A stretch of 64,000 nt of DNA from an uncultured Victivallales bacterium (GTDB taxonomy: Bacteria; Verrucomicrobiota; Lentisphaeria; Victivallales; UBA1829), in the NCBI GenBank assembly GCA_944391115.1, contig CALXSJ010000011.1, positions 26,143 through 90,142 on the forward strand. Reading direction: 5' to 3'. A model generated the notes under the pieces. That model had not been told where the DNA came from and did not search any database. It saw only the letters and a program-made list of their open reading frames with translations. Shown here piece by piece: positions 1 to 64,000 of the stretch. The position numbers and the translations under genes are program-made. Every line of letters begins with the position of its first letter. The first letter of the stretch is position 1.

Positions 1-534
1 CAAATGTCTGTTGGTGCTCATGGATATGTCAATGACAATCAAGACTGGCTCATGCCGTCTAACACACTCGAAGATCATAAAGCATGGTTTTCTCTAATTC
101 AAATCTATATCCCCCAGAAAGCATGGAAAAAATCGAATAAATGCCCATCAGATGAAACGCCTCAAACAAATGGTTCTTATGGATACAGCCGCTCATTAGG
201 GTGCTGGATGCTGGCCAACTCCCCAGCCTATGGAAATTATTATAAAAAATCTTCCCATTTGCTGCTGCCTTCAAAAGCAATCCAGATAGCAGACGGAAAG
301 ACTCAAGATGGAATGATTATACTGGGCGGCATTCAATATTCTCCTATCACAAATGAATATATGCAGCTGAATTTTCCCGCTGGCGCCCATAATATTTGGC
401 ACAGGCATGGTAACAACAGAGCGAATCTTCTTTTTATTGCGGGGAATGTGGCAAGTGAACAGCACGGAATGACGGAATGGATGTGCACGATTCCTCAAAG
501 AAAGTTATGGTTTCGCGGAACGACAAAATACTGA
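1..534 (+). CDS. 3' part of a pseudopilin-like (DUF1559-type) protein; gene begins upstream of the window
   Basis: The frame is open from base 1 (ORF track 4..534). The tail ...WHRHGNNRANLLFIAGNVASE... resembles the His...N-x-L-F-x-[DA]G-x-V C-terminus of DUF1559-type prepilin-domain proteins and the tails of the two complete pilin-like genes here. The N-terminus is not visible. Confidence 0.5.
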   Translation, partial: QMSVGAHGYVNDNQDWLMPSNTLEDHKAWFSLIQIYIPQKAWKKSNKCPSDETPQTNGSYGYSRSLGCWMLANSPAYGNYYKKSSHLLLPSKAIQIADGKTQDGMIILGGIQYSPITNEYMQLNFPAGAHNIWHRHGNNRANLLFIAGNVASEQHGMTEWMCTIPQRKLWFRGTTKY

Positions 535-697
535 AAATAAAAAAGGAAGTGAAATAAATGATTCAAACAGACTTCGCCAGGAGGAAATGCAAAACATCAG
601 GGGGTTAATATTTCAGAACAACCATTCTGGCATGGATTGAAAATTATGTCCAGGTAATCAAATATTTCGATAAGGAATGTGAAATGGGAGGAAAATC

Positions 698-2479
698 ATG
701 AAATGGAAAGTATATGCGATTCTGCTGCTGTGTCCTTTGTTTCTTCATGCGAATGAATGTACACTGGCAAATGACAGGGATAATCAGATTATACTGAACA
801 CCAAAAGCGGATTGTTGAAGATATATCGCTTTGGAGGAATTAAGCCGGAGAAAGAATTCAGCATCGGAGAAGATATTTTTACAACGAAGCAAATGGAAAA
901 CAAAGCCGCTTCGGTCGTCTGGGAAGTTACCCGTCGAAATAAGGGAAGCATTACTCTTTGCACAACTCTTAAAAAAGAAACTGCCGGCATTGATTTGGAT
1001 GGCATCAAATATCAAAAAACATTCCAATTCGATCCCGCTGTTCCGGAAATCAAGGTGACGATGGAATTCCAGAACATTTCAGAACAGCTCCGTTATGCAT
1101 ATTGGGGAATTCGGAATCAATTCCAGCTGCGTCCGAAGAATTCAGAAGTTGTTTTCATTCCACGCACCATTGGAACATTTCCGCAATCCTCCTGGTTGTT
1201 TCTTAATTTTTATGCACAGCTGCCGGCCTGGAGCTCATCCATCGCGGAGAACTGGTGTGCAAAAATGGATGTCCAAGGGAAAAATGGGCTTGGTTTTCTC
1301 CTGGATTCTGCTGCGCAAAGTTCTTTTTACAGTTTCAAGGGGCAGAATATAGGTTTTATGTTTGATGGCGGTTACATGGCTCCCCAGGCATTTGTGAAAA
1401 CCGCTTATAAGATCCGGCCAATACAACACCTGGCAGGGGTAACGACTGTCAATTCTTCTTTTGCAGCTTATATTTCAAACGGAAAAACCAAAACGACTGC
1501 CTCTATTTTTCCATATGAATCAGGAGAGTTTTCTGGGGAGTTCACAATTGTTGATGAAAACAGGAAACCCGTTTTTCATAAAAAGGTTAATTTGTATTTG
1601 AAAAAAGGTGTGTGCAGCAGTGTGAATTTTACTCATCCAGGAATGAAGAGTCATTTTGCGGTCATTTTGAAAAGCAAAATGAACGGGAAAGAATTTTCGA
1701 CAGAACAATATTTTGAAAATGGTATGCGTATGCAAGACATTGCCGCGTGTCCTTTTACGCCTTGTTTTATGCGTTCCGCCGTGACACGGGCAAATACAGA
1801 AGTGATTGCGTATGAAATGATGCCTGTGCGTAAAAAACAAGCTGTATGCCTGTTTGGACTTTACACCCCGTTCAATCGATTTGATAAAATTTTAGACGGC
1901 TGGAAAATCGATACTTATTCTGTCTGGAATACCGGTATGAAAGAAATTCCTCCGGCATCAACTCTGGATGAATATTCCATATTGATTATCAGCAATGCCT
2001 TTATCAACGGAATGGAAGTCTGTTTGCCGAGAATCAAGCGTTTTGTCTCCAATGGAGGGCTGTTGCTTATCACAGGCGGGCCATCAGCGTTTGGAACAGG
2101 CGGATATGAAAAAAATTCTTTTTTCAATGAGATGCTTCCTGTCTCCGGACGGGCGTTTGATTTACAGCCCGTGGCAGGAAAAGGACAATTTGACAAAGGG
2201 GTTGCCATTGCAGGCAAAGGAATTAATTCCCTGAAGGCCCCATATCTCTACTGGATGCACCATTTCGCAAAAATCAACCCGTCCGCGGAAATTCTCTGGC
2301 AAGTCGGTCAACATCCGGTTTTAATCAAAGGGGCATATCAGAAAGGGCGAATACTCTGTTTCCTGGGGGCTCCACTGGGAGATCCGAAAGATGGATCAAC
2401 TCCATATTGGGAATCTGAGGAATATGTTTCTGCCATGCGGAAGATTATCATGGAAACACTGAAGGAGATCCAAAAATGA
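698..2479 (+). CDS. secreted hypothetical protein with a C-terminal class-I glutamine-amidotransferase-like (ThuA/DUF1355-like) domain
   Basis: GGGAGG RBS lies 6 nt upstream of the ATG. Signal-peptide-like N-terminus MKWKVYAILLLCPLFLHA. C-terminal YSILIISNAF...NGGLLLITGGPSAFGTGGY...HPVLIKGAYQKGRILCFLG is typical of GATase1-like folds. The stop overlaps the next start. Confidence 0.75.
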   Translation: MKWKVYAILLLCPLFLHANECTLANDRDNQIILNTKSGLLKIYRFGGIKPEKEFSIGEDIFTTKQMENKAASVVWEVTRRNKGSITLCTTLKKETAGIDLDGIKYQKTFQFDPAVPEIKVTMEFQNISEQLRYAYWGIRNQFQLRPKNSEVVFIPRTIGTFPQSSWLFLNFYAQLPAWSSSIAENWCAKMDVQGKNGLGFLLDSAAQSSFYSFKGQNIGFMFDGGYMAPQAFVKTAYKIRPIQHLAGVTTVNSSFAAYISNGKTKTTASIFPYESGEFSGEFTIVDENRKPVFHKKVNLYLKKGVCSSVNFTHPGMKSHFAVILKSKMNGKEFSTEQYFENGMRMQDIAACPFTPCFMRSAVTRANTEVIAYEMMPVRKKQAVCLFGLYTPFNRFDKILDGWKIDTYSVWNTGMKEIPPASTLDEYSILIISNAFINGMEVCLPRIKRFVSNGGLLLITGGPSAFGTGGYEKNSFFNEMLPVSGRAFDLQPVAGKGQFDKGVAIAGKGINSLKAPYLYWMHHFAKINPSAEILWQVGQHPVLIKGAYQKGRILCFLGAPLGDPKDGSTPYWESEEYVSAMRKIIMETLKEIQK

Positions 2480-4449
2480 AATTGTTCTTCGTTATTTTTA
2501 CATTCATGCTGCTTTTGAAAGTATTCAGCGGAAATCTTCAAGTTGTCCGAGTGCTTCCGAATAAGATCAACTATGCCCTGAATGAAAATGCCGTTATCAC
2601 GGTTACAATTGCAAATCGGAACGCAGGAAAAGAAAAAGCAGAACTTGTTCTCTTTGATAAATGGGATTTGGACCAGGAAAAGATCATTGCAAAAATACCG
2701 GTTCAGATGGAAGGGAACAGTGAAAAAACATTCTCTATTCCATGGAACACGGGGACAGTCCGCTATGGTCACGAGAGCAGAGCCGTATTAATGTCCGATT
2801 CAAAAGTTCTGGCTGCAAAATCCGAATTTTTCAATGTCATCAATGAGTGGTGGCGGGTGAATATTGGAGTCTGGCCAAGTGTCATTGGCGGAACAGAGCA
2901 AGGGGACCGACTTTGCCGGTGGTATGGCTATCGCCCATACAATACTCCGTTTGACCGTTTTTTCTATAAATCATGGGGAAAAAGTCCGATAGGGCCATTT
3001 GCATCCTATTTTACTTGCTGGACTCCGTGGAATATGTCATTTTCGACATTTGGTGTTTTTCATGATCCGTCATTCAAAGATGATGAATTATGGTATGCCG
3101 TGGCGGAAGGAGCCGAGGGGAGAAGATATATCGATTTTAAAAGAGATACCGCCTTTGCCCGGAAATGGGGAGTGAGACGCACCAAGTATCTTGCACAGCA
3201 TGCGACAGGGAATCCTGGATTTGAATTGATGCGAAAACATCCGCAATGGTTTCATAAAGACGCCAAAGGGGATTTTGCATATTATGATACAATTGATCCT
3301 CTTGGACTTTCTTATCGATGTGTCAAGCCCTATACTGCAGGTTGGTCACATACCCGGCCAAATTTTGCCTTGCCGGAAGTTTTGAAACATGGGGTTGATA
3401 CGACTCTGGATAGTGTAAAACGGCATGGTTTTGACGGAGTTTATTTCGATGGCATTTTCTGTCTTACCCCCGGTTTTGATCATGAAGGGTGGGACGTATA
3501 CAAGAAATTTAACAAAAGTGAAGTCGACAAGAAAATTTCAGATTATATTATTCGGCGCTTTGCAGAGTTCCGGAAGAATAATCCGGATTTTTATCATTGG
3601 GCGAATGGAACCCCTACAGCTTCTTCTGGATTCAATGGATTTCGCATTTTTGCATCTCCCGCATCGGGATCGTTATGGGAAATCGGTGAAATGCCGATGA
3701 ATCCTAAAATCGAGTATATGAATGTATGGGGATCTTTGAAAGAGGCCGCAGTCAATGTCAGGAATAAATACTGGAGTCTCCAAACAACACCGAATCAATT
3801 TGATGTGAAAACAAATATTCTGCATGTCGGGTATACAAGTTTTCCGGATGGCCTCTGGATGGTGGGGCCAAGCGCAGTGGCATGGGGACGCAAAGGAATT
3901 AAATTCAAGAATTTTCAGAAGACACATCAATTCTGGAATATTAATAGCCATGTTGCTGCCATCATAGCTGCAATTTGCGGTCACCCTTATGCTCTCGGCG
4001 GAGCTGCATATCGTCCATTTACCCAGATTATGACACGCTATTCCCGATTCTATTGGCATGAAAATATTCGCATTGTCAAAAAGGCCTTCCGAAAATTCAG
4101 CGTGGATGCATTGCGGGATATCTGGTGGGAGGATTTTGTTTATATCAATGAAACTCCTGAATACAGGGACTACTACATTCATTTGCTGAATGTTCCGGAT
4201 ACAAAAAATCTTTCATTTGAAACAGTTCAGGAGACTCTTCCTGCAAAAGATGTTGAGATATCTTCCCGTATTTTCAAGGATATCAATAAAGTGCAGGCTT
4301 GGACTATTCAGCCCTATGGACTTCGCGATGTTGTCCTGGAGCCTGTTGTCAGCAGAATCAAACCGGAACAAGTTGAAGATGAAATTGTGTTGTCTATTCC
4401 TGATTTCCGTTATTATACCCTGCTGGTTATCCGGGAACAGAAAACATAA
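2476..4449 (+). CDS. secreted hypothetical protein, possibly glycoside-hydrolase-like TIM barrel
   Basis: ATGA start/stop overlap with the upstream gene. Signal peptide MKLFFVIFTFMLLLKVFSG. The motif KRHGFDGVYFDGIF resembles GHL-type putative glycosidase barrels. The family was not recognised with certainty. Confidence 0.7.
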   Translation: MKLFFVIFTFMLLLKVFSGNLQVVRVLPNKINYALNENAVITVTIANRNAGKEKAELVLFDKWDLDQEKIIAKIPVQMEGNSEKTFSIPWNTGTVRYGHESRAVLMSDSKVLAAKSEFFNVINEWWRVNIGVWPSVIGGTEQGDRLCRWYGYRPYNTPFDRFFYKSWGKSPIGPFASYFTCWTPWNMSFSTFGVFHDPSFKDDELWYAVAEGAEGRRYIDFKRDTAFARKWGVRRTKYLAQHATGNPGFELMRKHPQWFHKDAKGDFAYYDTIDPLGLSYRCVKPYTAGWSHTRPNFALPEVLKHGVDTTLDSVKRHGFDGVYFDGIFCLTPGFDHEGWDVYKKFNKSEVDKKISDYIIRRFAEFRKNNPDFYHWANGTPTASSGFNGFRIFASPASGSLWEIGEMPMNPKIEYMNVWGSLKEAAVNVRNKYWSLQTTPNQFDVKTNILHVGYTSFPDGLWMVGPSAVAWGRKGIKFKNFQKTHQFWNINSHVAAIIAAICGHPYALGGAAYRPFTQIMTRYSRFYWHENIRIVKKAFRKFSVDALRDIWWEDFVYINETPEYRDYYIHLLNVPDTKNLSFETVQETLPAKDVEISSRIFKDINKVQAWTIQPYGLRDVVLEPVVSRIKPEQVEDEIVLSIPDFRYYTLLVIREQKT

Positions 4450-4771
4450 AAATCGAAAGGATTTCAATGGATCAGGCTTGCTGCCGTTTCCTTCCCTGCC
4501 GTTTTTGCCAATCTCTCAGCGTGTAACGGTTGTAGCGATCTGACTGGAGGGAAAGCACAAGCTCTTCTGATACTGAAATGATTTTGACTGAATTGGTTCC
4601 GCTGTTTTCAGCATTGCAAATCAGAAATTTCATAATATAGAAATGGAGGCAGGTAAAATCAATTAAAAACAGAGAAGGCTTGCAACGCGCATCCGCTTTG
4701 CTTGTGGAAGAAAGACTTGCAATAAAGAATCATTTCTTTGAGCATTGACCTTTGAAAGGAAAGGAACATAA

Positions 4772-5752
4772 ATGATGAAAATTAAAATCAGGAACTTCGC
4801 TGTGATACTGTGTGTAATACAAACCTTTTCTGTTTGTGCCATTAATTTTCCTGATTGCAACAGTTGGAATATCATGGGGTTTTACTGCAACGGCGTCTTT
4901 GTTGAAATGAATCGCAACCGGATTGCAACATGGAAGTATGAAAAGAATAAATTGCAGATGAACGGTAAATTGACGCTTCTGTGTCAATGGAAAAACAAGA
5001 GTTATCCGGACTATAACTTTCATGTAGGCGCTTCTGTTGTTCAGGGAAAACGCTTCTGGCTGCTTGGCGGGGAAGGCACTGTCAACAACAGGAAATGCCA
5101 GTCGGTTGCTACTGTTATGACCGGAACCATAGAACCGGATGGAAGGGTCTGCGATATGAAAGCAGTGCGTTCTCTTCCCTTTCCAACAAGAGCAGGTCGA
5201 GCTCTTATTTGCGACGGAAAAATATGGTTCCTGGGGGGGAGCGGTGAAAATAAGCTTATATTCGCGAAAATTCTTGAGAATGGCGAGCTGGATGAATGGC
5301 AATATGGGAAAGCATATCCTCTTCCGGTCTGTCGCGGCGGATTTGTATATTACAAAGGCTGTTTTTATGCGAATGGCATTGCTCATTTTGCACTTCGCAC
5401 AGGCGGAAGCAAAATTTATGCAATGAAAATTCCTGAAAATGGAATTGGTAAAAAATGGGTGCAGGTGGAATCTCCGGCAAATGCGCTGGGACGCCTGTAT
5501 GTGCACAATGAAACACTCTATTACTTTGATGAAATATCCGGAAATATCTATAAAACGATTCAGGAAGATGATGGGATTCAATTGGCTGAATGGCAGTTGG
5601 CGGGAAAAATGCCGTGCCCTCCTGACACCGAAGGGGTTACTGTGGAGGAGGTCCCGGATGGCTGGTTCTTTTTTGGTGGAGCAATGCGGAGAGCAGGAAA
5701 ATTCATTGGATTTTATCAGGGGGCGTTTGTGCCATTTTCCAATTTGAAATAA
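4772..5752 (+). CDS. secreted Kelch-repeat beta-propeller protein (NanM/mutarotase-like possibility)
   Basis: Signal peptide MMKIKIRNFAVILCVIQTFSVCA. Repeated Kelch-like blades: KRFWLLGGEG, GKIWFLGGSG, GGFVYYKGCFY, GWFFFGGAM. Confidence 0.7.
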   Translation: MMKIKIRNFAVILCVIQTFSVCAINFPDCNSWNIMGFYCNGVFVEMNRNRIATWKYEKNKLQMNGKLTLLCQWKNKSYPDYNFHVGASVVQGKRFWLLGGEGTVNNRKCQSVATVMTGTIEPDGRVCDMKAVRSLPFPTRAGRALICDGKIWFLGGSGENKLIFAKILENGELDEWQYGKAYPLPVCRGGFVYYKGCFYANGIAHFALRTGGSKIYAMKIPENGIGKKWVQVESPANALGRLYVHNETLYYFDEISGNIYKTIQEDDGIQLAEWQLAGKMPCPPDTEGVTVEEVPDGWFFFGGAMRRAGKFIGFYQGAFVPFSNLK

Positions 5753-5771
5753 TTACAGGAGTATTGATTTC

Positions 5772-6641
5772 ATGTTAAAAGGCTTAATGAGTGTGTTTCT
5801 GGCGGCTGTTTTCTCTTTGACGGGTGCAGAAGAAAATATTTTCCGCGGAAAGCTCAATATCGATAAAAGCGAACATGCTGTTTTGAATCAGGATGGCCTT
5901 TTTTACCTGCCCGCATGCCACATTCAGAAAAGCAAGGGGATTTTATTTGAAGCAGAACAGCCTAACTTGTTGTTTTATCATACTTCAAATGCCCGGCTGC
6001 AGGATGAAAATGGATGCATGTCCATTTTGAATGTTCGCGCCATGGAATTTAAATTTCATGTGATACATCCCGGAAATTACCGCGCATGGTACCGGGCTTC
6101 TTATCCGACAACATACTCGTATAATCACAGGGAGTGTATGGATAATGGAAATATCTCCGGGCTGATTGAGGATTCCAGCAATCAGCCTCCTAATGTATGG
6201 CGCTGGCACAAAGGACCTGTCTATCACCTGGATCGAGGAGAGCATGTATGGAAGTTCCCCACGCCGTCTGCCTGGTGCGGAGGCGCCAAACTGGATAAAC
6301 TCCTTCTCCTGCCGGAAGAGATTGACAATGTCACGGATGCGAATGCCGTTTGGGAAACCGGAGTTCGCATCCCCGATCAAGGAGAAATCGTCATACGGAA
6401 AATCAAAACAAAAAATATTCAGAGATGGCGCATCAATGCTGAGTTTCAGTTAAACGGAGGAGATTTTTCAGGGGAATATCATTATAATGGTCTCTCGTCC
6501 AGGAAAATCAGGATCGGAGAATGGGAAAATGTTCCGAATGGTGTGAGATATTTATATTTCTGTTTCCGGCTGAAAAAGGCAAGGGATGCCGCAGTATCTC
6601 CGTTCGTCTATAATCTAGAGCTTCAGATTCATGGCAGATAA
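5772..6641 (+). CDS. secreted hypothetical protein (possible carbohydrate-binding beta-sandwich)
   Basis: Lies 19 nt after the previous stop. Signal peptide MLKGLMSVFLAAVFSLTGA. No recognised catalytic motif. Last gene of the AT-rich plus-strand cluster. Confidence 0.65.
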   Translation: MLKGLMSVFLAAVFSLTGAEENIFRGKLNIDKSEHAVLNQDGLFYLPACHIQKSKGILFEAEQPNLLFYHTSNARLQDENGCMSILNVRAMEFKFHVIHPGNYRAWYRASYPTTYSYNHRECMDNGNISGLIEDSSNQPPNVWRWHKGPVYHLDRGEHVWKFPTPSAWCGGAKLDKLLLLPEEIDNVTDANAVWETGVRIPDQGEIVIRKIKTKNIQRWRINAEFQLNGGDFSGEYHYNGLSSRKIRIGEWENVPNGVRYLYFCFRLKKARDAAVSPFVYNLELQIHGR

Positions 6642-6649
6642 CTGCCATG
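6630..6649 (+). terminator. 8-bp hairpin spanning the stop codon of the 5772..6641 gene (weak terminator candidate)
   Basis: catggcag-ataa-ctgccatg. No immediate T-run; a T5 run lies about 15 nt downstream. Confidence 0.25.
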
Positions 6650-6866
6650 GAAGGACATTGTATTTTTGCAGGATTCCGGCTGGATTTGGCAAAAATTCGG
6701 ATTGTCTTTGAGGGATGTTTAAAAACCAGCCGGGAGAAGAAGCTGCGCCTGACGGATTTCAGGATCCGGGAGATCGAAAGCAACTGGTAACCAGGCAGGC
6801 CGCTGCAATTTCAGGAATGCGCCGGATGATCCCCTTGACGGATTGTCCGGCGTTCCGTTTTTTCCG

Positions 6867-8189
6867 TCATGCGGTTCTCTTCGCGGACCGGTAGCCGTAG
6901 ACGGCGACCACCAGAAGGCAGATCAGCGGCAGGACAAAGGAGAGATTGACCGCCGGCATGCCGAACAGCGTTCCCTTGTCGATGATCGCCGCCTGAAGGG
7001 GAGGGAGCACGGAGCCGCCGAGAATCGCCATGATCAGACCCGCCGCTCCGAATTTCGCGTCATCTCCGAGACCTTCCAGCGCAATTCCGTAAATGGTCGG
7101 GAACATCAGGGACATGCAGGCGGAAATGCCGACAAGGCAGTACATGCCGAAATTGTTCTCCAGGAAAATGGTCCCCAGCGTCAGGAGACTGCCTCCGGCG
7201 GCAAGCAGCATCAGCAGCCGCCCCGGATTCAGATAACGCAGCAGGAACGTGCAGATGAAGCGGCTGAAGCAGAAGATGACCATGGCGATGATGTTGTAGC
7301 GCTGCGAAAGCACTTCCGCGGTTTTCTCATCCATGCCCTGCGACATGAAGAGGCGCGTGCCATACTGGATGATGAAGGTCCAGCACATGATCTGCACGCC
7401 GATGTAGAAAAACTGCGCGATCACGCCCTCCCGGTAATGAGGAATGGAGAAAATGCGTTTGATCGTCGGAATGAAATTGATGTCGTGGGACTGGTCGTGA
7501 TTGTTCGGCATCCGGGTGAAGCGGATCAGGAAGAACAATGCGATGATGATCAGCCCGATCATCAGATACGGCTGGATCAGAATGGAGAGATCCGAATCCC
7601 GGACCGCGACAAATTCCGCTTCCGTCAGAGCGGCGCGCTCCGCGGTGTCAAGCGGATTCATCTTCGCCTGGATGAAGTGCATGGCCACATACATGCCGAT
7701 CAGGGAGCCCATCGGATTGAAGGACTGGGCAAGGTTCAGACGCCGCGTCGCGGTCTCCTCGGTGCCCATGGAAAGAATGTAGGGATTGGAGCTCGTTTCG
7801 AGGAAGGAGAGCCCGCAGGTCAGAATGAAATAGGCGATGAGGAACGGGTAGTAGCTGCCCGTCATTTTCGCAGGAAAGAAGAGAAGCGCGCCGAAGGCAT
7901 ACAGCGCAAGTCCCAGCAGAATGCCGGCCTTGTAGGAGTATTTCCGGATGAACATTGCCGCGGGAAACGCCATGGCGAAATATCCGCCGTAGAAGGCGAC
8001 CTGCACCAGGGCTCCGTCGGTCACGCTCATTCGGAAAATTTTCGAAAACGCCTTGACCATCGGGTTGGTGATGTCGTTGGCGAATCCCCAGAATGCGAAG
8101 CACGAGGTGATCAGAATGAAGGGAAGGACATAACTGACTCCGTCCTTGTGCAGAAGCGGCTGCCTGCTGTTTTTCATGATAGAATCCAT
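6867..8189 (-). CDS. fucP: L-fucose:H+ symporter permease (MFS)
   Basis: About 12-TM MFS protein. The N-terminal block VLPFILITSCFAFWGFANDITNPMVKAF...FYGGYFAMAFPAAMFIRK...FLETSSNPY is characteristic of FucP. Confidence 0.9.
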   Translation of the reverse strand: MDSIMKNSRQPLLHKDGVSYVLPFILITSCFAFWGFANDITNPMVKAFSKIFRMSVTDGALVQVAFYGGYFAMAFPAAMFIRKYSYKAGILLGLALYAFGALLFFPAKMTGSYYPFLIAYFILTCGLSFLETSSNPYILSMGTEETATRRLNLAQSFNPMGSLIGMYVAMHFIQAKMNPLDTAERAALTEAEFVAVRDSDLSILIQPYLMIGLIIIALFFLIRFTRMPNNHDQSHDINFIPTIKRIFSIPHYREGVIAQFFYIGVQIMCWTFIIQYGTRLFMSQGMDEKTAEVLSQRYNIIAMVIFCFSRFICTFLLRYLNPGRLLMLLAAGGSLLTLGTIFLENNFGMYCLVGISACMSLMFPTIYGIALEGLGDDAKFGAAGLIMAILGGSVLPPLQAAIIDKGTLFGMPAVNLSFVLPLICLLVVAVYGYRSAKRTA

Positions 8190-8424
8190 CCTTTCCGCAG
8201 TGGCGGATCAAAATTTTTTTTTTTGAAACGGCGCATTTCCTGCCGATGTATTTGCAATGTATATTGTCCGCCGTGAAATATCAAGAGTCTCTTTGCGGAA
8301 TCTTGCGGAGAATCGGTGCGCCCCGGCGTTTTCCGACCGGAATCCCGCGGCTTTTCCCGGATTGCGCATCCAGGGATTTCCCGCTGAATGCATGAGAAAA
8401 AGAGGAAAAAAAGCGGAATGACTC

Positions 8425-8452
8425 TTGACAATCCCCTTTTTTTATTTATAAT
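8425..8452 (+). promoter_or_regulatory. sigma70-like promoter of the LacI-family gene/operon
   Basis: TTGACA (8425-8430), 16-nt spacer, TATAAT (8447-8452). Both hexamers match consensus. Confidence 0.5.
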
Positions 8453-8469
8453 ATGTAACAGAAGAACCT

Positions 8470-8479
8470 AATACGTATT
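8470..8479. promoter_or_regulatory. perfect 10-bp palindrome AATACGTATT with central CG (candidate LacI-type operator core)
   Basis: Located about 18 nt downstream of the -10 hexamer and upstream of the lacI-family start. LacI/GalR operators are palindromes with a central CG. Confidence 0.35.
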
Positions 8480-8502
8480 TGATTCGATACTGGGAGCCGA
8501 GA

Positions 8503-9486
8503 GTGAATATTACGATGGAGAAACTTGCCGCGCTGGCCAATGTTTCGCAGGGCACAGTTTCACTGGTGCTCAACGGCAAGGCGGACGGGCAGATTTCCAA
8601 GGCGAAACAGGAGAAAATCCTCCATCTTGCCGAGAAGCATCATTACCGCGTGAACATGGCGGCGAAAAGTCTTCGCAAGAAACGGCAGTATGCCATCGGG
8701 ATCGTCATGCCGTGCCCCGTGAACAGCTTCTATGCGGCAATGGTCTCCCGGATGCAGATCAAGCTGGCGGCGCGCGGCTATATGGCTCTCTTCTCGTTCT
8801 GGAAGCAGATCGAAGACATTGAAAAGGCCTACGACGCGGTATACAGCCGCTGTGTGGACGGAATCATTTCCTGGACGGTCTGCGACCGCATGCTGCGGGA
8901 AGGGATTCCCTCCGTCTTTTTTGATGCGGACATTGAGGGAAGGGACTGTGTCCGATACGCCTTTTCCGATGCGTATCAGGAGCTTTTCCGCTACCTGTGG
9001 GGACTCGGGCACCGGAAGATCGGGATTGTCAGTCTGCCGGAGGATTCCAGAAGAGAACTTCTGAGAGAGTTTCTCCGGACGCAGGGCAGCGAACTGCGCC
9101 AGGAGTGGTGTTTTGATTTCAGCGACAGCATTGAAAGCGCCGCGCCTCTGCTGGAACGTCTTTTTTCCGTGAAAGACCGGCCGACCGCTTTGATTACCTT
9201 GAATGATGACACAGCGAAAAGACTGATTTTCGCCGGTTCCCGGAGAGGGATGCGCTTCCCCGAGGAGCTCTCCGTGGCGGGGTTCATGAATCTTTCGGAA
9301 ACGGAAGTCATGACTCCCGCGCTGACGACCTTTGACAGCCGGGACGACCTGCTGACCGATCATCTGGTGGATCAGATCCTGCGGCGGCTTGAACAGCCGG
9401 AGCTTCCGCCGGAACGGATCACGATCCGCCCGACCCTCATTCTGCGGGATTCCTGCTGTGCGCCCGGGCAATTGCACAATGACTGA
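8503..9486 (+). CDS. LacI family transcriptional regulator
   Basis: N-terminal [27 protein letters not shown] followed by a PBP1-type sugar-binding domain. I prefer the GTG at 8503 (GGAG lies 6 nt upstream). An alternative ATG is at 8515; the ORF-track TTG is at 8479. Confidence 0.9.
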
Positions 9487-9520
9487 CAAGAAAAACGGAA
9501 TACTGACAAGGAGAACAGAA

Positions 9521-10276
<756 letters not shown>

Positions 10277-10330
10277 GGCATTTGACGGACATATTAAAAA
10301 ACGCAACAATATAAATAAGAGGAGCTGAAA

Positions 10331-13195
10331 ATGAAGAAATGGTTTGCAATTGCATTGAGCGGTTCGCTGGCGTTCTGCGCGGCGGCGGGAGATTTCCTGT
10401 TCCGGAACGGAGCGACCGACTGGACGATCGGCATTTCCCCGAAAGCCTCGAAAGCGGAGCGTTATGCCGCGGAGGAGCTGCAGACGACGCTGGAAAAGAT
10501 TTCCGGAGTGAAATTTCCCGTCCGGGAAGGGAGCAGTTTCGGGAAAAACACGATTGTGATCGGAACTCCCGCGACCTCTGCCGACGTCAAGGCGAAATCC
10601 GGAACTCTCAAGCTGAAGGATGGCAAACTGGAGGAGCTTGCCGTTTACACGCTGGACGGCAGGCTGTATCTGGCTGGCAGCAATCCCCGGGGCGCCCTGT
10701 ATGCGGTCTACTCTTTCCTGAAGAACCAGCTTGGCGTCCGCTGGTTCTGGCCGGGCGAAGAGGGGGAATTCATCACGAAAAAAACGGAATACAAACTGCC
10801 CGTCCTGAAATTCAATGACAAGCCGCAGTTCCGCTTCCGCGACATGAGCATCTGCTGCATGGGGCCGCATATGCCGACCGAAACCTGGATGGCGCGGAAT
10901 TTCATCAACATGGGCAACAAGGACCTTTCCCTCAGCGAAAAGTGCGGGTTTTACCTGAACGGCGGCGGCAACCATGACGTTGGGATTGACAAAAAGATGT
11001 TTGCGGCGCATCCGGAATATTTCGCCATGATCGAAGGCAAACGCCGGGAGAGCGGAATTTCCGGCTGCTGGTCGAATCCCGGATTTACAAAATATGTGCT
11101 GGACCGCCGTTTCAAGGGGCTGAAACGCTTGAAAGAACGCTTCGGGCAGGCGGAAATCATTGTCAACATGTTCCCGGCGGACGTGGTGCACCGCTGCGAA
11201 TGCGCGGAATGCACAAAGGAGCCCAATGCTTCCGCCCGCTGGTTCCTGTATCACGACAAGCTGGCGGAAGCGATCCGCAAGGTTTATCCGGATGTCCTGT
11301 TTGCGGGAATGGCCTATCAGGAATACCGCGACATCCCCGCCTGCGAGGTGAAGGGCATGGAATATGTGAGATACTGCCAGTACAACCGCTGCTACATCCA
11401 CAAGCTCAACGATCCGTCCTGCAAGATCAATCAGAAAACGATGGACGAGCTGAGACGCTGGGGAAAAAAGGCTCCCATGGGAATTTACGGATATCATTTC
11501 GACATCTTCGACCCGTATACCTATCCCATGTATCTGCCGTTCTGGAACATGCTGGCGGATGAGGCGAAGGTCTACCGCGACATGAAACTGCCCTACATCA
11601 AAACGGAAATGCCGATCCGTTTCCCGAAAGGGCAGAAGCGCGCTGACAATATGACGCAGAATTACCGCCTTGCCTATTATATGTATGCCCAGCTCATCTG
11701 GAATCCGGATGCCGACGTCAATGCCCTTCTGAAAGACTGGTGCGATCATGTCTACGGCGCGGGCAGCGCTCCGATGCTTGCCTACCATACGGAAATGGCG
11801 AAAAACTGGGATGCCATGCCGATGCATGTCACTTATGTCTTTTCACTGCCTGGGGGGATTGCCAAGAACCTGCTGAACGAAAAGGTGATCCGCTTTGCCC
11901 GGACGCAGTTCAAGGCGGCGGAGGAGGCGGTGAAAAAGGAGAAGGATTCCGCACTTGCCAAACGGCATGCCTCCGAGATCGCTCTGGAAAAAGAGCTGTT
12001 CGAAAAATGGGTGAAATGCTATGAGCTTGCAAAGGAAAACGCGGTGACCGCCACGATTCCGTTCCTGGAGGGGGACGACGCATTCGGCAGGCTGCACGCC
12101 TTTCCGATGAAAAGCCGGAAGGGGACGCATCAGCCCTCCGAGGTCCGGATCTACTGGAACGCCGACGCGCTTTACATTCAGGCGGTCTGCATGGAATCCG
12201 ATCCGAAGTCTCTGCGCATGGGGAAGGCCGGGCGTGACGATGTCAATCCCTGGCACAAGGACACCATCGAGCTGTTTCTGGATTTGAACGACGGCTCGCC
12301 GTACCGGCATATGGCGATGAATCTTGCGGGCGGAATCTATGACGCCATGGGGCTTGATACAACATGGAATCCCGTCTGGAAGGCGGTTCCGAAAATCGAA
12401 AAGGACCGCTGGAGCATGACGATCAAGCTCCCGTTCTCCTCCCTGGGCGTGAAACCGAAAGAGGGGGATCAGTGGAAGCTTGTCGTCATCCGGAACGGAA
12501 AGCCCGAATCCTGCGGCTATCCCATGGCGCTTCATCACAATGTGATGCAGGGGGCGACGCTTCTTTTCTCGGGGAATACGGATCCCGACCGCAATCTGGT
12601 CTGGTTTGATTATCCGGACAGCGGCGGCGGATACCGTCGTGTGGTGCTGCAGCTGAACAAACGCGGCTGGCAGTCGAAGGTGATCAAGCCGGGAGAAGCG
12701 GCAAATGCCGACATTTCCGGCGCGAAGATGATTGTGGTTGAGACATTGAAGAATTATCTCCCTGTGGCCCTGTACCGGGAAAAGATCATTCCCGCCGTCA
12801 AGGATGGGGCGATTCTGGTATTCAGCTGTTACTATTACATCGACAAGCTCCAGGACTATTTCCAGGATCCCACTTTCCGTGTCGGCTACAAGGACGATGT
12901 GACCAGGATCCGCCGTCCCACCTGGTTTACATCCTCGTCCCTTGCAACGGTCCCGAACAAGCTGAATACCAAAAATATGCTGACTCCACCGGGTGTTCTG
13001 TATCCGGCGAATCCGGAAAAATGGGAAGTCGTGGCGAAACAGACCGCAAAGTCGACCGGAAAGGAAACCCCGTATTATCTGCTCCGCCCCTATGGCAAGG
13101 GGATGGTGGTGGTCGGCGGCACCATCGGCCGGAATCTTCCTCTGCTGGAAAACCTGCTGGAATACAACAAGGTGATCCGGCGGGAGAAGGAATGA
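10331..13195 (+). CDS. secreted DUF4838-type glycoside-hydrolase-like protein with a CBM9-like module and a C-terminal GATase1-like domain
   Basis: AGGAG RBS. Signal peptide MKKWFAIALSGSLAFCAAAG. The N-terminus ...NGATDWTIGISPKASKAERYAAEELQTTLEKISGVKFPV is typical of DUF4838 proteins. The block ...ALYIQAVCMESDP...HKDTIELFLD...DRWSMTIKLPFSSLG is CBM9-like. Confidence 0.8.
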   Translation: MKKWFAIALSGSLAFCAAAGDFLFRNGATDWTIGISPKASKAERYAAEELQTTLEKISGVKFPVREGSSFGKNTIVIGTPATSADVKAKSGTLKLKDGKLEELAVYTLDGRLYLAGSNPRGALYAVYSFLKNQLGVRWFWPGEEGEFITKKTEYKLPVLKFNDKPQFRFRDMSICCMGPHMPTETWMARNFINMGNKDLSLSEKCGFYLNGGGNHDVGIDKKMFAAHPEYFAMIEGKRRESGISGCWSNPGFTKYVLDRRFKGLKRLKERFGQAEIIVNMFPADVVHRCECAECTKEPNASARWFLYHDKLAEAIRKVYPDVLFAGMAYQEYRDIPACEVKGMEYVRYCQYNRCYIHKLNDPSCKINQKTMDELRRWGKKAPMGIYGYHFDIFDPYTYPMYLPFWNMLADEAKVYRDMKLPYIKTEMPIRFPKGQKRADNMTQNYRLAYYMYAQLIWNPDADVNALLKDWCDHVYGAGSAPMLAYHTEMAKNWDAMPMHVTYVFSLPGGIAKNLLNEKVIRFARTQFKAAEEAVKKEKDSALAKRHASEIALEKELFEKWVKCYELAKENAVTATIPFLEGDDAFGRLHAFPMKSRKGTHQPSEVRIYWNADALYIQAVCMESDPKSLRMGKAGRDDVNPWHKDTIELFLDLNDGSPYRHMAMNLAGGIYDAMGLDTTWNPVWKAVPKIEKDRWSMTIKLPFSSLGVKPKEGDQWKLVVIRNGKPESCGYPMALHHNVMQGATLLFSGNTDPDRNLVWFDYPDSGGGYRRVVLQLNKRGWQSKVIKPGEAANADISGAKMIVVETLKNYLPVALYREKIIPAVKDGAILVFSCYYYIDKLQDYFQDPTFRVGYKDDVTRIRRPTWFTSSSLATVPNKLNTKNMLTPPGVLYPANPEKWEVVAKQTAKSTGKETPYYLLRPYGKGMVVVGGTIGRNLPLLENLLEYNKVIRREKE

Positions 13196-13199
13196 GACG

Positions 13200-14534
13200 A
13201 TGCTCGAACGCCGGATGAATCACTGGAAGCCGCGCGGCAACTGTTTTGCCGGAGACTGCATGCCGTTTTACCGGGACGGAGTATTTCATCTGTATTATCT
13301 CCTGGATGTCGGGCATCACCGGCATCCGATTGCCGGAACGCTCGGCGGTCACCAGTATGCGCACGCGACCAGTTCCGATCTCGTCACATGGCGCCATGAA
13401 AAGCTGGCGCTCACGCTGGATTTCGAGAACGGGGAATGCAGTAACTGCACCGGTTCCATTCTGGAATACCGGGGAAGCATCTACGCCTTTTACGCCCTTC
13501 GTTCCAGATATTTTCCGGGAGAGGCCATCCGGATTGCGGTCAGCACGGATGGCGGCTTTACATTCCGTCCGTGGCGTCTGCCGGAGCTGCCCGCGCCGCC
13601 GGACTCCAACGGCGCTTTCCGCGATCCGATGGCGTTCATCGGGGAGGACGGGCTGGTGCATCTCCTGATTTCCTCCGGCGCGAACGACCGTTCCGGAACT
13701 CATCCGGTCCGGCACGGGGAGGTTGCGCATTACACAACAGAGGATCTGATCCATTACAGACGGGAAGGGACCCTGATCCGTACCTGGTGCATCCCGGAAT
13801 GCTGTGATTATTTCCGCCTCGGCGGACTTTATTACTATACATACAATCTGGCGTGGGAGACGCATGCGCGCTGCTCGGAACATCCGTTCGGGCCGTGGCG
13901 CATTCCGCCGAACGACGTCCCCGCCTCCCGTTTCTGCGCCGTGATGAAGACGGCGCAGTGGAAGGACGGCAGACGCATCGGGGCGGGATGGGTTCCGACG
14001 ATGGAAAACGGTGTGCCCGTCTTCGGCGGGCGTCTGGCGTTCCGGGAGGTGATTCCGGAAAACGACGGATCGCTCGGCACGAAATTTGTCGATGAGATGC
14101 TGCCGGACCGGCCCGGGACGGCGCCGGACGCCGTCTCCCTGCGCGCGGAGAACGGCCTGGCATTGAAATCGGTCGGGATGTACCCGAATGCCTTCCGGCT
14201 GGACGGAACGATCTCCTTTGCGCCGGGAACGGAGGAATTCGGGCTGGCCGTCATGAGCCGCACGCAGGATTACCGCGCATACCTTGCGTTCCATCCGTCC
14301 GCCCGGACCGTTTCCATCGGGATGATGGCGCCGGAGACGACTATCCGCCGGGTCGCAATGGAGGAGGCGGGGGTTTCTTTCCGTCTCGTGCGGACCGGCG
14401 ATGTCTTCGATCTGGAGATCGACGGCAGACGGACGATCGTTTCTTCGCTGTTTGATTCCCCGGACAGCCTTGTCTCCTTCTATGCAAGCGGGGGCGCGGC
14501 GGAATTCCGCGATCTGAAGCTCTTTACGTGGTGA
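13200..14534 (+). CDS. cytoplasmic GH32-like (clan GH-J) five-bladed propeller glycosidase, beta-fructosidase-like
   Basis: RDP block FRDPMAF and EC block IPECCDYF are present. The nucleophile block reads CFAGDCMPFYRDGVFHLYYL instead of WMNDPNG. No signal peptide. Starts 4 nt after the upstream stop. Confidence 0.75.
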   Translation: MLERRMNHWKPRGNCFAGDCMPFYRDGVFHLYYLLDVGHHRHPIAGTLGGHQYAHATSSDLVTWRHEKLALTLDFENGECSNCTGSILEYRGSIYAFYALRSRYFPGEAIRIAVSTDGGFTFRPWRLPELPAPPDSNGAFRDPMAFIGEDGLVHLLISSGANDRSGTHPVRHGEVAHYTTEDLIHYRREGTLIRTWCIPECCDYFRLGGLYYYTYNLAWETHARCSEHPFGPWRIPPNDVPASRFCAVMKTAQWKDGRRIGAGWVPTMENGVPVFGGRLAFREVIPENDGSLGTKFVDEMLPDRPGTAPDAVSLRAENGLALKSVGMYPNAFRLDGTISFAPGTEEFGLAVMSRTQDYRAYLAFHPSARTVSIGMMAPETTIRRVAMEEAGVSFRLVRTGDVFDLEIDGRRTIVSSLFDSPDSLVSFYASGGAAEFRDLKLFTW

Positions 14535-14566
14535 CGGAACAAAATCTTGCAGCTGGAGTTTGCGGA

Positions 14567-15925
14567 ATGTCTTTTGTCCTCGGCATTGATCTCGGTACGA
14601 CCAAATCGGCCGCGGTGATTCTGGATACGGAAAATCTCCGCCCGGCGGCCGCCTCTTCCATGGAGCATCACGCCTCCGCAAATGTGCCTCCGCCCTGCGC
14701 GGAACAGGATCCCGTTTCCATCCTCGACACCGCGTTCCGGCTGATTGCCTCTTTTCCCGCGGAACTCCGTTCTTCGGTCGCCGCCGTCGGCGTGACTGGG
14801 CAGATGCACTCCGTGATGGGGTGGAACCGGGATGGGGAGGTTTTCCCGCTGATTACCTGGCAGGACCGGCGGACCGGAGGAATGACGGAGTCTTTTTCCA
14901 GACGCGCCGGATGCGAACTGCACGAGGGATTCGGAGGCGCGACGCTGGCATATCTCGCCGGACAGGGCGCGCTTTCCTGCTGGGCCGGCGCCTCCGGAAT
15001 CGGCGATTACGCCGTCCGCTGCCTGACCGGAGGGCAGCTGAATGTGACGGATTTCACCCATGCCGCCTCATGGGGGCTGTACGATCCGGCCCGGCAGGAC
15101 TGGAACCGCCCCGCGCTTCGGGCTCTCGGCATTCCGGAAGGTCTTCTGCCGCTCCTCCGTCCCCCGGGATCGAAAGCCGGTGAACTGTCCGGCGGAATGG
15201 CGGAAAAACTCGGTCTGCCGGCGGGAATTCCCGTCATGGCCGCAATCGGCGACAATCAGGCTTCCATTCTGGACTGTGCGGAAGATCTTGACCGGGAGAT
15301 TTATCTGACAATCGGGACCGGTTCCCAGCTGTCGCTGGCCGTCCGCAGCGCGGAAGCGGAACGCTTTTCCGGAATTCCGGGTCTGGACCTGCGTCCGTTC
15401 CTGCCGGGATACACGCTGGCGGTTTCCGCCCCTCTCTGCGGAGGGCGCGCCTTTGCATGGCTGGGGGAGACGGTCAACGCATGGCTGGACGCCCTGGGAT
15501 TTGAAACGCTGCCGCTGAATGTTCTGCTGGACCGTCTGGACCGTCTGGGAATGGGCGGGGTGACGGACGGACTGCGCGTCTGTCCCAGCTTTCTCGGAGA
15601 GCGGCACGCGCCGGATCTGCGGGGATCCGTCAGCGGCATCACGCTGGAGAACTGCCGCCCCGCCGGAATGGTTGCGGCATTGGCGGAAGGAATCGTCCGG
15701 AATCTTGTGCAGGCGTTTCCCCGGGATGCCTTCGCCGGGCGGGAACGCGTCATCGGAAGCGGCAACGGGATCCGCCGCCTGCATACCCTCCAGATCGAGG
15801 TGGAACGACAACTCTCCATGAAACTGACGCTTCATGCCGGGCGGGAGGAAGCCGCATGCGGCTGTGCAAGGCTTGCGGGAAGACTGGTGACGGAATCGCG
15901 GATTTTTCCATCAAAGTCTCCGTGA
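14567..15925 (+). CDS. FGGY-family carbohydrate kinase
   Basis: MSFVLGIDLGTTKSAAVILD is an N-terminal ATPase phosphate-1 motif, and the length is typical of FGGY kinases. An alternative GTG at 14528 overlaps the GH32-like stop. Confidence 0.85.
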   Translation: MSFVLGIDLGTTKSAAVILDTENLRPAAASSMEHHASANVPPPCAEQDPVSILDTAFRLIASFPAELRSSVAAVGVTGQMHSVMGWNRDGEVFPLITWQDRRTGGMTESFSRRAGCELHEGFGGATLAYLAGQGALSCWAGASGIGDYAVRCLTGGQLNVTDFTHAASWGLYDPARQDWNRPALRALGIPEGLLPLLRPPGSKAGELSGGMAEKLGLPAGIPVMAAIGDNQASILDCAEDLDREIYLTIGTGSQLSLAVRSAEAERFSGIPGLDLRPFLPGYTLAVSAPLCGGRAFAWLGETVNAWLDALGFETLPLNVLLDRLDRLGMGGVTDGLRVCPSFLGERHAPDLRGSVSGITLENCRPAGMVAALAEGIVRNLVQAFPRDAFAGRERVIGSGNGIRRLHTLQIEVERQLSMKLTLHAGREEAACGCARLAGRLVTESRIFPSKSP

Positions 15926-18316
15926 CGCGATCCGGAATTCAGAACGGCCGGAAGGCAGGGGGAAGCTCTGCCCGTTTCTGCGGAATTCCCCGCGGAGCGG
16001 TTCCGGCAGACGAATCTCCCATTTTTCCGAATCCGGAGAAATGGCGAATTCCACGGCAATCTCGCCCGCGGGATGCGGAATTTTCCCCTTTGCAAAGCGC
16101 AGACTGCCGGGTTCCGGCTGAATGAGGACGGAATGAAATCCACTGCTTCCGGGACGGATTCCCAGAATTCCCGCAAGGAAATGATAGAGCGGATGGGCGC
16201 TCCACGCATGACAGTCGGAGCGGCTCGGTTCCGGGGATTCAAACACGGTAAATGGTTCCGACTTCAGCATGTCGAACCACAGGTTCATGCGTTCCATGAA
16301 ACGGTCCATGCGGTGCAGGCGGACGCAGGTTTCCAGATAGTAGAAACTGAAATAGACGGTGGATTCGGTCAGCGGGACTTTCCGGCTGAAAAGAGCCTCC
16401 CGCACCGTGTCCGCGGTCCGGGGCGGAAGGAATCCGCTCAGCAGCGCGAGGCACTGGCCGTGTTCCGAATACGAGGCGCCGCCGGCAATATCCGAAAACA
16501 GGCCGGTCTCCGGATGATGGAACATCCGCACAAGCGTATCGGCAAGTTCGCGCCCGAGCCTGCGGTAGCGTTCCGCCAGCTCATGTTCCCCCATCCATGC
16601 ATGGGCTTCCGCCATCTGGCCGAGCGCATAGGCATAGGTCCAGTTGACGATTCCGGAGACATGATCGCCGGATTCCGGCGGGCTTCCCGCGCGGAGGGCG
16701 GGATCCGCCCATTCCTCCCGGACCCAGTCTGTGAAGCACCACGCGTCCGGGAACGCGATCAGTCCGTCGGAACGGCGGCAGGCTTCCAGCGCATCCATGG
16801 AACCGCGGGCGGCAGGCATGATTTCCCTCAGAAACGCCGGGTCTCCCGCATATTTCACATAGTCGTTCACAATGCCGGCGAACAGCATGGTAAAGGTGGG
16901 AATCGAGAGCATGGCGGAAGCGGGGAAGCGGCTGGCCAGCAGTCCGTTCGGGAGACGGCCGGCGAGCATGAGGCGGATGGATTTTTCCGCCAGTCTCCGG
17001 TCCCGGTTCAGATTGTAGTTCAGAAGGAGCTGGAGCCGGGTGTCCCCCAGATACATCATCTGCTCGTAGTACGGGCAGTCCATGTAGGTGTCGTGCATGC
17101 ACATCTGAAGCGTTCTCGCCATTGGTCCGACACAGCGGTTCAGGCGGCAGTCGTCCGATTCGAACGCCGCTTCCACCGCCATCGGATAGCGGAATTCCCT
17201 CAAGGTGAACTTTCTGACGGTCAGAGGCGTATCGGCAGTCCGGATAAGAAGTTCGACAAAAACGCCCGCCCGGTACCAGGGCGCATAAAGAACCTGGTTT
17301 TCTCCGCCGCCGCAGAGCAACGTGTCGGAGTGTCCGGTGAAATAGCGGTTGCGGTATTCCTTCCGGTTTCCCTTCTTCCTGAAATCCCTGTCGAGATAAA
17401 GCGCCTCAGCCCAGCGGACGGAAACTTCGGCGCCCCTGCCGCCGGAACAGGCCAGCACGGGAAATCCGCAGTAGTAGTCATCCAGCCTCATCAGAATTTT
17501 CAGAGTGGCATGCGCATCCACGGAGAAGGATCCGCGTGCGATATTGCGCTGCCACTCTCCGAGCTTTTCCGGAAGCATTTTTCCTGCATCATGGAAAGCG
17601 TCCCGGTCGGAAGAGACATAAACCACCTCTGGCGGCGGAATTTCATCGGTGCACGGGGAGGGCAGGCGCGCCGGCGACAGATAATGATCCGTCCGGAAAA
17701 CGATGCCCGGATCGGATTTATGCCCCCAGCTGAGTTCCAGCGGCGTGTTCCAGTCTGCTCCTTCTCCGGAAATCACGTTTTCCGGAAAGAGCGCATAGTC
17801 GATTCTGTTCTCGGGGCCGACCTCCCAGATCGCGCATTTTTCAAGCGTCACACCGGGCAGAATTTTTCCCTGCCAGTTCACGGAATTCGTATCCAGATAC
17901 GCGGAGGCTTCTCCCTCCGCGCCGAGAATGAAGCCGTTTTTCCAGCATATTTTCGCGGAAGGGGCGAAGGGGCCGAAGCACCATGTCAGCGCGCAGAAGA
18001 CATGATCCCCCGCGGAGAGATTCAAATCCAGTGTGTCGAAACAGTAACGGTCCAGCGTGCCCGCCTCCGGTCCGCGCAGCAGTTCCTCCCCGTCCAGAAA
18101 AAGCAGATATACCGCGTCTCCGGAGACATGGATCCGGACCGGGAGCTCCCTGTCGAGATGAAAGCGGTTGCGGTATGCCGAGAGATGCGGATCCTGTTCT
18201 TCCGTATTGGCTATCCACTTCGCATGCCAGAAGCCGCGTTTTGCCCAGAGCGCCTCATAGGACGAACCGCAACCTTCCGTAAAAAAGGGAGTATAGTCGA
18301 TCAGTGTCTTCCGCAT
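15911..18316 (-). CDS. GH78-like (six-hairpin) alpha-L-rhamnosidase family protein
   Basis: The MDCPYYEQMMYLGDTRLQ block and overall length fit bacterial alpha-L-rhamnosidase-like proteins. Start chosen at MRKTLIDY (ATG at 18316). The longer ORF-track start at 18466 runs into AT-rich promoter-like sequence. The 3' end overlaps the kinase 3' end by 15 nt (convergent genes). Confidence 0.75.
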   Translation of the reverse strand: MRKTLIDYTPFFTEGCGSSYEALWAKRGFWHAKWIANTEEQDPHLSAYRNRFHLDRELPVRIHVSGDAVYLLFLDGEELLRGPEAGTLDRYCFDTLDLNLSAGDHVFCALTWCFGPFAPSAKICWKNGFILGAEGEASAYLDTNSVNWQGKILPGVTLEKCAIWEVGPENRIDYALFPENVISGEGADWNTPLELSWGHKSDPGIVFRTDHYLSPARLPSPCTDEIPPPEVVYVSSDRDAFHDAGKMLPEKLGEWQRNIARGSFSVDAHATLKILMRLDDYYCGFPVLACSGGRGAEVSVRWAEALYLDRDFRKKGNRKEYRNRYFTGHSDTLLCGGGENQVLYAPWYRAGVFVELLIRTADTPLTVRKFTLREFRYPMAVEAAFESDDCRLNRCVGPMARTLQMCMHDTYMDCPYYEQMMYLGDTRLQLLLNYNLNRDRRLAEKSIRLMLAGRLPNGLLASRFPASAMLSIPTFTMLFAGIVNDYVKYAGDPAFLREIMPAARGSMDALEACRRSDGLIAFPDAWCFTDWVREEWADPALRAGSPPESGDHVSGIVNWTYAYALGQMAEAHAWMGEHELAERYRRLGRELADTLVRMFHHPETGLFSDIAGGASYSEHGQCLALLSGFLPPRTADTVREALFSRKVPLTESTVYFSFYYLETCVRLHRMDRFMERMNLWFDMLKSEPFTVFESPEPSRSDCHAWSAHPLYHFLAGILGIRPGSSGFHSVLIQPEPGSLRFAKGKIPHPAGEIAVEFAISPDSEKWEIRLPEPLRGEFRRNGQSFPLPSGRSEFRIASRRL

Positions 18317-18469
18317 TATGGCTGGAGTTCCATTTCCTTTGGATTTTCTGCCGGAAAAATTCCCGGCGCCTCTGCTTTGTTTCTTGCATGGAACCAATAT
18401 ATCCTGCTTTTCAGAAATATCCATTGCCGGAATCCGCAAACACATTTCCTTTTCCGGCAAAAACATTCC

Positions 18470-18774
18470 GGGGGGAGAAGATTCCGCATAAATAAGAGGA
18501 TTTTTTTCATAAAAATACGAAATCTGGCTTTTTTTGCATAAAAAGTGTTTTTTTTACGAATCAGTAGGCATCTGCTCTTTGATGGAGTCTGCCTGTCCAT
18601 AAGGATTTTTCCGCAGGGTGTTTCCCAGGGGGGAGGAATTTTTTCTTCTGGCAGGGACCGGATTCATCGTGATGATTCAGCTCGGATATTTTCCGGGGGG
18701 GAGCTGAGGCAGGCGACTGCGGGGGGGATGAGTCCGGGGAAAAGATTCCGCGCCGGGAATAAAATGTCGGGGGG
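18470..18774 (+). repeat. cluster of five homopolymeric G6-G7 tracts in the GH78-upstream intergenic region
   Basis: G runs at 18470-18475, 18628-18633, 18695-18701, 18721-18727 and 18769-18774, counted directly in the sequence. Confidence 0.8.
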
Positions 18775-18852
18775 CTTTTATTTCCGGCGTTTTTTTTGTC
18801 CAGTTTCAGGAGGGACGGATACAGGAGTATTCCGGAATGCGGGAGTGTTTTT

Positions 18853-20217
18853 TCAGAGCCGCACGCCGATTTCGGATGCCGCCCGGCGCAGAGCCGCACG
18901 GTCGCGCGTGTCTGTCAGACTCTTGTCTAGCATCTGGAAGACCCGCTGACGCACGTCGGCTGGCATCTTCTGCAGAAGTTCGCATCCGATTTTGCGCACG
19001 CGTTTCATGTAGGCTTCCGAGATTTTCCTGGACGGCGGCGTATAGGTGGCCAGCGACAGCGCCGCGATGATGGCGGCCTCGCGGTCCCGCGATGTGAGGA
19101 GCTGACGGGTGAATTCCGCGATCCGTCTGCGTTCCGCCGCTTCCATGGCGCTTTCGGAGATCAGCGTCGTATCGTCAAACGTGACAAAGATCGGCGTGTC
19201 CGGCGTGTCCCCTTTGCGCATGACGCGGAACATGATGTGATTTGCCGAGTCATATTCCGGGATGCTTGTTTTGCCTTCTCCGAATTCCCGCAGGGCCGCC
19301 GCCACGAGGGAATACTGCTGGAAGGAACGGGGGCGCGAGGCGAGTTTCCGAAGTTCGGGCAGAATCTCTTTCCCCTTCTTTTTCCGGCGGAAGATATTCA
19401 AGGCATCCTCGGTGAACATGGGAATGCGCATTACGGTGAGATAAAATCTGTCCGGGGCGTCGCAGGGTTCCGTCAGGAGGCGTCCGATGGCGGCTTCGGC
19501 GACTTTCCGTTTTTTGGAATAGGCGAATTTCATCAGGGCGGCCAGCGCTTTCTGCCCGCCCGCGAGCTTCAGGGCGAAGAGATGCGGCAGCGGGGCGGCG
19601 GACGGATTCTTCCCGTGTTCCTCCTCCCATTCGGCGACCGCACGCAGAATGTAAGGAACGGCTGCGTCCCCCCTGCCGCGGAAATACTCCACGGCGACGC
19701 GGGAGGAATACAGCTGGAAATCCTCTTCGTTCAATGCGTCCGCCATTTTCCGCATCATATCCTCGCCGCCCGCGAGTTTCAGGGTTTCCTTCAGGAAATT
19801 CAGGCGTCCGATATCGGTTTTCGCATACCAGTGACATCCGCGGCCCGTGCCGAGATACATCTCATACTGCTCCAGATCGTTCGGATTGCTTTCCCAGTCG
19901 AGGTCCTCCAGCAGGGAGGCCGCGTTTTTCCCCCGCAGACCCGGATCATCCTGCGGCAGCAGGTAGATGAGAAGCATTCCTTTTGCGCGCCGGTTGGTTT
20001 TCGCGTCTTTCCGCACGGCGATTTCCCGGGTGAACACCATGCGCCATGCCGTTGCCGCGGGATATTTTTTGAGGCGGACGGGACGTGATTCCGCCCGTGT
20101 CCAGCCGGACAGGGCAAGTTCCACTTTTTTCAAGGTGTCCGAATCCGGCCGGAACACGTTTTGCGCCAGGGTGGAGAAACACAGGCCCAGAATCAGAATG
20201 TGCAGCAGGCTTTTCAT
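18853..20217 (-). CDS. secreted hypothetical protein, translationally coupled to dnaE
   Basis: Signal peptide MKSLLHILILGLCFSTLAQN. The ATG overlaps the dnaE stop (ATGA at 20214-20217). Helix-rich sequence; no family recognised. Confidence 0.7.
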   Translation of the reverse strand: MKSLLHILILGLCFSTLAQNVFRPDSDTLKKVELALSGWTRAESRPVRLKKYPAATAWRMVFTREIAVRKDAKTNRRAKGMLLIYLLPQDDPGLRGKNAASLLEDLDWESNPNDLEQYEMYLGTGRGCHWYAKTDIGRLNFLKETLKLAGGEDMMRKMADALNEEDFQLYSSRVAVEYFRGRGDAAVPYILRAVAEWEEEHGKNPSAAPLPHLFALKLAGGQKALAALMKFAYSKKRKVAEAAIGRLLTEPCDAPDRFYLTVMRIPMFTEDALNIFRRKKKGKEILPELRKLASRPRSFQQYSLVAAALREFGEGKTSIPEYDSANHIMFRVMRKGDTPDTPIFVTFDDTTLISESAMEAAERRRIAEFTRQLLTSRDREAAIIAALSLATYTPPSRKISEAYMKRVRKIGCELLQKMPADVRQRVFQMLDKSLTDTRDRAALRRAASEIGVRL

Positions 20218-23200
20218 GTTTTCTGCAATTCTCCCAGTTCCTGTTCCTTCCAGGCCGGCTTCTGGAATTTCGGGCGCGGACGCGGGACGCTGTCGTCGGC
20301 CTTGATCCGGAAGCGGTCCGGTCCGAGCAGATGCGTGATGCCGTCCAGCAGTTCCCGCGTGATGCAGACATGGCAGCGCGTCGACGCCTCAATGAACACA
20401 TTGTGCCCGTTCAGGGCCCGGATGCAGATGATCAGCGCGGTCTTGCCGGGATGTTTCCGGACCAGTTTCAGCAGTTCGGGCATTTTCGCATCATCCTGCC
20501 CTTCAAATGCGTGGACATGAAGCTCCAGACTGTATTTCTGAAGCGCCTCCTCCAGTGTAAGGATTTTTTCCGCGACCAGGCTGACGGGAGAAGACTCCTC
20601 CTGCTTTTTGGTGACGGCTTCGATGAAGACCGGCGTGACTTCGGGAATATGCCCGTCCTCATTTTTTTCCGCCCTGGAATTTTCATCCTTGTGAATCAGG
20701 AATTTGCTTTCCTCGTAGACACGCGGATAGGCCATGCATTCGATCGACCCGGTCAGATCCTCGAATTGAATGACGGCGAAGAGCTTGCCGTCGCGCTTGC
20801 TGATCTTCCTTGCGACACTTTTAATCATGCCGCCGACGCGCACGCCGACATCGCCTTCCCCTTCGGCGATTTTTCCGACGGTCGCCGTGGAGAAGATCTT
20901 GAAAAAGTTTTCATACTTCGCCACGGGGTGTCCGGAGACGTAAAAACCGAGCAGTTCCTTTTCCGAGTTCAGAATTTCCGATTCGTCGAATTCGGGAATG
21001 TCCGGCGGCGGCACGTCGCCGAAACCGGAGTCGTCGAATCCCTCCAGCATGTCGAAGAGGCTTCCCTGTCCCATCTCCTTGTCTCTGCGGCGCGAGGCCG
21101 CCGAGGAGATCGACGGTTCGATGATCGCGACAAGCTGGGAGCGCTTCAGCCCGAAGGAGTCCATCGCCCCCGCGCGGATCAGGTTTTCGCAGCTCTTGGT
21201 ATTCAGCATGCCTCCGGTGCGCTCCAGAAGATCGGAAAGCGATTTGAATTCGCCGCCTTCTTCGCGCGCCTTGATGATTTCAAGCGAAACGCCTTCGCCG
21301 AATCCTTTGATCGCTCCGAGTCCGAAGCGGATCGAGCCGTTGTCCACGGTGAAGTTGACGTCGCTCCGGTTGACGTCCGGCGGAAGCACCGGAATGCCGG
21401 AGCTCCGGCATTCGTTGATGAGGAAGCGGAGTTTTTCGCTGTTGGAGAGCTCGCTTGTCAGCACCGCCGCCATGAATTCCGGTCTGTAATTCGCCTTGAG
21501 ATAGGCGGTACGGTAGGAGAGCAGCCCGTAGGCGGCGGAGTGGGATTTGTTGAATCCGTAGTCGGCGAACTTCTTGATGTTCTCCCAGATGGTTTCCGCC
21601 AGATCGTTCGGGATGTTGTTGGTCTTGAGGCATCCTTCGATGAATTTATCGTGCTGCGCCTCCATGTCCTTGATTTTCTTTTTGCCGATCGCGCGGCGGA
21701 GGATGTCCGCCTGTCCGAGCGAGAACCCGGCGAGCACCTGCACGACCTGCATGATCTGCTCCTGGTAGAGCATGATTCCGTAGGTCTCCTTGAGATACTG
21801 CTCCATCAGCGGATGGTCGTATTCGACGGGCATGGTTCCGAGCTTGCGTCCGACGAAGAGGGGGATGAACTGCATCGGGCCGGGGCGGTAGATCGCCAGA
21901 AGCGCGATGATGTGCTTGATGCTCTCCACGCGGAACTGGCGGCAGAGATTCTGCATGCCGCCGGACTCTAGCTGGAACACCGCGACCGTGTCGCCCCGGT
22001 TCAGGAGATCGAAGGTGGCCTGATCCTCGAGCGAGATTTTGTCAAGATCAATTTCCATGCCGCGCGACTTGCGGATGTTGTCCAGAGCGTCCTGAATGAG
22101 CGTCAGCGTCCGGAGCCCGAGGAAGTCCATTTTCAGCAGGCCGACGGATTCGCAGAGCGGCGCGGTGTACTGCGTGATGACCTCGTCATGCGCGCCGCGC
22201 CCCAGCGGAAGCAGATTCGCCAGCGGCTGGTTGGAGATGATGACGCCGCAGGCATGAATTCCCATCTGGCGGTTCAGCATTTCCAGGGGGCGTGCATAGC
22301 GGAAGACTTCGCGCACCCACTCCTCCTGATCCAGCAGCTGTTTGAGTTCGGGCGACTCCTTCACGGCTTTGGAGAGGGTCATCTTCGGATCGTCCGGGAC
22401 GGTTTTGGTAATCATGTTCCCGTCCGCCGGAGAGCGGCTCAGCGCGCGTGCGACGTCCTTGAGAACCGCTTTTGCCTTCAGCTGCCCGTAGGTGCCGATC
22501 TGGGAGACGGAGTCCGCCCCGTATTTCCCGATCACGTAATCGATCACTTCCTGACGGCGGCGTTCGCAGAAGTCCGTGTCGAAGTCGGGCGGCGAAACGC
22601 GGTCCGGGTTCAGGAACCGTTCGAAAAGCAGGTCATACTTGATCGGGTCGATGTCGGTGATCCCGGAGAGATAGGCGACCAGCGAACCGGCGCCGGAACC
22701 GCGTCCCGCTCCGACGGGAATGCCGTGCTCCTTCGCCCAGTTGATGAAGTCCCAGACGCAGAGGAAGTAGCTCGGGTATTTCGTGCGCATGATGACGCTC
22801 AGCTCGTAATCCAGACGCTTGAGCTTGAGTTCCGCGTCCGCCTTTTTGTCCTCGGGAGGATTGAAGGGATCGTAGCCGTATTTCTTCAGGTAGCCGCAGA
22901 CGGAGTTCTCACCGGTCCCGTAGAGGCAGATCTTCCGCAGATACGCTCCCGTCTTGCGCAGGATGACTTCGCGTTCGGTCCGGTACTCCACTTCCGCCTT
23001 TGTCGGTTCTGCGGCATCGCCGTTTTTCTCCTTTTCCTTTTTGAGATCCGCGACGGCCGCTGCCGCCGCCTCCTTCCGGATTGCGTCCATGTCGAGGGTC
23101 GCAACGAACTCGGCGGGCGGCTCATACTCCGGATAATGATTCTCATAGCCGATTGTGACGTCGCAGCGTTCGGCAATCTCGACGGTGTTGGTCAGCGCTT

Positions 23201-24020
23201 CGGGAATCTCGTTTCCGAAAATGGCGAACATCTCATCGCCGTCCTTGAAATAGAACTCGTCGGACTCCATGCGCATCCGCCGCTCGTCCGCCATCGTGGT
23301 GCGGGTCTGGATGCAGAGCATGACTTCATGCGCCTTCGCGTCCTCGCGCCGGAGATAGTGCACGTCGTTCGTGGCGATGACGGGGACTCCCGTTTCCTTT
23401 GCCAGCGCGATCAGGCCCCGGTTGACCTCCTTCTGCTCGGGAAGATTGTGATACATCAGTTCGATGTAGAAGTTTTCCTTCCCGAAGATGTCGAGATATT
23501 CGTAAAGAACTTTTTTCGCCGCCTCCATGCCGGAATCGCGGATTGCGCAGTCGATCTCCCCCGCCAGACACGCGCTCGAGGCGATGAGGCCCTCGGCGTG
23601 CGCGGCGAGGAAGGCCTTGTCGGTCCGCGGCTTGTAATAGAATCCGCGCGTGTGGGCGTCGGAGATGATGTGGCAGAGATTGTGATAGCCGGCATTGTTT
23701 TTCGCGAGCAGGATCAGATGGTATCCCTTGATGTGGGCGACCGTGCTGTCGCGCTGTTCGCTGCTCCCGGGAGCCACATAGGTTTCGCATCCGATAATCG
23801 GCTTGAGCTCGGCTTTTTTCATCGCGTTGTGAAATTCGAGGCATCCTCCCATGACGCCGTGATCGGTGATCGCGCACGCCTTCATGCCGGCGTTTTTGAC
23901 CGCGGTGACGAGGTCAAGCTTTCCTTCGGCGTCCTTGAGTTTCGCCCAGGAGATCGGGCAGGCTCCGTCCAGCAGGCTGTAATCGGTATGCAGATGCAGA
24001 TGAACAAAATCTTTGGGCAT
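20214..24020 (-). CDS. dnaE: DNA polymerase III subunit alpha
   Basis: PHP-domain start PKDFVHLHLHTDYSLLDGA and a 1268-aa length, with polymerase core and OB-fold regions recognisable throughout. Confidence 0.97.
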   Translation of the reverse strand: MPKDFVHLHLHTDYSLLDGACPISWAKLKDAEGKLDLVTAVKNAGMKACAITDHGVMGGCLEFHNAMKKAELKPIIGCETYVAPGSSEQRDSTVAHIKGYHLILLAKNNAGYHNLCHIISDAHTRGFYYKPRTDKAFLAAHAEGLIASSACLAGEIDCAIRDSGMEAAKKVLYEYLDIFGKENFYIELMYHNLPEQKEVNRGLIALAKETGVPVIATNDVHYLRREDAKAHEVMLCIQTRTTMADERRMRMESDEFYFKDGDEMFAIFGNEIPEALTNTVEIAERCDVTIGYENHYPEYEPPAEFVATLDMDAIRKEAAAAAVADLKKEKEKNGDAAEPTKAEVEYRTEREVILRKTGAYLRKICLYGTGENSVCGYLKKYGYDPFNPPEDKKADAELKLKRLDYELSVIMRTKYPSYFLCVWDFINWAKEHGIPVGAGRGSGAGSLVAYLSGITDIDPIKYDLLFERFLNPDRVSPPDFDTDFCERRRQEVIDYVIGKYGADSVSQIGTYGQLKAKAVLKDVARALSRSPADGNMITKTVPDDPKMTLSKAVKESPELKQLLDQEEWVREVFRYARPLEMLNRQMGIHACGVIISNQPLANLLPLGRGAHDEVITQYTAPLCESVGLLKMDFLGLRTLTLIQDALDNIRKSRGMEIDLDKISLEDQATFDLLNRGDTVAVFQLESGGMQNLCRQFRVESIKHIIALLAIYRPGPMQFIPLFVGRKLGTMPVEYDHPLMEQYLKETYGIMLYQEQIMQVVQVLAGFSLGQADILRRAIGKKKIKDMEAQHDKFIEGCLKTNNIPNDLAETIWENIKKFADYGFNKSHSAAYGLLSYRTAYLKANYRPEFMAAVLTSELSNSEKLRFLINECRSSGIPVLPPDVNRSDVNFTVDNGSIRFGLGAIKGFGEGVSLEIIKAREEGGEFKSLSDLLERTGGMLNTKSCENLIRAGAMDSFGLKRSQLVAIIEPSISSAASRRRDKEMGQGSLFDMLEGFDDSGFGDVPPPDIPEFDESEILNSEKELLGFYVSGHPVAKYENFFKIFSTATVGKIAEGEGDVGVRVGGMIKSVARKISKRDGKLFAVIQFEDLTGSIECMAYPRVYEESKFLIHKDENSRAEKNEDGHIPEVTPVFIEAVTKKQEESSPVSLVAEKILTLEEALQKYSLELHVHAFEGQDDAKMPELLKLVRKHPGKTALIICIRALNGHNVFIEASTRCHVCITRELLDGITHLLGPDRFRIKADDSVPRPRPKFQKPAWKEQELGELQKT

Positions 24021-24206
24021 GGCACTCCTTATGTCGACGCAAAAAAGCGTCCTGAAAACGTTGGCGGTGAAAGTCCTGTTTCATGAGAAGGTATCATATA
24101 TCCCGAATCCTGTTTTTTCCAGAGAAAACGGCGGCAAATGCGGAAAAATGTCCGGATTTCGGAGGGTTTCGGGGAAACGGCAGCTCTCTTTTCCGTCGGA
24201 CGGCGG

Positions 24207-24245
24207 AAAAAGAAAACCCGGCGCAGGGCCGGGCGCTTTTTCGGT
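24207..24245 (-). terminator. Rho-independent terminator after the Fe-ADH gene (bidirectional shape)
   Basis: Stem cccggc (24217-24222) / gccggg (24228-24233), 5-nt loop. An A-rich run lies before it (a T-run on the minus strand) and a T5 run after it. Confidence 0.6.
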
Positions 24246-24298
24246 TGTGTCTTTCCGGCGGGGGCTTTTCACGGATTCCGCCGGAACAGCCGCCGGAC

Positions 24299-25513
24299 TC
24301 AGACGTTGAGCGGAGTCATGGAATCGCTGTAAATCCGCCTGACCGCTTCGGCATCCGCCTTGTTCGGCGCGAGCGAGAGCAGGAAGCCGAGGGAAGGGGT
24401 TGTGAACGCCAGTTCCGTGAGTTTGTCAATGTCCGCGCTGGAAAATCCTTCATCGGAGAGTTTTTCCGGCGCGCCGACGCCTGCCAGCCATTTCTCCACG
24501 CCTTTTGCCGCCGTTTCCGCTTCCGCCGGAGCGCCTTTGAGTCCGGGGACGAGAGGGGAAAGCACATCGGCAAGCACGGTGGCGCGGACCGGATAAATGT
24601 GCTTGACGACTGCGGGAAGGAGCATGGACAGACCCAGTCCGTGCGTCAGATCCGGTTTCACAGCGCTCAGCGGGTGCTCCAGCGCATGCGTGTAATGAAG
24701 CATGCCGTTGTCAAAGGCCGAACCGGCCAGCATGGAGGCATACAGAAGATAATAGCGTGCGGTCAGGTCCCCGGGATTTTTCAGGGCGGACGGCAGGAAC
24801 TGCGCGACCAGGGCAATGGCTTCGCGCCCGAGCGTTACGGAGAGCGGGCTTGCGATGATGCTTGTCACGGCTTCGACGCTGTGATTCACTGCGTCAATGC
24901 TGACGAAACGGGTCTGTTTTTCGGAGAGTCCGGTCATCAGCGCCGGATCGTCGATCGCCCAGGTCGGATAGATGCAGTCATAGGCGATTGCCGGTTTGTA
25001 TTCCTTTTCCAGAATGGTCGCGACTGCGACACGGTCGACTTCCGTTCCCGTTCCGTGAGTCAGATTGATTGCGATGACCGGAACCGCCTTTTCCGGCGTG
25101 AACTTGTATTCATACAGGTCAGCAGCCGTATATGCTGGGTTTTCCAGCAGAACGGCAACGCTCTTTCCCGCATCCGTCGGACTCCCGCCGCCGATGCAGA
25201 GAACCGCCTTTGCATCGATTGTGCGGGCGAGAGAGGCGGCTTCGTCGATCTGCGCGGTGGTCGGATTCGGTGTCACCTTGTCATACAGAACATGACGGAT
25301 GCCGTGCCGTTCCAGCGCGGGAAGGACATGATCCCATGCTCCCGTCGATTTGTATGCGCCGCGCCCGGTGATGACGAGCATGTCCCGGATGCCGCGCGCT
25401 TCCAGCTGCGCGGCGATGTCTTCGATTTTCCGGATTGCGCCGCAACCGAAGTAGACGAGTGTTTTCAGGCGCAGTTCCCTGACTTCATGAATGTCCAGAC
25501 TGTTTTGAAACAT
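24299..25513 (-). CDS. iron-containing (group III) alcohol dehydrogenase
   Basis: GGGSPTDAGK nucleotide-binding block, THGTGTE, and metal-binding His region HALEHPLS. Confidence 0.9.
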   Translation of the reverse strand: MFQNSLDIHEVRELRLKTLVYFGCGAIRKIEDIAAQLEARGIRDMLVITGRGAYKSTGAWDHVLPALERHGIRHVLYDKVTPNPTTAQIDEAASLARTIDAKAVLCIGGGSPTDAGKSVAVLLENPAYTAADLYEYKFTPEKAVPVIAINLTHGTGTEVDRVAVATILEKEYKPAIAYDCIYPTWAIDDPALMTGLSEKQTRFVSIDAVNHSVEAVTSIIASPLSVTLGREAIALVAQFLPSALKNPGDLTARYYLLYASMLAGSAFDNGMLHYTHALEHPLSAVKPDLTHGLGLSMLLPAVVKHIYPVRATVLADVLSPLVPGLKGAPAEAETAAKGVEKWLAGVGAPEKLSDEGFSSADIDKLTELAFTTPSLGFLLSLAPNKADAEAVRRIYSDSMTPLNV

Positions 25514-25703
25514 GGATGCCCCCTTGTGTTGAATGGTTCCCTCTTGCCGCTAAGGTAACGCGTTTTCCGGGGATGTCAAGGAAATGCCGGCAAAAAATAT
25601 AAACATGGAAAAGATTGGAAAACTGTTCGCAATTCTGTATGCCGGTCATGGAATTGCCGTGCAAATACAGGTTTCTGCTTTGCACAGGACAAACCCGGAA
25701 TCA

Positions 25704-28700
25704 TCATCTGAGAACTCCTTTTTCCATGAAATGCTGTTTCCCGGAATCTTGTAAAACTGCATAGTTTATCATGAAAAAAGGCGGTCCGGCAATGTTGGCA
25801 GAGTCCGCGGTATTCTGAATATCCAGCGTATTGGCGCCTTCCTTCAGTATTCCCGGCGGGATTTCAAATTCCTGAACATTCCAGCCGAAGCGCTGAAACG
25901 GATTTTTCCCTTCAAAGATGCTGTTCCCGTTTAATTCGATCCGAATCGGGCATTTTTCGTTACTGTCATCATCCTGTCCGCAGATGACAAGTTTATAACG
26001 GGCGTTCAGCTGCTCTGTTTTTAAGAAAAAAGAGGCGCTCATTTTTGATATTTTTGTTTTCTTCCCTTTGACATATGTCGCAAGACGCTTTTCACAGCGG
26101 TAAGTATAAAGAAGCGGATTTGCACCGCCGCCGAAATCGTAAGGAGTCAGAAGAATATCTTTTCCCTGTTGAAAATTCGTTTCTTTCTCCGCATATTGCC
26201 GGATCTGTTCCGTATTTTTCACAAAGACACTGGAGTCAATTTTTTCCGCGTTTGCCAGACTCCGTTTGAAAAGGCTGAAATAATTCCGGAATGTGGTCCA
26301 TTTGTCCAGCGCCGGATTTCGCCGTGCTGCTGCCTTGTAAAGTTTTTCCGCCTGATGCATGATCGTATTGATTTTTTGTTGATTTCGGATGAAATAGGGT
26401 GTGATCTGATAACCGTATTCATTCATTTTTATAAGTTCCTCCGTGACTTTTTGCGTTTCCATGTAACTTTCTTTTCCTATCAGGGAACTGAATGCCTGGC
26501 GGATCGAGCGTGCCGCATTGTATGCCGCCGGATTATGCCAGTAATCCGCAAAGGTCAGGGTGAGCATCAGGAATTGCGGTTGATTGGTTCCGAGAAGGGC
26601 TCCGGCGATTTTCTTTTCCATCCCCTTGTAATACCACTGCGGCCATGCGGTAACTTCTTCCGTAAAGAAATGCCAGCGTTCAATATTCGAACCACCCCCG
26701 AAAATAAGGAGGAAGGGGGAGCGTCCATAACTCATTTCCGCCCACTTCACATCGGCGGGAAGGATGGAGGTGGAACATACGCGCGGACCGTTCCAGACGA
26801 AGTTGATTTCAGGAGAAAGTTTCCGGACTCGTTTCAAATATTCGTCCCGGTCATCAGGATAAGCCGGCGCAGCGTGAGGTCCCCAGTACATCGGCGGGCA
26901 GAAATAAAATTTTGCTTTCGGATATTTCTCCCAGAGTTTTTCCGCAATTGCGCTGATGAATGCGAAGTCGGCATCGCCTCCGTTTGGATATTTCTCAATC
27001 TCCTTTGGATTGCGGGGATAGCGGACGTCATCGTACTGGAACATGAAACTGCCTCCATTGGAAATGACATTTTCAGCCTGTCTGTAAATGACTGCGAAAT
27101 CTGCCGCTGAGGAACTGTCCAGTTTTGCTGCTGGTTTCCCTTCGATTGGATGCGTTGTGATGCACCATTCAATTCCCAGCGGCATGAATATTTTCCCCAT
27201 TTCCCTGTAATCCTTGAGATATTCCTCTCCTGAAACTTTTCTCCATTCCTTCCAGTTTCCCCGTGTCCCCGTCAGACTCCATGGACGGATCAGAAGCATG
27301 ATGTCAAGTTTGTAAAGCAGGTGCAGCTTCGCCCATTCTTTTTTTGTAATGTTTTTAAAATCACTGAATCCGCTCCAGTAGCCGCGGTGCGCAGTTGCCG
27401 GGTAGTCATAAATTTCCGCACTGCGCATGGCCGGACCGTCCATAGTTTTGTCCGTCAGCTGCAGAAATGATCCCGTCGCCCAGCTCAGCCCGGTTTTGTC
27501 GAATGCTTTCAATACGATCCGCTTTTGTTTCGCATCGGCGCTCAGATGATAAGCCTGAGCCCGGGGATGCCTCTCCGGGGAGAGCTGCAAGATAAGATTG
27601 ACTTTGTCTGTCTGGAGGTTTTTCCCAATGCGGCTTTTTCCGCCGAGTTCTGCAATGCGTTCCTGAATGAATTGAATCCGCAGATCATCTTCCGCAATTC
27701 CGTCTGGAACGATGTGGACATTCTTCAGAGAAATCCATTCCTCGCCATATCGCGCTTTCTGAGGAGCGGGATAAACACTTCCCATATAGTGTGGAAAAGA
27801 GACTGCCTTTGGCTTTTCCGTTGTCTTTATCCTGTCCGTTTTCCTGGAGTTTTCCGTTGTCTTTATCCTGTCCGTCTTCCTGGAGTTTTCCGTTGTCTTT
27901 ATCCTGTCCGTTTCCTCCGATCCGTCTGTTGTACAAATTAATAAATCGGAAATTTTTCCATAGCGGATTTCGCTCATGCCTTTGCTGTTGATGCCGGAAA
28001 TCAGGAAGATGCCGTTTCGGACCTTGAAGGTGTGAATGTCTTTCAAACCACTTTTGCATGTTTCGGAGGGCGTGCCGAATCTGTAGTTCCGGAAAATTCG
28101 CAGCATTCCGGATTTGCGTTCAATCTGATAGAAAATACCTTTCTCAATTACGGGAATGCCATTGCCATTTATTACGACATCCGGACTCGCCCCGTTTGTG
28201 AATCCTGTCGGAGAGTTCTGGAAAAACAGATAAGTTTTTTTCCGGTTGGCTGGATATCCGGAAAGAGTTGCTGCCGCAATGTCCGGCCGTTCATCTCCAT
28301 TCAGATCGCCGACGGCGATATCCTCAATGATCAGCGGTGTTTTCAGTTCTGCAAATTCGTTCAGTTCTCTTGGAATGAATTTCATTTTTTCGTAGAACGG
28401 AGCATAGTACAGACGGATAAGCGGCCTGTCCCTGACGGTAAAAATCACATCGTTTTCTCCATCCAGATTCAGATCATGAATAAATCCCGCATTGTTGTCA
28501 TTTTTCCGGGGACCATAAAAATATCCGTGTCCGATTCGATCCGGGGGAGTAAAACGGCGGAGACAGGCTCCATTGAGAATGTCGAACGAGTTTCTTGCAG
28601 ACAACTTGCCGATAAAGCAGGAGCTTGTCCATTGATTGGCACTCTGACTTATGAGAGGGGTTTGATAGCAATCATCCGGATTGAAAATGAAAATCCTCTG

Positions 28701-29012
28701 TTTGTCCCCTGTGACAACGATGTACTTCTTTCCGTTGATATCTCCAATGTTCAGATTTTTCCCGATGCCGTTCTGAACAGGAGTGACAATATTCGCTTTT
28801 CCCGTTTCTCCGCCTTTGCCGCCGAGAAAGATTTCCAGGAATGTCTTCCCGTTTCTGTTCGTCATTAAAATGACATCCTGCTGTTTGTCATGATCGATAT
28901 CCGCAATCTCCGATTTTATGATTCGCGCATTTGTCGTGATTATGCCTGCACTCAGATGCGCAACGCATGAAAGCAGGAAAACCGTCGTTCTTTTCTTCTT
29001 TATGAGTTTCAT
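25704..29012 (-). CDS. secreted multidomain protein: FG-GAP/VCBS-like repeats + 12-aa tandem linker + GH84-like (beta-N-acetylglucosaminidase-like) domain + C-terminal lectin-like domain
   Basis: Signal peptide MKLIKKKRTTVFLLSCVAHLSA. FG-GAP-like motifs DIDHDKQQDVI, GDINGKK, DLNLDGENDVIF, GDLNGDERPDIAA. GH20b-like block AYHLSADAKQKRIVLKAFDKTGLSWATGSFLQL. GH84-like blocks FMFQYDDV (DD pair), FVWNGPRVCSTSI and LTFADYWHNPAAYN are collinear with NagJ-type GH84 enzymes. Confidence 0.75.
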   Translation of the reverse strand: MKLIKKKRTTVFLLSCVAHLSAGIITTNARIIKSEIADIDHDKQQDVILMTNRNGKTFLEIFLGGKGGETGKANIVTPVQNGIGKNLNIGDINGKKYIVVTGDKQRIFIFNPDDCYQTPLISQSANQWTSSCFIGKLSARNSFDILNGACLRRFTPPDRIGHGYFYGPRKNDNNAGFIHDLNLDGENDVIFTVRDRPLIRLYYAPFYEKMKFIPRELNEFAELKTPLIIEDIAVGDLNGDERPDIAAATLSGYPANRKKTYLFFQNSPTGFTNGASPDVVINGNGIPVIEKGIFYQIERKSGMLRIFRNYRFGTPSETCKSGLKDIHTFKVRNGIFLISGINSKGMSEIRYGKISDLLICTTDGSEETDRIKTTENSRKTDRIKTTENSRKTDRIKTTEKPKAVSFPHYMGSVYPAPQKARYGEEWISLKNVHIVPDGIAEDDLRIQFIQERIAELGGKSRIGKNLQTDKVNLILQLSPERHPRAQAYHLSADAKQKRIVLKAFDKTGLSWATGSFLQLTDKTMDGPAMRSAEIYDYPATAHRGYWSGFSDFKNITKKEWAKLHLLYKLDIMLLIRPWSLTGTRGNWKEWRKVSGEEYLKDYREMGKIFMPLGIEWCITTHPIEGKPAAKLDSSSAADFAVIYRQAENVISNGGSFMFQYDDVRYPRNPKEIEKYPNGGDADFAFISAIAEKLWEKYPKAKFYFCPPMYWGPHAAPAYPDDRDEYLKRVRKLSPEINFVWNGPRVCSTSILPADVKWAEMSYGRSPFLLIFGGGSNIERWHFFTEEVTAWPQWYYKGMEKKIAGALLGTNQPQFLMLTLTFADYWHNPAAYNAARSIRQAFSSLIGKESYMETQKVTEELIKMNEYGYQITPYFIRNQQKINTIMHQAEKLYKAAARRNPALDKWTTFRNYFSLFKRSLANAEKIDSSVFVKNTEQIRQYAEKETNFQQGKDILLTPYDFGGGANPLLYTYRCEKRLATYVKGKKTKISKMSASFFLKTEQLNARYKLVICGQDDDSNEKCPIRIELNGNSIFEGKNPFQRFGWNVQEFEIPPGILKEGANTLDIQNTADSANIAGPPFFMINYAVLQDSGKQHFMEKGVLR
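27814..27915 (-). repeat. in-frame 36-bp tandem repeat (about 2.8 copies) encoding TDRIKTTENSRK
   Basis: Units at 27814-27849 and 27850-27885 differ at one base. A third partial unit starts at 27886. The protein reads TDRIKTTENSRKTDRIKTTENSRKTDRIKTTEKPK. Confidence 0.9.
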
Positions 29013-29036
29013 GGTGGATTCCTTGCATAAGCCGTG

Positions 29037-29810
29037 TTATTTGTCATGCCACATTCCCGCATTTGCGATACCCTTGACGGGGCCGGAGATGTACTGCATC
29101 AGATAGAAAAGCTGATCGCCGTTTGTCAGACCATAACTGCCGCTCCATTTCATATAGGCTCTTCTGGAAACATTTTGCAAAGAGCGGACGGCTCCGTTTT
29201 CAAATCCGGCCAGAAAGTTCCATTCATGCGGAAATGTCGGATAAGTTCCCGTATAAGGAGAGCAGTAAAGCAATCCCCCTTCGGAATAGTCTCCCATTCT
29301 GTAGCCCCTTCTTTTTTTATCGGCGTTGATCTGTGCATACGAATTTGTGATATCCGTGGCCCGCAGGGTATAGGTTGCATCGAAAAAGACATTTTTCACC
29401 TGTGGACAGTTTTTCAAATTATAGGAGACCCTCTGTCCGCCAAGTGTATAATCCGGCTTTTTCCAAGAGGAGCATTGGAGAACTCCCGGGGAAACATATT
29501 TACCGGCGGCAAACATGCCTGACACCGTGGTTGTGCACCACATCCCATTCTGGTAAAGCATGCGTCCGCTTTGCCAGGTCCCGGCGACACTGCTGTTTTG
29601 TGTCGTTACCGGCCCGTATTCCTTATTGTCAATGGAGTAGGAGGAAATTCCGGTAATAATCTGCCTCATATTGCTCATGCATGCGACAGTCTTCGCTTTT
29701 TCTTTTGCCTTGTGGAATCCGGGGAGAAGCAGCGCGGTCAGAATTGCGATGATGGAAATTACAATAAGCAATTCAATTAATGTGAATTTATTTTCTGGCT
29801 GTTGATTCAT
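29037..29810 (-). CDS. prepilin-type N-terminal cleavage/methylation domain protein (DUF1559-like pseudopilin-like)
   Basis: AGGAG RBS. N-terminus MNQQPENKFTLIELLIVISIIAILTALLLPGFHKAKEKA. Tail PHEWNFLAGFENGAVRSL (H-X9-NG variant). Start lies 4 nt after the GntR stop. The ORF-track start at 29876 is rejected. Confidence 0.85.
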   Translation of the reverse strand: MNQQPENKFTLIELLIVISIIAILTALLLPGFHKAKEKAKTVACMSNMRQIITGISSYSIDNKEYGPVTTQNSSVAGTWQSGRMLYQNGMWCTTTVSGMFAAGKYVSPGVLQCSSWKKPDYTLGGQRVSYNLKNCPQVKNVFFDATYTLRATDITNSYAQINADKKRRGYRMGDYSEGGLLYCSPYTGTYPTFPHEWNFLAGFENGAVRSLQNVSRRAYMKWSGSYGLTNGDQLFYLMQYISGPVKGIANAGMWHDK

Positions 29811-29814
29811 CTTG

Positions 29815-30888
29815 TCATATCTCCTGCGCAGTTTTTGATGCATCGCGGGGAAGATTTTTGATGTGATGCGGGACAAAAATCCGGCACCCCTTTTCCCAGA
29901 TGTAATCCGAGGCGACTTCCGCTATATGACGGAAGTTTTCCAGAACGGTCGGGATCGCGACTTTGTAATGGCGGATGGAATCATCATTGTCAAAGTCTCC
30001 GTAAAAATAATCGCGGTTGAAGGTATAGCCTTGGTCATGCAGGAAGGCGAATACGGATTCTGCCATTTCCGCAGAAGGAGAGAGCAGCAGAGCCGGTGAA
30101 TTTTTCAGGCGGCGTGAATCAAAATCGGCAAGCTGCTTGCAGTTATATGGAAGATTATGCTGTTTGAATTCGATCAGGCGGAAAAAACGCCGGTATTTTT
30201 CACAGGCGTCCATGAACCCGCTTCTTCGTTCCGTCCAGACAAACCGGTTGGAACTTTCCTCTGCAAACGGCATGTCAAGCAGGCCGACAGGCGTATGCTC
30301 CGGCAAATGCGCAAGAAGCGCGTCCGCAAGGTCAAAAGCGGCCTGGCGGTGGTTGACTGAAACAAAATCACAGTCCGGATAGTAGCGGTTCAGAAGCAGA
30401 AAACGTGAACGGTCGCCGACGATTTCAGTCGCATGTTCAAATTCTTCGCGCGACAGATTGTTCCACAGAATCCGGCGATAGCGGCGGAGGATTTCCGGTG
30501 AGCGTTTCACATCAGAAATATTCAGAATTTTCCGTTTGTCCTCCGGCACGAGCTGAAAGAGCCGCCCGAACATCGCATAGAAGTTTAACGAGGAATCCCA
30601 GTCGGCAAGATGGCGCATCAGAAGCTCAATATGAACAATGAAGGCCGCGCATTCTTCGATTTCCGGTGCATTGGTCACAAAGGTTCCGCCTCGTTTCGAG
30701 GCAGTTAACACTCCGTCGCGGAGAAGTTCCCCCATCGCACGGTTCAGTGTCGCACGCGTGACGGCGTAGCGTTTCACAAGCTTGTCGCGTGGAGGCAGTT
30801 TGTCTCCTGGCTTAAGATCTCCGCGCTCAAGCATTTCGTGCAGATCATTGATGATCTTCTGGTATTTCGGGACAAAAAGATTTTCCAT
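29815..30888 (-). CDS. GntR-family transcriptional regulator with a LacI/PBP1-like sugar-binding C-terminal domain (AraR-like architecture)
   Basis: wHTH KLPPRDKLVKRYAVTRATLNRAMGELLRDGVLTASKRGGTFV followed by about 280 aa of effector domain. Confidence 0.9.
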   Translation of the reverse strand: MENLFVPKYQKIINDLHEMLERGDLKPGDKLPPRDKLVKRYAVTRATLNRAMGELLRDGVLTASKRGGTFVTNAPEIEECAAFIVHIELLMRHLADWDSSLNFYAMFGRLFQLVPEDKRKILNISDVKRSPEILRRYRRILWNNLSREEFEHATEIVGDRSRFLLLNRYYPDCDFVSVNHRQAAFDLADALLAHLPEHTPVGLLDMPFAEESSNRFVWTERRSGFMDACEKYRRFFRLIEFKQHNLPYNCKQLADFDSRRLKNSPALLLSPSAEMAESVFAFLHDQGYTFNRDYFYGDFDNDDSIRHYKVAIPTVLENFRHIAEVASDYIWEKGCRIFVPHHIKNLPRDASKTAQEI

Positions 30889-30916
30889 TTCGAACCATCC
30901 TTATTCACAAGTATTA

Positions 30917-30944
30917 ATTATAATCCTGATTTCTTTTTTGTCAA
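30917..30944 (-). promoter_or_regulatory. near-consensus sigma70-like promoter of the GntR / pilin-like / GH84-like operon
   Basis: On the minus strand: TTGACA (30939-30944), 16-nt spacer, TATAAT (30917-30922). The ATG is at 30888, preceded by AAGGA. Confidence 0.55.
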
Positions 30945-31209
30945 GATAAAAAAGATAGTTTTATAATAAAAACTAGTTTTATTTTTCTGCCGCTGCGTAA
31001 TTTTGTGCATGGTGACTGCATCACCGACAGTCAAACGGATAGATCTGACTGGTGCAGATTTTGTTTTGCCGGCATGCGGCAGCAAGAGTCTCTGGAACTA
31101 TGAAATATAAATTTCTGGAAGCTGTGAGAATCTCTGCGATTGACATCCGCTGCATTCATGCGGGTTTTGCAGGCAAAGCATTAGGAGTCTGAACCGGAAG
31201 TGTCTGGCG

Positions 31210-31851
31210 CTAAAACGTCGTGCTTTCCCGGACCCCGATGTCTTTCAGGTGGGAAACATCGTTCCAGCAGCAGAGCTGCCAGCGGTCGCTGCGCTTGCAG
31301 AAACGGCTGTAGGAGACGTTGCTGATCAATGGCAGGAGAGAAGTCGCCGCCACCGGCCCGACAATATGTTTGAAGACGGAACGCATGACCCCTCCGTGCG
31401 TGACGAGAAGCACCCTTCCTCCGTCATGTTTCTCCGCCAGACGCTCCAGACATCCGGCGACACGTGCATCGAACTCATTGTGAGATTCGCCGCCGGGAAC
31501 GGAAACCTCTCCGCTTTCATATTTGAAACAGTTCATGATCTCAGGGTATTCCACCCATAGCTCCCTGCACGGCTTGCCTTCCAGAATTCCCAGATGCCAC
31601 TCCCGGAGCTCTTTCAGCGGTTCCGGGTGCATTCCGATCGTCCCGGCGATTGCCACCGCCGTCATCATGGCCCGTTTCAGGTCGCTCGAATAAAACGCGT
31701 CGAAACGTTCTCCCGCCAGACGGCGCGCCGCCGCCCGGGCCTGAAGAAGACCGGTTTCGTCCAGTTCTGTGTCGAAATGTCCCTGAAGGCGGCCCGCGAT
31801 GTTTTCGGCAGTCTGGCCGTGGCGGATCATTGTAAAATCTGTTTCCGGCAT
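31210..31851 (-). CDS. histidine phosphatase (phosphoglycerate mutase-like) family protein
   Basis: MPETDFTMIRHGQTAEN (RHG motif) and later HGGVMR. The upstream extension of the ORF-track ORF (to 31992) runs into the repeat element and is rejected. Confidence 0.85.
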   Translation of the reverse strand: MPETDFTMIRHGQTAENIAGRLQGHFDTELDETGLLQARAAARRLAGERFDAFYSSDLKRAMMTAVAIAGTIGMHPEPLKELREWHLGILEGKPCRELWVEYPEIMNCFKYESGEVSVPGGESHNEFDARVAGCLERLAEKHDGGRVLLVTHGGVMRSVFKHIVGPVAATSLLPLISNVSYSRFCKRSDRWQLCCWNDVSHLKDIGVRESTTF

Positions 31852-31870
31852 GGATGCTCCTCTTCTCTTT

Positions 31871-31970
31871 ATTGAAACGGAAAAATGCGACGCATTTTCC
31901 CCGTGGTCAAGGGCCTTCCGGCCCTTGCGCGGTCCGGCTGCGGAAGCCGGCCGCCGCAGGCGGAATCCCC
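31871..31970 (+). repeat. structured GC-rich repeat, copy A (first unit of a 133-bp-period tandem pair)
   Basis: attgaaacggaaaaatgcgacgcattttccccgtggtcaagggccttccggcccttgcgcggtccggctgcggaagccggccgccgcaggcggaatcccc. Contains four short hairpins. Confidence 0.85.
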
Positions 31971-32003
31971 GATACGAGCGTATGCTCTGCACCGGGGCCG
32001 TTC

Positions 32004-32104
32004 ATTGAAGCGGAAAAATGCCGCGCATTTTTCCCCGTGGTCAAGGGCCTTTCGGCCCTTGCGCGGTCCGGCTGCGAAAGCCGGCCGCCGCAGGCGGAAT
32101 CCCC
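32004..32104 (+). repeat. structured GC-rich repeat, copy B
   Basis: Near-identical to copy A. The differences I see (a>g, gac>cgc, ttcc>tttc, gcgga>gcgaa, one extra t) are mostly in predicted hairpin loops. Confidence 0.85.
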
Positions 32105-32119
32105 TGATCTCCCTGTCAT

Positions 32120-32150
32120 AAAAAAGCGCACCGGAGGTTGTCCGGTGCGC
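32120..32150 (-). terminator. Rho-independent terminator of the PFOR gene
   Basis: Perfect 10-bp stem gcgcaccgga (32126-32135) / tccggtgcgc (32141-32150), 5-nt loop, then T6 on the minus strand (32120-32125). Lies 24 nt after the stop. Confidence 0.85.
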
Positions 32151-32173
32151 TTCTGGAAGAATCGATTCCGCGA

Positions 32174-35100
32174 TTACTTCTTCATGAGTTCTCCAACCTG
32201 TTTGTAGAACTCCATGCGGCGTGCCGCGTCCGCTTCCGCCTTCTGATACAGCGTTTCCGCGTCGGCGGGCGCTGTCTTGAGCAGGGATTTGTAACGGCCT
32301 TCACTGCGGATGAACTCCTGGAAGTTGCCGGTGGGCGCCTTCGCATCCCAGGTGAAGGGTTTCTCCGCGTTCGGGTTGAAGCGGTAGAGCGGCCAGTAGC
32401 CGCAGTCCACGGCGCGCTTCTGCTCGACCTGGGTCTTGCTCATGTCGATGCCGTGCGCAATGCAGGGCGCATACGCCATGATGATCGACGGGCCTCTGTG
32501 GGCTTCGGCTTCCTGGAACGCCTTGAGGGTCTGGAGTCTGTCCGCACCCATGGAGATCGAGGCGACATAGACGTAGCCGTAGCTCATGCACATGAACCCG
32601 AGGTTCTTCTTGGCGAGATGTTTGCCGCCCGTCGCGAATTTCGCGACCGCCGCGATCGGCGTGGACTTGGAGGCCTGTCCGCCGGTGTTGGAGTAGACCT
32701 CGGTGTCGAGGACGAGGATGTTCACGTCGCGGCCGGAGGCGACGACGTGGTCGAGTCCGCCGTAACCGATGTCATAGGCCCATCCGTCGCCGCCGAGGAT
32801 CCAGACGGACTTGTCCACGAAGTAATCCTGGAGTTCCTGAATCTTCTCGAGAATCGCCTTGCCTTCGGGGCAGGCGTTCCTGATCGCTTCCGGAAGAACC
32901 GCCTTCACGGCATTCTGCGCGGCGACCGCTTCCGGACCTCTGGAATCCCAGAGCTCCATTGCCTTGCCGAGAACGTTCTTGAGCGTGTCGCAGGCGTTTT
33001 CGCAGGCGAGAACCTTTTCAACGTTGAGCTTGAGGGTCGCACGGTTCTGATCCACGGAGAGGCGCATGCCGAGACCGAATTCGGCATTGTCCTCGAAGAG
33101 GGAGTTCGCCCAGCTCGGGCCTCTGCCGTCCTTGGTCGTGGTGTAGGGAATGGTCGGGAACGTTCCGCCGTAGATGGAGGAGCAGCCCGTCGCATTCGCG
33201 ATGATCATGTTGCTGCCGAAAAGCTGGCTCATGAGTTTGACATACGGCGTTTCGCCGCAGCCCGCGCAGGCGCCGGAGAACTCGAAGAGCGGCTTCCTGA
33301 GCATCGCGCCCTTGACCGTCGACGGGGAGAACGAGCCGAGAACGTCGTCGGGCAGGGAATCGAAGAACTTCTCATTGGCGTTTTCACCGGCCGCGCGCTC
33401 TTTTTCGAGCGTGGACCATGTGAGAGCTCTCTTCTCGGGCTTGGTCGGGCAGGTTTCCAGGCAGACGCCGCATCCGGTGCAGTCTTCGATGTAGACCTGG
33501 ATCTTGAAGTTGTAGGCCGGATCTTTCTTCGGCTTGGATTCGATCGTCTTGAACGTCGCGGGAGCGCCGGCGAGATCCTTGGGATCGATGAGCTTGGCGC
33601 GAATCGCCGCGTGCGGGCAGGACATCGTGCACATGTTGCACTGGATGCAGTTGTCGGAGTTCCAGATCGGAACGCGCGGCGCGATGCCGCGTTTTTCGAG
33701 ACAGCTCGTTCCGGTCGGCAGTGTGCCGTCCACGGACATCGCGGACACCGGAACCGTATCTCCCTTGAGGTGCATCAGCGGCTTGATGATCGACTTCGCG
33801 AACGGAATCGCATCATCGCTGATGAGCTGCGGCGGGACGTAGCAGGAGACGCCGTCCAGCGTCGCGGGAACCTTGACCTCCTGGCACGCGTCGACGGCCA
33901 GATCGATCAGCTTCAGGTTCATGTTGACGACTTCGTCGCCTTTCTTCTTGAAGGTCTTCTTCGTCATTTCCTGCATGCCGACGTAGGCCTTGTCAAAGGG
34001 AACGATGCCGGAGACCTTGAAGTAGGCAACCATCATGACCGTGTTCGCACCCTTGCCGCGGAGCCCGGGCTGGCTTCTGATGATCGCTTCCGCATTGATG
34101 TTGTAGAACTTGATCTTCTTGGAGATGATCGTTTCCTGCATGTCGCGCGTCAGCTTCGAGAAGACTTCGTCGTTGCTGTAATGGCTGTTCAGCAGGAAGG
34201 TTCCGCCCTCCTTGATGCCTTTGAGCAGATCGTAGCGCCCGATGTAGGAGGCGCTGGAGCAGGAGACGAAATCCGGAGAGGTGATGAGGTAGGTGCTCTT
34301 GATCGGCTTGTCGCCGAAACGGAGATGGGAGACCGTCACACCGTAGGATTTCTTGGAGTCGTAGGAGAAGTAGGCCTGGGCATACTTGTCCGTATTGTCG
34401 CCGATGATCTTGATGGAGCTCTTGTTCGCGCCGACGGTTCCGTCGCCGCCGAGACCCCAGAACATGCAGTTCGTGGTGCCTTCCGGCTCGGTCGTGATCT
34501 CCTCGTCGATCTTGAGCGAGAGGTTCGTGACGTCGTCGTCGATGCCGACTGTGAAGCCGTGGAAGCCGCCTTTCTCAAGGTGCTTGTAAACCGCGAGAAC
34601 CATCGAGGGCGTGAACTCCTTGGAGGAGAGCCCGTAGCGGCCGCCGATGATCGTGAGACCCATGCCTTCGAGAGCGACTTTGACATCCAGATAGAGCGGC
34701 TCGCCGATTGCGCCCGGCTCTTTGGTGCGGTCGAGAACCGCGACTCTCTTCGCCGTGGCGGGGACAAGAGCCCGGATCGCCTCGACGGAGAACGGACGGA
34801 ACAGGCGGACCTTGATCAGACCGTATTTCGTGCCGCGTTTCGCATTGAGGTATTCGATGGTTTCCTCGATCGTTTCACAGCTGGAGCCCATCGAGACAAT
34901 GATGTCGGTGGCGTCCGGCGCGCCGACATAGTCGAAGAGGTGCATCGGACGGCCTGTGACGGCGGCAACCTTGTCCATGTATTCCTGGACGATGGCGGGC
35001 AGGGCGTTGTAGAACTTGTTGACCGTTTCACGGCCCTGGAAATAGACGTCGGGATTCTGCGCGCCGACTTTGCAGATCGGCTTTTCGGGACGGAGCGCCC

Positions 35101-35716
35101 GGTCGCGGAACTCCTGGATGTACTGCGGCTCGACGAGCTTTGCGATGTCCTCGTAGGAGATCTCCTCGATCTTGTGGAGCTCGTGGGAGGTCCGGAATCC
35201 GTCGAAGAACGAGAGGAACGGAACTTTGCCCTTGAGCGTGGAGAGGTGGGCGACAAGCGCCATGTCCATCTCCTCCTGCACGGAGGCCGCGGAGGTCAGG
35301 GCGAAACCGGTGTTGCGGCAGGCCATCACGTCGGAGTGGTCGCCGAAGATCGCCAGCGACTGACAGGCGAGGGAACGTGCCGTCACATGGAAGACGCAGG
35401 GAAGCATTTCACCGGCGATCTTGTACATGTTCGGGATCATCAGGAGCAATCCCTGGGAGGCGGTATAGGTGCTGGTCAGAGAACCCGCGGCAAGCGCGCC
35501 GTGCACCGCGCCCGCGGCGCCGGCCTCGGACTGCATTTCCATCACGGAAACTTCCTTGCCCCAGATGTTCTTCTTTCCCTGGCTCGCCCATTCGTCCACG
35601 TATTCACCCATGGTCGAAGACGGGGTGATGGGGTAAATTGCGGCCACTTCGCTCAGCGCGTAAGCCACATGCGCGGCGGCATAATTGCCGTCAACAGTGA
35701 TTTTTTTCCCTGCCAT
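32174..35716 (-). CDS. nifJ: pyruvate:ferredoxin (flavodoxin) oxidoreductase
   Basis: 1180 aa. Two 4Fe-4S motifs CIQCNMCTMSCP and CTGCGVCLETCP. TPP-binding block GGDGWAYDIGYGGLDHV. Confidence 0.97.
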   Translation of the reverse strand: MAGKKITVDGNYAAAHVAYALSEVAAIYPITPSSTMGEYVDEWASQGKKNIWGKEVSVMEMQSEAGAAGAVHGALAAGSLTSTYTASQGLLLMIPNMYKIAGEMLPCVFHVTARSLACQSLAIFGDHSDVMACRNTGFALTSAASVQEEMDMALVAHLSTLKGKVPFLSFFDGFRTSHELHKIEEISYEDIAKLVEPQYIQEFRDRALRPEKPICKVGAQNPDVYFQGRETVNKFYNALPAIVQEYMDKVAAVTGRPMHLFDYVGAPDATDIIVSMGSSCETIEETIEYLNAKRGTKYGLIKVRLFRPFSVEAIRALVPATAKRVAVLDRTKEPGAIGEPLYLDVKVALEGMGLTIIGGRYGLSSKEFTPSMVLAVYKHLEKGGFHGFTVGIDDDVTNLSLKIDEEITTEPEGTTNCMFWGLGGDGTVGANKSSIKIIGDNTDKYAQAYFSYDSKKSYGVTVSHLRFGDKPIKSTYLITSPDFVSCSSASYIGRYDLLKGIKEGGTFLLNSHYSNDEVFSKLTRDMQETIISKKIKFYNINAEAIIRSQPGLRGKGANTVMMVAYFKVSGIVPFDKAYVGMQEMTKKTFKKKGDEVVNMNLKLIDLAVDACQEVKVPATLDGVSCYVPPQLISDDAIPFAKSIIKPLMHLKGDTVPVSAMSVDGTLPTGTSCLEKRGIAPRVPIWNSDNCIQCNMCTMSCPHAAIRAKLIDPKDLAGAPATFKTIESKPKKDPAYNFKIQVYIEDCTGCGVCLETCPTKPEKRALTWSTLEKERAAGENANEKFFDSLPDDVLGSFSPSTVKGAMLRKPLFEFSGACAGCGETPYVKLMSQLFGSNMIIANATGCSSIYGGTFPTIPYTTTKDGRGPSWANSLFEDNAEFGLGMRLSVDQNRATLKLNVEKVLACENACDTLKNVLGKAMELWDSRGPEAVAAQNAVKAVLPEAIRNACPEGKAILEKIQELQDYFVDKSVWILGGDGWAYDIGYGGLDHVVASGRDVNILVLDTEVYSNTGGQASKSTPIAAVAKFATGGKHLAKKNLGFMCMSYGYVYVASISMGADRLQTLKAFQEAEAHRGPSIIMAYAPCIAHGIDMSKTQVEQKRAVDCGYWPLYRFNPNAEKPFTWDAKAPTGNFQEFIRSEGRYKSLLKTAPADAETLYQKAEADAARRMEFYKQVGELMKK

Positions 35717-35808
35717 CAGTTTATCTCCTTGACATTGCAGTTATTATGGTTTAGGGTCATTGAAAATACTGAATGATTGATAAATTTTTCTTCACAAACT
35801 TGATCCTT

Positions 35809-35837
35809 AAGATACACCCTCATTGCCAGATTGTCAA
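35809..35837 (-). promoter_or_regulatory. sigma70-like promoter of the PFOR gene with an AT-rich 5' UTR of about 90 nt
   Basis: On the minus strand: TTGACA (35832-35837), 17-nt spacer, TATCTT (35809-35814). AAGGAG RBS before the ATG at 35716. Confidence 0.5.
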
Positions 35838-35959
35838 CATCTCATTCGGAAATATTTTCCTCTTCCCTGCGGAAAACTGCGATCTCCTCCGGGCCTCTTT
35901 CTGCCTGTGCCGGGGGCCGGATTCCGCATCGGAAGAAAATTGAATCAGGGGATTCCGGC

Positions 35960-35992
35960 AAAAAAAAACTCCGGCAGGTTTTGCCGCCGGAG
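35960..35992 (-). terminator. Rho-independent terminator of the TPR gene
   Basis: Stem ctccggc (35969-35975) / gccggag (35986-35992), followed on the minus strand by T9 (35960-35968). Confidence 0.8.
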
Positions 35993-36013
35993 TTTCCGCA
36001 GAGTCGGGACGAA

Positions 36014-37549
36014 TTACTGTTTCTGCGCGTCCAGAGCCTTTTGAATCGCCTTTTCAAGAGAGGGGTTTTTGCCCCATGTCGCGCCGGGAACCGCGTGTGA
36101 CTTCTTGATGGCTTCATTTGCTTTCACAATATCTTTTTTCTGGTAGAAATAGATCGAAGCGATTCTGGAATAGGCGCTGGCCTTCCAGCTCGGATTGAGA
36201 TTTCCGGAAAGTGCGAGTATCCCTTCCAGAGTTTTTATGGCATCGTCGTATTTTTTCTGCGCCGTATAGAAATCCGCAAGGGCTCCGTTGTTCGCGGCCT
36301 GCTGGTTCACCTGCAGCTTCGGCAGAGCCATCGCCGCATCAAGGTATTTCTTCGCCTCGTCATATTTTTTCTGAGCGATCAGAAACCTTGCCAGCTCATG
36401 AAGCGCCGTCATCGTGGCGCCGGCATAGGCTCCCTTGATTTCCACCGCTTTTCTGAAGGAGGCTTCCGCTTCCGCCAGTTTCTTTTCTTTTCTCAGCTGA
36501 CGGCCGCGATTGAGCTCCAGGTCAATCTGGAGAGCAGCAATCGACGGACGCACGCGGGAAGAGGGATCCGGAACAGCCAGAAGAGCCGCCAGGGTTTTCT
36601 CCGCTTCGGCATCTTTCTTTTCCCGCATTTCTTTTCTCGCCTTGCTGATATAGATATTGCAGCGGAGATCCTTGATCCAGGACTTCTGCGTCTGCGGAAG
36701 GACGGTGGACGCTTCCGCCTCGTCAAGCTGCTTCAGCGCTTCGTCGTATTTCTGCAGACGGCCGCCAAGATTGTTGGCCGGCTCCCGGAAAACGATTGCG
36801 TAGTAAAAAGGAGATGCTTTGGAAATGTTCAGAATATTCCGGTAAGCGGCCAGAGCCTCATTGACTTTGTTCTGTGCAAAGAACAGTCTGCCAAGGCAGG
36901 CATTGGCTTCCGCCCGGTAATTCGGATGCAATGCTTCATCCTTGCTGATGGTTTCGAACTGTTTTCTGGCCTCGTCATATTTTTTCTGGAACTGATAAAC
37001 CCTGCCGATGCCGAGAGTTGCAACTGCCCTGATTGCCTGCGACGGTTTTTCCGCGGCAAGAGTTTTCTGATAGTATTCCAGCGCTTCGTCATATTTCTTC
37101 ATGTTTACAAGAATTCCGGCGCATGAATTCGCCGCATCCAGCTCATAGTTGGATTTGCTTCCGATTGCGACCGCTTTCTTGTATTCCGCTATGGCTTCCG
37201 CTCTTTTGCCCTGCCAGCTCTTGTAATGTCCGATGTAGGTCTGGGCTGCGGCTTTCTGCGTAGGCGTCATTTTGTCGTTGGCAAGAATTTCAGCCATCTT
37301 CTTTTCCGCTTCAGCCCAGCTCTTTTTGGCGCGGAAGGCTTCCGCCCAGTTGAATGCCGCCTGATACTGCTGTGCAGGCGTCTGCGCCAGTTTTGCAGCC
37401 TCTTCATACGCTTTGAAGGCCTCATCGTATTTTTTGGCGGAAGCTGCCTTCCGGGCGGCCTGGAAGGCTTGATTGTAGTTGTCAAATGCGCCGAGAGTGA
37501 ATACGGCAAATGCAAGCGCCGCTCCGATGAAAAGTGATTGTCGTTTCAT
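36014..37549 (-). CDS. secreted tetratricopeptide-repeat protein
   Basis: Signal peptide MKRQSLFIGAALAFAVFTLGA. Many TPR-like units (A..YDEA...Y..A pattern) along the whole length. Confidence 0.85.
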   Translation of the reverse strand: MKRQSLFIGAALAFAVFTLGAFDNYNQAFQAARKAASAKKYDEAFKAYEEAAKLAQTPAQQYQAAFNWAEAFRAKKSWAEAEKKMAEILANDKMTPTQKAAAQTYIGHYKSWQGKRAEAIAEYKKAVAIGSKSNYELDAANSCAGILVNMKKYDEALEYYQKTLAAEKPSQAIRAVATLGIGRVYQFQKKYDEARKQFETISKDEALHPNYRAEANACLGRLFFAQNKVNEALAAYRNILNISKASPFYYAIVFREPANNLGGRLQKYDEALKQLDEAEASTVLPQTQKSWIKDLRCNIYISKARKEMREKKDAEAEKTLAALLAVPDPSSRVRPSIAALQIDLELNRGRQLRKEKKLAEAEASFRKAVEIKGAYAGATMTALHELARFLIAQKKYDEAKKYLDAAMALPKLQVNQQAANNGALADFYTAQKKYDDAIKTLEGILALSGNLNPSWKASAYSRIASIYFYQKKDIVKANEAIKKSHAVPGATWGKNPSLEKAIQKALDAQKQ

Positions 37550-37791
37550 GCATACTCCTTATTTTTTGGGGATATTTCCGAATATAGAATGGATTTTGGT
37601 GGATTGCAAGGTTCTCTTTGGGAAAAATAAGAGAAAATGTTTATCTCTGAGTTCTGAATGAATGATTTCCGCCGTTTACGAGCCCACTTTGGAACGTGCC
37701 GGATGGATCGAATCCCGTTCCGCGGATTCCGCTGTTTGCCGGATCATTTCGTCCGCGCGGCTCTTTTGCGGGAAATCTCAGCACTTGCCGC

Positions 37792-37820
37792 TTGACAAAC
37801 CAGGGGAATGAGAGTAGTTT
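37792..37820 (+). promoter_or_regulatory. sigma70-like promoter candidate for the CBS / GH109-like genes
   Basis: TTGACA (37792-37797), 17-nt spacer, TAGTTT (37815-37820). About 30 nt before the ATG at 37851. Confidence 0.4.
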
Positions 37821-37850
37821 GTTCCCGGAACAAACCAGTGGGGTGAAGTC

Positions 37851-38312
37851 ATGAAACTGAAAAAAACGCTTGCCGACAAGCTGGACAAGAAACTTTATGT
37901 GATTGAATCCGGCGCAACAATCCGTGACGCGGCGAAAAAGCTGACCGGCATGAATACCGGTTATCTGATGGTCGTGGAAAAAGATTCGGAGCCTCTCAAA
38001 TTCATCGGAATCATCACGAAAAGCGATATCGTCCGTTCCGTCAGCGCGAACTGTTCAAATCCGGATGCCGACAAAGTCGATGATTTCATGACCCGCCAGA
38101 TGATTGTTGCCGCCTGCGAGGACGATGTGGAATATGTGATGAACGTCATGGTCCGTCATGACATCAGTTTCCTGCCCGTGATAGAGGGCAAGGCGATCGG
38201 AGGCGTGATTTCCCGGGCGGATATTCTCGAATCCCTGAACGTGGAACGCGACATTGAACTGCACTGGCTGTCGGATTATTCCGGCGTCAGCTACAAGAAT
38301 CAAGTTTACTGA
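37851..38312 (+). CDS. CBS domain-pair protein
   Basis: 153 aa with two CBS-like units: ...GYLMVVEKD...IGIITKSDIVR... and ...SFLPVIEGKAIGGVISRADILE. Confidence 0.85.
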   Translation: MKLKKTLADKLDKKLYVIESGATIRDAAKKLTGMNTGYLMVVEKDSEPLKFIGIITKSDIVRSVSANCSNPDADKVDDFMTRQMIVAACEDDVEYVMNVMVRHDISFLPVIEGKAIGGVISRADILESLNVERDIELHWLSDYSGVSYKNQVY

Positions 38313-38355
38313 CGGCAACGTCCGGATGATCTGAAAGGAGTGAAATCGGAGAGTT

Positions 38356-39636
38356 ATGGAACAGTGTGAAACGGTCCGGATCGGAATGATCGGATTGGGG
38401 CCCCGTACGGAGACGCTTCTTGCGTCAATTTTCGCTCTGGCGGGAAACGGCGAAGTGAAAGTGACAGCTGTCTGCGATCTGATAGACGAGCGAATTGCGA
38501 AGATTCTGGGGATTCTTGAGAGTCACGGCGCGGAAAAGCCCGCCGTCTACAAGGATTATCATGAACTGATCGCGGACCGGAATGTGGACGCAGTGCTTGT
38601 CCCCACGTCCTGGAATTCGCATCTCCCGATTGCCTGCGATGCGATGCGGATGGGAAAATATGTCGGAATTGAAGTCGGCGGAGCGGCTTCCGTCGAGGAA
38701 CTCTGGCAGCTGGTGCATGCCTCCGAGTCGACCGGGGTTTCCTGCATGATGCTGGAGAACTGCTGCTACGGACGGAACGAACTGCTGGTTCTGAACATGG
38801 TCCGCCGCGGCATGTTCGGAGAGCTGATTCACTGCGCCTGCGGCTATGAACACGATCTGAGCGAAATGGCCTGCACTGTGGAATCCGGACATGAGCGCGC
38901 GATTCACAATCTGCGGCGCAATGCCGATCTGTATCCGACGCACGGGCTCGGTCCCATCGCGAAGATTCTGCGGATCAACCGCGGAAACCGCTTTCTCAGC
39001 CTGACGTCAACCGCTTCCAAGGCACGCGGCTTCGCCTGCTTTGCCGAGGAAAAGGGCTGGAAGGGAACCCAGGGAAACCGTGTGTTCAATGAAGGCGATG
39101 TGATTACAACGGTCATCCGCTGCGCGAATGGTGAAACAATCACCATGACTCACAGCGTTTCTCTGCCAAGGCCCTATTCCCGGGACGGAAGGGTGCAGGG
39201 TACCAAGGGGATCTGGATGGAGGACACTGGCGGAATTTATGTCCATGGAATCAGTCCCTGCTATGAAAAACTTGACGTCGCCGGCAATCCTTATCTGGTG
39301 CACGAGTGGAACAAAACCTCCGATTTCTATGAAGAATACGATCACCCGATCTGGAAGGAATACCGGGACAATCCTGTCGGGGGGCACGGCGGCATGGATT
39401 CGCTGGCGCTCCGGGCGTTTTTCGACGCCGTGCGCAGACGCTCCGTGACGCCGATCGACGTTTACGACTGTGCCGCCTGGATGAGTGTGACATGCCTGTC
39501 GGAGCAGTCGATTGCGACCGGAAGCATGCCAGTTGCCTTTCCCGACTTTACGAACGGAAAATGGATCAGCCGCCGTCCGGAAATTCCGAACCGCTGGTCG
39601 CTGAATGAAATTTACGGGGAATGTTTCCAGTCCTGA
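38356..39636 (+). CDS. Gfo/Idh/MocA-family NAD-dependent enzyme, GH109-like (alpha-N-acetylgalactosaminidase-like)
   Basis: Rossmann start VRIGMIGLGPR. The block CMMLENCCYGRNELLVLNMVRRGMFGELIHCACGYEHDL closely mirrors what I recall of GH109 enzymes. No signal or Tat peptide. Confidence 0.8.
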   Translation: MEQCETVRIGMIGLGPRTETLLASIFALAGNGEVKVTAVCDLIDERIAKILGILESHGAEKPAVYKDYHELIADRNVDAVLVPTSWNSHLPIACDAMRMGKYVGIEVGGAASVEELWQLVHASESTGVSCMMLENCCYGRNELLVLNMVRRGMFGELIHCACGYEHDLSEMACTVESGHERAIHNLRRNADLYPTHGLGPIAKILRINRGNRFLSLTSTASKARGFACFAEEKGWKGTQGNRVFNEGDVITTVIRCANGETITMTHSVSLPRPYSRDGRVQGTKGIWMEDTGGIYVHGISPCYEKLDVAGNPYLVHEWNKTSDFYEEYDHPIWKEYRDNPVGGHGGMDSLALRAFFDAVRRRSVTPIDVYDCAAWMSVTCLSEQSIATGSMPVAFPDFTNGKWISRRPEIPNRWSLNEIYGECFQS

Positions 39637-40019
39637 ACTGACCGCGGGGGGGAGGAGCTTTTCCGCCGGAAGCGGAATCCTGTATCCCATGGGCGGCATT
39701 GCCGCTGCCGTCTCGGAAAGATATCGTGAGATGGATTCCGCGGCGGCGTTTCTGCATTCATGAAGGGAAGTTTTCCCGTATCTCCGGGGCGGGATTTTGA
39801 ATGCCGGGCGTCTTGCAGTCCGCCGGAAGGGGACGGCAAAGGTTTCAAGGAAGGAATATCGGGCGTTCCGGACTTCTCAGGAAATTGCCGGAAGCAGGAA
39901 TCCTTCGCGGAAACGTTCCCCGCCACAGGCCGGATGGATGGAGGCGGCAGCTTCCGGGAATTTCATCCTTGAATCTTGTGCGTTCCGCGGTGCGCGGCTG
40001 CGCGTCGGCTTCCGGCGGA

Positions 40020-40997
40020 TTATTCGTCCCCGAGGAATTTTCCCCGCGAGATGTAATTCCGGATGTAGTCCGCAACCGTATCTTCCAGCGGCGTGACCTG
40101 ATCCGTATAACCCGCTTCCCGGATTTTCGTGATGTCCGCGCAGGTGTAATACTGATACTTCCCGCGCAGATGAAGCGGCATTTCGATGTATTCGATATTC
40201 ACAGGCTTGTCCATGGCCTTGAAAACCGCCGTTGCAAGCGAGTTCCAGGTTTCCGCCCGTCCGCTTCCGATGTTGTAAATGCCGCGGCAGCGGTTTTCCA
40301 GCAGGAACATCACCATCTTGACGGCGTCTTTCACATAGATGAAATCCCGTTTCTGTTCGCCGTCCGCGTACTCCGCGCGGTAGGATTTGAAGAGTCCGAC
40401 CTTGCCGGTGTCCCGGATCTGTTCATAAGCGCGGCAGACCACGCTGCGCATTTCCGCTTTATGGAGTTCATTCGGTCCGAAGACGTTTGTATATTTCACA
40501 CCGGTGATTTTCGAGAGAAGTCCCTGGCGTCTGGCCCAGAGATCGAACATCTGCTTGGAATAGCCGTACATGTTCATCGGGCGCAGCTGTTCCAGATGTT
40601 CCTCGTCGTCGCGATAGCCCTGTTCTCCGTCCCCGTAAGTCGCAGCGCTGGATGCGTAGAGGAAACGCACATTGCGGGAGACGGAATAGAGCGCAAGCGT
40701 TTTTGTGTATTCGAAATTGTTTCCGATCAGGTAGGTTGCGTCCTTTTCGGTCGTCGAGGAACACGCACCCATATGGAGAATGCACTCCACGTCACGGGGG
40801 AGGGCGCCCGAGAGGAGACGTTCCAGGAACACGTCTTTTTCCATATAGTCCGCAAAGGAGAGCGCGCGCAGGTTTTTCCATTTTTCGGAGGTTCCGAGAT
40901 GATCCACCGCGAGGATGTCGCTGATTCCCATTTGATTCAGTTTCCAGATCAGAGCGCTTCCGATCAGACCCGCCGCACCTGTCACAATGTATTTCAT
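40020..40997 (-). CDS. hldD: ADP-glyceromanno-heptose 6-epimerase
   Basis: MKYIVTGAAGLIGSALIWKLNQMG..., the YGYSKQ catalytic motif, and a 325-aa SDR fold typical of HldD/RfaD. Confidence 0.88.
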   Translation of the reverse strand: MKYIVTGAAGLIGSALIWKLNQMGISDILAVDHLGTSEKWKNLRALSFADYMEKDVFLERLLSGALPRDVECILHMGACSSTTEKDATYLIGNNFEYTKTLALYSVSRNVRFLYASSAATYGDGEQGYRDDEEHLEQLRPMNMYGYSKQMFDLWARRQGLLSKITGVKYTNVFGPNELHKAEMRSVVCRAYEQIRDTGKVGLFKSYRAEYADGEQKRDFIYVKDAVKMVMFLLENRCRGIYNIGSGRAETWNSLATAVFKAMDKPVNIEYIEMPLHLRGKYQYYTCADITKIREAGYTDQVTPLEDTVADYIRNYISRGKFLGDE

Positions 40998-41022
40998 GGT
41001 GTTGTTCCTCCTTGTTTTCTGA

Positions 41023-41373
41023 TTACCAGTCGTAATAGACGGGGCCGCTGTCTCCTCCCCGCAGACTTTCCTGCAGGGCTTCGCTGCGTGATGTTCCGCC
41101 GTCGCGCCACGGGAAAATGCGTCCCTCGCTGCTGGTGTCGTTCAAGGGGCGCGAAACGTCGCGGAGTCTCGCCTTGCGTTTCGCCCGCTCGCTGCCGCTG
41201 AAATCCAGCTGATCGAGGAGGGAGCCCGTTTTTTTCTTTTCTTCCTTTTCCTGCGTGCTTTTCTTCGCTGTTGCAATATCCGCGAACGGATCCTCATCGG
41301 ACTTGCAGGATGCGAAGAGAAGCGGAAGCATACCGCAGAGGATTGCGAAACAAAGTTTTTTCTTCTTCATCAT
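41023..41373 (-). CDS. small lipoprotein, unknown function
   Basis: MMKKKKLCFAILCGMLPLLFASC lipobox, followed by a charged, low-complexity mature part. Confidence 0.6.
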   Translation of the reverse strand: MMKKKKLCFAILCGMLPLLFASCKSDEDPFADIATAKKSTQEKEEKKKTGSLLDQLDFSGSERAKRKARLRDVSRPLNDTSSEGRIFPWRDGGTSRSEALQESLRGGDSGPVYYDW

Positions 41374-41382
41374 TTTCTTCCC

Positions 41383-42813
41383 TCAGATATGGCGGATAAT
41401 CACCATGGTCTGGTCGTCTTCCTGGCCTTCCCCGTTCGGCGTTTCGGCGAATGTGTCCACCGTATTGATCACGTTGTAGATCAGATCCTCGGGAGAATCG
41501 CCCCGGAGACAGGATTCCTTGTAGAGTTCCGTCAGGCGTTTCACCCCGAAGTATTCTCCGGTTTTCGGCGAGGTCGCCTCGTTGACGCCGTCCGTGAACA
41601 TCAGCACGGACATGGTGGGCGTGAATTCCATATTGAAACAGTCGAAATCGGAAAGCTCGCTTGGCAGAATTCCCAGCGCGGAGCCGTCCGGATAGATCAC
41701 GCGGATATGTTCACGGACATAGACCAGGAGTTCCGTATGGCCGCCCCTTGCATATTCCAGAGTCATGTCATGACGGTTCAGCAGGCAGCATCCCAGGGTG
41801 ATGTAGCGTTCATCGCCCGTGTCGCGGTAGAGATTGTCGTTCAGTTCCAGAAGCAGGTCCTTGAGCGAGGTGAAGCGGTCGATGTTGGAGCGGATGAAGC
41901 TGCGCGTCATGAACATGATCATGCAGGCGGGCACTCCTTTTCCGCAGGCGTCTCCGATTACGATCAGAAGGCGGTCGTCGTCAATCTGGACGAAATCGTA
42001 AAAGTCGCCGCTGACCTCCTTCGAGGCGCGCGTGAACGCCTGCACGGAGAAACGCCCCCATACGGGGAAGCTTTTCGGGAGGAGTGATTTCTGCAGATTG
42101 CGCGCAAATTCCAGTTCCTGATTGATCCGCTGCTGTTCGCTTAAATGGGCGTATGCGGCGAGAATGTTCTGGGCCAGAACCACCTGGGTGGAGATGAACT
42201 TGAAGCGGGCCAGCTGGTCGGAAGTGAAGGCGACGGAGTCGCGCTCTCCGCTGTTGACCGCACACATGACGCCGCTCACAATGCCTTCGCTGACAAGCGG
42301 AACGGCCATCAGGCAGTCGATCGGAACGAGGGGATCCGCCAGATTCATCCGTTCGTCGTTCATCGCATCTTCCATGACGATATCCTGGTTTTTGGCCGCA
42401 ACCGTGCCCAGAATGCCTTCCCCGATCCGGATGCGCTCGCGCCGGAGCAGTTCCAGAATGTACTTGGGCTTCGTCATGACGTAATTCGAGGTTTTATGCA
42501 GCAGAGGGAAGGGGCCGGATACGCCGGCCGCGCGCAGCTGGTCGCCGTCACGCACGAAGATCCCGACGCTCTGTGCGTTGACCAGTTCCGCCACGTAGCG
42601 CGCCGTGACGTTCATCCAGTTGTCGAATTCGGCGCGCGTTTTCAGATTGCGGGAGAAGAGTGCGAGAAAATTGCTGATCTCCACGCTGTTGTGCATGGAG
42701 TCCCGCAGGCGCCGGCGCAGCAGGATGATCAGCCCTCTCTGGTAGACGCTGATCAGCGCCAGAATCAGAGCGGCCAGTCCAAGAAGCGCCAGAAGAAGTA
42801 AAGGAATTTTCAT
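41383..42813 (-). CDS. membrane-anchored GAF-domain PP2C/SpoIIE-family serine phosphatase (RsbU-like)
   Basis: N-terminal TM MKIPLLLLALLGLAALILALISV, a central GAF-like region, and a C-terminal SpoIIE block ...VSGDFYDF...VIGDACGKGVPA...DDQTMVII. Confidence 0.85.
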   Translation of the reverse strand: MKIPLLLLALLGLAALILALISVYQRGLIILLRRRLRDSMHNSVEISNFLALFSRNLKTRAEFDNWMNVTARYVAELVNAQSVGIFVRDGDQLRAAGVSGPFPLLHKTSNYVMTKPKYILELLRRERIRIGEGILGTVAAKNQDIVMEDAMNDERMNLADPLVPIDCLMAVPLVSEGIVSGVMCAVNSGERDSVAFTSDQLARFKFISTQVVLAQNILAAYAHLSEQQRINQELEFARNLQKSLLPKSFPVWGRFSVQAFTRASKEVSGDFYDFVQIDDDRLLIVIGDACGKGVPACMIMFMTRSFIRSNIDRFTSLKDLLLELNDNLYRDTGDERYITLGCCLLNRHDMTLEYARGGHTELLVYVREHIRVIYPDGSALGILPSELSDFDCFNMEFTPTMSVLMFTDGVNEATSPKTGEYFGVKRLTELYKESCLRGDSPEDLIYNVINTVDTFAETPNGEGQEDDQTMVIIRHI

Positions 42814-42925
42814 GAAACCCGTTCCGTTTTGTTTGCATTTGACGCAATCAAGCTTAACTTTATTGCATTTCGTGAAATTTTCAATCTGTTTTCATCAGGA
42901 TAATCGGGAAAATACGGGAGTTTTT

Positions 42926-43666
42926 ATGAAAAAAAAGCGTGCGGACGAGCTTTTGTATGAACACGGACACTGTGAAAGCCGTCAGGAGGCTGCTCTGCTG
43001 ATTATGGCCGGGAAAGTCAGAAGCTCCGCGGATTCCGTGGTTGCGAAGCCTTCGCAGGAGTTTCCTCCCGATACTGTGCTGCTGGTTGATTCCGGCGGGG
43101 AGTTTGTCAGCCGCGGCGCCGGCAAGCTGAAGAATGCGCTGGAACGCTTCGCGCCCGATCTCGCAGGACGGATTGCGGCGGATATCGGGGCGTCCACGGG
43201 CGGTTTCACTGATTTGATGCTTGCGCACGGCGCGGAAAAGGTTTATGCCGTGGATGTCGGGAAGGGACTGCTTCACTGGAAACTCCGCTCCGATCCGCGC
43301 GTGGTCTGCCTGGAGGGCGTCAATGCGCGTTCTCTCTCCGCTGCGGAAATCCCGGAAGTCGTGGATGTTCTCAGCATGGACGTCTCCTTTATTTCCGCGA
43401 CGAAGATTCTCTGTGCGGCGGACGGCGTCATGAAGAAAGGGGCTCTGGCTTTTCTTCTGGTGAAACCGCAGTTCGAGGCGCCGAAGCGGGATGTGCCTCC
43501 GGGAGGCGTCGTGACCGATCCCGCGGTCCGGAAAGCCGCGCTGGACACGGTTCTGGCATTTGTCTCCGGACATTTGGACTGGACGCTGCTGGATGTTTCC
43601 GATTCCCCGTTGAAAGGCCCGAAGGGAAATCTGGAATATGTCGCGGTTTTCCGCAAGAACTCCTGA
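42926..43666 (+). CDS. tlyA: TlyA-family rRNA (cytidine-2'-O)-methyltransferase
   Basis: S4-like N-terminus MKKKRADELLYEHGHCESRQEAALLIMAGKVR and FtsJ SAM motif DIGASTGGFTD. The ORF-track start at 42812 is rejected. Confidence 0.9.
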   Translation: MKKKRADELLYEHGHCESRQEAALLIMAGKVRSSADSVVAKPSQEFPPDTVLLVDSGGEFVSRGAGKLKNALERFAPDLAGRIAADIGASTGGFTDLMLAHGAEKVYAVDVGKGLLHWKLRSDPRVVCLEGVNARSLSAAEIPEVVDVLSMDVSFISATKILCAADGVMKKGALAFLLVKPQFEAPKRDVPPGGVVTDPAVRKAALDTVLAFVSGHLDWTLLDVSDSPLKGPKGNLEYVAVFRKNS

Positions 43667-43693
43667 CGGTGCATGCCGTGCAGTGTTTTTTTT
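43663..43693 (+). terminator. terminator candidate after tlyA
   Basis: Imperfect hairpin ctgacgg-tgcatg-ccgtgcag (one bulge) followed by T8 (43686-43693). Confidence 0.5.
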
Positions 43694-43812
43694 CTGCGGG
43701 CGGCATACAGGAAATCCTCCTGCGGAAAAAATCTGATTTCCGGCCCTGTCGGCTTTTGCGGGCAGGGCCGGAAACTGTCATAACGCGGCCGCGGATCCGC
43801 CGGCGTCGGCGC

Positions 43813-45081
43813 TTACCGGGAAACGATGCGCTTGACGTTCTTTTTCCCGGCTTTGACAATGACGGGGCCGCCGGAGAAATCCGCGGCTTTCACCGTGAAA
43901 TCCGGATCTGTGACGCGCTGGTCGTTCAGATAGGCGCCGCCGCCCAGAATCAGCCTGCGCGCCTCGCCGTTGGATTTGCAGAGTCCCGCTTCCACCATCA
44001 GTCTGGGGAACCAGAGCCCCTCTTCCGGAATGGCCAGTTCGACGGTCGGCAGATTGCCGAGTCCCGCCTCGCCGGTGTTGACCTTTGCAATGGCGCTGGT
44101 GGTCGGGATTTTGTTTTCCCTGTCGGCGAATCCGAATTTCGCGCCGGCGGCGAGATAGGCGTTCGCGGCCTCCTCTTCGCCGTGTGCAAGCGCGGTTGCC
44201 TCGAAGGCGAGGATTTCCTTGGCGCGGTTGATGGATGCCGCGCAGATATGATCGACTTCGTCAATCGGAAGTCCAGTGAAGTAGAGCATCAGTTTCCGGA
44301 CGTCCGCGTCATCGGTGTTGCGCCAGAACTGGTAGTAGTCGAAGACGCTGGTTTTCTCCTTGTCGAGCCAGACCGCGCCGCCGACGGATTTGCCGAACTT
44401 CTGCCCTGTGCTGCTGTTGATGAGAAGCGGCATCGTGATGCCGTGCACTTCCTGCTGGGAGAGACGGCGCACCAGTTCCGTGCCCGCCGTGATGTTGCCC
44501 CACTGATCCTGTCCGCCCATTTCGAGCTTGCATCCGAATTTCTTGTTGAGCATGTAGAAGTCGTATGCCTGAAGAATCATGTAGTTGAATTCCAGGAAGG
44601 AAAGCCCGGTTTCAAGGCGCATCCGCACGGATTCGGCGGTCAGCATCTTGTTGACGCTGAACCTGGACCCGATGTCGCGCAGAAAATCCAGGTAGAGCAT
44701 GCCGTTGAACCATTCGGCGTTGTTCACGAAAATCGCGCTGTCCTCGGAGATGAAGCGGGAGAGCTGTTTGCGGATGCACTCGGCATTGTGTGCGACGACT
44801 TCCTTGGACAGAATGACCCGCGCTTCGCTTTTTCCGGACGGATCGCCGATCTGTCCGGTCGCTCCGCCGACCATGACGATGGGCACGTGCCCCGCCTGCT
44901 GGAGGCGGCGCATCGCCATCACGGGAAGAAGGTGACCGACGTGAAGACTGTCGCCCGTGGGATCGAACCCCACGTAATAATAGACCTTTTCCTCAGACAG
45001 CATTTTTTTGATTGCATCTTCGGAAGTGTTCTGGTAAATGAACCCTCGGGCCTTCAGATCCTCAAACGGGCACGGCGACAT
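43813..45081 (-). CDS. tyrS: tyrosine--tRNA ligase
   Basis: HIGH motif (SLHVGHLLP), KMSKS-like KFGKS, and a C-terminal S4-like domain. Start at MSPCPFEDLKARGFIY (ATG at 45081). Confidence 0.95.
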   Translation of the reverse strand: MSPCPFEDLKARGFIYQNTSEDAIKKMLSEEKVYYYVGFDPTGDSLHVGHLLPVMAMRRLQQAGHVPIVMVGGATGQIGDPSGKSEARVILSKEVVAHNAECIRKQLSRFISEDSAIFVNNAEWFNGMLYLDFLRDIGSRFSVNKMLTAESVRMRLETGLSFLEFNYMILQAYDFYMLNKKFGCKLEMGGQDQWGNITAGTELVRRLSQQEVHGITMPLLINSSTGQKFGKSVGGAVWLDKEKTSVFDYYQFWRNTDDADVRKLMLYFTGLPIDEVDHICAASINRAKEILAFEATALAHGEEEAANAYLAAGAKFGFADRENKIPTTSAIAKVNTGEAGLGNLPTVELAIPEEGLWFPRLMVEAGLCKSNGEARRLILGGGAYLNDQRVTDPDFTVKAADFSGGPVIVKAGKKNVKRIVSR

Positions 45082-45220
45082 TGTTCTCACCTTTCCTCTA
45101 TGTTGTTTTATTGCCAGGGTGATGCGGAAATCGTTTAAGTTACCACCGGTTTGCGCGGATTGCAAGCGGGGCTCTTCTTTTTTTTATCAAAAATGCACGC
45201 CGCCGCATTCCGGAGGCGGT

Positions 45221-47791
45221 TCACGATTCCGGCAGGACAATCGCCGTCACTTTCCCTGGAACGGAGAGATAGTTCCGGATTGTCGCATTGACCTGTTTCA
45301 GGGTGAGGCGTCCGATTGCGCTGCGGGCGAGAGCCGCCGCCCGATATCCCTTTCCTGTGAATTCATCCGTGACCGCGGCGTTCAGACGCCGGGCGGGAGA
45401 CTGCATGGAGCTGTCCAGACGGAACAGGATCTGTGCTTTCGCGTCGGCAAACTCCTGCTCCGTCAGCCCCTCCGTTGCGACACGGCGGATTTCTTCCAGG
45501 ACGAGCTCCTCCAGTCTGGGGACGGATTCCGCATTGGTTCCCGCATAGTATGCGATGCACCCGGCATTGATGCCGGGCATATTGAGGCATCCCGTGTAAT
45601 AGGCCAGTCCGTTCCGGTTGCGGACGTTCTGGAAAAGCCGCGAGGACATGGACGAACTTGCGGTTTTCAGAATGTCAAGCGCATGCACGTCGCCGGAGAG
45701 TGCGTCCGGTCCCGGCATTCCGAGGAAAAGAACCGCCTGCGCCTTGTCCAGTTTCCGTTCTTTCCGGACCGCTTTTTCAGGATATTCCGGCGGCGGTGGC
45801 GGCGTGAGGCGGCGCCTGTTCCATTTGCAGGAGGAAAGGATCTCCTCTGCGGCCGCTGCCGCTTCCTTCTCCGTGAGGTCGCCTGCAATCCCGAAGACCG
45901 TCTGTTCCGCATTCAGGCAGAGCGTCCGGTAGACCGTATTCAGCTCGGAGGCTTTCACCGCGGCAATGTTCCGGATGATTTCCGCAAGCGGGATGCCGCA
46001 GGGATGTCCGGCAAAAAGCGTGCTTGTCAGCAGATCTTCGGCGAGTCCCTCCGGAGAACACTGCTTGACCTTGAGCTCTTCCAGAATTGCAGTGCGCTCC
46101 CGCTCCACCGCCTTTTCCGGGAAAAGCGGCGCGGACAGAATGGCACGAAGCAGTTTCACCGTCAGGGCGAGGCTTTCCTTCGGGCAGTTTACCGCGATGC
46201 GGACGGATGCCGCGCCCGCTGAGACAGAGAGGTCTATGGCATGGCTGTCGAGGATCGCGTCCAGCTCCTGTTCCGAATATTCGGCGCAGCCGGTGCACAG
46301 CGTCGCCGCAATGAGTTTTGTCGCGCCGCGCATGGCCGGTGTTTCATGGCAGGCTCCGCCGGGAAGCATCAGGAAGAGATCAACCAGCGGGAGGGCGGCG
46401 TCATGCAGATGGACCAGTCGCTGTCCCCCCTTCAGGGTTTTCATCGTCGGGCGTGCCGGAGAGGGCTTGCGGTATTTTGTTTTCTTTCCTTCCTCGCGGT
46501 TCTTCTGCGGAAGCATGTGAACCAGGGTTGCCCTGTCTGGATGAAAATACAGCTTTCCGACCCGGACGATGTCGTCCCGCGAGAGAGTCCGCATCGCCTC
46601 CAGATAGGCATCCGCGGCTTCGATGGCGCCTCCGTTCAAAACCGCATTTCCCGCAATCTGCGCAAGTCCCGTTTCCGTGCGCATGGCGCGGAGAAAGTCC
46701 GTAGTCTGCTGCGTGATTGTCCGTTCGAGTTCCTCGCGTTCCGGTCCTTTTTCCGTCAGGCCGTTCAGAATGCGGAAGATTTCCTCCGTCAGTTTTTCCC
46801 TGTTCTTTTCCAGACAGTTCGCAAAGACGCAGGAGATTCCTCCGGCGGGACCGGAAAGCAGGCAGGTTTCGATGTCAAGGGCAAGCTCCTTTTCGTTCTG
46901 GAGAATCCGGGTCAGGCGTGAGCTCATGCTGCCACCGAGGATGTCGCCGAACGCCTCGATTGCGGGAAGGTCGGAGTGCGGGGACGGGGGAATCCGCCAG
47001 CCGCAGACCGTGCGGGTCATGGGATCACGGAAGCGGACTGTGGTCTCCCGCTTTGCCATGACGTCCGGTTCCGCGGGGAAGGAGGGTTCGGAAAGATCGC
47101 CGGTTTTCCAGTCCGCCGTCCGGCAGTGCAGCTGCTCCATGACCTCGTCCGGATCAACCGCTCCCGCGATCACGTAAAAGGTTCTTCCCGGCGTATAGCG
47201 CGCAGCATGATACGCGCGCATCATGTCCCGCGTCACGGTTTCGATCTTCTCCCGGTAGCCGATGACCGGATGGCGGAAGGGGTGCACCTGAAACGCTTCC
47301 TGTACAAGCGTTTCGTAAAGAACGCTTTCCGGGGAGTCCTGATACATGGCGCATTCCCGCAGGATGACATCTTTTTCGGAACGGAATTTATCTTCGGGAA
47401 AACGCGGATTCCGCAGCATGTCGTCGAGCATCGAGATCCCTTTCCCGCAGCGGCGTGCGGGGAGGTTGATGTAGTAGACAGTGTGGGTTCTGGTCGTGTA
47501 GGCGTTCAGGCTGCCGCCGAGACGCGTCACCGTGTCGGCGACGGTGTTGGCCGGAAACTGCTTTGTCCCCTGAAACAGCATGTGCTCCAGAAAATGGGAG
47601 AGGCCGCATCCGAGATGCGTTCCTTCGTGAATGCTGCCGGTGGCGACCCAGGCCTGCACGGTGACGGTCGGGGCTTCGTATTTCGGAATGACGAAAACGC
47701 GCAGTCCGTTGTCGAAGCGTGCCGACCGGACTTTGCCGGCGAAGCGGGGAATAGGCGTTTTTTTCAAAGCGGAAGATCCTTTTTCATGCAA
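45221..47791 (-). CDS. M16-family (pitrilysin/insulinase-like) zinc peptidase, double-length
   Basis: The HFLEHMLFQGT (HxxEH) motif in the first half, followed by a second, non-catalytic M16 unit; 856 aa in total. Confidence 0.9.
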   Translation of the reverse strand: MHEKGSSALKKTPIPRFAGKVRSARFDNGLRVFVIPKYEAPTVTVQAWVATGSIHEGTHLGCGLSHFLEHMLFQGTKQFPANTVADTVTRLGGSLNAYTTRTHTVYYINLPARRCGKGISMLDDMLRNPRFPEDKFRSEKDVILRECAMYQDSPESVLYETLVQEAFQVHPFRHPVIGYREKIETVTRDMMRAYHAARYTPGRTFYVIAGAVDPDEVMEQLHCRTADWKTGDLSEPSFPAEPDVMAKRETTVRFRDPMTRTVCGWRIPPSPHSDLPAIEAFGDILGGSMSSRLTRILQNEKELALDIETCLLSGPAGGISCVFANCLEKNREKLTEEIFRILNGLTEKGPEREELERTITQQTTDFLRAMRTETGLAQIAGNAVLNGGAIEAADAYLEAMRTLSRDDIVRVGKLYFHPDRATLVHMLPQKNREEGKKTKYRKPSPARPTMKTLKGGQRLVHLHDAALPLVDLFLMLPGGACHETPAMRGATKLIAATLCTGCAEYSEQELDAILDSHAIDLSVSAGAASVRIAVNCPKESLALTVKLLRAILSAPLFPEKAVERERTAILEELKVKQCSPEGLAEDLLTSTLFAGHPCGIPLAEIIRNIAAVKASELNTVYRTLCLNAEQTVFGIAGDLTEKEAAAAAEEILSSCKWNRRRLTPPPPPEYPEKAVRKERKLDKAQAVLFLGMPGPDALSGDVHALDILKTASSSMSSRLFQNVRNRNGLAYYTGCLNMPGINAGCIAYYAGTNAESVPRLEELVLEEIRRVATEGLTEQEFADAKAQILFRLDSSMQSPARRLNAAVTDEFTGKGYRAAALARSAIGRLTLKQVNATIRNYLSVPGKVTAIVLPES

Positions 47792-48206
47792 TGAATGGCG
47801 GTTTTACGATCGGAATGCTCCGGGCCTCCTCCTCGAATTTCCTGCGGAGAAATCCGGGAATGTCGGGCATGCAGTTGAAGTCGGTCCGTGAATCCTCCGG
47901 ACTGGCGGAGAGCAGTTCCACGCGGATCATGTTGTAGACGATGTTGCCGATGTCCGGGCCTTCCGTGACGCCCCAGCTTTCCAGAACATCCGGAGCGAGC
48001 GGTCCGAACTGCTCCACGGCGTAGGCCAGCGCACCGTCCACCAGCTCCTGACCGGAAATGTGCCGGGAGCCGCGCGGATTTTTTTCGCGGTTGGTCCGCT
48101 TGATCGTATAGGTCACGGCGCCGCTGATGAATTCATAGGCGGACGCGTGGTAGCGCTTGTCGGTTTCGACGATTCTGCCAACCGCCTGTGTGAATTTTTC
48201 GTCCAT
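47784..48206 (-). CDS. Minf_1886-family protein (PVC-restricted, unknown function)
   Basis: ...YHASAYEFISGAVTYTIKR...RHISGQELVDGALAYAVEQFGPLAPDVLESWGVTEGPDIGNIVYNMIRVELL... matches my recollection of this family. GGAGG RBS before the ATG at 48206. The 3' end overlaps the M16 start by 8 nt. Confidence 0.65.
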   Translation of the reverse strand: MDEKFTQAVGRIVETDKRYHASAYEFISGAVTYTIKRTNREKNPRGSRHISGQELVDGALAYAVEQFGPLAPDVLESWGVTEGPDIGNIVYNMIRVELLSASPEDSRTDFNCMPDIPGFLRRKFEEEARSIPIVKPPFIA

Positions 48207-48379
48207 GATTTTCCGCCTCCGGCTCCCGTATCCCTGACGGTAATATACAGCGCGTTGGAGAAAAATCATTCCCTTTTTTCCTGAAACACGGAAAATTTTC
48301 GACTTGTTCATTGAAAAAACAGGGAAATGACGGTATCTTGTACGGTGCAATCTCAAAAAAGCGAAAGGAGATTCGGAAA

Positions 48380-49582
48380 ATGAAAGTAGTAGTCGCTTAT
48401 TCCGGCGGACTGGATACGTCGGTCATTGTAAAATGGGTCAAGGAAACCTACAACGCCGAGGTGATCGCCTATTGCGCGGACGTCGGGCAGGAGGAGGAGC
48501 TGAGCGGCCTGGACAAAAAGGCCATTGCCACCGGCGCATCCAAATGCTACATTGATGACATCCGGGAGGAATTCGCGCGCGATTTCATCTTCCCGATGAT
48601 GCAGGCGAACGCCATTTACGAGGGCACCTATCTGCTCGGCACTTCCATCGCCCGTCCCCTGATCGGCAAGAAACTGATTGAGGTGGCGCGCAAGGAAGGC
48701 GCGGATGCAATCTGCCACGGGGCGACGGGGAAAGGAAACGACCAGGTCCGTTTCGAACTCACCGCCTATGCGATGGAGCCGAACATCAAGATCATCGCCG
48801 CGTGGCGCGATCCGAACTGGAAGTTCCATGCGCGCACGGAAATGATCGAATACGCGCACAAGCACGGCATTCCCGTGACCTCCACCGCCGCGAAGCCTTA
48901 CAGCATGGACCGCAATCTGCTTCACATCTCCTTCGAGGGCGGCATTCTCGAGGATCCGTGGAACGCGTGCCCCGAGTCCGTTTCCGTTCTGACGACGCCG
49001 CTCTCCCAGACGCCCGACACACCCGAGGAGGTTGTCATCGAATTTGACAAAGGCGTTCCGGTCAAGGTCAACGGCGAGGCGCTCTCTCCGGCGGCGCTGA
49101 TGAAGAAGCTCAACGTCCTCGGCGGCCGGCACGGCGTCGGCAAGATCGACATCGTTGAAAACCGCTACGTCGGCATGAAGTCCCGCGGCGTTTATGAAAC
49201 CCCCGGCGGAACGATCCTGCACAACGCCCACCGCGCGATGGAGTCCATCACGATGGACCGCGAAGTCATGCACCTGCGCGATTCGCTGATTCCCGCCTAT
49301 GCGAAGATGGTTTACAACGGCTTCTGGTATGCGCCCGAGCGCGAGATGCTGCAGGCCGCGATCACCGAAAGCCAGAAATTCGTCACGGGCGAAGTCCGCG
49401 TGATGCTCTTCAAGGGCGCGTGCCATGTCAACGGCAGACGCTCGCCCTACAGTCTGTATGACGAGGCCCTCTCCACATTCGAGAAGGACGACGTCTACAA
49501 TCAGCAGGACGCAACCGGTTTCATCCGTCTCAACGCCCTGCGTCTCCGCACGCTGGCGAAGAGCAAACAGAAACGGTATTGA
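48380..49582 (+). CDS. argG: argininosuccinate synthase
   Basis: [16 protein letters not shown]-loop motif, with conserved ArgG blocks throughout. AAGGAG RBS. Confidence 0.96.
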
Positions 49583-49669
49583 TGACGGGTATTGCCGCTC
49601 CCGGTTTGGAAGAATCTCATTTTCCCGGGAGACGGCCCCTGAATTCCTTCTGACCCCTGCATGAAAAGT

Positions 49670-49705
49670 ATGCTCCCGCGGACGATATGCCGTCCACGGG
49701 AGCAT
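49670..49705. terminator. long imperfect hairpin between the convergent argG and GT-C genes (bidirectional terminator candidate)
   Basis: Outer 9-bp stem atgctcccg / cgggagcat, inner stem ggacg / cgtcc. Only weak T/A runs flank it. Confidence 0.4.
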
Positions 49706-49795
49706 ATTTGTATAACTCAGCTTCGTTTCGTCGCTTTCGGATGAGTTGGTCCGGGGATGTTTCCGCAGATTGCGGAATGAAGGATCGTTTTTTGA

Positions 49796-51181
49796 TCAAA
49801 GCTGTTTTTCGTCCGGCGGAAAACCCGTACGGACATACCGGAGATTTTCTATTGCGCATCCAGCCATGACGGTAAGAAAGGGCAGGGCCGCCAGATGGTA
49901 GCGCGGCATTGCGACCGGACCGGGCATGAAGAGATAATATTCCGCAAAAAGAAGAAACAGGAGAACCAGGAGCCAGTCCCGTTTCACGATGGCGCGGACC
50001 AGGGTGAAAGCCGCCAGCAGATACGTGAGCGCCGCCGCAAGCAGAAGCGGCGCGAGAAGACAGGGGAGAAGATAGCTGCCGTTGAAGTAATGGCGGATTC
50101 CCGCGGCAAGGCCGTGGCGGTTGATGACATCCCATGTCCCGCGTCCGGTCCGCGTGAGCCCGAGATTCTCCAGAAAGCTCGCCGCGTCCGGAATCAGCAC
50201 CACCGGGCGGAAATGCAGCGCAAAATAACGGAAGGGATGTTCCCGGACAATCTCCAGAAGTCTGCCTTCGAAATAAGAGAATTTGTCCGCTTCCGTCCGG
50301 TATTTTTCCGGATGTGCGCGGAATTCGGTTTCGGCTTCCGCCCGATAGCATGCCCGCAGTTCCTCTCCCTGTTTCCCCGTCAGGCGGCTTTCCAGCGCGG
50401 AACGGTTGTGAAGCGCGGTATCCGCCGACACCGCGTCGATCCGCCAGCCCGCTCCGCGCAGATGATTCCGGACCACCCAAGGGGTCAGAATCAGAAGGAA
50501 AATCAGCAGACTTCCAAGGGAATGAATTGCTTTTTTCCTCCATGGGATTTCCTTGATGCAGCAGACGACGAAGATGCACGGAAGAATCCAGAGCAGGTTC
50601 AGCGGGCGGATCAGCGCCGCCGCGCCGGCAACAGCCACCGATCCATACAGAAATCCGGCCTGTTTTGTCTTCAGGAATTTCAGAAAGAAGCAGATCTGAA
50701 ACGACAGGAAAAAGACAAACAGGGTGTCGGAAATCAGCATCGGGGAAAGGGCGATCGCGGTTGGATTCAGGACAAAAAGAACGGTCGCCGCCAGCGCGGC
50801 TTTCCATGGCGCGTAAAGACGGGCGGAAAGAAAGACCGGAATGACGGTCAGGCCGCCGAGCAGCGCCGAAACCAGGACGCAGAAACCGGGACTGTGTCCG
50901 CTGATTCCGAGCAGAAACGCCAGAAATGCGGGATAACCCGGCGTGCGGACCAGAGCCGGAATTCCGCTTCCCGGAGCCGTGGAATAGGTCCCGTCGTGGA
51001 GCAGGGACAGGGCGGGACCCAGATAGGTCGCCGTATCGGTCCGCATGACAAGTTCGGGATTCAGCATCCCCGGAATCGCATAACAGATACGGATCAATGC
51101 CGCCGCGATTGTCACTGCGGTCAGTGCAATGCGGATTTTCTTCGATTCATCCATGCCGCCGTTTTGTTCAAAGAGCTTCAT
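49796..51181 (-). CDS. GT-C fold membrane glycosyltransferase (GT39/ArnT/PMT_2-like)
   Basis: More than 10 predicted TM helices. First-loop motif ...MRTDTATYLGPA.... The start MKLFEQNGG overlaps the upstream stop (ATGA at 51178-51181). The ORF-track extension to 51571 is rejected. Confidence 0.78.
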   Translation of the reverse strand: MKLFEQNGGMDESKKIRIALTAVTIAAALIRICYAIPGMLNPELVMRTDTATYLGPALSLLHDGTYSTAPGSGIPALVRTPGYPAFLAFLLGISGHSPGFCVLVSALLGGLTVIPVFLSARLYAPWKAALAATVLFVLNPTAIALSPMLISDTLFVFFLSFQICFFLKFLKTKQAGFLYGSVAVAGAAALIRPLNLLWILPCIFVVCCIKEIPWRKKAIHSLGSLLIFLLILTPWVVRNHLRGAGWRIDAVSADTALHNRSALESRLTGKQGEELRACYRAEAETEFRAHPEKYRTEADKFSYFEGRLLEIVREHPFRYFALHFRPVVLIPDAASFLENLGLTRTGRGTWDVINRHGLAAGIRHYFNGSYLLPCLLAPLLLAAALTYLLAAFTLVRAIVKRDWLLVLLFLLFAEYYLFMPGPVAMPRYHLAALPFLTVMAGCAIENLRYVRTGFPPDEKQL

Positions 51182-51774
51182 TGTTCCCGATAAAACGGAT
51201 AGCGGTGTTTGTCTTCTTCCGTAATGGGACGCAGCACCCGGCAGGGGACGCCCACTGCAATCACATTCGCGGGGATGGAACGGGAAACGAGGCTTCCCGC
51301 GCCGATGATCGAATTGTCGCCGATCGTTACGCCGGCAAGCACCGTGGAACCGGCTCCGAACCAGACATTGTTCCCGACAGTGATCGGTTTTGCGATCTCC
51401 AGTCCGGCCTTGCGCTGTTCCGGGTCGATGGCATGCTCCGCCGTCGTGAAACAGCAGTTCGGCCCGATGAACACATGGTCGCCGAACGTTACTTTCGCGC
51501 CGTCCGTGATGACCAGATTGTGATTCGAATAGAAGAAGTCGCCCACGGAAATGTTGTAGCCGTAGTCGCACCAGAAGGGCGGCGTGAAAATGACTTCCCT
51601 CCCCATTTTTCCCAGCAGTTCCGCAAGGATCCTGCTCTGGGTTTCCCGGTCATTGGGATTCAGCTGGTTGTAGGCGTGACATTTGTCCTTGCATTTCCGG
51701 ATTTCCGCCTCGTATTCCGGATTGTAGCATCCTTGGAATAGGCAGTTGACGGGAACCACAGGTCTGTTTTTCAT
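51178..51774 (-). CDS. sugar O-acetyltransferase, left-handed beta-helix (Maa/LacA-like)
   Basis: Hexapeptide repeats, with the N-terminal Maa-type block ...YNQLNPNDRETQSRILAELLG... and C-terminal ...IGAGSLVSRSIPANVIAVGVPCRVLR. Confidence 0.9.
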   Translation of the reverse strand: MKNRPVVPVNCLFQGCYNPEYEAEIRKCKDKCHAYNQLNPNDRETQSRILAELLGKMGREVIFTPPFWCDYGYNISVGDFFYSNHNLVITDGAKVTFGDHVFIGPNCCFTTAEHAIDPEQRKAGLEIAKPITVGNNVWFGAGSTVLAGVTIGDNSIIGAGSLVSRSIPANVIAVGVPCRVLRPITEEDKHRYPFYREQ

Positions 51775-52313
51775 GAATGGGCGCTCCAGGTTATGTTGTT
51801 TGACAGTGAACGGGAATAACGCAGTTCCGTGACCGTTTTCCCGATGACGGTCTCTTTGCGTCCGTCCGGACGGAATCCGTTTTTCTCATAACAGGCGATT
51901 GCTGGGCGGTTTTCCGCAAGGACCCACAGGAAAACGGAAGAAAATCCCTGTTTTTTCAGCTCCCGCATGGCAAATGCAATCAGTTTGCTCCCGATTCCCC
52001 TGTGCTGATATTCCGGGAGAAGATACAGCGAATGAATTTCCGCCGCATTTTCCTGATTTTCCTCCCGCGGACTGCCGAATACGATCATCCCTGCCGGTTT
52101 GCCGTCAAGTTCCCCGAGAAAATAAGAAGCGCGAGGCGGAGTTTCATGAAGAAGGCGTTCCCATAAAGAGGAACGCCCCGCATTGACTTCGGCAATCGCT
52201 TCCGGGGGAAGAAGTTCCGGATAGGCCGCAAGCCACGAACGGCGGTGGATTTCCGCCATCGTTTCGCTGTCGGGCGCCTCCGCCCGCCGGATCCGCAGAG
52301 GGGGTGACTTCAT
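51771..52313 (-). CDS. GNAT-family N-acetyltransferase
   Basis: Acetyl-CoA motif QHRGIGSKLI and a 180-aa GNAT fold. The stop overlaps the next start by 4 nt. Confidence 0.85.
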   Translation of the reverse strand: MKSPPLRIRRAEAPDSETMAEIHRRSWLAAYPELLPPEAIAEVNAGRSSLWERLLHETPPRASYFLGELDGKPAGMIVFGSPREENQENAAEIHSLYLLPEYQHRGIGSKLIAFAMRELKKQGFSSVFLWVLAENRPAIACYEKNGFRPDGRKETVIGKTVTELRYSRSLSNNITWSAHS

Positions 52314-52428
52314 TTTCAGATCCGCTTTGCGTCGTTATGCGATTCCGGCATGGACAAAAGCATGCGGAATCCGGAGCAGGGGAGGGCGCGCCTCCGAAAA
52401 AAACGCGCCTCCCCGGAATTCCCGTTTC

Positions 52429-54423
52429 TCAGAACTTGAAATGTTCCTTCATCTTTGCGATGACGGCGGGCACGGTGAAGCCGAATTTCTCGGTCAGGAC
52501 CTTGTAGGGCGCGGATGCGCCGAAGTGATCCAGTCCGATGGCAAGCCCCTCGTCGCCGACGAACTTCTCCCAGCCGAAGGTCGAGCCCGCCTCGATGGAG
52601 ACGCGCTTTCTGCAATCCGGCGGAAGAACGGAGTCGCGGTAGGCCTTGTCCTGCCTGAGGAAGAGTTCCCAGGAGGGCATCGAGACCACGCGGACCTTCT
52701 TGCCCATTTTGCGGAGCTCCTCCGCCGTGTCGAGCGCAAGATTGAGCTCGGAACCCGTTCCGATGAGAAGGTATTCGAACCCTTCCTCGCAGGAGACGAC
52801 ATACGCGCCTTTTTCCAGCTGCACTTTCTTCCGGACGCATTCGCAGAGCGGACGCAGGTCCTGACGGGTCAGGATCAGCGCGACCGGCGCGTTCGCCGTG
52901 ATTGCGTGATTCCATGCGTGGGCGCATTCGATCGCCTCCGCGGGACGGATCACGGTCATGCCCGGAATGGAGCGGAGCATGGCAAGCTGTTCGATCGGTT
53001 CATGGGTCGGGCCGTCCTCGCCGACGAAGAAGGAGTCGTGTGTGAACACATAGACGACCGGCAGCTTCTGGAGCGCGGCGAGACGGATCGCCGGTTTCAT
53101 GAAGTCGGAGAAGACAAAGAAGGTCGAGGAATACGCGATTGCTGCGCCGTAGAGCGCCATGCCGTTGGCGATGAAGCCCATGCCGAGCTCGCGGACGCCG
53201 AAGTGGAAGTTGCGTCCCGCGCGGTTTTCCGGCGAGAAGAAGGGCACTCCCTTGAGATCGGTTTTCGTGGAGGGTGCAAGGTCCGCCGCGCCGCCGTAAA
53301 GAGCCGGAACCAGAGCCGCCGCCTTCTGCAGAATGGCGCCGCTGGATGCGCGTGTCGCAAGAGGTTTTTCGACCGGCGCCGCCGCGAGGAGTTCCTCCAG
53401 CAGATTTGCGGGGGTTTCGCGGTTCATCATCTTCGAGAGCAGAGCCGCCTTGTCGGGATTGGCCTCGACGAACTGCTGGAATTTCGCATCCCAGGCCGCC
53501 GCTTCCTTTTCAAGTTCGGCAACGCGCGCGTCGATCATGTCGCGGACTTCCTGCGGAACGTAGAAATCCTCTTCCGGGAATCCGAGCGCCTTCTTTGCCG
53601 CCGCGAGTTCCTCGGTTCCGAGCGGTTCGCCGTGGCTGCTGGCCTTGCCCGCCTTGTTCGGCGCGCCGAATCCGATCGTCGTGGAACCGATGATGAGGGT
53701 CGGACGGCCGTCACTCTTCTTCGCCGCCGTGAGAGCGGCCTCAACCTGCGCATAGTCGTTGGCATTTGCGCACTTGATGACGCGCCAGTCATAGGCTTCG
53801 AAGCGTTTTGCGACGTCTTCCGTGAAGGCGATTTCGGTGGAGCCTTCGATGCTGATCATGTTGGAGTCGTAGAAGACGACGATGTTGTCGAGTTTCTGGT
53901 GGCCGGCGAAGGAGGCCGCCTCGTGCGTGATGCCTTCCATCATGCAGCCGTCGCCGGAGATGATGTAGATTTTGTTGTCCAGCAGTCCGGTTCCCTCAAG
54001 TCCGCAGACCGCCGCGGTGTATTTTGCCGCGACCGCCATGCCGACGCCGGAAGCGAAGCCCGTTCCGAGCGGTCCGGTCGTCACTTCGACTCCCGCCGTA
54101 TGCCCGAATTCAGGATGTCCGGGGGTTTTGCTGTCCCACTGGCGGAACTGTTTGAGCTCGTCCATCGGAAGCCCGTAGCCGAAAAGATGGAGCAGACTGT
54201 AGAGAAGCATGGAGCCGTGGCCGGCGGAAAGCACGAAGCGGTCGCGCCCGAGCCAGGCCGGATTCTTCGGATTGTGCTTCATGTGGTTGAACCAGAGGTC
54301 GAACGCGAAGTCGGCGCAGCCCATGGGCATGCCCGGGTGTCCGGATTTCGCTTTCTGGATCGCGTCGGCCGAGAGGAGTCTCACGGTGTCCGCCGCAAGT
54401 CGCATCATTTTTTCGTTTGCCAT
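52429..54423 (-). CDS. tkt: transketolase
   Basis: SGHPGMPMG, GDGCMMEG and THDSFFVGEDGPTHEPIEQL motifs; 664 aa. Confidence 0.97.
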   Translation of the reverse strand: MANEKMMRLAADTVRLLSADAIQKAKSGHPGMPMGCADFAFDLWFNHMKHNPKNPAWLGRDRFVLSAGHGSMLLYSLLHLFGYGLPMDELKQFRQWDSKTPGHPEFGHTAGVEVTTGPLGTGFASGVGMAVAAKYTAAVCGLEGTGLLDNKIYIISGDGCMMEGITHEAASFAGHQKLDNIVVFYDSNMISIEGSTEIAFTEDVAKRFEAYDWRVIKCANANDYAQVEAALTAAKKSDGRPTLIIGSTTIGFGAPNKAGKASSHGEPLGTEELAAAKKALGFPEEDFYVPQEVRDMIDARVAELEKEAAAWDAKFQQFVEANPDKAALLSKMMNRETPANLLEELLAAAPVEKPLATRASSGAILQKAAALVPALYGGAADLAPSTKTDLKGVPFFSPENRAGRNFHFGVRELGMGFIANGMALYGAAIAYSSTFFVFSDFMKPAIRLAALQKLPVVYVFTHDSFFVGEDGPTHEPIEQLAMLRSIPGMTVIRPAEAIECAHAWNHAITANAPVALILTRQDLRPLCECVRKKVQLEKGAYVVSCEEGFEYLLIGTGSELNLALDTAEELRKMGKKVRVVSMPSWELFLRQDKAYRDSVLPPDCRKRVSIEAGSTFGWEKFVGDEGLAIGLDHFGASAPYKVLTEKFGFTVPAVIAKMKEHFKF

Positions 54424-54535
54424 TTAACTTTCCCTTTTTTGTGTTATATTATCAGGAAGAAATTTTTTTTCACAAGGTGATACGATACCTTAACAAACGG
54501 AAAAAGCAAATGTTTTTCATGTAAAAAGGTGAGCA

Positions 54536-55576
54536 ATGGCGGAAAGATTCATTACATCCACGCTGAACAGAAAGGACGAGGAGGCCGAGACCACTCTGCG
54601 CCCGCAGTCCTTTTCCTCGTTTCCGGGTCAGGACAAGGTCAAGGAGCGCATGGAAGTCTATGTGCACGCCGCGCGTTCGAGAAACGAGCCGCTCGGGCAT
54701 CTGCTGCTCAGCGGGCCTCCGGGACTCGGCAAGACGACGCTCGCCTACATCGTCGCCAACGAGAAGGGCTGCGGAATCAAAACCTCCAGCGGGCCGGTGA
54801 TTGAAAAACCGGGCGACCTCGCAGGACTTCTCACTTCGCTCAACGAGGGCGACATCCTTTTTATTGATGAAATCCATCGCCTGAACACCACCGTCGAGGA
54901 ATACCTCTACAGCGCGATGGAGGACTTCTTCATCGACATCATGATCGATCAGGGACCCGGCGCGCGTTCGGTCCGCCTCAACATTCCCCGCTTTACGCTG
55001 ATCGGGGCCACCACGCGCCAGGGAATGCTTTCCGCGCCGCTCCGCTCGCGCTTTCTCCTTTCCCTGCGGCTTGACTATTATGCGCCGGAGGATCTGCGCG
55101 ATATTGTTCTGCGTTCCGCGAAAATTCTGAACATCGGGATCGATTCCGCAGGTGCGCTTGAAATCGCCCGGAGAAGCCGCGGAACGCCGCGCATCGCGAA
55201 CAATCTTCTCCGCTGGACGCGCGACTACGCGCAGGTCAAGGGCGGCGGCAGAATCTCCGAGGAGATTGCGCACAAGGCTCTGACCATGCTTGACATCGAC
55301 GATCACGGACTGGATGAGATGGACAAGCGCATTCTGGAAACGATCATCGCGAATTTCAAGGGCGGCCCCGTCGGACTGAACTCCCTTTCCGTTGCAATCG
55401 GCGAGGAGGCCGATACGATCGAGGACGTTTACGAACCTTATCTGATTCAGGAAGGCTATATGATGCGCACCGCGCAGGGGCGTCTTGTCACCGACAAGGC
55501 GTGGCGTCTCTTCGGACTTACGCCCCGGGTGCGCAGCTCGCGCAGCCCCAAAGACGATCAGCCGTTTCTTTTTTGA
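54536..55576 (+). CDS. ruvB: Holliday junction branch migration DNA helicase RuvB
   Basis: Walker A motif [21 protein letters not shown], and sensor / arginine-finger regions. Typical RuvB length. Confidence 0.97.
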
Positions 55577-55630
55577 CCGGACGCCGTGACGGAAACCGCA
55601 TGTGCGGGGCGGGGCACAGCGGACTGAAAT

Positions 55631-56239
55631 TCAGGGCAGCATCGCCAATACGGCGGGAACCAGTTGCTCCACCGGACAGCTGGCTGTGTTGGCGCAGAAG
55701 TCATAGTTGACCTTGTCTCCCCACACCTGGCCCGTGTAGAAACGGTAATAGGCGGCACGGTTTTTATCGATGCTCAGAATGCGCTGCTTCAGTTCCCTGT
55801 CGGAGACCTTTTCCTGTTCCGGAAGGCGTTTCCGGCATCGCGCCATGCGCTCCTCGATGGGCGCATAGACGAAAATGCGGAGCGGCTTTTTTTCCTGAAG
55901 GATGTAATCCGCGCAGCGTCCGACCAGAATGCAGTCCGATTTCGCCGCCATCTCCTTGATGATCCGGCACTGTTCGTGATAGATGGAGAGCGTCTGCTCC
56001 TGAAGCGGATTCAAATTGAGGTTCGGATAGAAATTATGCCCCGTCGCAAACGGGAACCAGTGGGAGGGACGGCGTTCCACCACCTGCTGGACATACTGTT
56101 CCGCCAGAGAGGTTTTTTCCGCGATTCCCGTGATGATCTCCTTGTCGTAATAGGCGATTCCGAGTTTTTCCGCCAGCAGCAGGCCGAGATCCCGCCCTCC
56201 GCTTCCGAATTCCCGCCCGATGGTAATGATTCTGTTCAT
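55631..56239 (-). CDS. cytidylate kinase-like family protein
   Basis: MNRIITIGREFGSGGRDLGLLLAEKLGIAYYDKEII is the characteristic start of this family. The ORF-track N-terminal extension to 56578 overlaps the ATPase gene and is rejected. Confidence 0.85.
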   Translation of the reverse strand: MNRIITIGREFGSGGRDLGLLLAEKLGIAYYDKEIITGIAEKTSLAEQYVQQVVERRPSHWFPFATGHNFYPNLNLNPLQEQTLSIYHEQCRIIKEMAAKSDCILVGRCADYILQEKKPLRIFVYAPIEERMARCRKRLPEQEKVSDRELKQRILSIDKNRAAYYRFYTGQVWGDKVNYDFCANTASCPVEQLVPAVLAMLP

Positions 56240-56318
56240 GCTGCAACTCCTGTGCCGGACCGGCAACCGGTTAAAAAGTCCATATCTTCGCTTTACAATA
56301 GCATGAAACGGGATAATT

Positions 56319-58247
56319 TCAACTTTCCGGGATGTTTCCCGACACCGGTTTCCCGGAAAAACTGCCGGCGGCTTCCCGCTTTCCTTCCGCGCATCCGGAG
56401 GGCCGGAACCGCATGGCGCGCAGCGCGTTCGCCACGGCGAGCAGGGCGACGCCGACGTCGGCGAAGATGGCAAACCAGACCGACGCGCAGCCGCACAGCG
56501 CCATGACCATGATCGCCCCCTTGAACCCGAGCGCCATGACGATGTTCTCCCGGACGATCCGTCTGGTTTTCCCGGCAATGGCGATCGCCGTTGCGATTTT
56601 TCCGATGTCGTCGTTCATAATCACGACATCCGCGGCTTCAATTGCGGCGTCGGAACCGATGCCGCCCATTGCGATTCCCAGATCGGCGCGGGCAAGAACC
56701 GGGGCGTCGTTGATGCCGTCCCCGACAAACGCCGTTTTCCCTTTTCCCGCATCTTCCGCCATCCATGTCTCCAGTTCCGCAATCTTGTCCTGCGGCAGAA
56801 GATCCGCGCGCCAGAGATCGATTCCGGCTTCCTGCGCGATTTTTCCGGCGAGCGCGGCATTGTCTCCCGTCAGCATGGCGATGCGCGACACTCCCGCCTC
56901 CCGGAGTCTCCGGAGCGCATCGCGCACGCCGGGGCGGAGTTCGTCGGCAATCAGGATGCAGCCGAGATACCGCCCGTCCCGTGCCGCATGGAGTGTCGTT
57001 TCCGGGTATTCCGGAAGAGATTGAATGCCGATGCGCTTCATCAGAGCGGCGTTGCCGGCGGCAATGACTTCCCCGGCGGTCCTGACCTCGATTCCCATTC
57101 CGGCGATTTCCCTGACTTCGCTTTTTGTCTCCGGAACATTTCCTGCGGCGGCAAGAATGGAACGGGCGATCGGGTGGTTCGACTGCGCTTCGGCAAGCGC
57201 GGCAATGCGCAGGAGTTCCTCACGCGTCACTCCTTCCGCGGGATGATATTCCGTCACCTGGAAAACGCCGCGCGTCAGAGTGCCCGTCTTGTCGAATGCC
57301 ACGGTCCCGAGTTCTCCCAGACGCTCCAGAAAATTGCCCCCCTTCACCAGAATGCCGTTTCGCGCGGCTCCGCCGATCCCGCCGAAAAAGCTCAGGGGGA
57401 TGGAGAGCACCAGCGCGCAGGGGCAGGAAATGATCAGGAAGGTGAGCGCCTTGTAAATCCATTCCGGAAAAGTGCCGAAACCGGCGAGCGGCGGCAGAAT
57501 CGCGACCAGAAGCGCAGCGCCGACCACCAGCGGCGTGTAGATGCGCGCGAATTTCGTGATGAACTTTTCCGCGGAGGCCTTTCTCCCCGCGGCGTTGCGG
57601 ACCAGATCCAGGATCCGGGAAACCGTGGATTCCGGGAAAGCCCTTTCCACCCGGATCTCCAGCACTCCGTCCAGACAGATCACTCCGGAGAGCACCTCGT
57701 CGCCGGGAAGCGCCTTCCGCGGAACGGATTCCCCGGTCAGGGCGCAGGTGTCGAGGAAGGCGCTTCCGGTTTGCACGGTTCCGTCCAGAGGCACTTTTTC
57801 GCCGGGTTTTACCACGACAACTTCTCCGACGGAGACAGATTCCGGAGGAACGTTCAGAATTTTTCCGTCACGCTTCACATTCGCGCTGTCGCTCCGCAGA
57901 TCCATCAGACTCTCAATGTTTCTTCTGGATTTCGCCACGGCGGAATCCTGGAGATATTCTCCGATCCCGTAAAAGACCATCACGGATACCGCCTCGGGCA
58001 TTTCCCCGATTGCAAATGCGCCGATCGAGGCGACGCTCATCAGAAAATTCTCATCGAACAGTTCGCCGCGGAAGATGTTTTTCCCCGCGTCGGCAAGGAC
58101 TCTCCACCCGGCCAGAAGATATGCCGCGATGAAAAGAAGAAGCCGTACGCGTTCCGGAAGCGGAGCGCATACGGCGCCTGCCGTCAGCGCCGCGGCCGCG
58201 CCAAGCAGTATTAATGGGAGTTTCACGGAATCCTGATTTTCCTGCAT
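56319..58247 (-). CDS. heavy-metal-translocating P1B-type ATPase (CPC type, no N-terminal HMA domain)
   Basis: SCPCALVLSIP, FDKTGTLT, GDGINDAP. No CxxC metal-binding domain at the N-terminus. Confidence 0.93.
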   Translation of the reverse strand: MQENQDSVKLPLILLGAAAALTAGAVCAPLPERVRLLLFIAAYLLAGWRVLADAGKNIFRGELFDENFLMSVASIGAFAIGEMPEAVSVMVFYGIGEYLQDSAVAKSRRNIESLMDLRSDSANVKRDGKILNVPPESVSVGEVVVVKPGEKVPLDGTVQTGSAFLDTCALTGESVPRKALPGDEVLSGVICLDGVLEIRVERAFPESTVSRILDLVRNAAGRKASAEKFITKFARIYTPLVVGAALLVAILPPLAGFGTFPEWIYKALTFLIISCPCALVLSIPLSFFGGIGGAARNGILVKGGNFLERLGELGTVAFDKTGTLTRGVFQVTEYHPAEGVTREELLRIAALAEAQSNHPIARSILAAAGNVPETKSEVREIAGMGIEVRTAGEVIAAGNAALMKRIGIQSLPEYPETTLHAARDGRYLGCILIADELRPGVRDALRRLREAGVSRIAMLTGDNAALAGKIAQEAGIDLWRADLLPQDKIAELETWMAEDAGKGKTAFVGDGINDAPVLARADLGIAMGGIGSDAAIEAADVVIMNDDIGKIATAIAIAGKTRRIVRENIVMALGFKGAIMVMALCGCASVWFAIFADVGVALLAVANALRAMRFRPSGCAEGKREAAGSFSGKPVSGNIPES

Positions 58248-58295
58248 TTTCTTACCGTCCTCGGTTTTCTTGTTCCGGGGAAAAGCCGTATACTT

Positions 58296-58311
58296 ATACC
58301 CCTATAGGTAT
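58296..58311. promoter_or_regulatory. CsoR-type operator ATACCCCTATAGGTAT
   Basis: A pseudo-palindrome (ATACC...GGTAT) flanked by an outer dyad CTTATA/TATAAG. It matches the ATACCCCT-n-AGGGGTAT-like CsoR operator consensus known from Bacillus/Streptomyces. It lies directly downstream of the candidate -10 of the ATPase promoter. Confidence 0.6.
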
Positions 58312-58312
58312 T

Positions 58313-58340
58313 AATATAAGTGAAGAAAAAGAAAAATCAA
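58313..58340 (-). promoter_or_regulatory. sigma70-like promoter of the P-type ATPase gene
   Basis: On the minus strand: TTGATT (58335-58340), 16-nt spacer, TATATT (58313-58318). Confidence 0.45.
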
Positions 58341-58347
58341 GGGGAAA

Positions 58348-58623
58348 TCACGACATTCTGGAAAAATGTTCCAGGGCCTTGGAAAAATCGGAAAGAGTTT
58401 TTTCCGCGTCACCGTGCTCGATGCCGTAGCGGACGCAGTGATTGAGATGGCCTTCGAGAACAATCTGGCCGATTTTGTGAAGCGCGCTCTTCGCCGCGTT
58501 GATCTGGATCAGAATGTCTTCACAGGGGACGTCGCGGTCGATCATTTTCTCCACCGCGTTCAGCTGTCCGATGACTTTTTTCAGCCGGAGATGCAGTTTC
58601 TCCGAATCCATGCATTGTTTCAT
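58348..58623 (-). CDS. csoR: CsoR/RcnR-family metal-sensing transcriptional repressor
   Basis: MKQCMDSEKLHLRLKKVIGQLNAVEKMIDRDVPCEDILIQINAAKSALHKIGQIVLEGHLNHCV: the DUF156 fold with a C...H-x3-C (x-C-H-C) fingerprint. AAGGAGG RBS. The ORF-track start at 58722 is rejected. Confidence 0.85.
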   Translation of the reverse strand: MKQCMDSEKLHLRLKKVIGQLNAVEKMIDRDVPCEDILIQINAAKSALHKIGQIVLEGHLNHCVRYGIEHGDAEKTLSDFSKALEHFSRMS

Positions 58624-58651
58624 TGCCCCGCCTCCTTGCAGTTCCGGTCTT

Positions 58652-58680
58652 AAGATACCGCACGGAACGGGATTTTTCAA
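58652..58680 (-). promoter_or_regulatory. sigma70-like promoter of csoR
   Basis: On the minus strand: TTGAAA (58675-58680), 17-nt spacer, TATCTT (58652-58657). Confidence 0.45.
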
Positions 58681-58780
58681 GTCCGGGGCGGTTTCCCCGC
58701 AGGAAGAGCAAAACCGCGGCAAGGTGTTCCCGCGATATCTTCCTGCATGAATTTTTTGTTTTTCTTGCCCCGCGGAAATC

Positions 58781-58808
58781 TTGAAAAAAACGGAAGGCGC
58801 GGTAAATT
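58781..58808 (+). promoter_or_regulatory. sigma70-like promoter candidate of the NifU-like/GGGtGRT operon
   Basis: TTGAAA (58781-58786), 16-nt spacer, TAAATT (58803-58808). AGGAG RBS before the ATG at 58866. Confidence 0.4.
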
Positions 58809-58865
58809 ACCATTCTTGGTTTGAATTTTCCTTGCAACCTTACAACATAACAGGAGAAACATGCG

Positions 58866-59558
58866 ATGAACTTCACACACGAAGTCGAGCAGATGTGCTG
58901 CGTCGCCAAGGGCCCGAAGCACGGACCCGCGCCGATTCCGCAGGAAGGCGCCTGGACAAAGGCTTACGAGATCAAGGATATTTCCGGTCTCACCCACGGT
59001 GTCGGCTGGTGCGCTCCCCAGCAGGGCGCCTGCAAGCTGACGCTCAATGTCAAGAACGGGATCATCCAGGAGGCTCTCGTCGAGACCATCGGCTGTTCCG
59101 GAATGACGCACTCCGCCGCGATGGCCGCCGAAATCCTGCCCGGCAAAACCATTCTGGAAGCCCTGAACACCGACCTTGTCTGTGACGCGATCAATACCGC
59201 GATGCGCGAACTGTTCCTCCAGATCGTCTACGGACGCACGCAGACGGCCTTCTCCGAAGGCGGCCTGCCGATCGGCGCCGGACTGGAAGACCTCGGCAAG
59301 GGGCTCCGCTCCATCACGGGCACGATGTACGGCACGAGCGCCAAAGGCGTCCGCTATCTTGAAATGGCCGAAGGCTATGTCACGGAAATCGCGCTGGATG
59401 ACGAGGACAAGGTCATCGGCTACAAGTTCATCAAGCTCGGACCCATGCTCGACGCGATCAGCAAGGGCATGGACGCGAACGAGGCGCTCAAGAAGTTCAC
59501 CGGAACCTACGGACGCTTCGCCGACGCCGCCAAAACCATCAACCCGCGTCATCAGTAA
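58866..59558 (+). CDS. NifU/IscU-N-terminal-like Fe-S scaffold-like protein with an extra C-terminal domain
   Basis: The blocks GVGWCAPQQGACKLTLNVKNGIIQEALVETIGCSGMTHSAAMAAEILPGKTILEAL resemble the IscU/NifU-N fold with conserved Cys positions. The roughly 100-aa C-terminal extension has no recognisable family. Confidence 0.7.
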   Translation: MNFTHEVEQMCCVAKGPKHGPAPIPQEGAWTKAYEIKDISGLTHGVGWCAPQQGACKLTLNVKNGIIQEALVETIGCSGMTHSAAMAAEILPGKTILEALNTDLVCDAINTAMRELFLQIVYGRTQTAFSEGGLPIGAGLEDLGKGLRSITGTMYGTSAKGVRYLEMAEGYVTEIALDDEDKVIGYKFIKLGPMLDAISKGMDANEALKKFTGTYGRFADAAKTINPRHQ

Positions 59559-59573
59559 GGGGGAGTCGTCACC

Positions 59574-60572
59574 ATGGCACTTTTTGAAAGCTACGACCGC
59601 AGAATTGCGCAGATCAATAAATTCCTCAACGACAACGGCATTGCCTCCCTTGAGGAAGCCGAACAGATCACGAAGGGCAAGGGGCTTGACATCTACAAGC
59701 GCGTCAAGGACATCCAGCCGATCTGCTTTGAGAACGCCTGCTGGGCCTATCTCGTGGGCGCCGCCGTCGCCATCAAGCGCGGACAGACCGTCGCAAGCGA
59801 AATTGCAAAAACTCTCGGAGAGGGACTTCAGTCCTTCTGCATTCCCGGATCCGTCGCCGACGACCGCAAAGTCGGACTCGGGCACGGCAATCTCGCCTCG
59901 ATGCTGCTGCGCGATGAGACGAAATGCTTCGCGTTCTGCGCGGGCCATGAGTCCTTTGCCGCCGCCGAAGGCGCGATCGGGCTTGCCCGCAGTGCGAACA
60001 AGGCGCGCAAGGAGCCGCTCCGCGTCATCCTGAACGGCCTCGGAAAAGACGCCGCCCAGATCATCTCCCGCATCAACGGCTTCACCGGCGTCGAAACGGA
60101 ATTCGACTACATGACCGGCAAGCTCAAAATCGTCTCCGAGCGCGCATACAGCAAAGGCGAGCGCGCGGCGGTCCGCTGCTACGGCGCGGATGACGTCCGC
60201 GAGGGCGTCGCGATCATGTGGCAGGAGGGTGTGGACATCGCCATTACCGGCAACTCCACGAATCCGACCCGCTTCCAGCATCCCGTCATGGCTACCTACA
60301 AGAAGGAGCGCATCGAAAAGGGAATGCCCTTCTTCTCCGTCGCCTCCGGCGGCGGAACGGGCAGAACGCTTCATCCCGACAACATGGCCGCCGGTCCCGC
60401 CTCCTACGGCATGACCGACACGATGGGCCGGATGCATTCCGACGCGCAGTTCGCCGGTTCCTCCTCGGTTCCCGCGCACGTTGAAATGATGGGACTCATC
60501 GGCATGGGCAACAACCCGATGGTCGGCGCTTCCGTCGATGTCGCGGTTGCCGTTGCGCAGGCGATGAAATAA
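59574..60572 (+). CDS. GGGtGRT-family protein (uncharacterised)
   Basis: Contains the family-defining motif ...FFSVASGGGTGRTLHPDNMAAGPASYGMTDTMGRMHSD.... The length of about 330 aa is as expected. Starts 15 nt after the upstream stop. Confidence 0.8.
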   Translation: MALFESYDRRIAQINKFLNDNGIASLEEAEQITKGKGLDIYKRVKDIQPICFENACWAYLVGAAVAIKRGQTVASEIAKTLGEGLQSFCIPGSVADDRKVGLGHGNLASMLLRDETKCFAFCAGHESFAAAEGAIGLARSANKARKEPLRVILNGLGKDAAQIISRINGFTGVETEFDYMTGKLKIVSERAYSKGERAAVRCYGADDVREGVAIMWQEGVDIAITGNSTNPTRFQHPVMATYKKERIEKGMPFFSVASGGGTGRTLHPDNMAAGPASYGMTDTMGRMHSDAQFAGSSSVPAHVEMMGLIGMGNNPMVGASVDVAVAVAQAMK

Positions 60573-60600
60573 ATCCTTCCGGCATTTCTGCCGGTCATGA

Positions 60601-60642
60601 AAAACGGGATGTTCTCCGGACCGGGGTGCATCCCGTTTTTTT
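60601..60642 (+). terminator. Rho-independent terminator of the NifU-like/GGGtGRT operon
   Basis: Stem aaaacgggatg / catcccgtttt followed by a T-run ending at 60642. A smaller hairpin ccggca-tttc-tgccgg lies just upstream (60578-60593). Confidence 0.8.
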
Positions 60643-61089
60643 ATATTCCTGCGGAAGTTAGGCGGCAAACTCTTTCCGGGGATCCTTGCCGGATCATTTC
60701 GTCTCCCCGGCGGCATTCCGGCAGACGCAGTTCCGGTTATGCGCAAGTTGCGGTGTTCCGCCGTGGCAAGGAGGAATCCATACCACCCGCCTTTCTTTGC
60801 TGTATTCATGCAGACAGATAAGGTGTTCCGCTTCTTGCCGACTCGGAAATTCCCTGAATCAGTTCGACGGCACGGCGTCCCTCTGCGCTGTTGGGGTCAG
60901 GCTCCCGGCAGTTTTAGATCGCATCGGCAGAGTCGCTGATTTGATTGCGATGCCTGTTTCCCGCAATCCCCATGGGGGCGTCCGCCGCTGGCATTTGCTG
61001 TCTGTTTCAATATGGAAATCCCGGAGCGCAGGTCGTGCCCGCTTCTAGCGTTCCGAAGGATCCGTATCAACTGAATTTCCAATTGCCTT

Positions 61090-61880
61090 GCGGTCATCCG
61101 GGTCTGTCAAGGAGTCGGCCTTCCGCAAGTATGGGGGGCAAATCAGTCGCCGTACTGCGTGCAGATACATGGAGAAGTCTGGTTTCATCACATGTAAAAC
61201 TCCGTTCAGAGTTGCCGGGAAACGGAACCCCGCCAAAGTTGAGGCCTGTTCAAGGAGGAGCGTCCCGCCATACGGGAAAAGGCCGTTGCGGAAAATGGAA
61301 CAATCCTTTTTTGGGGGACGAATTCCCCGTTCTCACGTGCGGGACAAAGATGCGCGCCTGTTCTCCGATGGGGACAGCGCCAATGCTGCGAGCTTCTGCG
61401 GATCGCTCAATTCGCTGCAATATGATTTCCGCCGTCAGCGGCAGAGGGGGGAGATGAGGGTTCATGATCTTTGAAGAAACAGGGAATGTCGATGTATCCA
61501 AGGAGTTTTTCTCAGGACTGAACAGGAAAATCAATGGAAGGATTTTTCTTGTCGTGGAAATCAGAAGGTCCGTCATCTCCAATGTCTTGCTGAATGGCTG
61601 GAATGTCGGAGCGGGATGCCGGAATTTTCTTATCCGCCCGGCTGTTCTCCGGAACTCTCCCTCCGATGAACATTTGAACAGGGGGTTGAAAGCCGGATTG
61701 ACGGGACAGGATCTTCCCAGTTTAATGGGCGCTTTGAGTCAAAGCTCTGAAATGCATATGAGAAAAAGAGAGCGCAGGCCTGACTTCATCAAGAAATTCT
61801 TTGAAAAAGACGAGATTCGTGAAGCTTTTAAAGATTGCCGAGATTTTTCTATGGCCTGCACAGCAAATAAAATGTTCTGA
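61090..61880 (+). pseudogene. decayed IS630/Tc1-mariner-like DDE transposase remnant
   Basis: Pieces in two frames read like IS630 blocks: ISRRTACRYMEKSGFITCKTP (second HTH); FLGDEFPVLTCGTKMRACSPMGTAP (first D, then r.W...G..P); RCNMISAVSGRGG, then an in-frame TGA at 61455-61457; FEETGNVDVSKEFFSGLNRKINGRIFLVVEI (the lvlDN position); NSPSDEHLNRGLKAGL (the YSPELNP.E..W..lK position). At least one frameshift and one stop are present. This is by-eye recognition only. Confidence 0.4.
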
Positions 61881-62377
61881 TTCTCAGAAGAAGTGGGTTG
61901 AGAAATCAGAAAAATCAAGGAAGCCTTCCCGTTCCAGGAAAGTCTGCGGATTGAAATCGGAGATTTGGATGCAAAACTTCCGGAATTCCGCATCGCTCCG
62001 GATTCCGGAAGTCCCTTTCTTACGGGAGTCTCGATCGCTGCGGAGGAATCCGCGATATTCCTGATCTGGAAGATACGCCTTGGTTTGCCGGGCCTTTCGC
62101 CGGCCGCATGAAACGTGCGGGAATTATTCCGGACGAAATTTTTCCCTTGAAAAAATCTGAAAACTCCTGCCCATATATGGAACTGCGGGCAAGAGCTGAG
62201 TCCCGCGTCACTTTTTTCCGCTTCGATGCGCGTGCGGCAGCATCCGGAAACGCCTGGGGAAAAGCGGGGTAAGGCGGAGCGGTATGCGTGATCTGCGAAA
62301 TTCCGGAACATTCAGAACATCTGCCGGTGACGGAAGGCTCATTCCGGTGGTTCTGCCGCCGTCCCGAGGATGAGCGG

Positions 62378-63481
62378 TTACATTCCGCAATGTGCCGATG
62401 GTTCCTCTGCGGGATTGTCCAGAATCGGGGAAAACACGATCTCCTGCGGCGTGTAATGATCCTGAAAGAGACTCTGCACCGCGAAGACGCCGATGGAGAG
62501 ATAATCGAATTTCACACTCGGAATGCAGGGGGTGTACTTGTTGTTGAAGTCATAGGGAAACAATGTGACAAGGGACGTTTTCTCCGGCAGACCGAGATTC
62601 GAGTTCAGTGAATGTGCGAAGTTCAGTGCGGGGGAATCATGCACGCCGAACAGGAGTCCGTCGAAGGCGGTTTCCTTCTGAAATTTCCGCAGGCGTTCGA
62701 CAAACGCCATGGGCGGCTCATTGATCCCGCCGATGTCGCAGAGAAGCTGCGGATGAGTTCCGGGAAGATTTTCAAGTGCGCGCAGATAAGCGCTCCTGAC
62801 CGGATTGAACTCGTTGTTCAGAAAACTGGTTGCCAGCGCGATCCGGGAAGCGCCCCGCTGCACGAGATAGTCGAGAGCTTTCTCGATTCCTCCTGCGAGA
62901 TCGGCCTTGCAGCAGACCCACTGATCCACAGCCTGCTTCAGACTCGAATTCCGATAATTCAGATGATGGATGTGGGCGATCCGGAATTTCTTTCGGAGAA
63001 AAAGCGGGAAAATCGGAGCATACCAGTTGCTGTAGAAGATGATCCTGCTTCCGTCAGGCAGACGTTCCAGAATTGTTTCATCGAAATCCTCGATCCGGTT
63101 GGTTGTTGTCAGCGGGAGAGTGATGACATGGGCTTTCCGGAGGCATGCCTCCTGGAGACAGCCGCTCAGAATGTCACGGAGAATGCTGCGCGTTTCAAAA
63201 TCGGATTTCAGAAAATAGTCGGAGCAGGGCAGCAGGAGAAAGACATTTCCGACATCGCTTCCGGTGCGGTGCGGCAGGAAAGTGCCTTTGCCGGGAATGC
63301 GCTCCAGAAGCCCCTCTTTTTCCAGGATGTCAAGCGATCCGCGGAGGGTTTTTCTTGTGATTCCCAGCATGGCGGCCAGTTCCGGCTCGACGGGCAGGCG
63401 GTTCCGGTTCGCATATGCGCCGGAAAGGATCTCCTTTTTCAGTTTCCCGGCGATTTCGAGGCGTTTGACAGGCGGTCTCAT
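62378..63481 (-). CDS. GntR-family transcriptional regulator with a LacI/PBP1-like sugar-binding domain (AraR-like architecture)
   Basis: wHTH RLPVEPELAAMLGITRKTLRGSLDILEKEGLLERIPGKGTFL followed by about 290 aa of effector domain. Same architecture as 29815..30888. Confidence 0.9.
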   Translation of the reverse strand: MRPPVKRLEIAGKLKKEILSGAYANRNRLPVEPELAAMLGITRKTLRGSLDILEKEGLLERIPGKGTFLPHRTGSDVGNVFLLLPCSDYFLKSDFETRSILRDILSGCLQEACLRKAHVITLPLTTTNRIEDFDETILERLPDGSRIIFYSNWYAPIFPLFLRKKFRIAHIHHLNYRNSSLKQAVDQWVCCKADLAGGIEKALDYLVQRGASRIALATSFLNNEFNPVRSAYLRALENLPGTHPQLLCDIGGINEPPMAFVERLRKFQKETAFDGLLFGVHDSPALNFAHSLNSNLGLPEKTSLVTLFPYDFNNKYTPCIPSVKFDYLSIGVFAVQSLFQDHYTPQEIVFSPILDNPAEEPSAHCGM

Positions 63482-63549
63482 GACATCAGGCTCTTTCCGT
63501 TGTGAACGATTCTTTCCGCGATGGCGGAAGGACTTGTTTTTCTTTTATT

Positions 63550-63577
63550 ATTATACATCATGTTCCCTTAAAATCAA
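63550..63577 (-). promoter_or_regulatory. sigma70-like promoter of the second GntR-family gene
   Basis: On the minus strand: TTGATT (63572-63577), 16-nt spacer, TATAAT (63550-63555), with TG immediately upstream of the -10. Confidence 0.5.
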
Positions 63578-63745
63578 GGGCTTCTTCCTGTGTTTCTGGA
63601 AGAAAAGCTTGGATTCTGCATTTTTAACGGGTCAGAAGAGCTGCTGAAAAAGAAAGCGCAGACTTTCTTCCCATTTCTTTGACAAGGGGCGCTTTTCCAT
63701 TCATAAGCCGCGAAAGAAAGGGATGGATGCCTGGAAAACAGGAGT

Positions 63746-63880
63746 GCTCAATAAACAGCCCCGGAGCAGAGCGCGCGCTCGTATCGGGGATTTTGCCTGC
63801 GCGACCAGCTTGTTCCGCTGGAGCGAAGCAGTTCCGAAAGGGAAGCGCGAAGCGGTTTTTTCCGATGCGGTGCATCGCAC
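63746..63880 (-). repeat. third, inverted and diverged copy of the structured repeat seen at 31871-32104
   Basis: 63746-63800 is the reverse complement of 31956-32011 with few mismatches (gctcaataaacagccccggagcagagcgcgcgctcgtatcggggattttgcctgc versus the rc gcttcaatgaacggccccggtgcagagcatacgctcgtatcggggattccgcctgc). The remainder is diverged but still hairpin-rich. Confidence 0.75.
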
Positions 63881-64000
63881 TGTCAACCTGATTGTTTACA
63901 TGAAAACATTTCCTGAATCTGGGAGTAATGGTTCTGATCTCCAAAGTTCCAGGAATAAAATTTTCTGTTTTTTCTAAAAATCCCCCCTTGTTTTTAAGGG

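What the first reader, a model, noticed from the sequence alone, without database searches (positions are those of the whole stretch)
58866..60572. NifU-like scaffold protein plus GGGtGRT-family protein: a two-gene operon of unknown function next to a metal module
The operon appears to be a self-contained transcription unit: promoter candidate at 58781, 15-nt intergenic gap, strong terminator at 60601. It encodes an IscU/NifU-N-like protein with an extra domain of about 100 aa. It also encodes a member of the uncharacterised family named after its invariant GGGTGRT motif, which is present here as SGGGTGRTLHPD. It is transcribed divergently from the csoR / P-type ATPase pair. The pairing suggests an unrecognised metallocluster- or cofactor-handling system. 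No function has been assigned to GGGtGRT proteins as far as I know.
Basis: partly seen in the sequence, partly recalled or inferred. Interest (0 to 1): 0.65.

Follow-up and report, generated by a model that had tools for sequence, protein, structure and literature searches.

The report
Conserved NifU-like/GGGtGRT gene pair, function unknown
This is an ordinary copy of a two-gene unit that anaerobic microbes from at least eight phyla keep almost unchanged and express strongly when iron is plentiful. It is probably a two-subunit iron-sulfur enzyme whose reaction nobody has identified, and its position next to a metal-export module is a coincidence.

Summary
Two real genes (58866-59558, 230 aa; 59574-60572, 332 aa) form a compact unit with a promoter-like site, a 15-nt gap and a strong terminator. 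The second is a full-length PF14057 GGGtGRT protein. The first has an IscU-type fold with three universally conserved cysteines, but scores below every IscU/NifU family threshold.

In 80 genomes from at least 8 phyla, the NifU-like gene lies directly upstream of GGGtGRT in all 76 loci that have room for it. The pairing also holds in a Methanobacteriaceae archaeon, a Vibrio and a 54%-identical divergent lineage. No other neighbour is conserved. None of the 80 loci carries a CsoR or P-type ATPase, so the "metal module" link is incidental.

The family is extremely conserved (about 81% mean identity across phyla) and has no solved-structure relative. Thirteen papers up to 2026 mention it, and none of those read assigns a function. 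Published data show iron-dependent expression, high abundance in vivo, and a transposon phenotype from the same screen as pfkA. The divergent lineage sits among phosphoglycerate-mutase-type genes.

Best reading: a heteromeric Fe-S enzyme, possibly acting on a phosphorylated C3 metabolite. That reading is an inference, not a demonstration.

The parts
58781..58808 (+). Sigma-70-type promoter-like site (TTGAAA, 16 nt, TAAATT), about 58 nt upstream of the first ATG.
   Evidence: Consensus scan, 9/12. The -35 and -10 hexamers align with TTGAAA / TATATT in the closest Lentisphaeria locus, L001. No transcription start data are available.
58866..59558 (+). Small subunit gene: 230-aa U-type (IscU/NifU-N-like) protein with family-specific N- and C-terminal extensions.
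   Evidence: ORF. Sub-threshold NifU_N hit. A profile of 21 orthologues hits mainly IscU/NifU/SufU chains in PDB, including all 17 best hits. Foldseek's top 33 hits are IscU/ISCU/SufU. Found directly upstream of GGGtGRT in 76/76 loci.
58983..59240 (+). U-type core (about residues 40-125). It carries the universally conserved H44, C49, C77 and C106, and the nearly universal C56. Codons: C49 59010-59012, C56 59031-59033, C77 59094-59096, C106 59181-59183.
   Evidence: Alignments A2 and the wide alignment of 80 sequences. IscU alignments. Predicted secondary structure of three strands plus helices.
59559..59573 (+). 15-nt intergenic spacer with a GGGGGAG ribosome-binding site. The genes are probably co-transcribed.
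   Evidence: Sequence. In related loci the distance from the end of the partner match to the GGGtGRT start is mostly 8-82 nt, and the genes overlap by 4-11 nt in the divergent lineage. One contig from a chicken-gut run labelled RNA-Seq spans 59505-59809; DNA carry-over is not excluded.
59574..60572 (+). Large subunit gene: 332-aa GGGtGRT protein (PF14057).
   Evidence: Pfam 620 bits, full length. More than 8000 homologues, with the top 120 mostly 80-99% identical across phyla. AF2 model pTM 0.78 with a helical N-domain and an alpha/beta domain.
60345..60380 (+). SGGGTGRTLHPD motif (residues 258-269), at the start of the near-invariant segment 254-318.
   Evidence: Sequence. Invariant across 13 sequences from 8 phyla. 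Mostly retained in the 54%-identity lineage. AF2 pLDDT is below 50 for 258-312 in the monomer.
60599..60641 (+). Intrinsic terminator hairpin followed by a U-run. A smaller hairpin lies at 60579-60594.
   Evidence: RNA fold of 60573-60650: -37.3 kcal/mol, z = -5.75, 0 of 200 shuffles as stable. The scan also flags the inner stem at 60622-60635.

Best explanation
The two genes encode the two subunits of one cytoplasmic protein complex. It is an iron-sulfur enzyme of anaerobes, not an Fe-S assembly scaffold and not part of the adjacent metal-efflux module.

**Proposed mechanism**
- The 230-aa subunit keeps the IscU fold and its cysteine triad (C49/C77/C106, plus C56 and H44). It holds a stably bound Fe-S cluster.
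- The 332-aa GGGtGRT subunit supplies the catalytic site. This site is built from an alpha/beta domain with glycine-rich loops (NGLGKD, SGGGTGRT), five universally conserved histidines (H104, H125, H267, H288, H302) and one near-universal cysteine (C202).
- The near-invariant segment 254-318 probably folds only against the partner or a cofactor.
- The substrate is most likely a small phosphorylated intermediate near the phosphoglycerate node of glycolysis.

**Shown**
- Obligate gene pairing and probable co-transcription.
- Extreme sequence constraint.
- U-type fold and conserved ligand-type residues.
- Absence of any conserved third gene.
- Published iron-dependent expression and high abundance.

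**Inferred**
- Physical complex formation.
- Cluster binding.
- Catalysis.
- The nature of the substrate.
For: **Pairing**
- 76/76 loci with upstream room, across Lentisphaerota, Bacillota, Bacteroidota, Acidobacteriota, Myxococcota, Desulfobacterota-type lineages, Spirochaetota and Actinomycetota.
- Also in a Methanobacteriaceae MAG, a Vibrio and the 54%-identity lineage.
- Pairwise identities of the two proteins are correlated across 72 loci (r = 0.62).

**Constraint**
- Mean pairwise identity is 81% (GGGtGRT) and 78% (partner) across phyla.
- 140 of 319 alignment columns are invariant in 72 loci.
- Among the 150 best of 1.84 billion 50%-identity cluster representatives, only one other intact full-length cluster stood out.

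**Cluster-binding subunit**
- IscU-only structural and sequence hits.
- C49, C77, C106 and H44 are in 80/80 sequences; C56 is in 79/80.

**Enzyme rather than scaffold**
- No cysteine desulfurase or any other recurrent neighbour.
- IscU equivalog score is 20.7 against 192.4.
- Transcripts drop 11-13-fold under iron depletion in B. thetaiotaomicron (PMC10434189).
- Protein is 7.1-fold higher in iron-replete C. pasteurianum, following hydrogenase and PFOR (PMC5395762).
- High in-vivo abundance in gut and rumen proteomes (PMC11204068, PMC7035244), and deep metatranscriptome coverage.

**Phosphorylated C3 substrate**
- All six distinct divergent-lineage contexts place the pair beside a His_Phos_1 phosphatase/mutase gene. 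Five also have ApgM (517 bits, above the equivalog cut-off of 489), one has iPGM and one has a HAD hydrolase.
- Transposon insertions in BT0173-4 de-repress Cur/Roc in glucose, in the same screen that recovered pfkA (bioRxiv 10.64898/2026.04.10.717545).
Against: - No biochemical data exist for either protein.
- The AF2 models are mediocre: large subunit pLDDT 74, with the motif region below 50; small subunit pLDDT 53. No complex model could be made.
- The large subunit has no significant structural or sequence relative in PDB, so 'phosphate-binding catalytic domain' rests only on glycine-rich loops and an alpha/beta topology.
- The phosphoglycerate-mutase context occurs only in the divergent lineage, which may have a different function. 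The main lineage, including this window, has no informative neighbours.
- The B. thetaiotaomicron phenotype is modest (2-fold) and was not followed up.
- Repression under low iron is also compatible with an iron-storage or cluster-carrier role.
Confidence: 0.45

Rival explanations
1. The pair is an Fe-S cluster biogenesis or trafficking module. The NifU-like protein is a genuine transient scaffold or carrier. GGGtGRT is its dedicated accessory, for example a chaperone, an iron or sulfur donor, or a nucleotide-dependent release factor.
For: - U-type fold with three conserved cysteines.
- NCBI and JGI name the partner 'iron-sulfur cluster assembly scaffold protein' or 'NifU-like protein'.
- Expression responds to iron.
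Against: - Scores are far below the IscU/NifU/SufU family cut-offs.
- The position aligned with IscU's cluster-labilising Asp is Ala55, and the first Cys is displaced.
- There is no LPPVK-type motif before C106 (sequence compared with my own knowledge of IscU).
- No cysteine desulfurase recurs among the neighbours of 80 loci.
- Expression falls under iron limitation, like Fe-S client enzymes.
- Abundance and conservation exceed what is usual for assembly factors.
Confidence: 0.2
2. The pair is an iron, redox or metabolite sensor, or an iron or Fe-S storage protein. In this reading it buffers iron or tunes glycolytic flux and regulators such as Cur, without catalysing a metabolic reaction.
For: - Strong positive response to iron in two phyla.
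- Very high abundance.
- Modest regulatory phenotype on Cur/Roc.
- Many conserved His, Met and Cys residues.
Against: - No DNA-binding or signalling domain is detected.
- A near-invariant stretch of about 65 residues and five universal histidines look more like an active site than a storage surface.
- The divergent lineage is embedded among metabolic phosphomutase and phosphatase genes.
Confidence: 0.12
3. The pair works with the divergently transcribed CsoR-family repressor and P1B-type ATPase as part of one metal-handling system.
For: - Physical adjacency and a shared intergenic region of about 140-240 nt in this window.
Against: - tblastn with the window's CsoR and ATPase finds no homologue in any of 80 related loci.
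- The closest relatives, L001 and L034, have different upstream genes.
- Neighbours differ in the Vibrio, archaeal and divergent loci.
Confidence: 0.03

Closest known systems
Pfam PF14057 'GGGtGRT protein' with its adjacent 'NifU' gene, for example Bacteroides thetaiotaomicron BT0173-BT0174
   Same: - Same family: full-length HMM match of 620 bits.
- Same gene order.
- Same partner: Bacteroides partners are 79-80% identical and Bacteroides GGGtGRT is about 75% identical to the window's proteins.
- The published behaviour of BT0173-74 (iron-dependent expression, transposon phenotype) can reasonably be transferred.
   Different: - Nothing substantive.
- The window copy comes from a bird- or chicken-gut Victivallales-type bacterium.
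- It happens to lie beside a CsoR/P1B-ATPase pair.
U-type Fe-S scaffolds IscU / NifU N-domain / SufU (PF01592, TIGR01999, TIGR03419, TIGR01994)
   Same: - Same core fold (Foldseek E down to 8e-5).
- Conserved Cys after the third strand (GCSG against GCGS) and at the start of the C-terminal helix.
- Likely metal or cluster ligation at the same site.
   Different: - Scores lie below every family cut-off.
- The first Cys is displaced (C49/C56 flank the IscU position), and Ala replaces the labilising Asp.
- There is a fourth near-universal Cys.
- It has about 40 extra N-terminal and about 105 extra C-terminal residues.
- It is never next to a cysteine desulfurase and always next to GGGtGRT.
Heteromeric Fe-S enzymes of anaerobes built from a small and a large subunit, for example two-subunit Fe-S L-serine dehydratase. 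This is an analogy from general knowledge only.
   Same: - A subunit pair of about 220 aa plus about 300 aa.
- Restricted mainly to anaerobes, with expression that depends on iron.
- Possibly an Fe-S cluster whose ligands come mostly from one subunit.
   Different: - No sequence or structural similarity was detected to any such enzyme.
- The analogy concerns architecture only and was not tested.

Membership tests
Pfam PF14057 GGGtGRT | Full-length match to the family HMM above the gathering score | tested here: met
   620 bits against a cut-off of 27; profile positions 1-327 of 327.
Pfam PF14057 GGGtGRT | Conserved GGGTGRT sequence motif | tested here: met
   SGGGTGRTLHPD at residues 258-269. 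Invariant in the 13-sequence, 8-phylum alignment.
   15-nt gap in the window. Present in 76/76 testable loci, plus archaeal, Vibrio and divergent-lineage loci.
IscU / NifU_N U-type scaffold (PF01592; TIGR01999, TIGR03419, TIGR01994) | HMM score at or above the curated cut-off | tested here: not met
   PF01592 gives 21.3 against 22; TIGR03419 26.1 against 187.9; TIGR01999 20.7 against 192.4; TIGR01994 19.0 against 92.5. The Vibrio orthologue just passes Pfam (26.5).
IscU / NifU_N U-type scaffold | U-type fold (three-stranded sheet packed against helices) | tested here: met
   Foldseek's top 33 PDB hits are IscU/ISCU/SufU, with E 8e-5 to 7e-3 and about 3 A rmsd over about 97 residues for several. 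The query model has low confidence (pLDDT 53).
IscU / NifU_N U-type scaffold | Three conserved cluster-ligand cysteines | tested here: inconclusive
   C77 and C106 align with the second and third IscU cysteines. The first IscU Cys position holds Gln53, flanked by C49 (80/80) and C56 (79/80).
IscU / NifU_N U-type scaffold | Conserved Asp next to the first Cys, which makes the cluster transferable, and an LPPVK chaperone-binding motif. These features are taken from my own knowledge of IscU. | tested here: not met
   The aligned position is Ala55 ('QQGACKL' against 'ACGDVMKL'). The sequence before C106 is 'LNTDLVC', with no LPPVK.
IscU / NifU_N U-type scaffold | Genomic association with a cysteine desulfurase (IscS/NifS/SufS) | tested here: not met
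   No family recurs in more than 5 of 71 upstream or 5 of 69 downstream neighbours, and no aminotransferase class V family appears among the recurrent ones.
CsoR / P1B-ATPase metal-resistance module | Conserved co-occurrence with the pair | tested here: not met
   0 of 80 loci contain a homologue of the window's CsoR or ATPase (tblastn, E <= 1e-5).
FtsZ/tubulin GTPases (GGGTG[ST]G signature) | Profile-level similarity around the glycine-rich loop | tested here: not met
No FtsZ or tubulin chain appears among the 50 Foldseek hits listed.
Known anti-phage defence systems (PADLOC-DB) | Match to any defence-system protein model | tested here: not met
   No hits for the window pair or for the five divergent-cluster proteins.

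The most novel reading that the evidence does not exclude
The NifU-like/GGGtGRT pair is a previously unrecognised, widespread metalloenzyme of anaerobic central carbon metabolism. It would use a U-type-domain-bound Fe-S cluster, or a novel His/Cys-ligated cluster shared between the subunits, to transform a phosphorylated C3 intermediate at the phosphoglycerate node. This would be a missing or alternative reaction in glycolysis or gluconeogenesis, or in serine metabolism, in gut and sediment anaerobes. The IscU fold would be serving here as a permanent catalytic cluster module.
Probability: 0.2. Interest if true: 0.85.

Novelty: new member of a known kind. Interest (0 to 1): 0.58.

Why it matters
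This pair is among the most strongly conserved protein pairs that still lack a function. It is about 80% identical between bacterial phyla, and archaea carry it too.

It is one of the abundant proteins of gut and rumen anaerobes such as Bacteroides, Prevotella/Segatella, Lachnospiraceae and Megasphaera. It responds more than 10-fold to iron.

If it proves to be an Fe-S enzyme of central metabolism, it would:
- fill a gap in metabolic models of the gut microbiome;
- explain part of the iron-sparing response of anaerobes;
- give the first case of an IscU-type domain used as a fixed enzyme subunit.

For this window specifically, the result is more modest. The locus is a typical family member, and the apparent link to copper or heavy-metal handling should be dropped.

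Tried and rejected
1. **FtsZ/tubulin-like GTP-binding loop (GGGTG).** hhalign probability was 0.07, and no FtsZ chain appeared among the 50 Foldseek hits listed. Rejected.
2. **A solved-structure relative of GGGtGRT.** phmmer, a profile search and Foldseek against PDB all gave nothing significant (best E 0.83, 1.8 and 0.035).
3. **A conserved third gene.** I clustered 793 ORFs from 80 loci and ran Pfam on 140 nearest neighbours. Only lineage-specific synteny appeared: a GlmU-C-like acetyltransferase in about 5 loci, mainly Lachnospiraceae and Ruminococcus-type genomes.
4. **A riboswitch or other known RNA leader that might reveal a ligand.** Rfam found none in window 56000-62500 or in 11 loci.
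5. **A natural fusion of the two proteins to model the complex.** Longer database proteins turned out to be assembly chimeras, tandem duplications or frameshifted sequences (P0001, P0026-29, P0250, P0278, P0301, P0356).
6. **Modelling the complex as a read-through or concatenated chain.** I did not submit it.
7. **Deeper alignments for AF2.** The partner model therefore stayed poor.
8. **Mobile-element carriage as an explanation for the conservation.** Matches came only from non-mobilizable chromid-like 'plasmids' and unannotated fecal 'Bacteriophage sp.' contigs.
9. **Defence-system membership of the divergent cluster.** PADLOC found none.
10. **In-frame stop-codon read-through between the two genes.** They share a frame here, but the spacing between the genes in other loci is often not a multiple of 3. 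Rejected.
Full report
**1. What is in the window**

A 15-nt spacer with a GGGGGAG Shine-Dalgarno sequence separates them.

A sigma-70-like site (TTGAAA-16-TAAATT) lies at 58781-58808. Both of its hexamers are conserved in the closest related locus, L001.

Downstream, an RNA fold of 60573-60650 gives -37.3 kcal/mol (z = -5.75, none of 200 shuffles as stable). It is dominated by a long hairpin at 60599-60641 that runs into a U-tract.

One contig from a chicken-gut run labelled RNA-Seq covers 59505-59809, across the intergenic gap. This agrees with co-transcription, although DNA carry-over cannot be excluded.

The 710-aa antisense ORF 58677..60809 is a GC-rich shadow. Similar shadows appear in other high-GC loci and have no family.

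**2. Family assignment**

- ORF2 is a textbook PF14057 GGGtGRT protein: 620 bits, full length. It matches no NCBIfam model. The motif SGGGTGRTLHPD is at residues 258-269.
- ORF1 is only marginally NifU_N-like by HMM. Pfam gives 21.3 bits against a gathering score of 22. NCBIfam IscU, NifU and SufU equivalogs give 19-26 bits against cut-offs of 92-192.
- A profile of 21 orthologues hits mainly IscU/NifU/SufU chains in PDB, including all 17 best hits (E from 2.6e-4).
- Even a low-confidence AF2 model (pLDDT 53) retrieves IscU/ISCU/SufU as its top 33 Foldseek hits (E from 8e-5).
- So the core, about residues 40-125, has the U-type fold. The protein is nevertheless not an IscU/NifU/SufU family member. 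It also carries about 40 N-terminal and about 105 C-terminal residues of its own.

**3. The pairing is obligate**

The 80 best loci were kept. They come from Lentisphaeria, many Clostridia, Bacteroidales, Acidobacteriota, Myxococcota, Geobacter, Syntrophobacter and Syntrophorhabdus, Treponema, Coriobacteriia and Erysipelotrichales.

tblastn with ORF1 finds a partner immediately upstream on the same strand in all 76 loci that have room upstream. In 72 of these the match is full length at 68-87% identity. The other four loci begin less than 71 nt before the GGGtGRT gene.

The pairing also holds outside this set:
- a Methanobacteriaceae MAG, with a partner 75% identical;
- a Vibrio, with 65% and 66% identity for the two proteins;
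- the only clearly divergent lineage, at 54% and 51% identity.

Pairwise identities of the two proteins are correlated across loci (r = 0.62). This fits inheritance as a unit.

**4. Nothing else is conserved around it**

I clustered all ORFs of the 80 loci and ran Pfam on the nearest upstream (71) and downstream (69) genes. No family occurs in more than 5 loci. The one recurring upstream family is a GlmU-C-like acetyltransferase in about five loci, mainly Lachnospiraceae and Ruminococcus-type genomes.

The window's CsoR-family repressor and P1B ATPase have no homologue in any of the 80 loci. The adjacency that motivated 'next to a metal module' is therefore incidental.

No Rfam family lies upstream in the window or in 11 loci.

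**5. Extreme conservation**

- The top 120 homologues of ORF2 are mostly 80-99% identical, although they come from different phyla.
- In a 13-sequence, 8-phylum alignment the mean column identity is 88%, and residues 254-318 are almost invariant.
- Across 72 loci the mean pairwise identity is 81% for GGGtGRT and 78% for the partner.
- An exhaustive HMMER search of 1.84 billion representatives of 50%-identity clusters gave 1821 hits. Among the best 150, nearly all are fragments, frameshifted sequences or assembly chimeras. Besides the main cluster, only one other intact full-length cluster (P0268, 54% identity) stood out.
- Residues universal across 80-85 sequences, including the divergent, Vibrio and archaeal ones, are:
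  - partner: H44, C49, C77, C106, and C56 in 79/80;
  - GGGtGRT: H104, H125, H267, H288, H302, and C202 in 84/85. The one exception has a Cys three residues later.
- The AF2 monomer model of GGGtGRT (pTM 0.78) shows a helical N-domain and an alpha/beta domain. It leaves 258-312, the most conserved part, at pLDDT below 50. That is what one expects if this segment folds only against the partner or a cofactor.
- No PDB relative is detectable by sequence, profile or fold.

**6. What the literature says**

A full-text search for 'GGGtGRT' returns 13 papers up to 2026. None of the six I read assigns a function, and two say explicitly that it is unclear or poorly characterised. The useful facts are:
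- The C. pasteurianum GGGtGRT protein is 7.1-fold higher in iron-replete early-phase cells, with the same pattern as hydrogenase and PFOR (PMC5395762).
[quoted passage not shown] It is also detected in rumen metaproteomes (PMC7035244).
- It is the antigen recognised by a monoclonal antibody reactive to S. copri (PMC12078515).
- Transposon insertions in BT0173-4 raise Roc 2-fold, meaning less glucose-dependent inhibition of Cur. The same screen recovered pfkA (bioRxiv 10.64898/2026.04.10.717545).
- In agreement with high expression, homologous transcripts reach high contig depths in gut metatranscriptomes.

**7. A contextual clue from the divergent lineage**

I examined six distinct contexts of the 54%-identity lineage. 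These are low-GC gut and other metagenome contigs, with 36-44% G+C in the three I measured. All keep the order partner, GGGtGRT, then a roughly 320-330-aa protein. Where examined, that third protein has two N-terminal TM-like segments and no family.
- All six have a His_Phos_1 phosphatase/mutase gene next to or near the cluster.
- Five have an ApgM-type phosphoglycerate mutase. In L081 it scores 517 bits, above the NF003104 equivalog cut-off of 489.
- One adds a bacterial iPGM, and one adds a HAD hydrolase.

This is the only functional neighbourhood signal found. It points to phosphorylated small molecules around phosphoglycerate, which fits the pfkA-like phenotype. It may not transfer to the main lineage.

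**8. Interpretation**

The most economical reading is a two-subunit Fe-S enzyme. A U-type subunit carries a fixed cluster, through three universal Cys, a near-universal fourth Cys, and perhaps H44 or C202 of the large subunit. A catalytic GGGtGRT subunit provides glycine-rich, possibly phosphate-binding loops and five universal histidines.

Rival readings:
- A biogenesis-scaffold role is less likely. The reasons are the absence of a desulfurase, the missing Asp and LPPVK features, the sub-threshold scores, expression that falls with iron limitation, and enzyme-like conservation and abundance. It is not excluded.
- A storage or sensor role is a weaker alternative.
- The metal-efflux link is contradicted by the comparative data.

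None of cluster binding, complex formation or catalysis has been shown. All three are inferences.

**9. Novelty and verdict**

The locus is a typical member of a named but uncharacterised family, in its usual two-gene arrangement. That arrangement already shows in annotations, for example BT0173-74. For the window this is 'a new member of a known kind'.

- the pairing is essentially obligate across bacteria and archaea;
- no third gene or metal module belongs to it;
- a list of universally conserved candidate ligands;
- an estimate of how narrow the family's sequence space is;
- the phosphoglycerate-mutase context of the divergent branch.

The family remains a worthwhile target for experiments.

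Noticed in passing
L081 3715-8606; L085 1581-7589; L088 391-6859; L092 301-5405; L094 742-6041; L096 118-3526: A divergent GGGtGRT lineage (about 54% identity) sits in a conserved cluster. The cluster holds an ApgM-type phosphoglycerate mutase (plus iPGM in one context and a HAD hydrolase in another), the partner, GGGtGRT, a family-less protein of about 320-330 aa with two TM-like segments, and a His_Phos_1 phosphatase/mutase. An HTH regulator is often adjacent. Its function is unknown, and it has no PADLOC hit.
   Followed up: partly
window 58348-58722 (-) and 56319-58247 (-): The CsoR-family ORF as listed starts at a TTG, but probably starts at the internal ATG (MKQCMDSEKL..., about 91 aa). 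It has a Cys ... His-x3-Cys pattern typical of Cu(I)-sensing CsoR (from my own knowledge). The adjacent 642-aa P1B ATPase has a CPC motif and no detected N-terminal metal-binding domain. It scores best with the Cd/Zn subfamily model (TIGR01512, 504 bits) rather than the Cu model (353 bits, below its cut-off). The metal specificity of this sensor/pump pair is unclear.
   Followed up: partly
window 58677-60809 (-): A 710-aa antisense ORF spans both genes. It is a GC-rich shadow reading frame. Equivalent shadows clustered in 17 other high-GC loci. It is not a gene.
   Followed up: yes
window 59556-59576: The two genes are in the same reading frame, separated by TAA plus 12 nt. The spacing between the two genes in other loci is often not a multiple of three, so read-through fusion is not a conserved feature.
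   Followed up: yes
proteins P0001, P0026, P0027, P0029, P0250, P0278, P0301, P0356: Many database 'GGGtGRT' proteins of odd length contain internal tandem duplications, frameshifts, or fusions to unrelated proteins (an ABC ATPase, a Tex-like protein, a SusD-like protein). The likely cause is cross-species misassembly, because the gene is 88-95% identical at the DNA level between species. They should not be read as domain fusions.
   Followed up: partly
protein P0012 (404 aa): One close relative (89% identity) carries a C-terminal tail of about 70 residues rich in Ala, Lys and Pro (AAKPAAKAVAVKK repeats), resembling a histone H1 tail. It could be real or could come from a missed stop codon. 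I did not examine it.
   Followed up: no
L098 6254-6970 (Vibrio sp. THAF191d, 1.85-Mb replicon): The Vibrio partner has Ala in place of C56, while C49, C77 and C106 are kept. C56 is therefore dispensable in at least one branch. The family also occurs in this marine Vibrio, outside the gut and sediment anaerobes that dominate the other loci.
   Followed up: partly
window 55631-56578 (-): The cytidylate-kinase-like (PF13189) ORF is listed with an N-terminal extension of about 115 residues rich in Arg, Ser and Pro. This is probably an over-extended start. A PF13189-type gene was also the upstream neighbour of the pair in one other locus, which looks coincidental.
   Followed up: no
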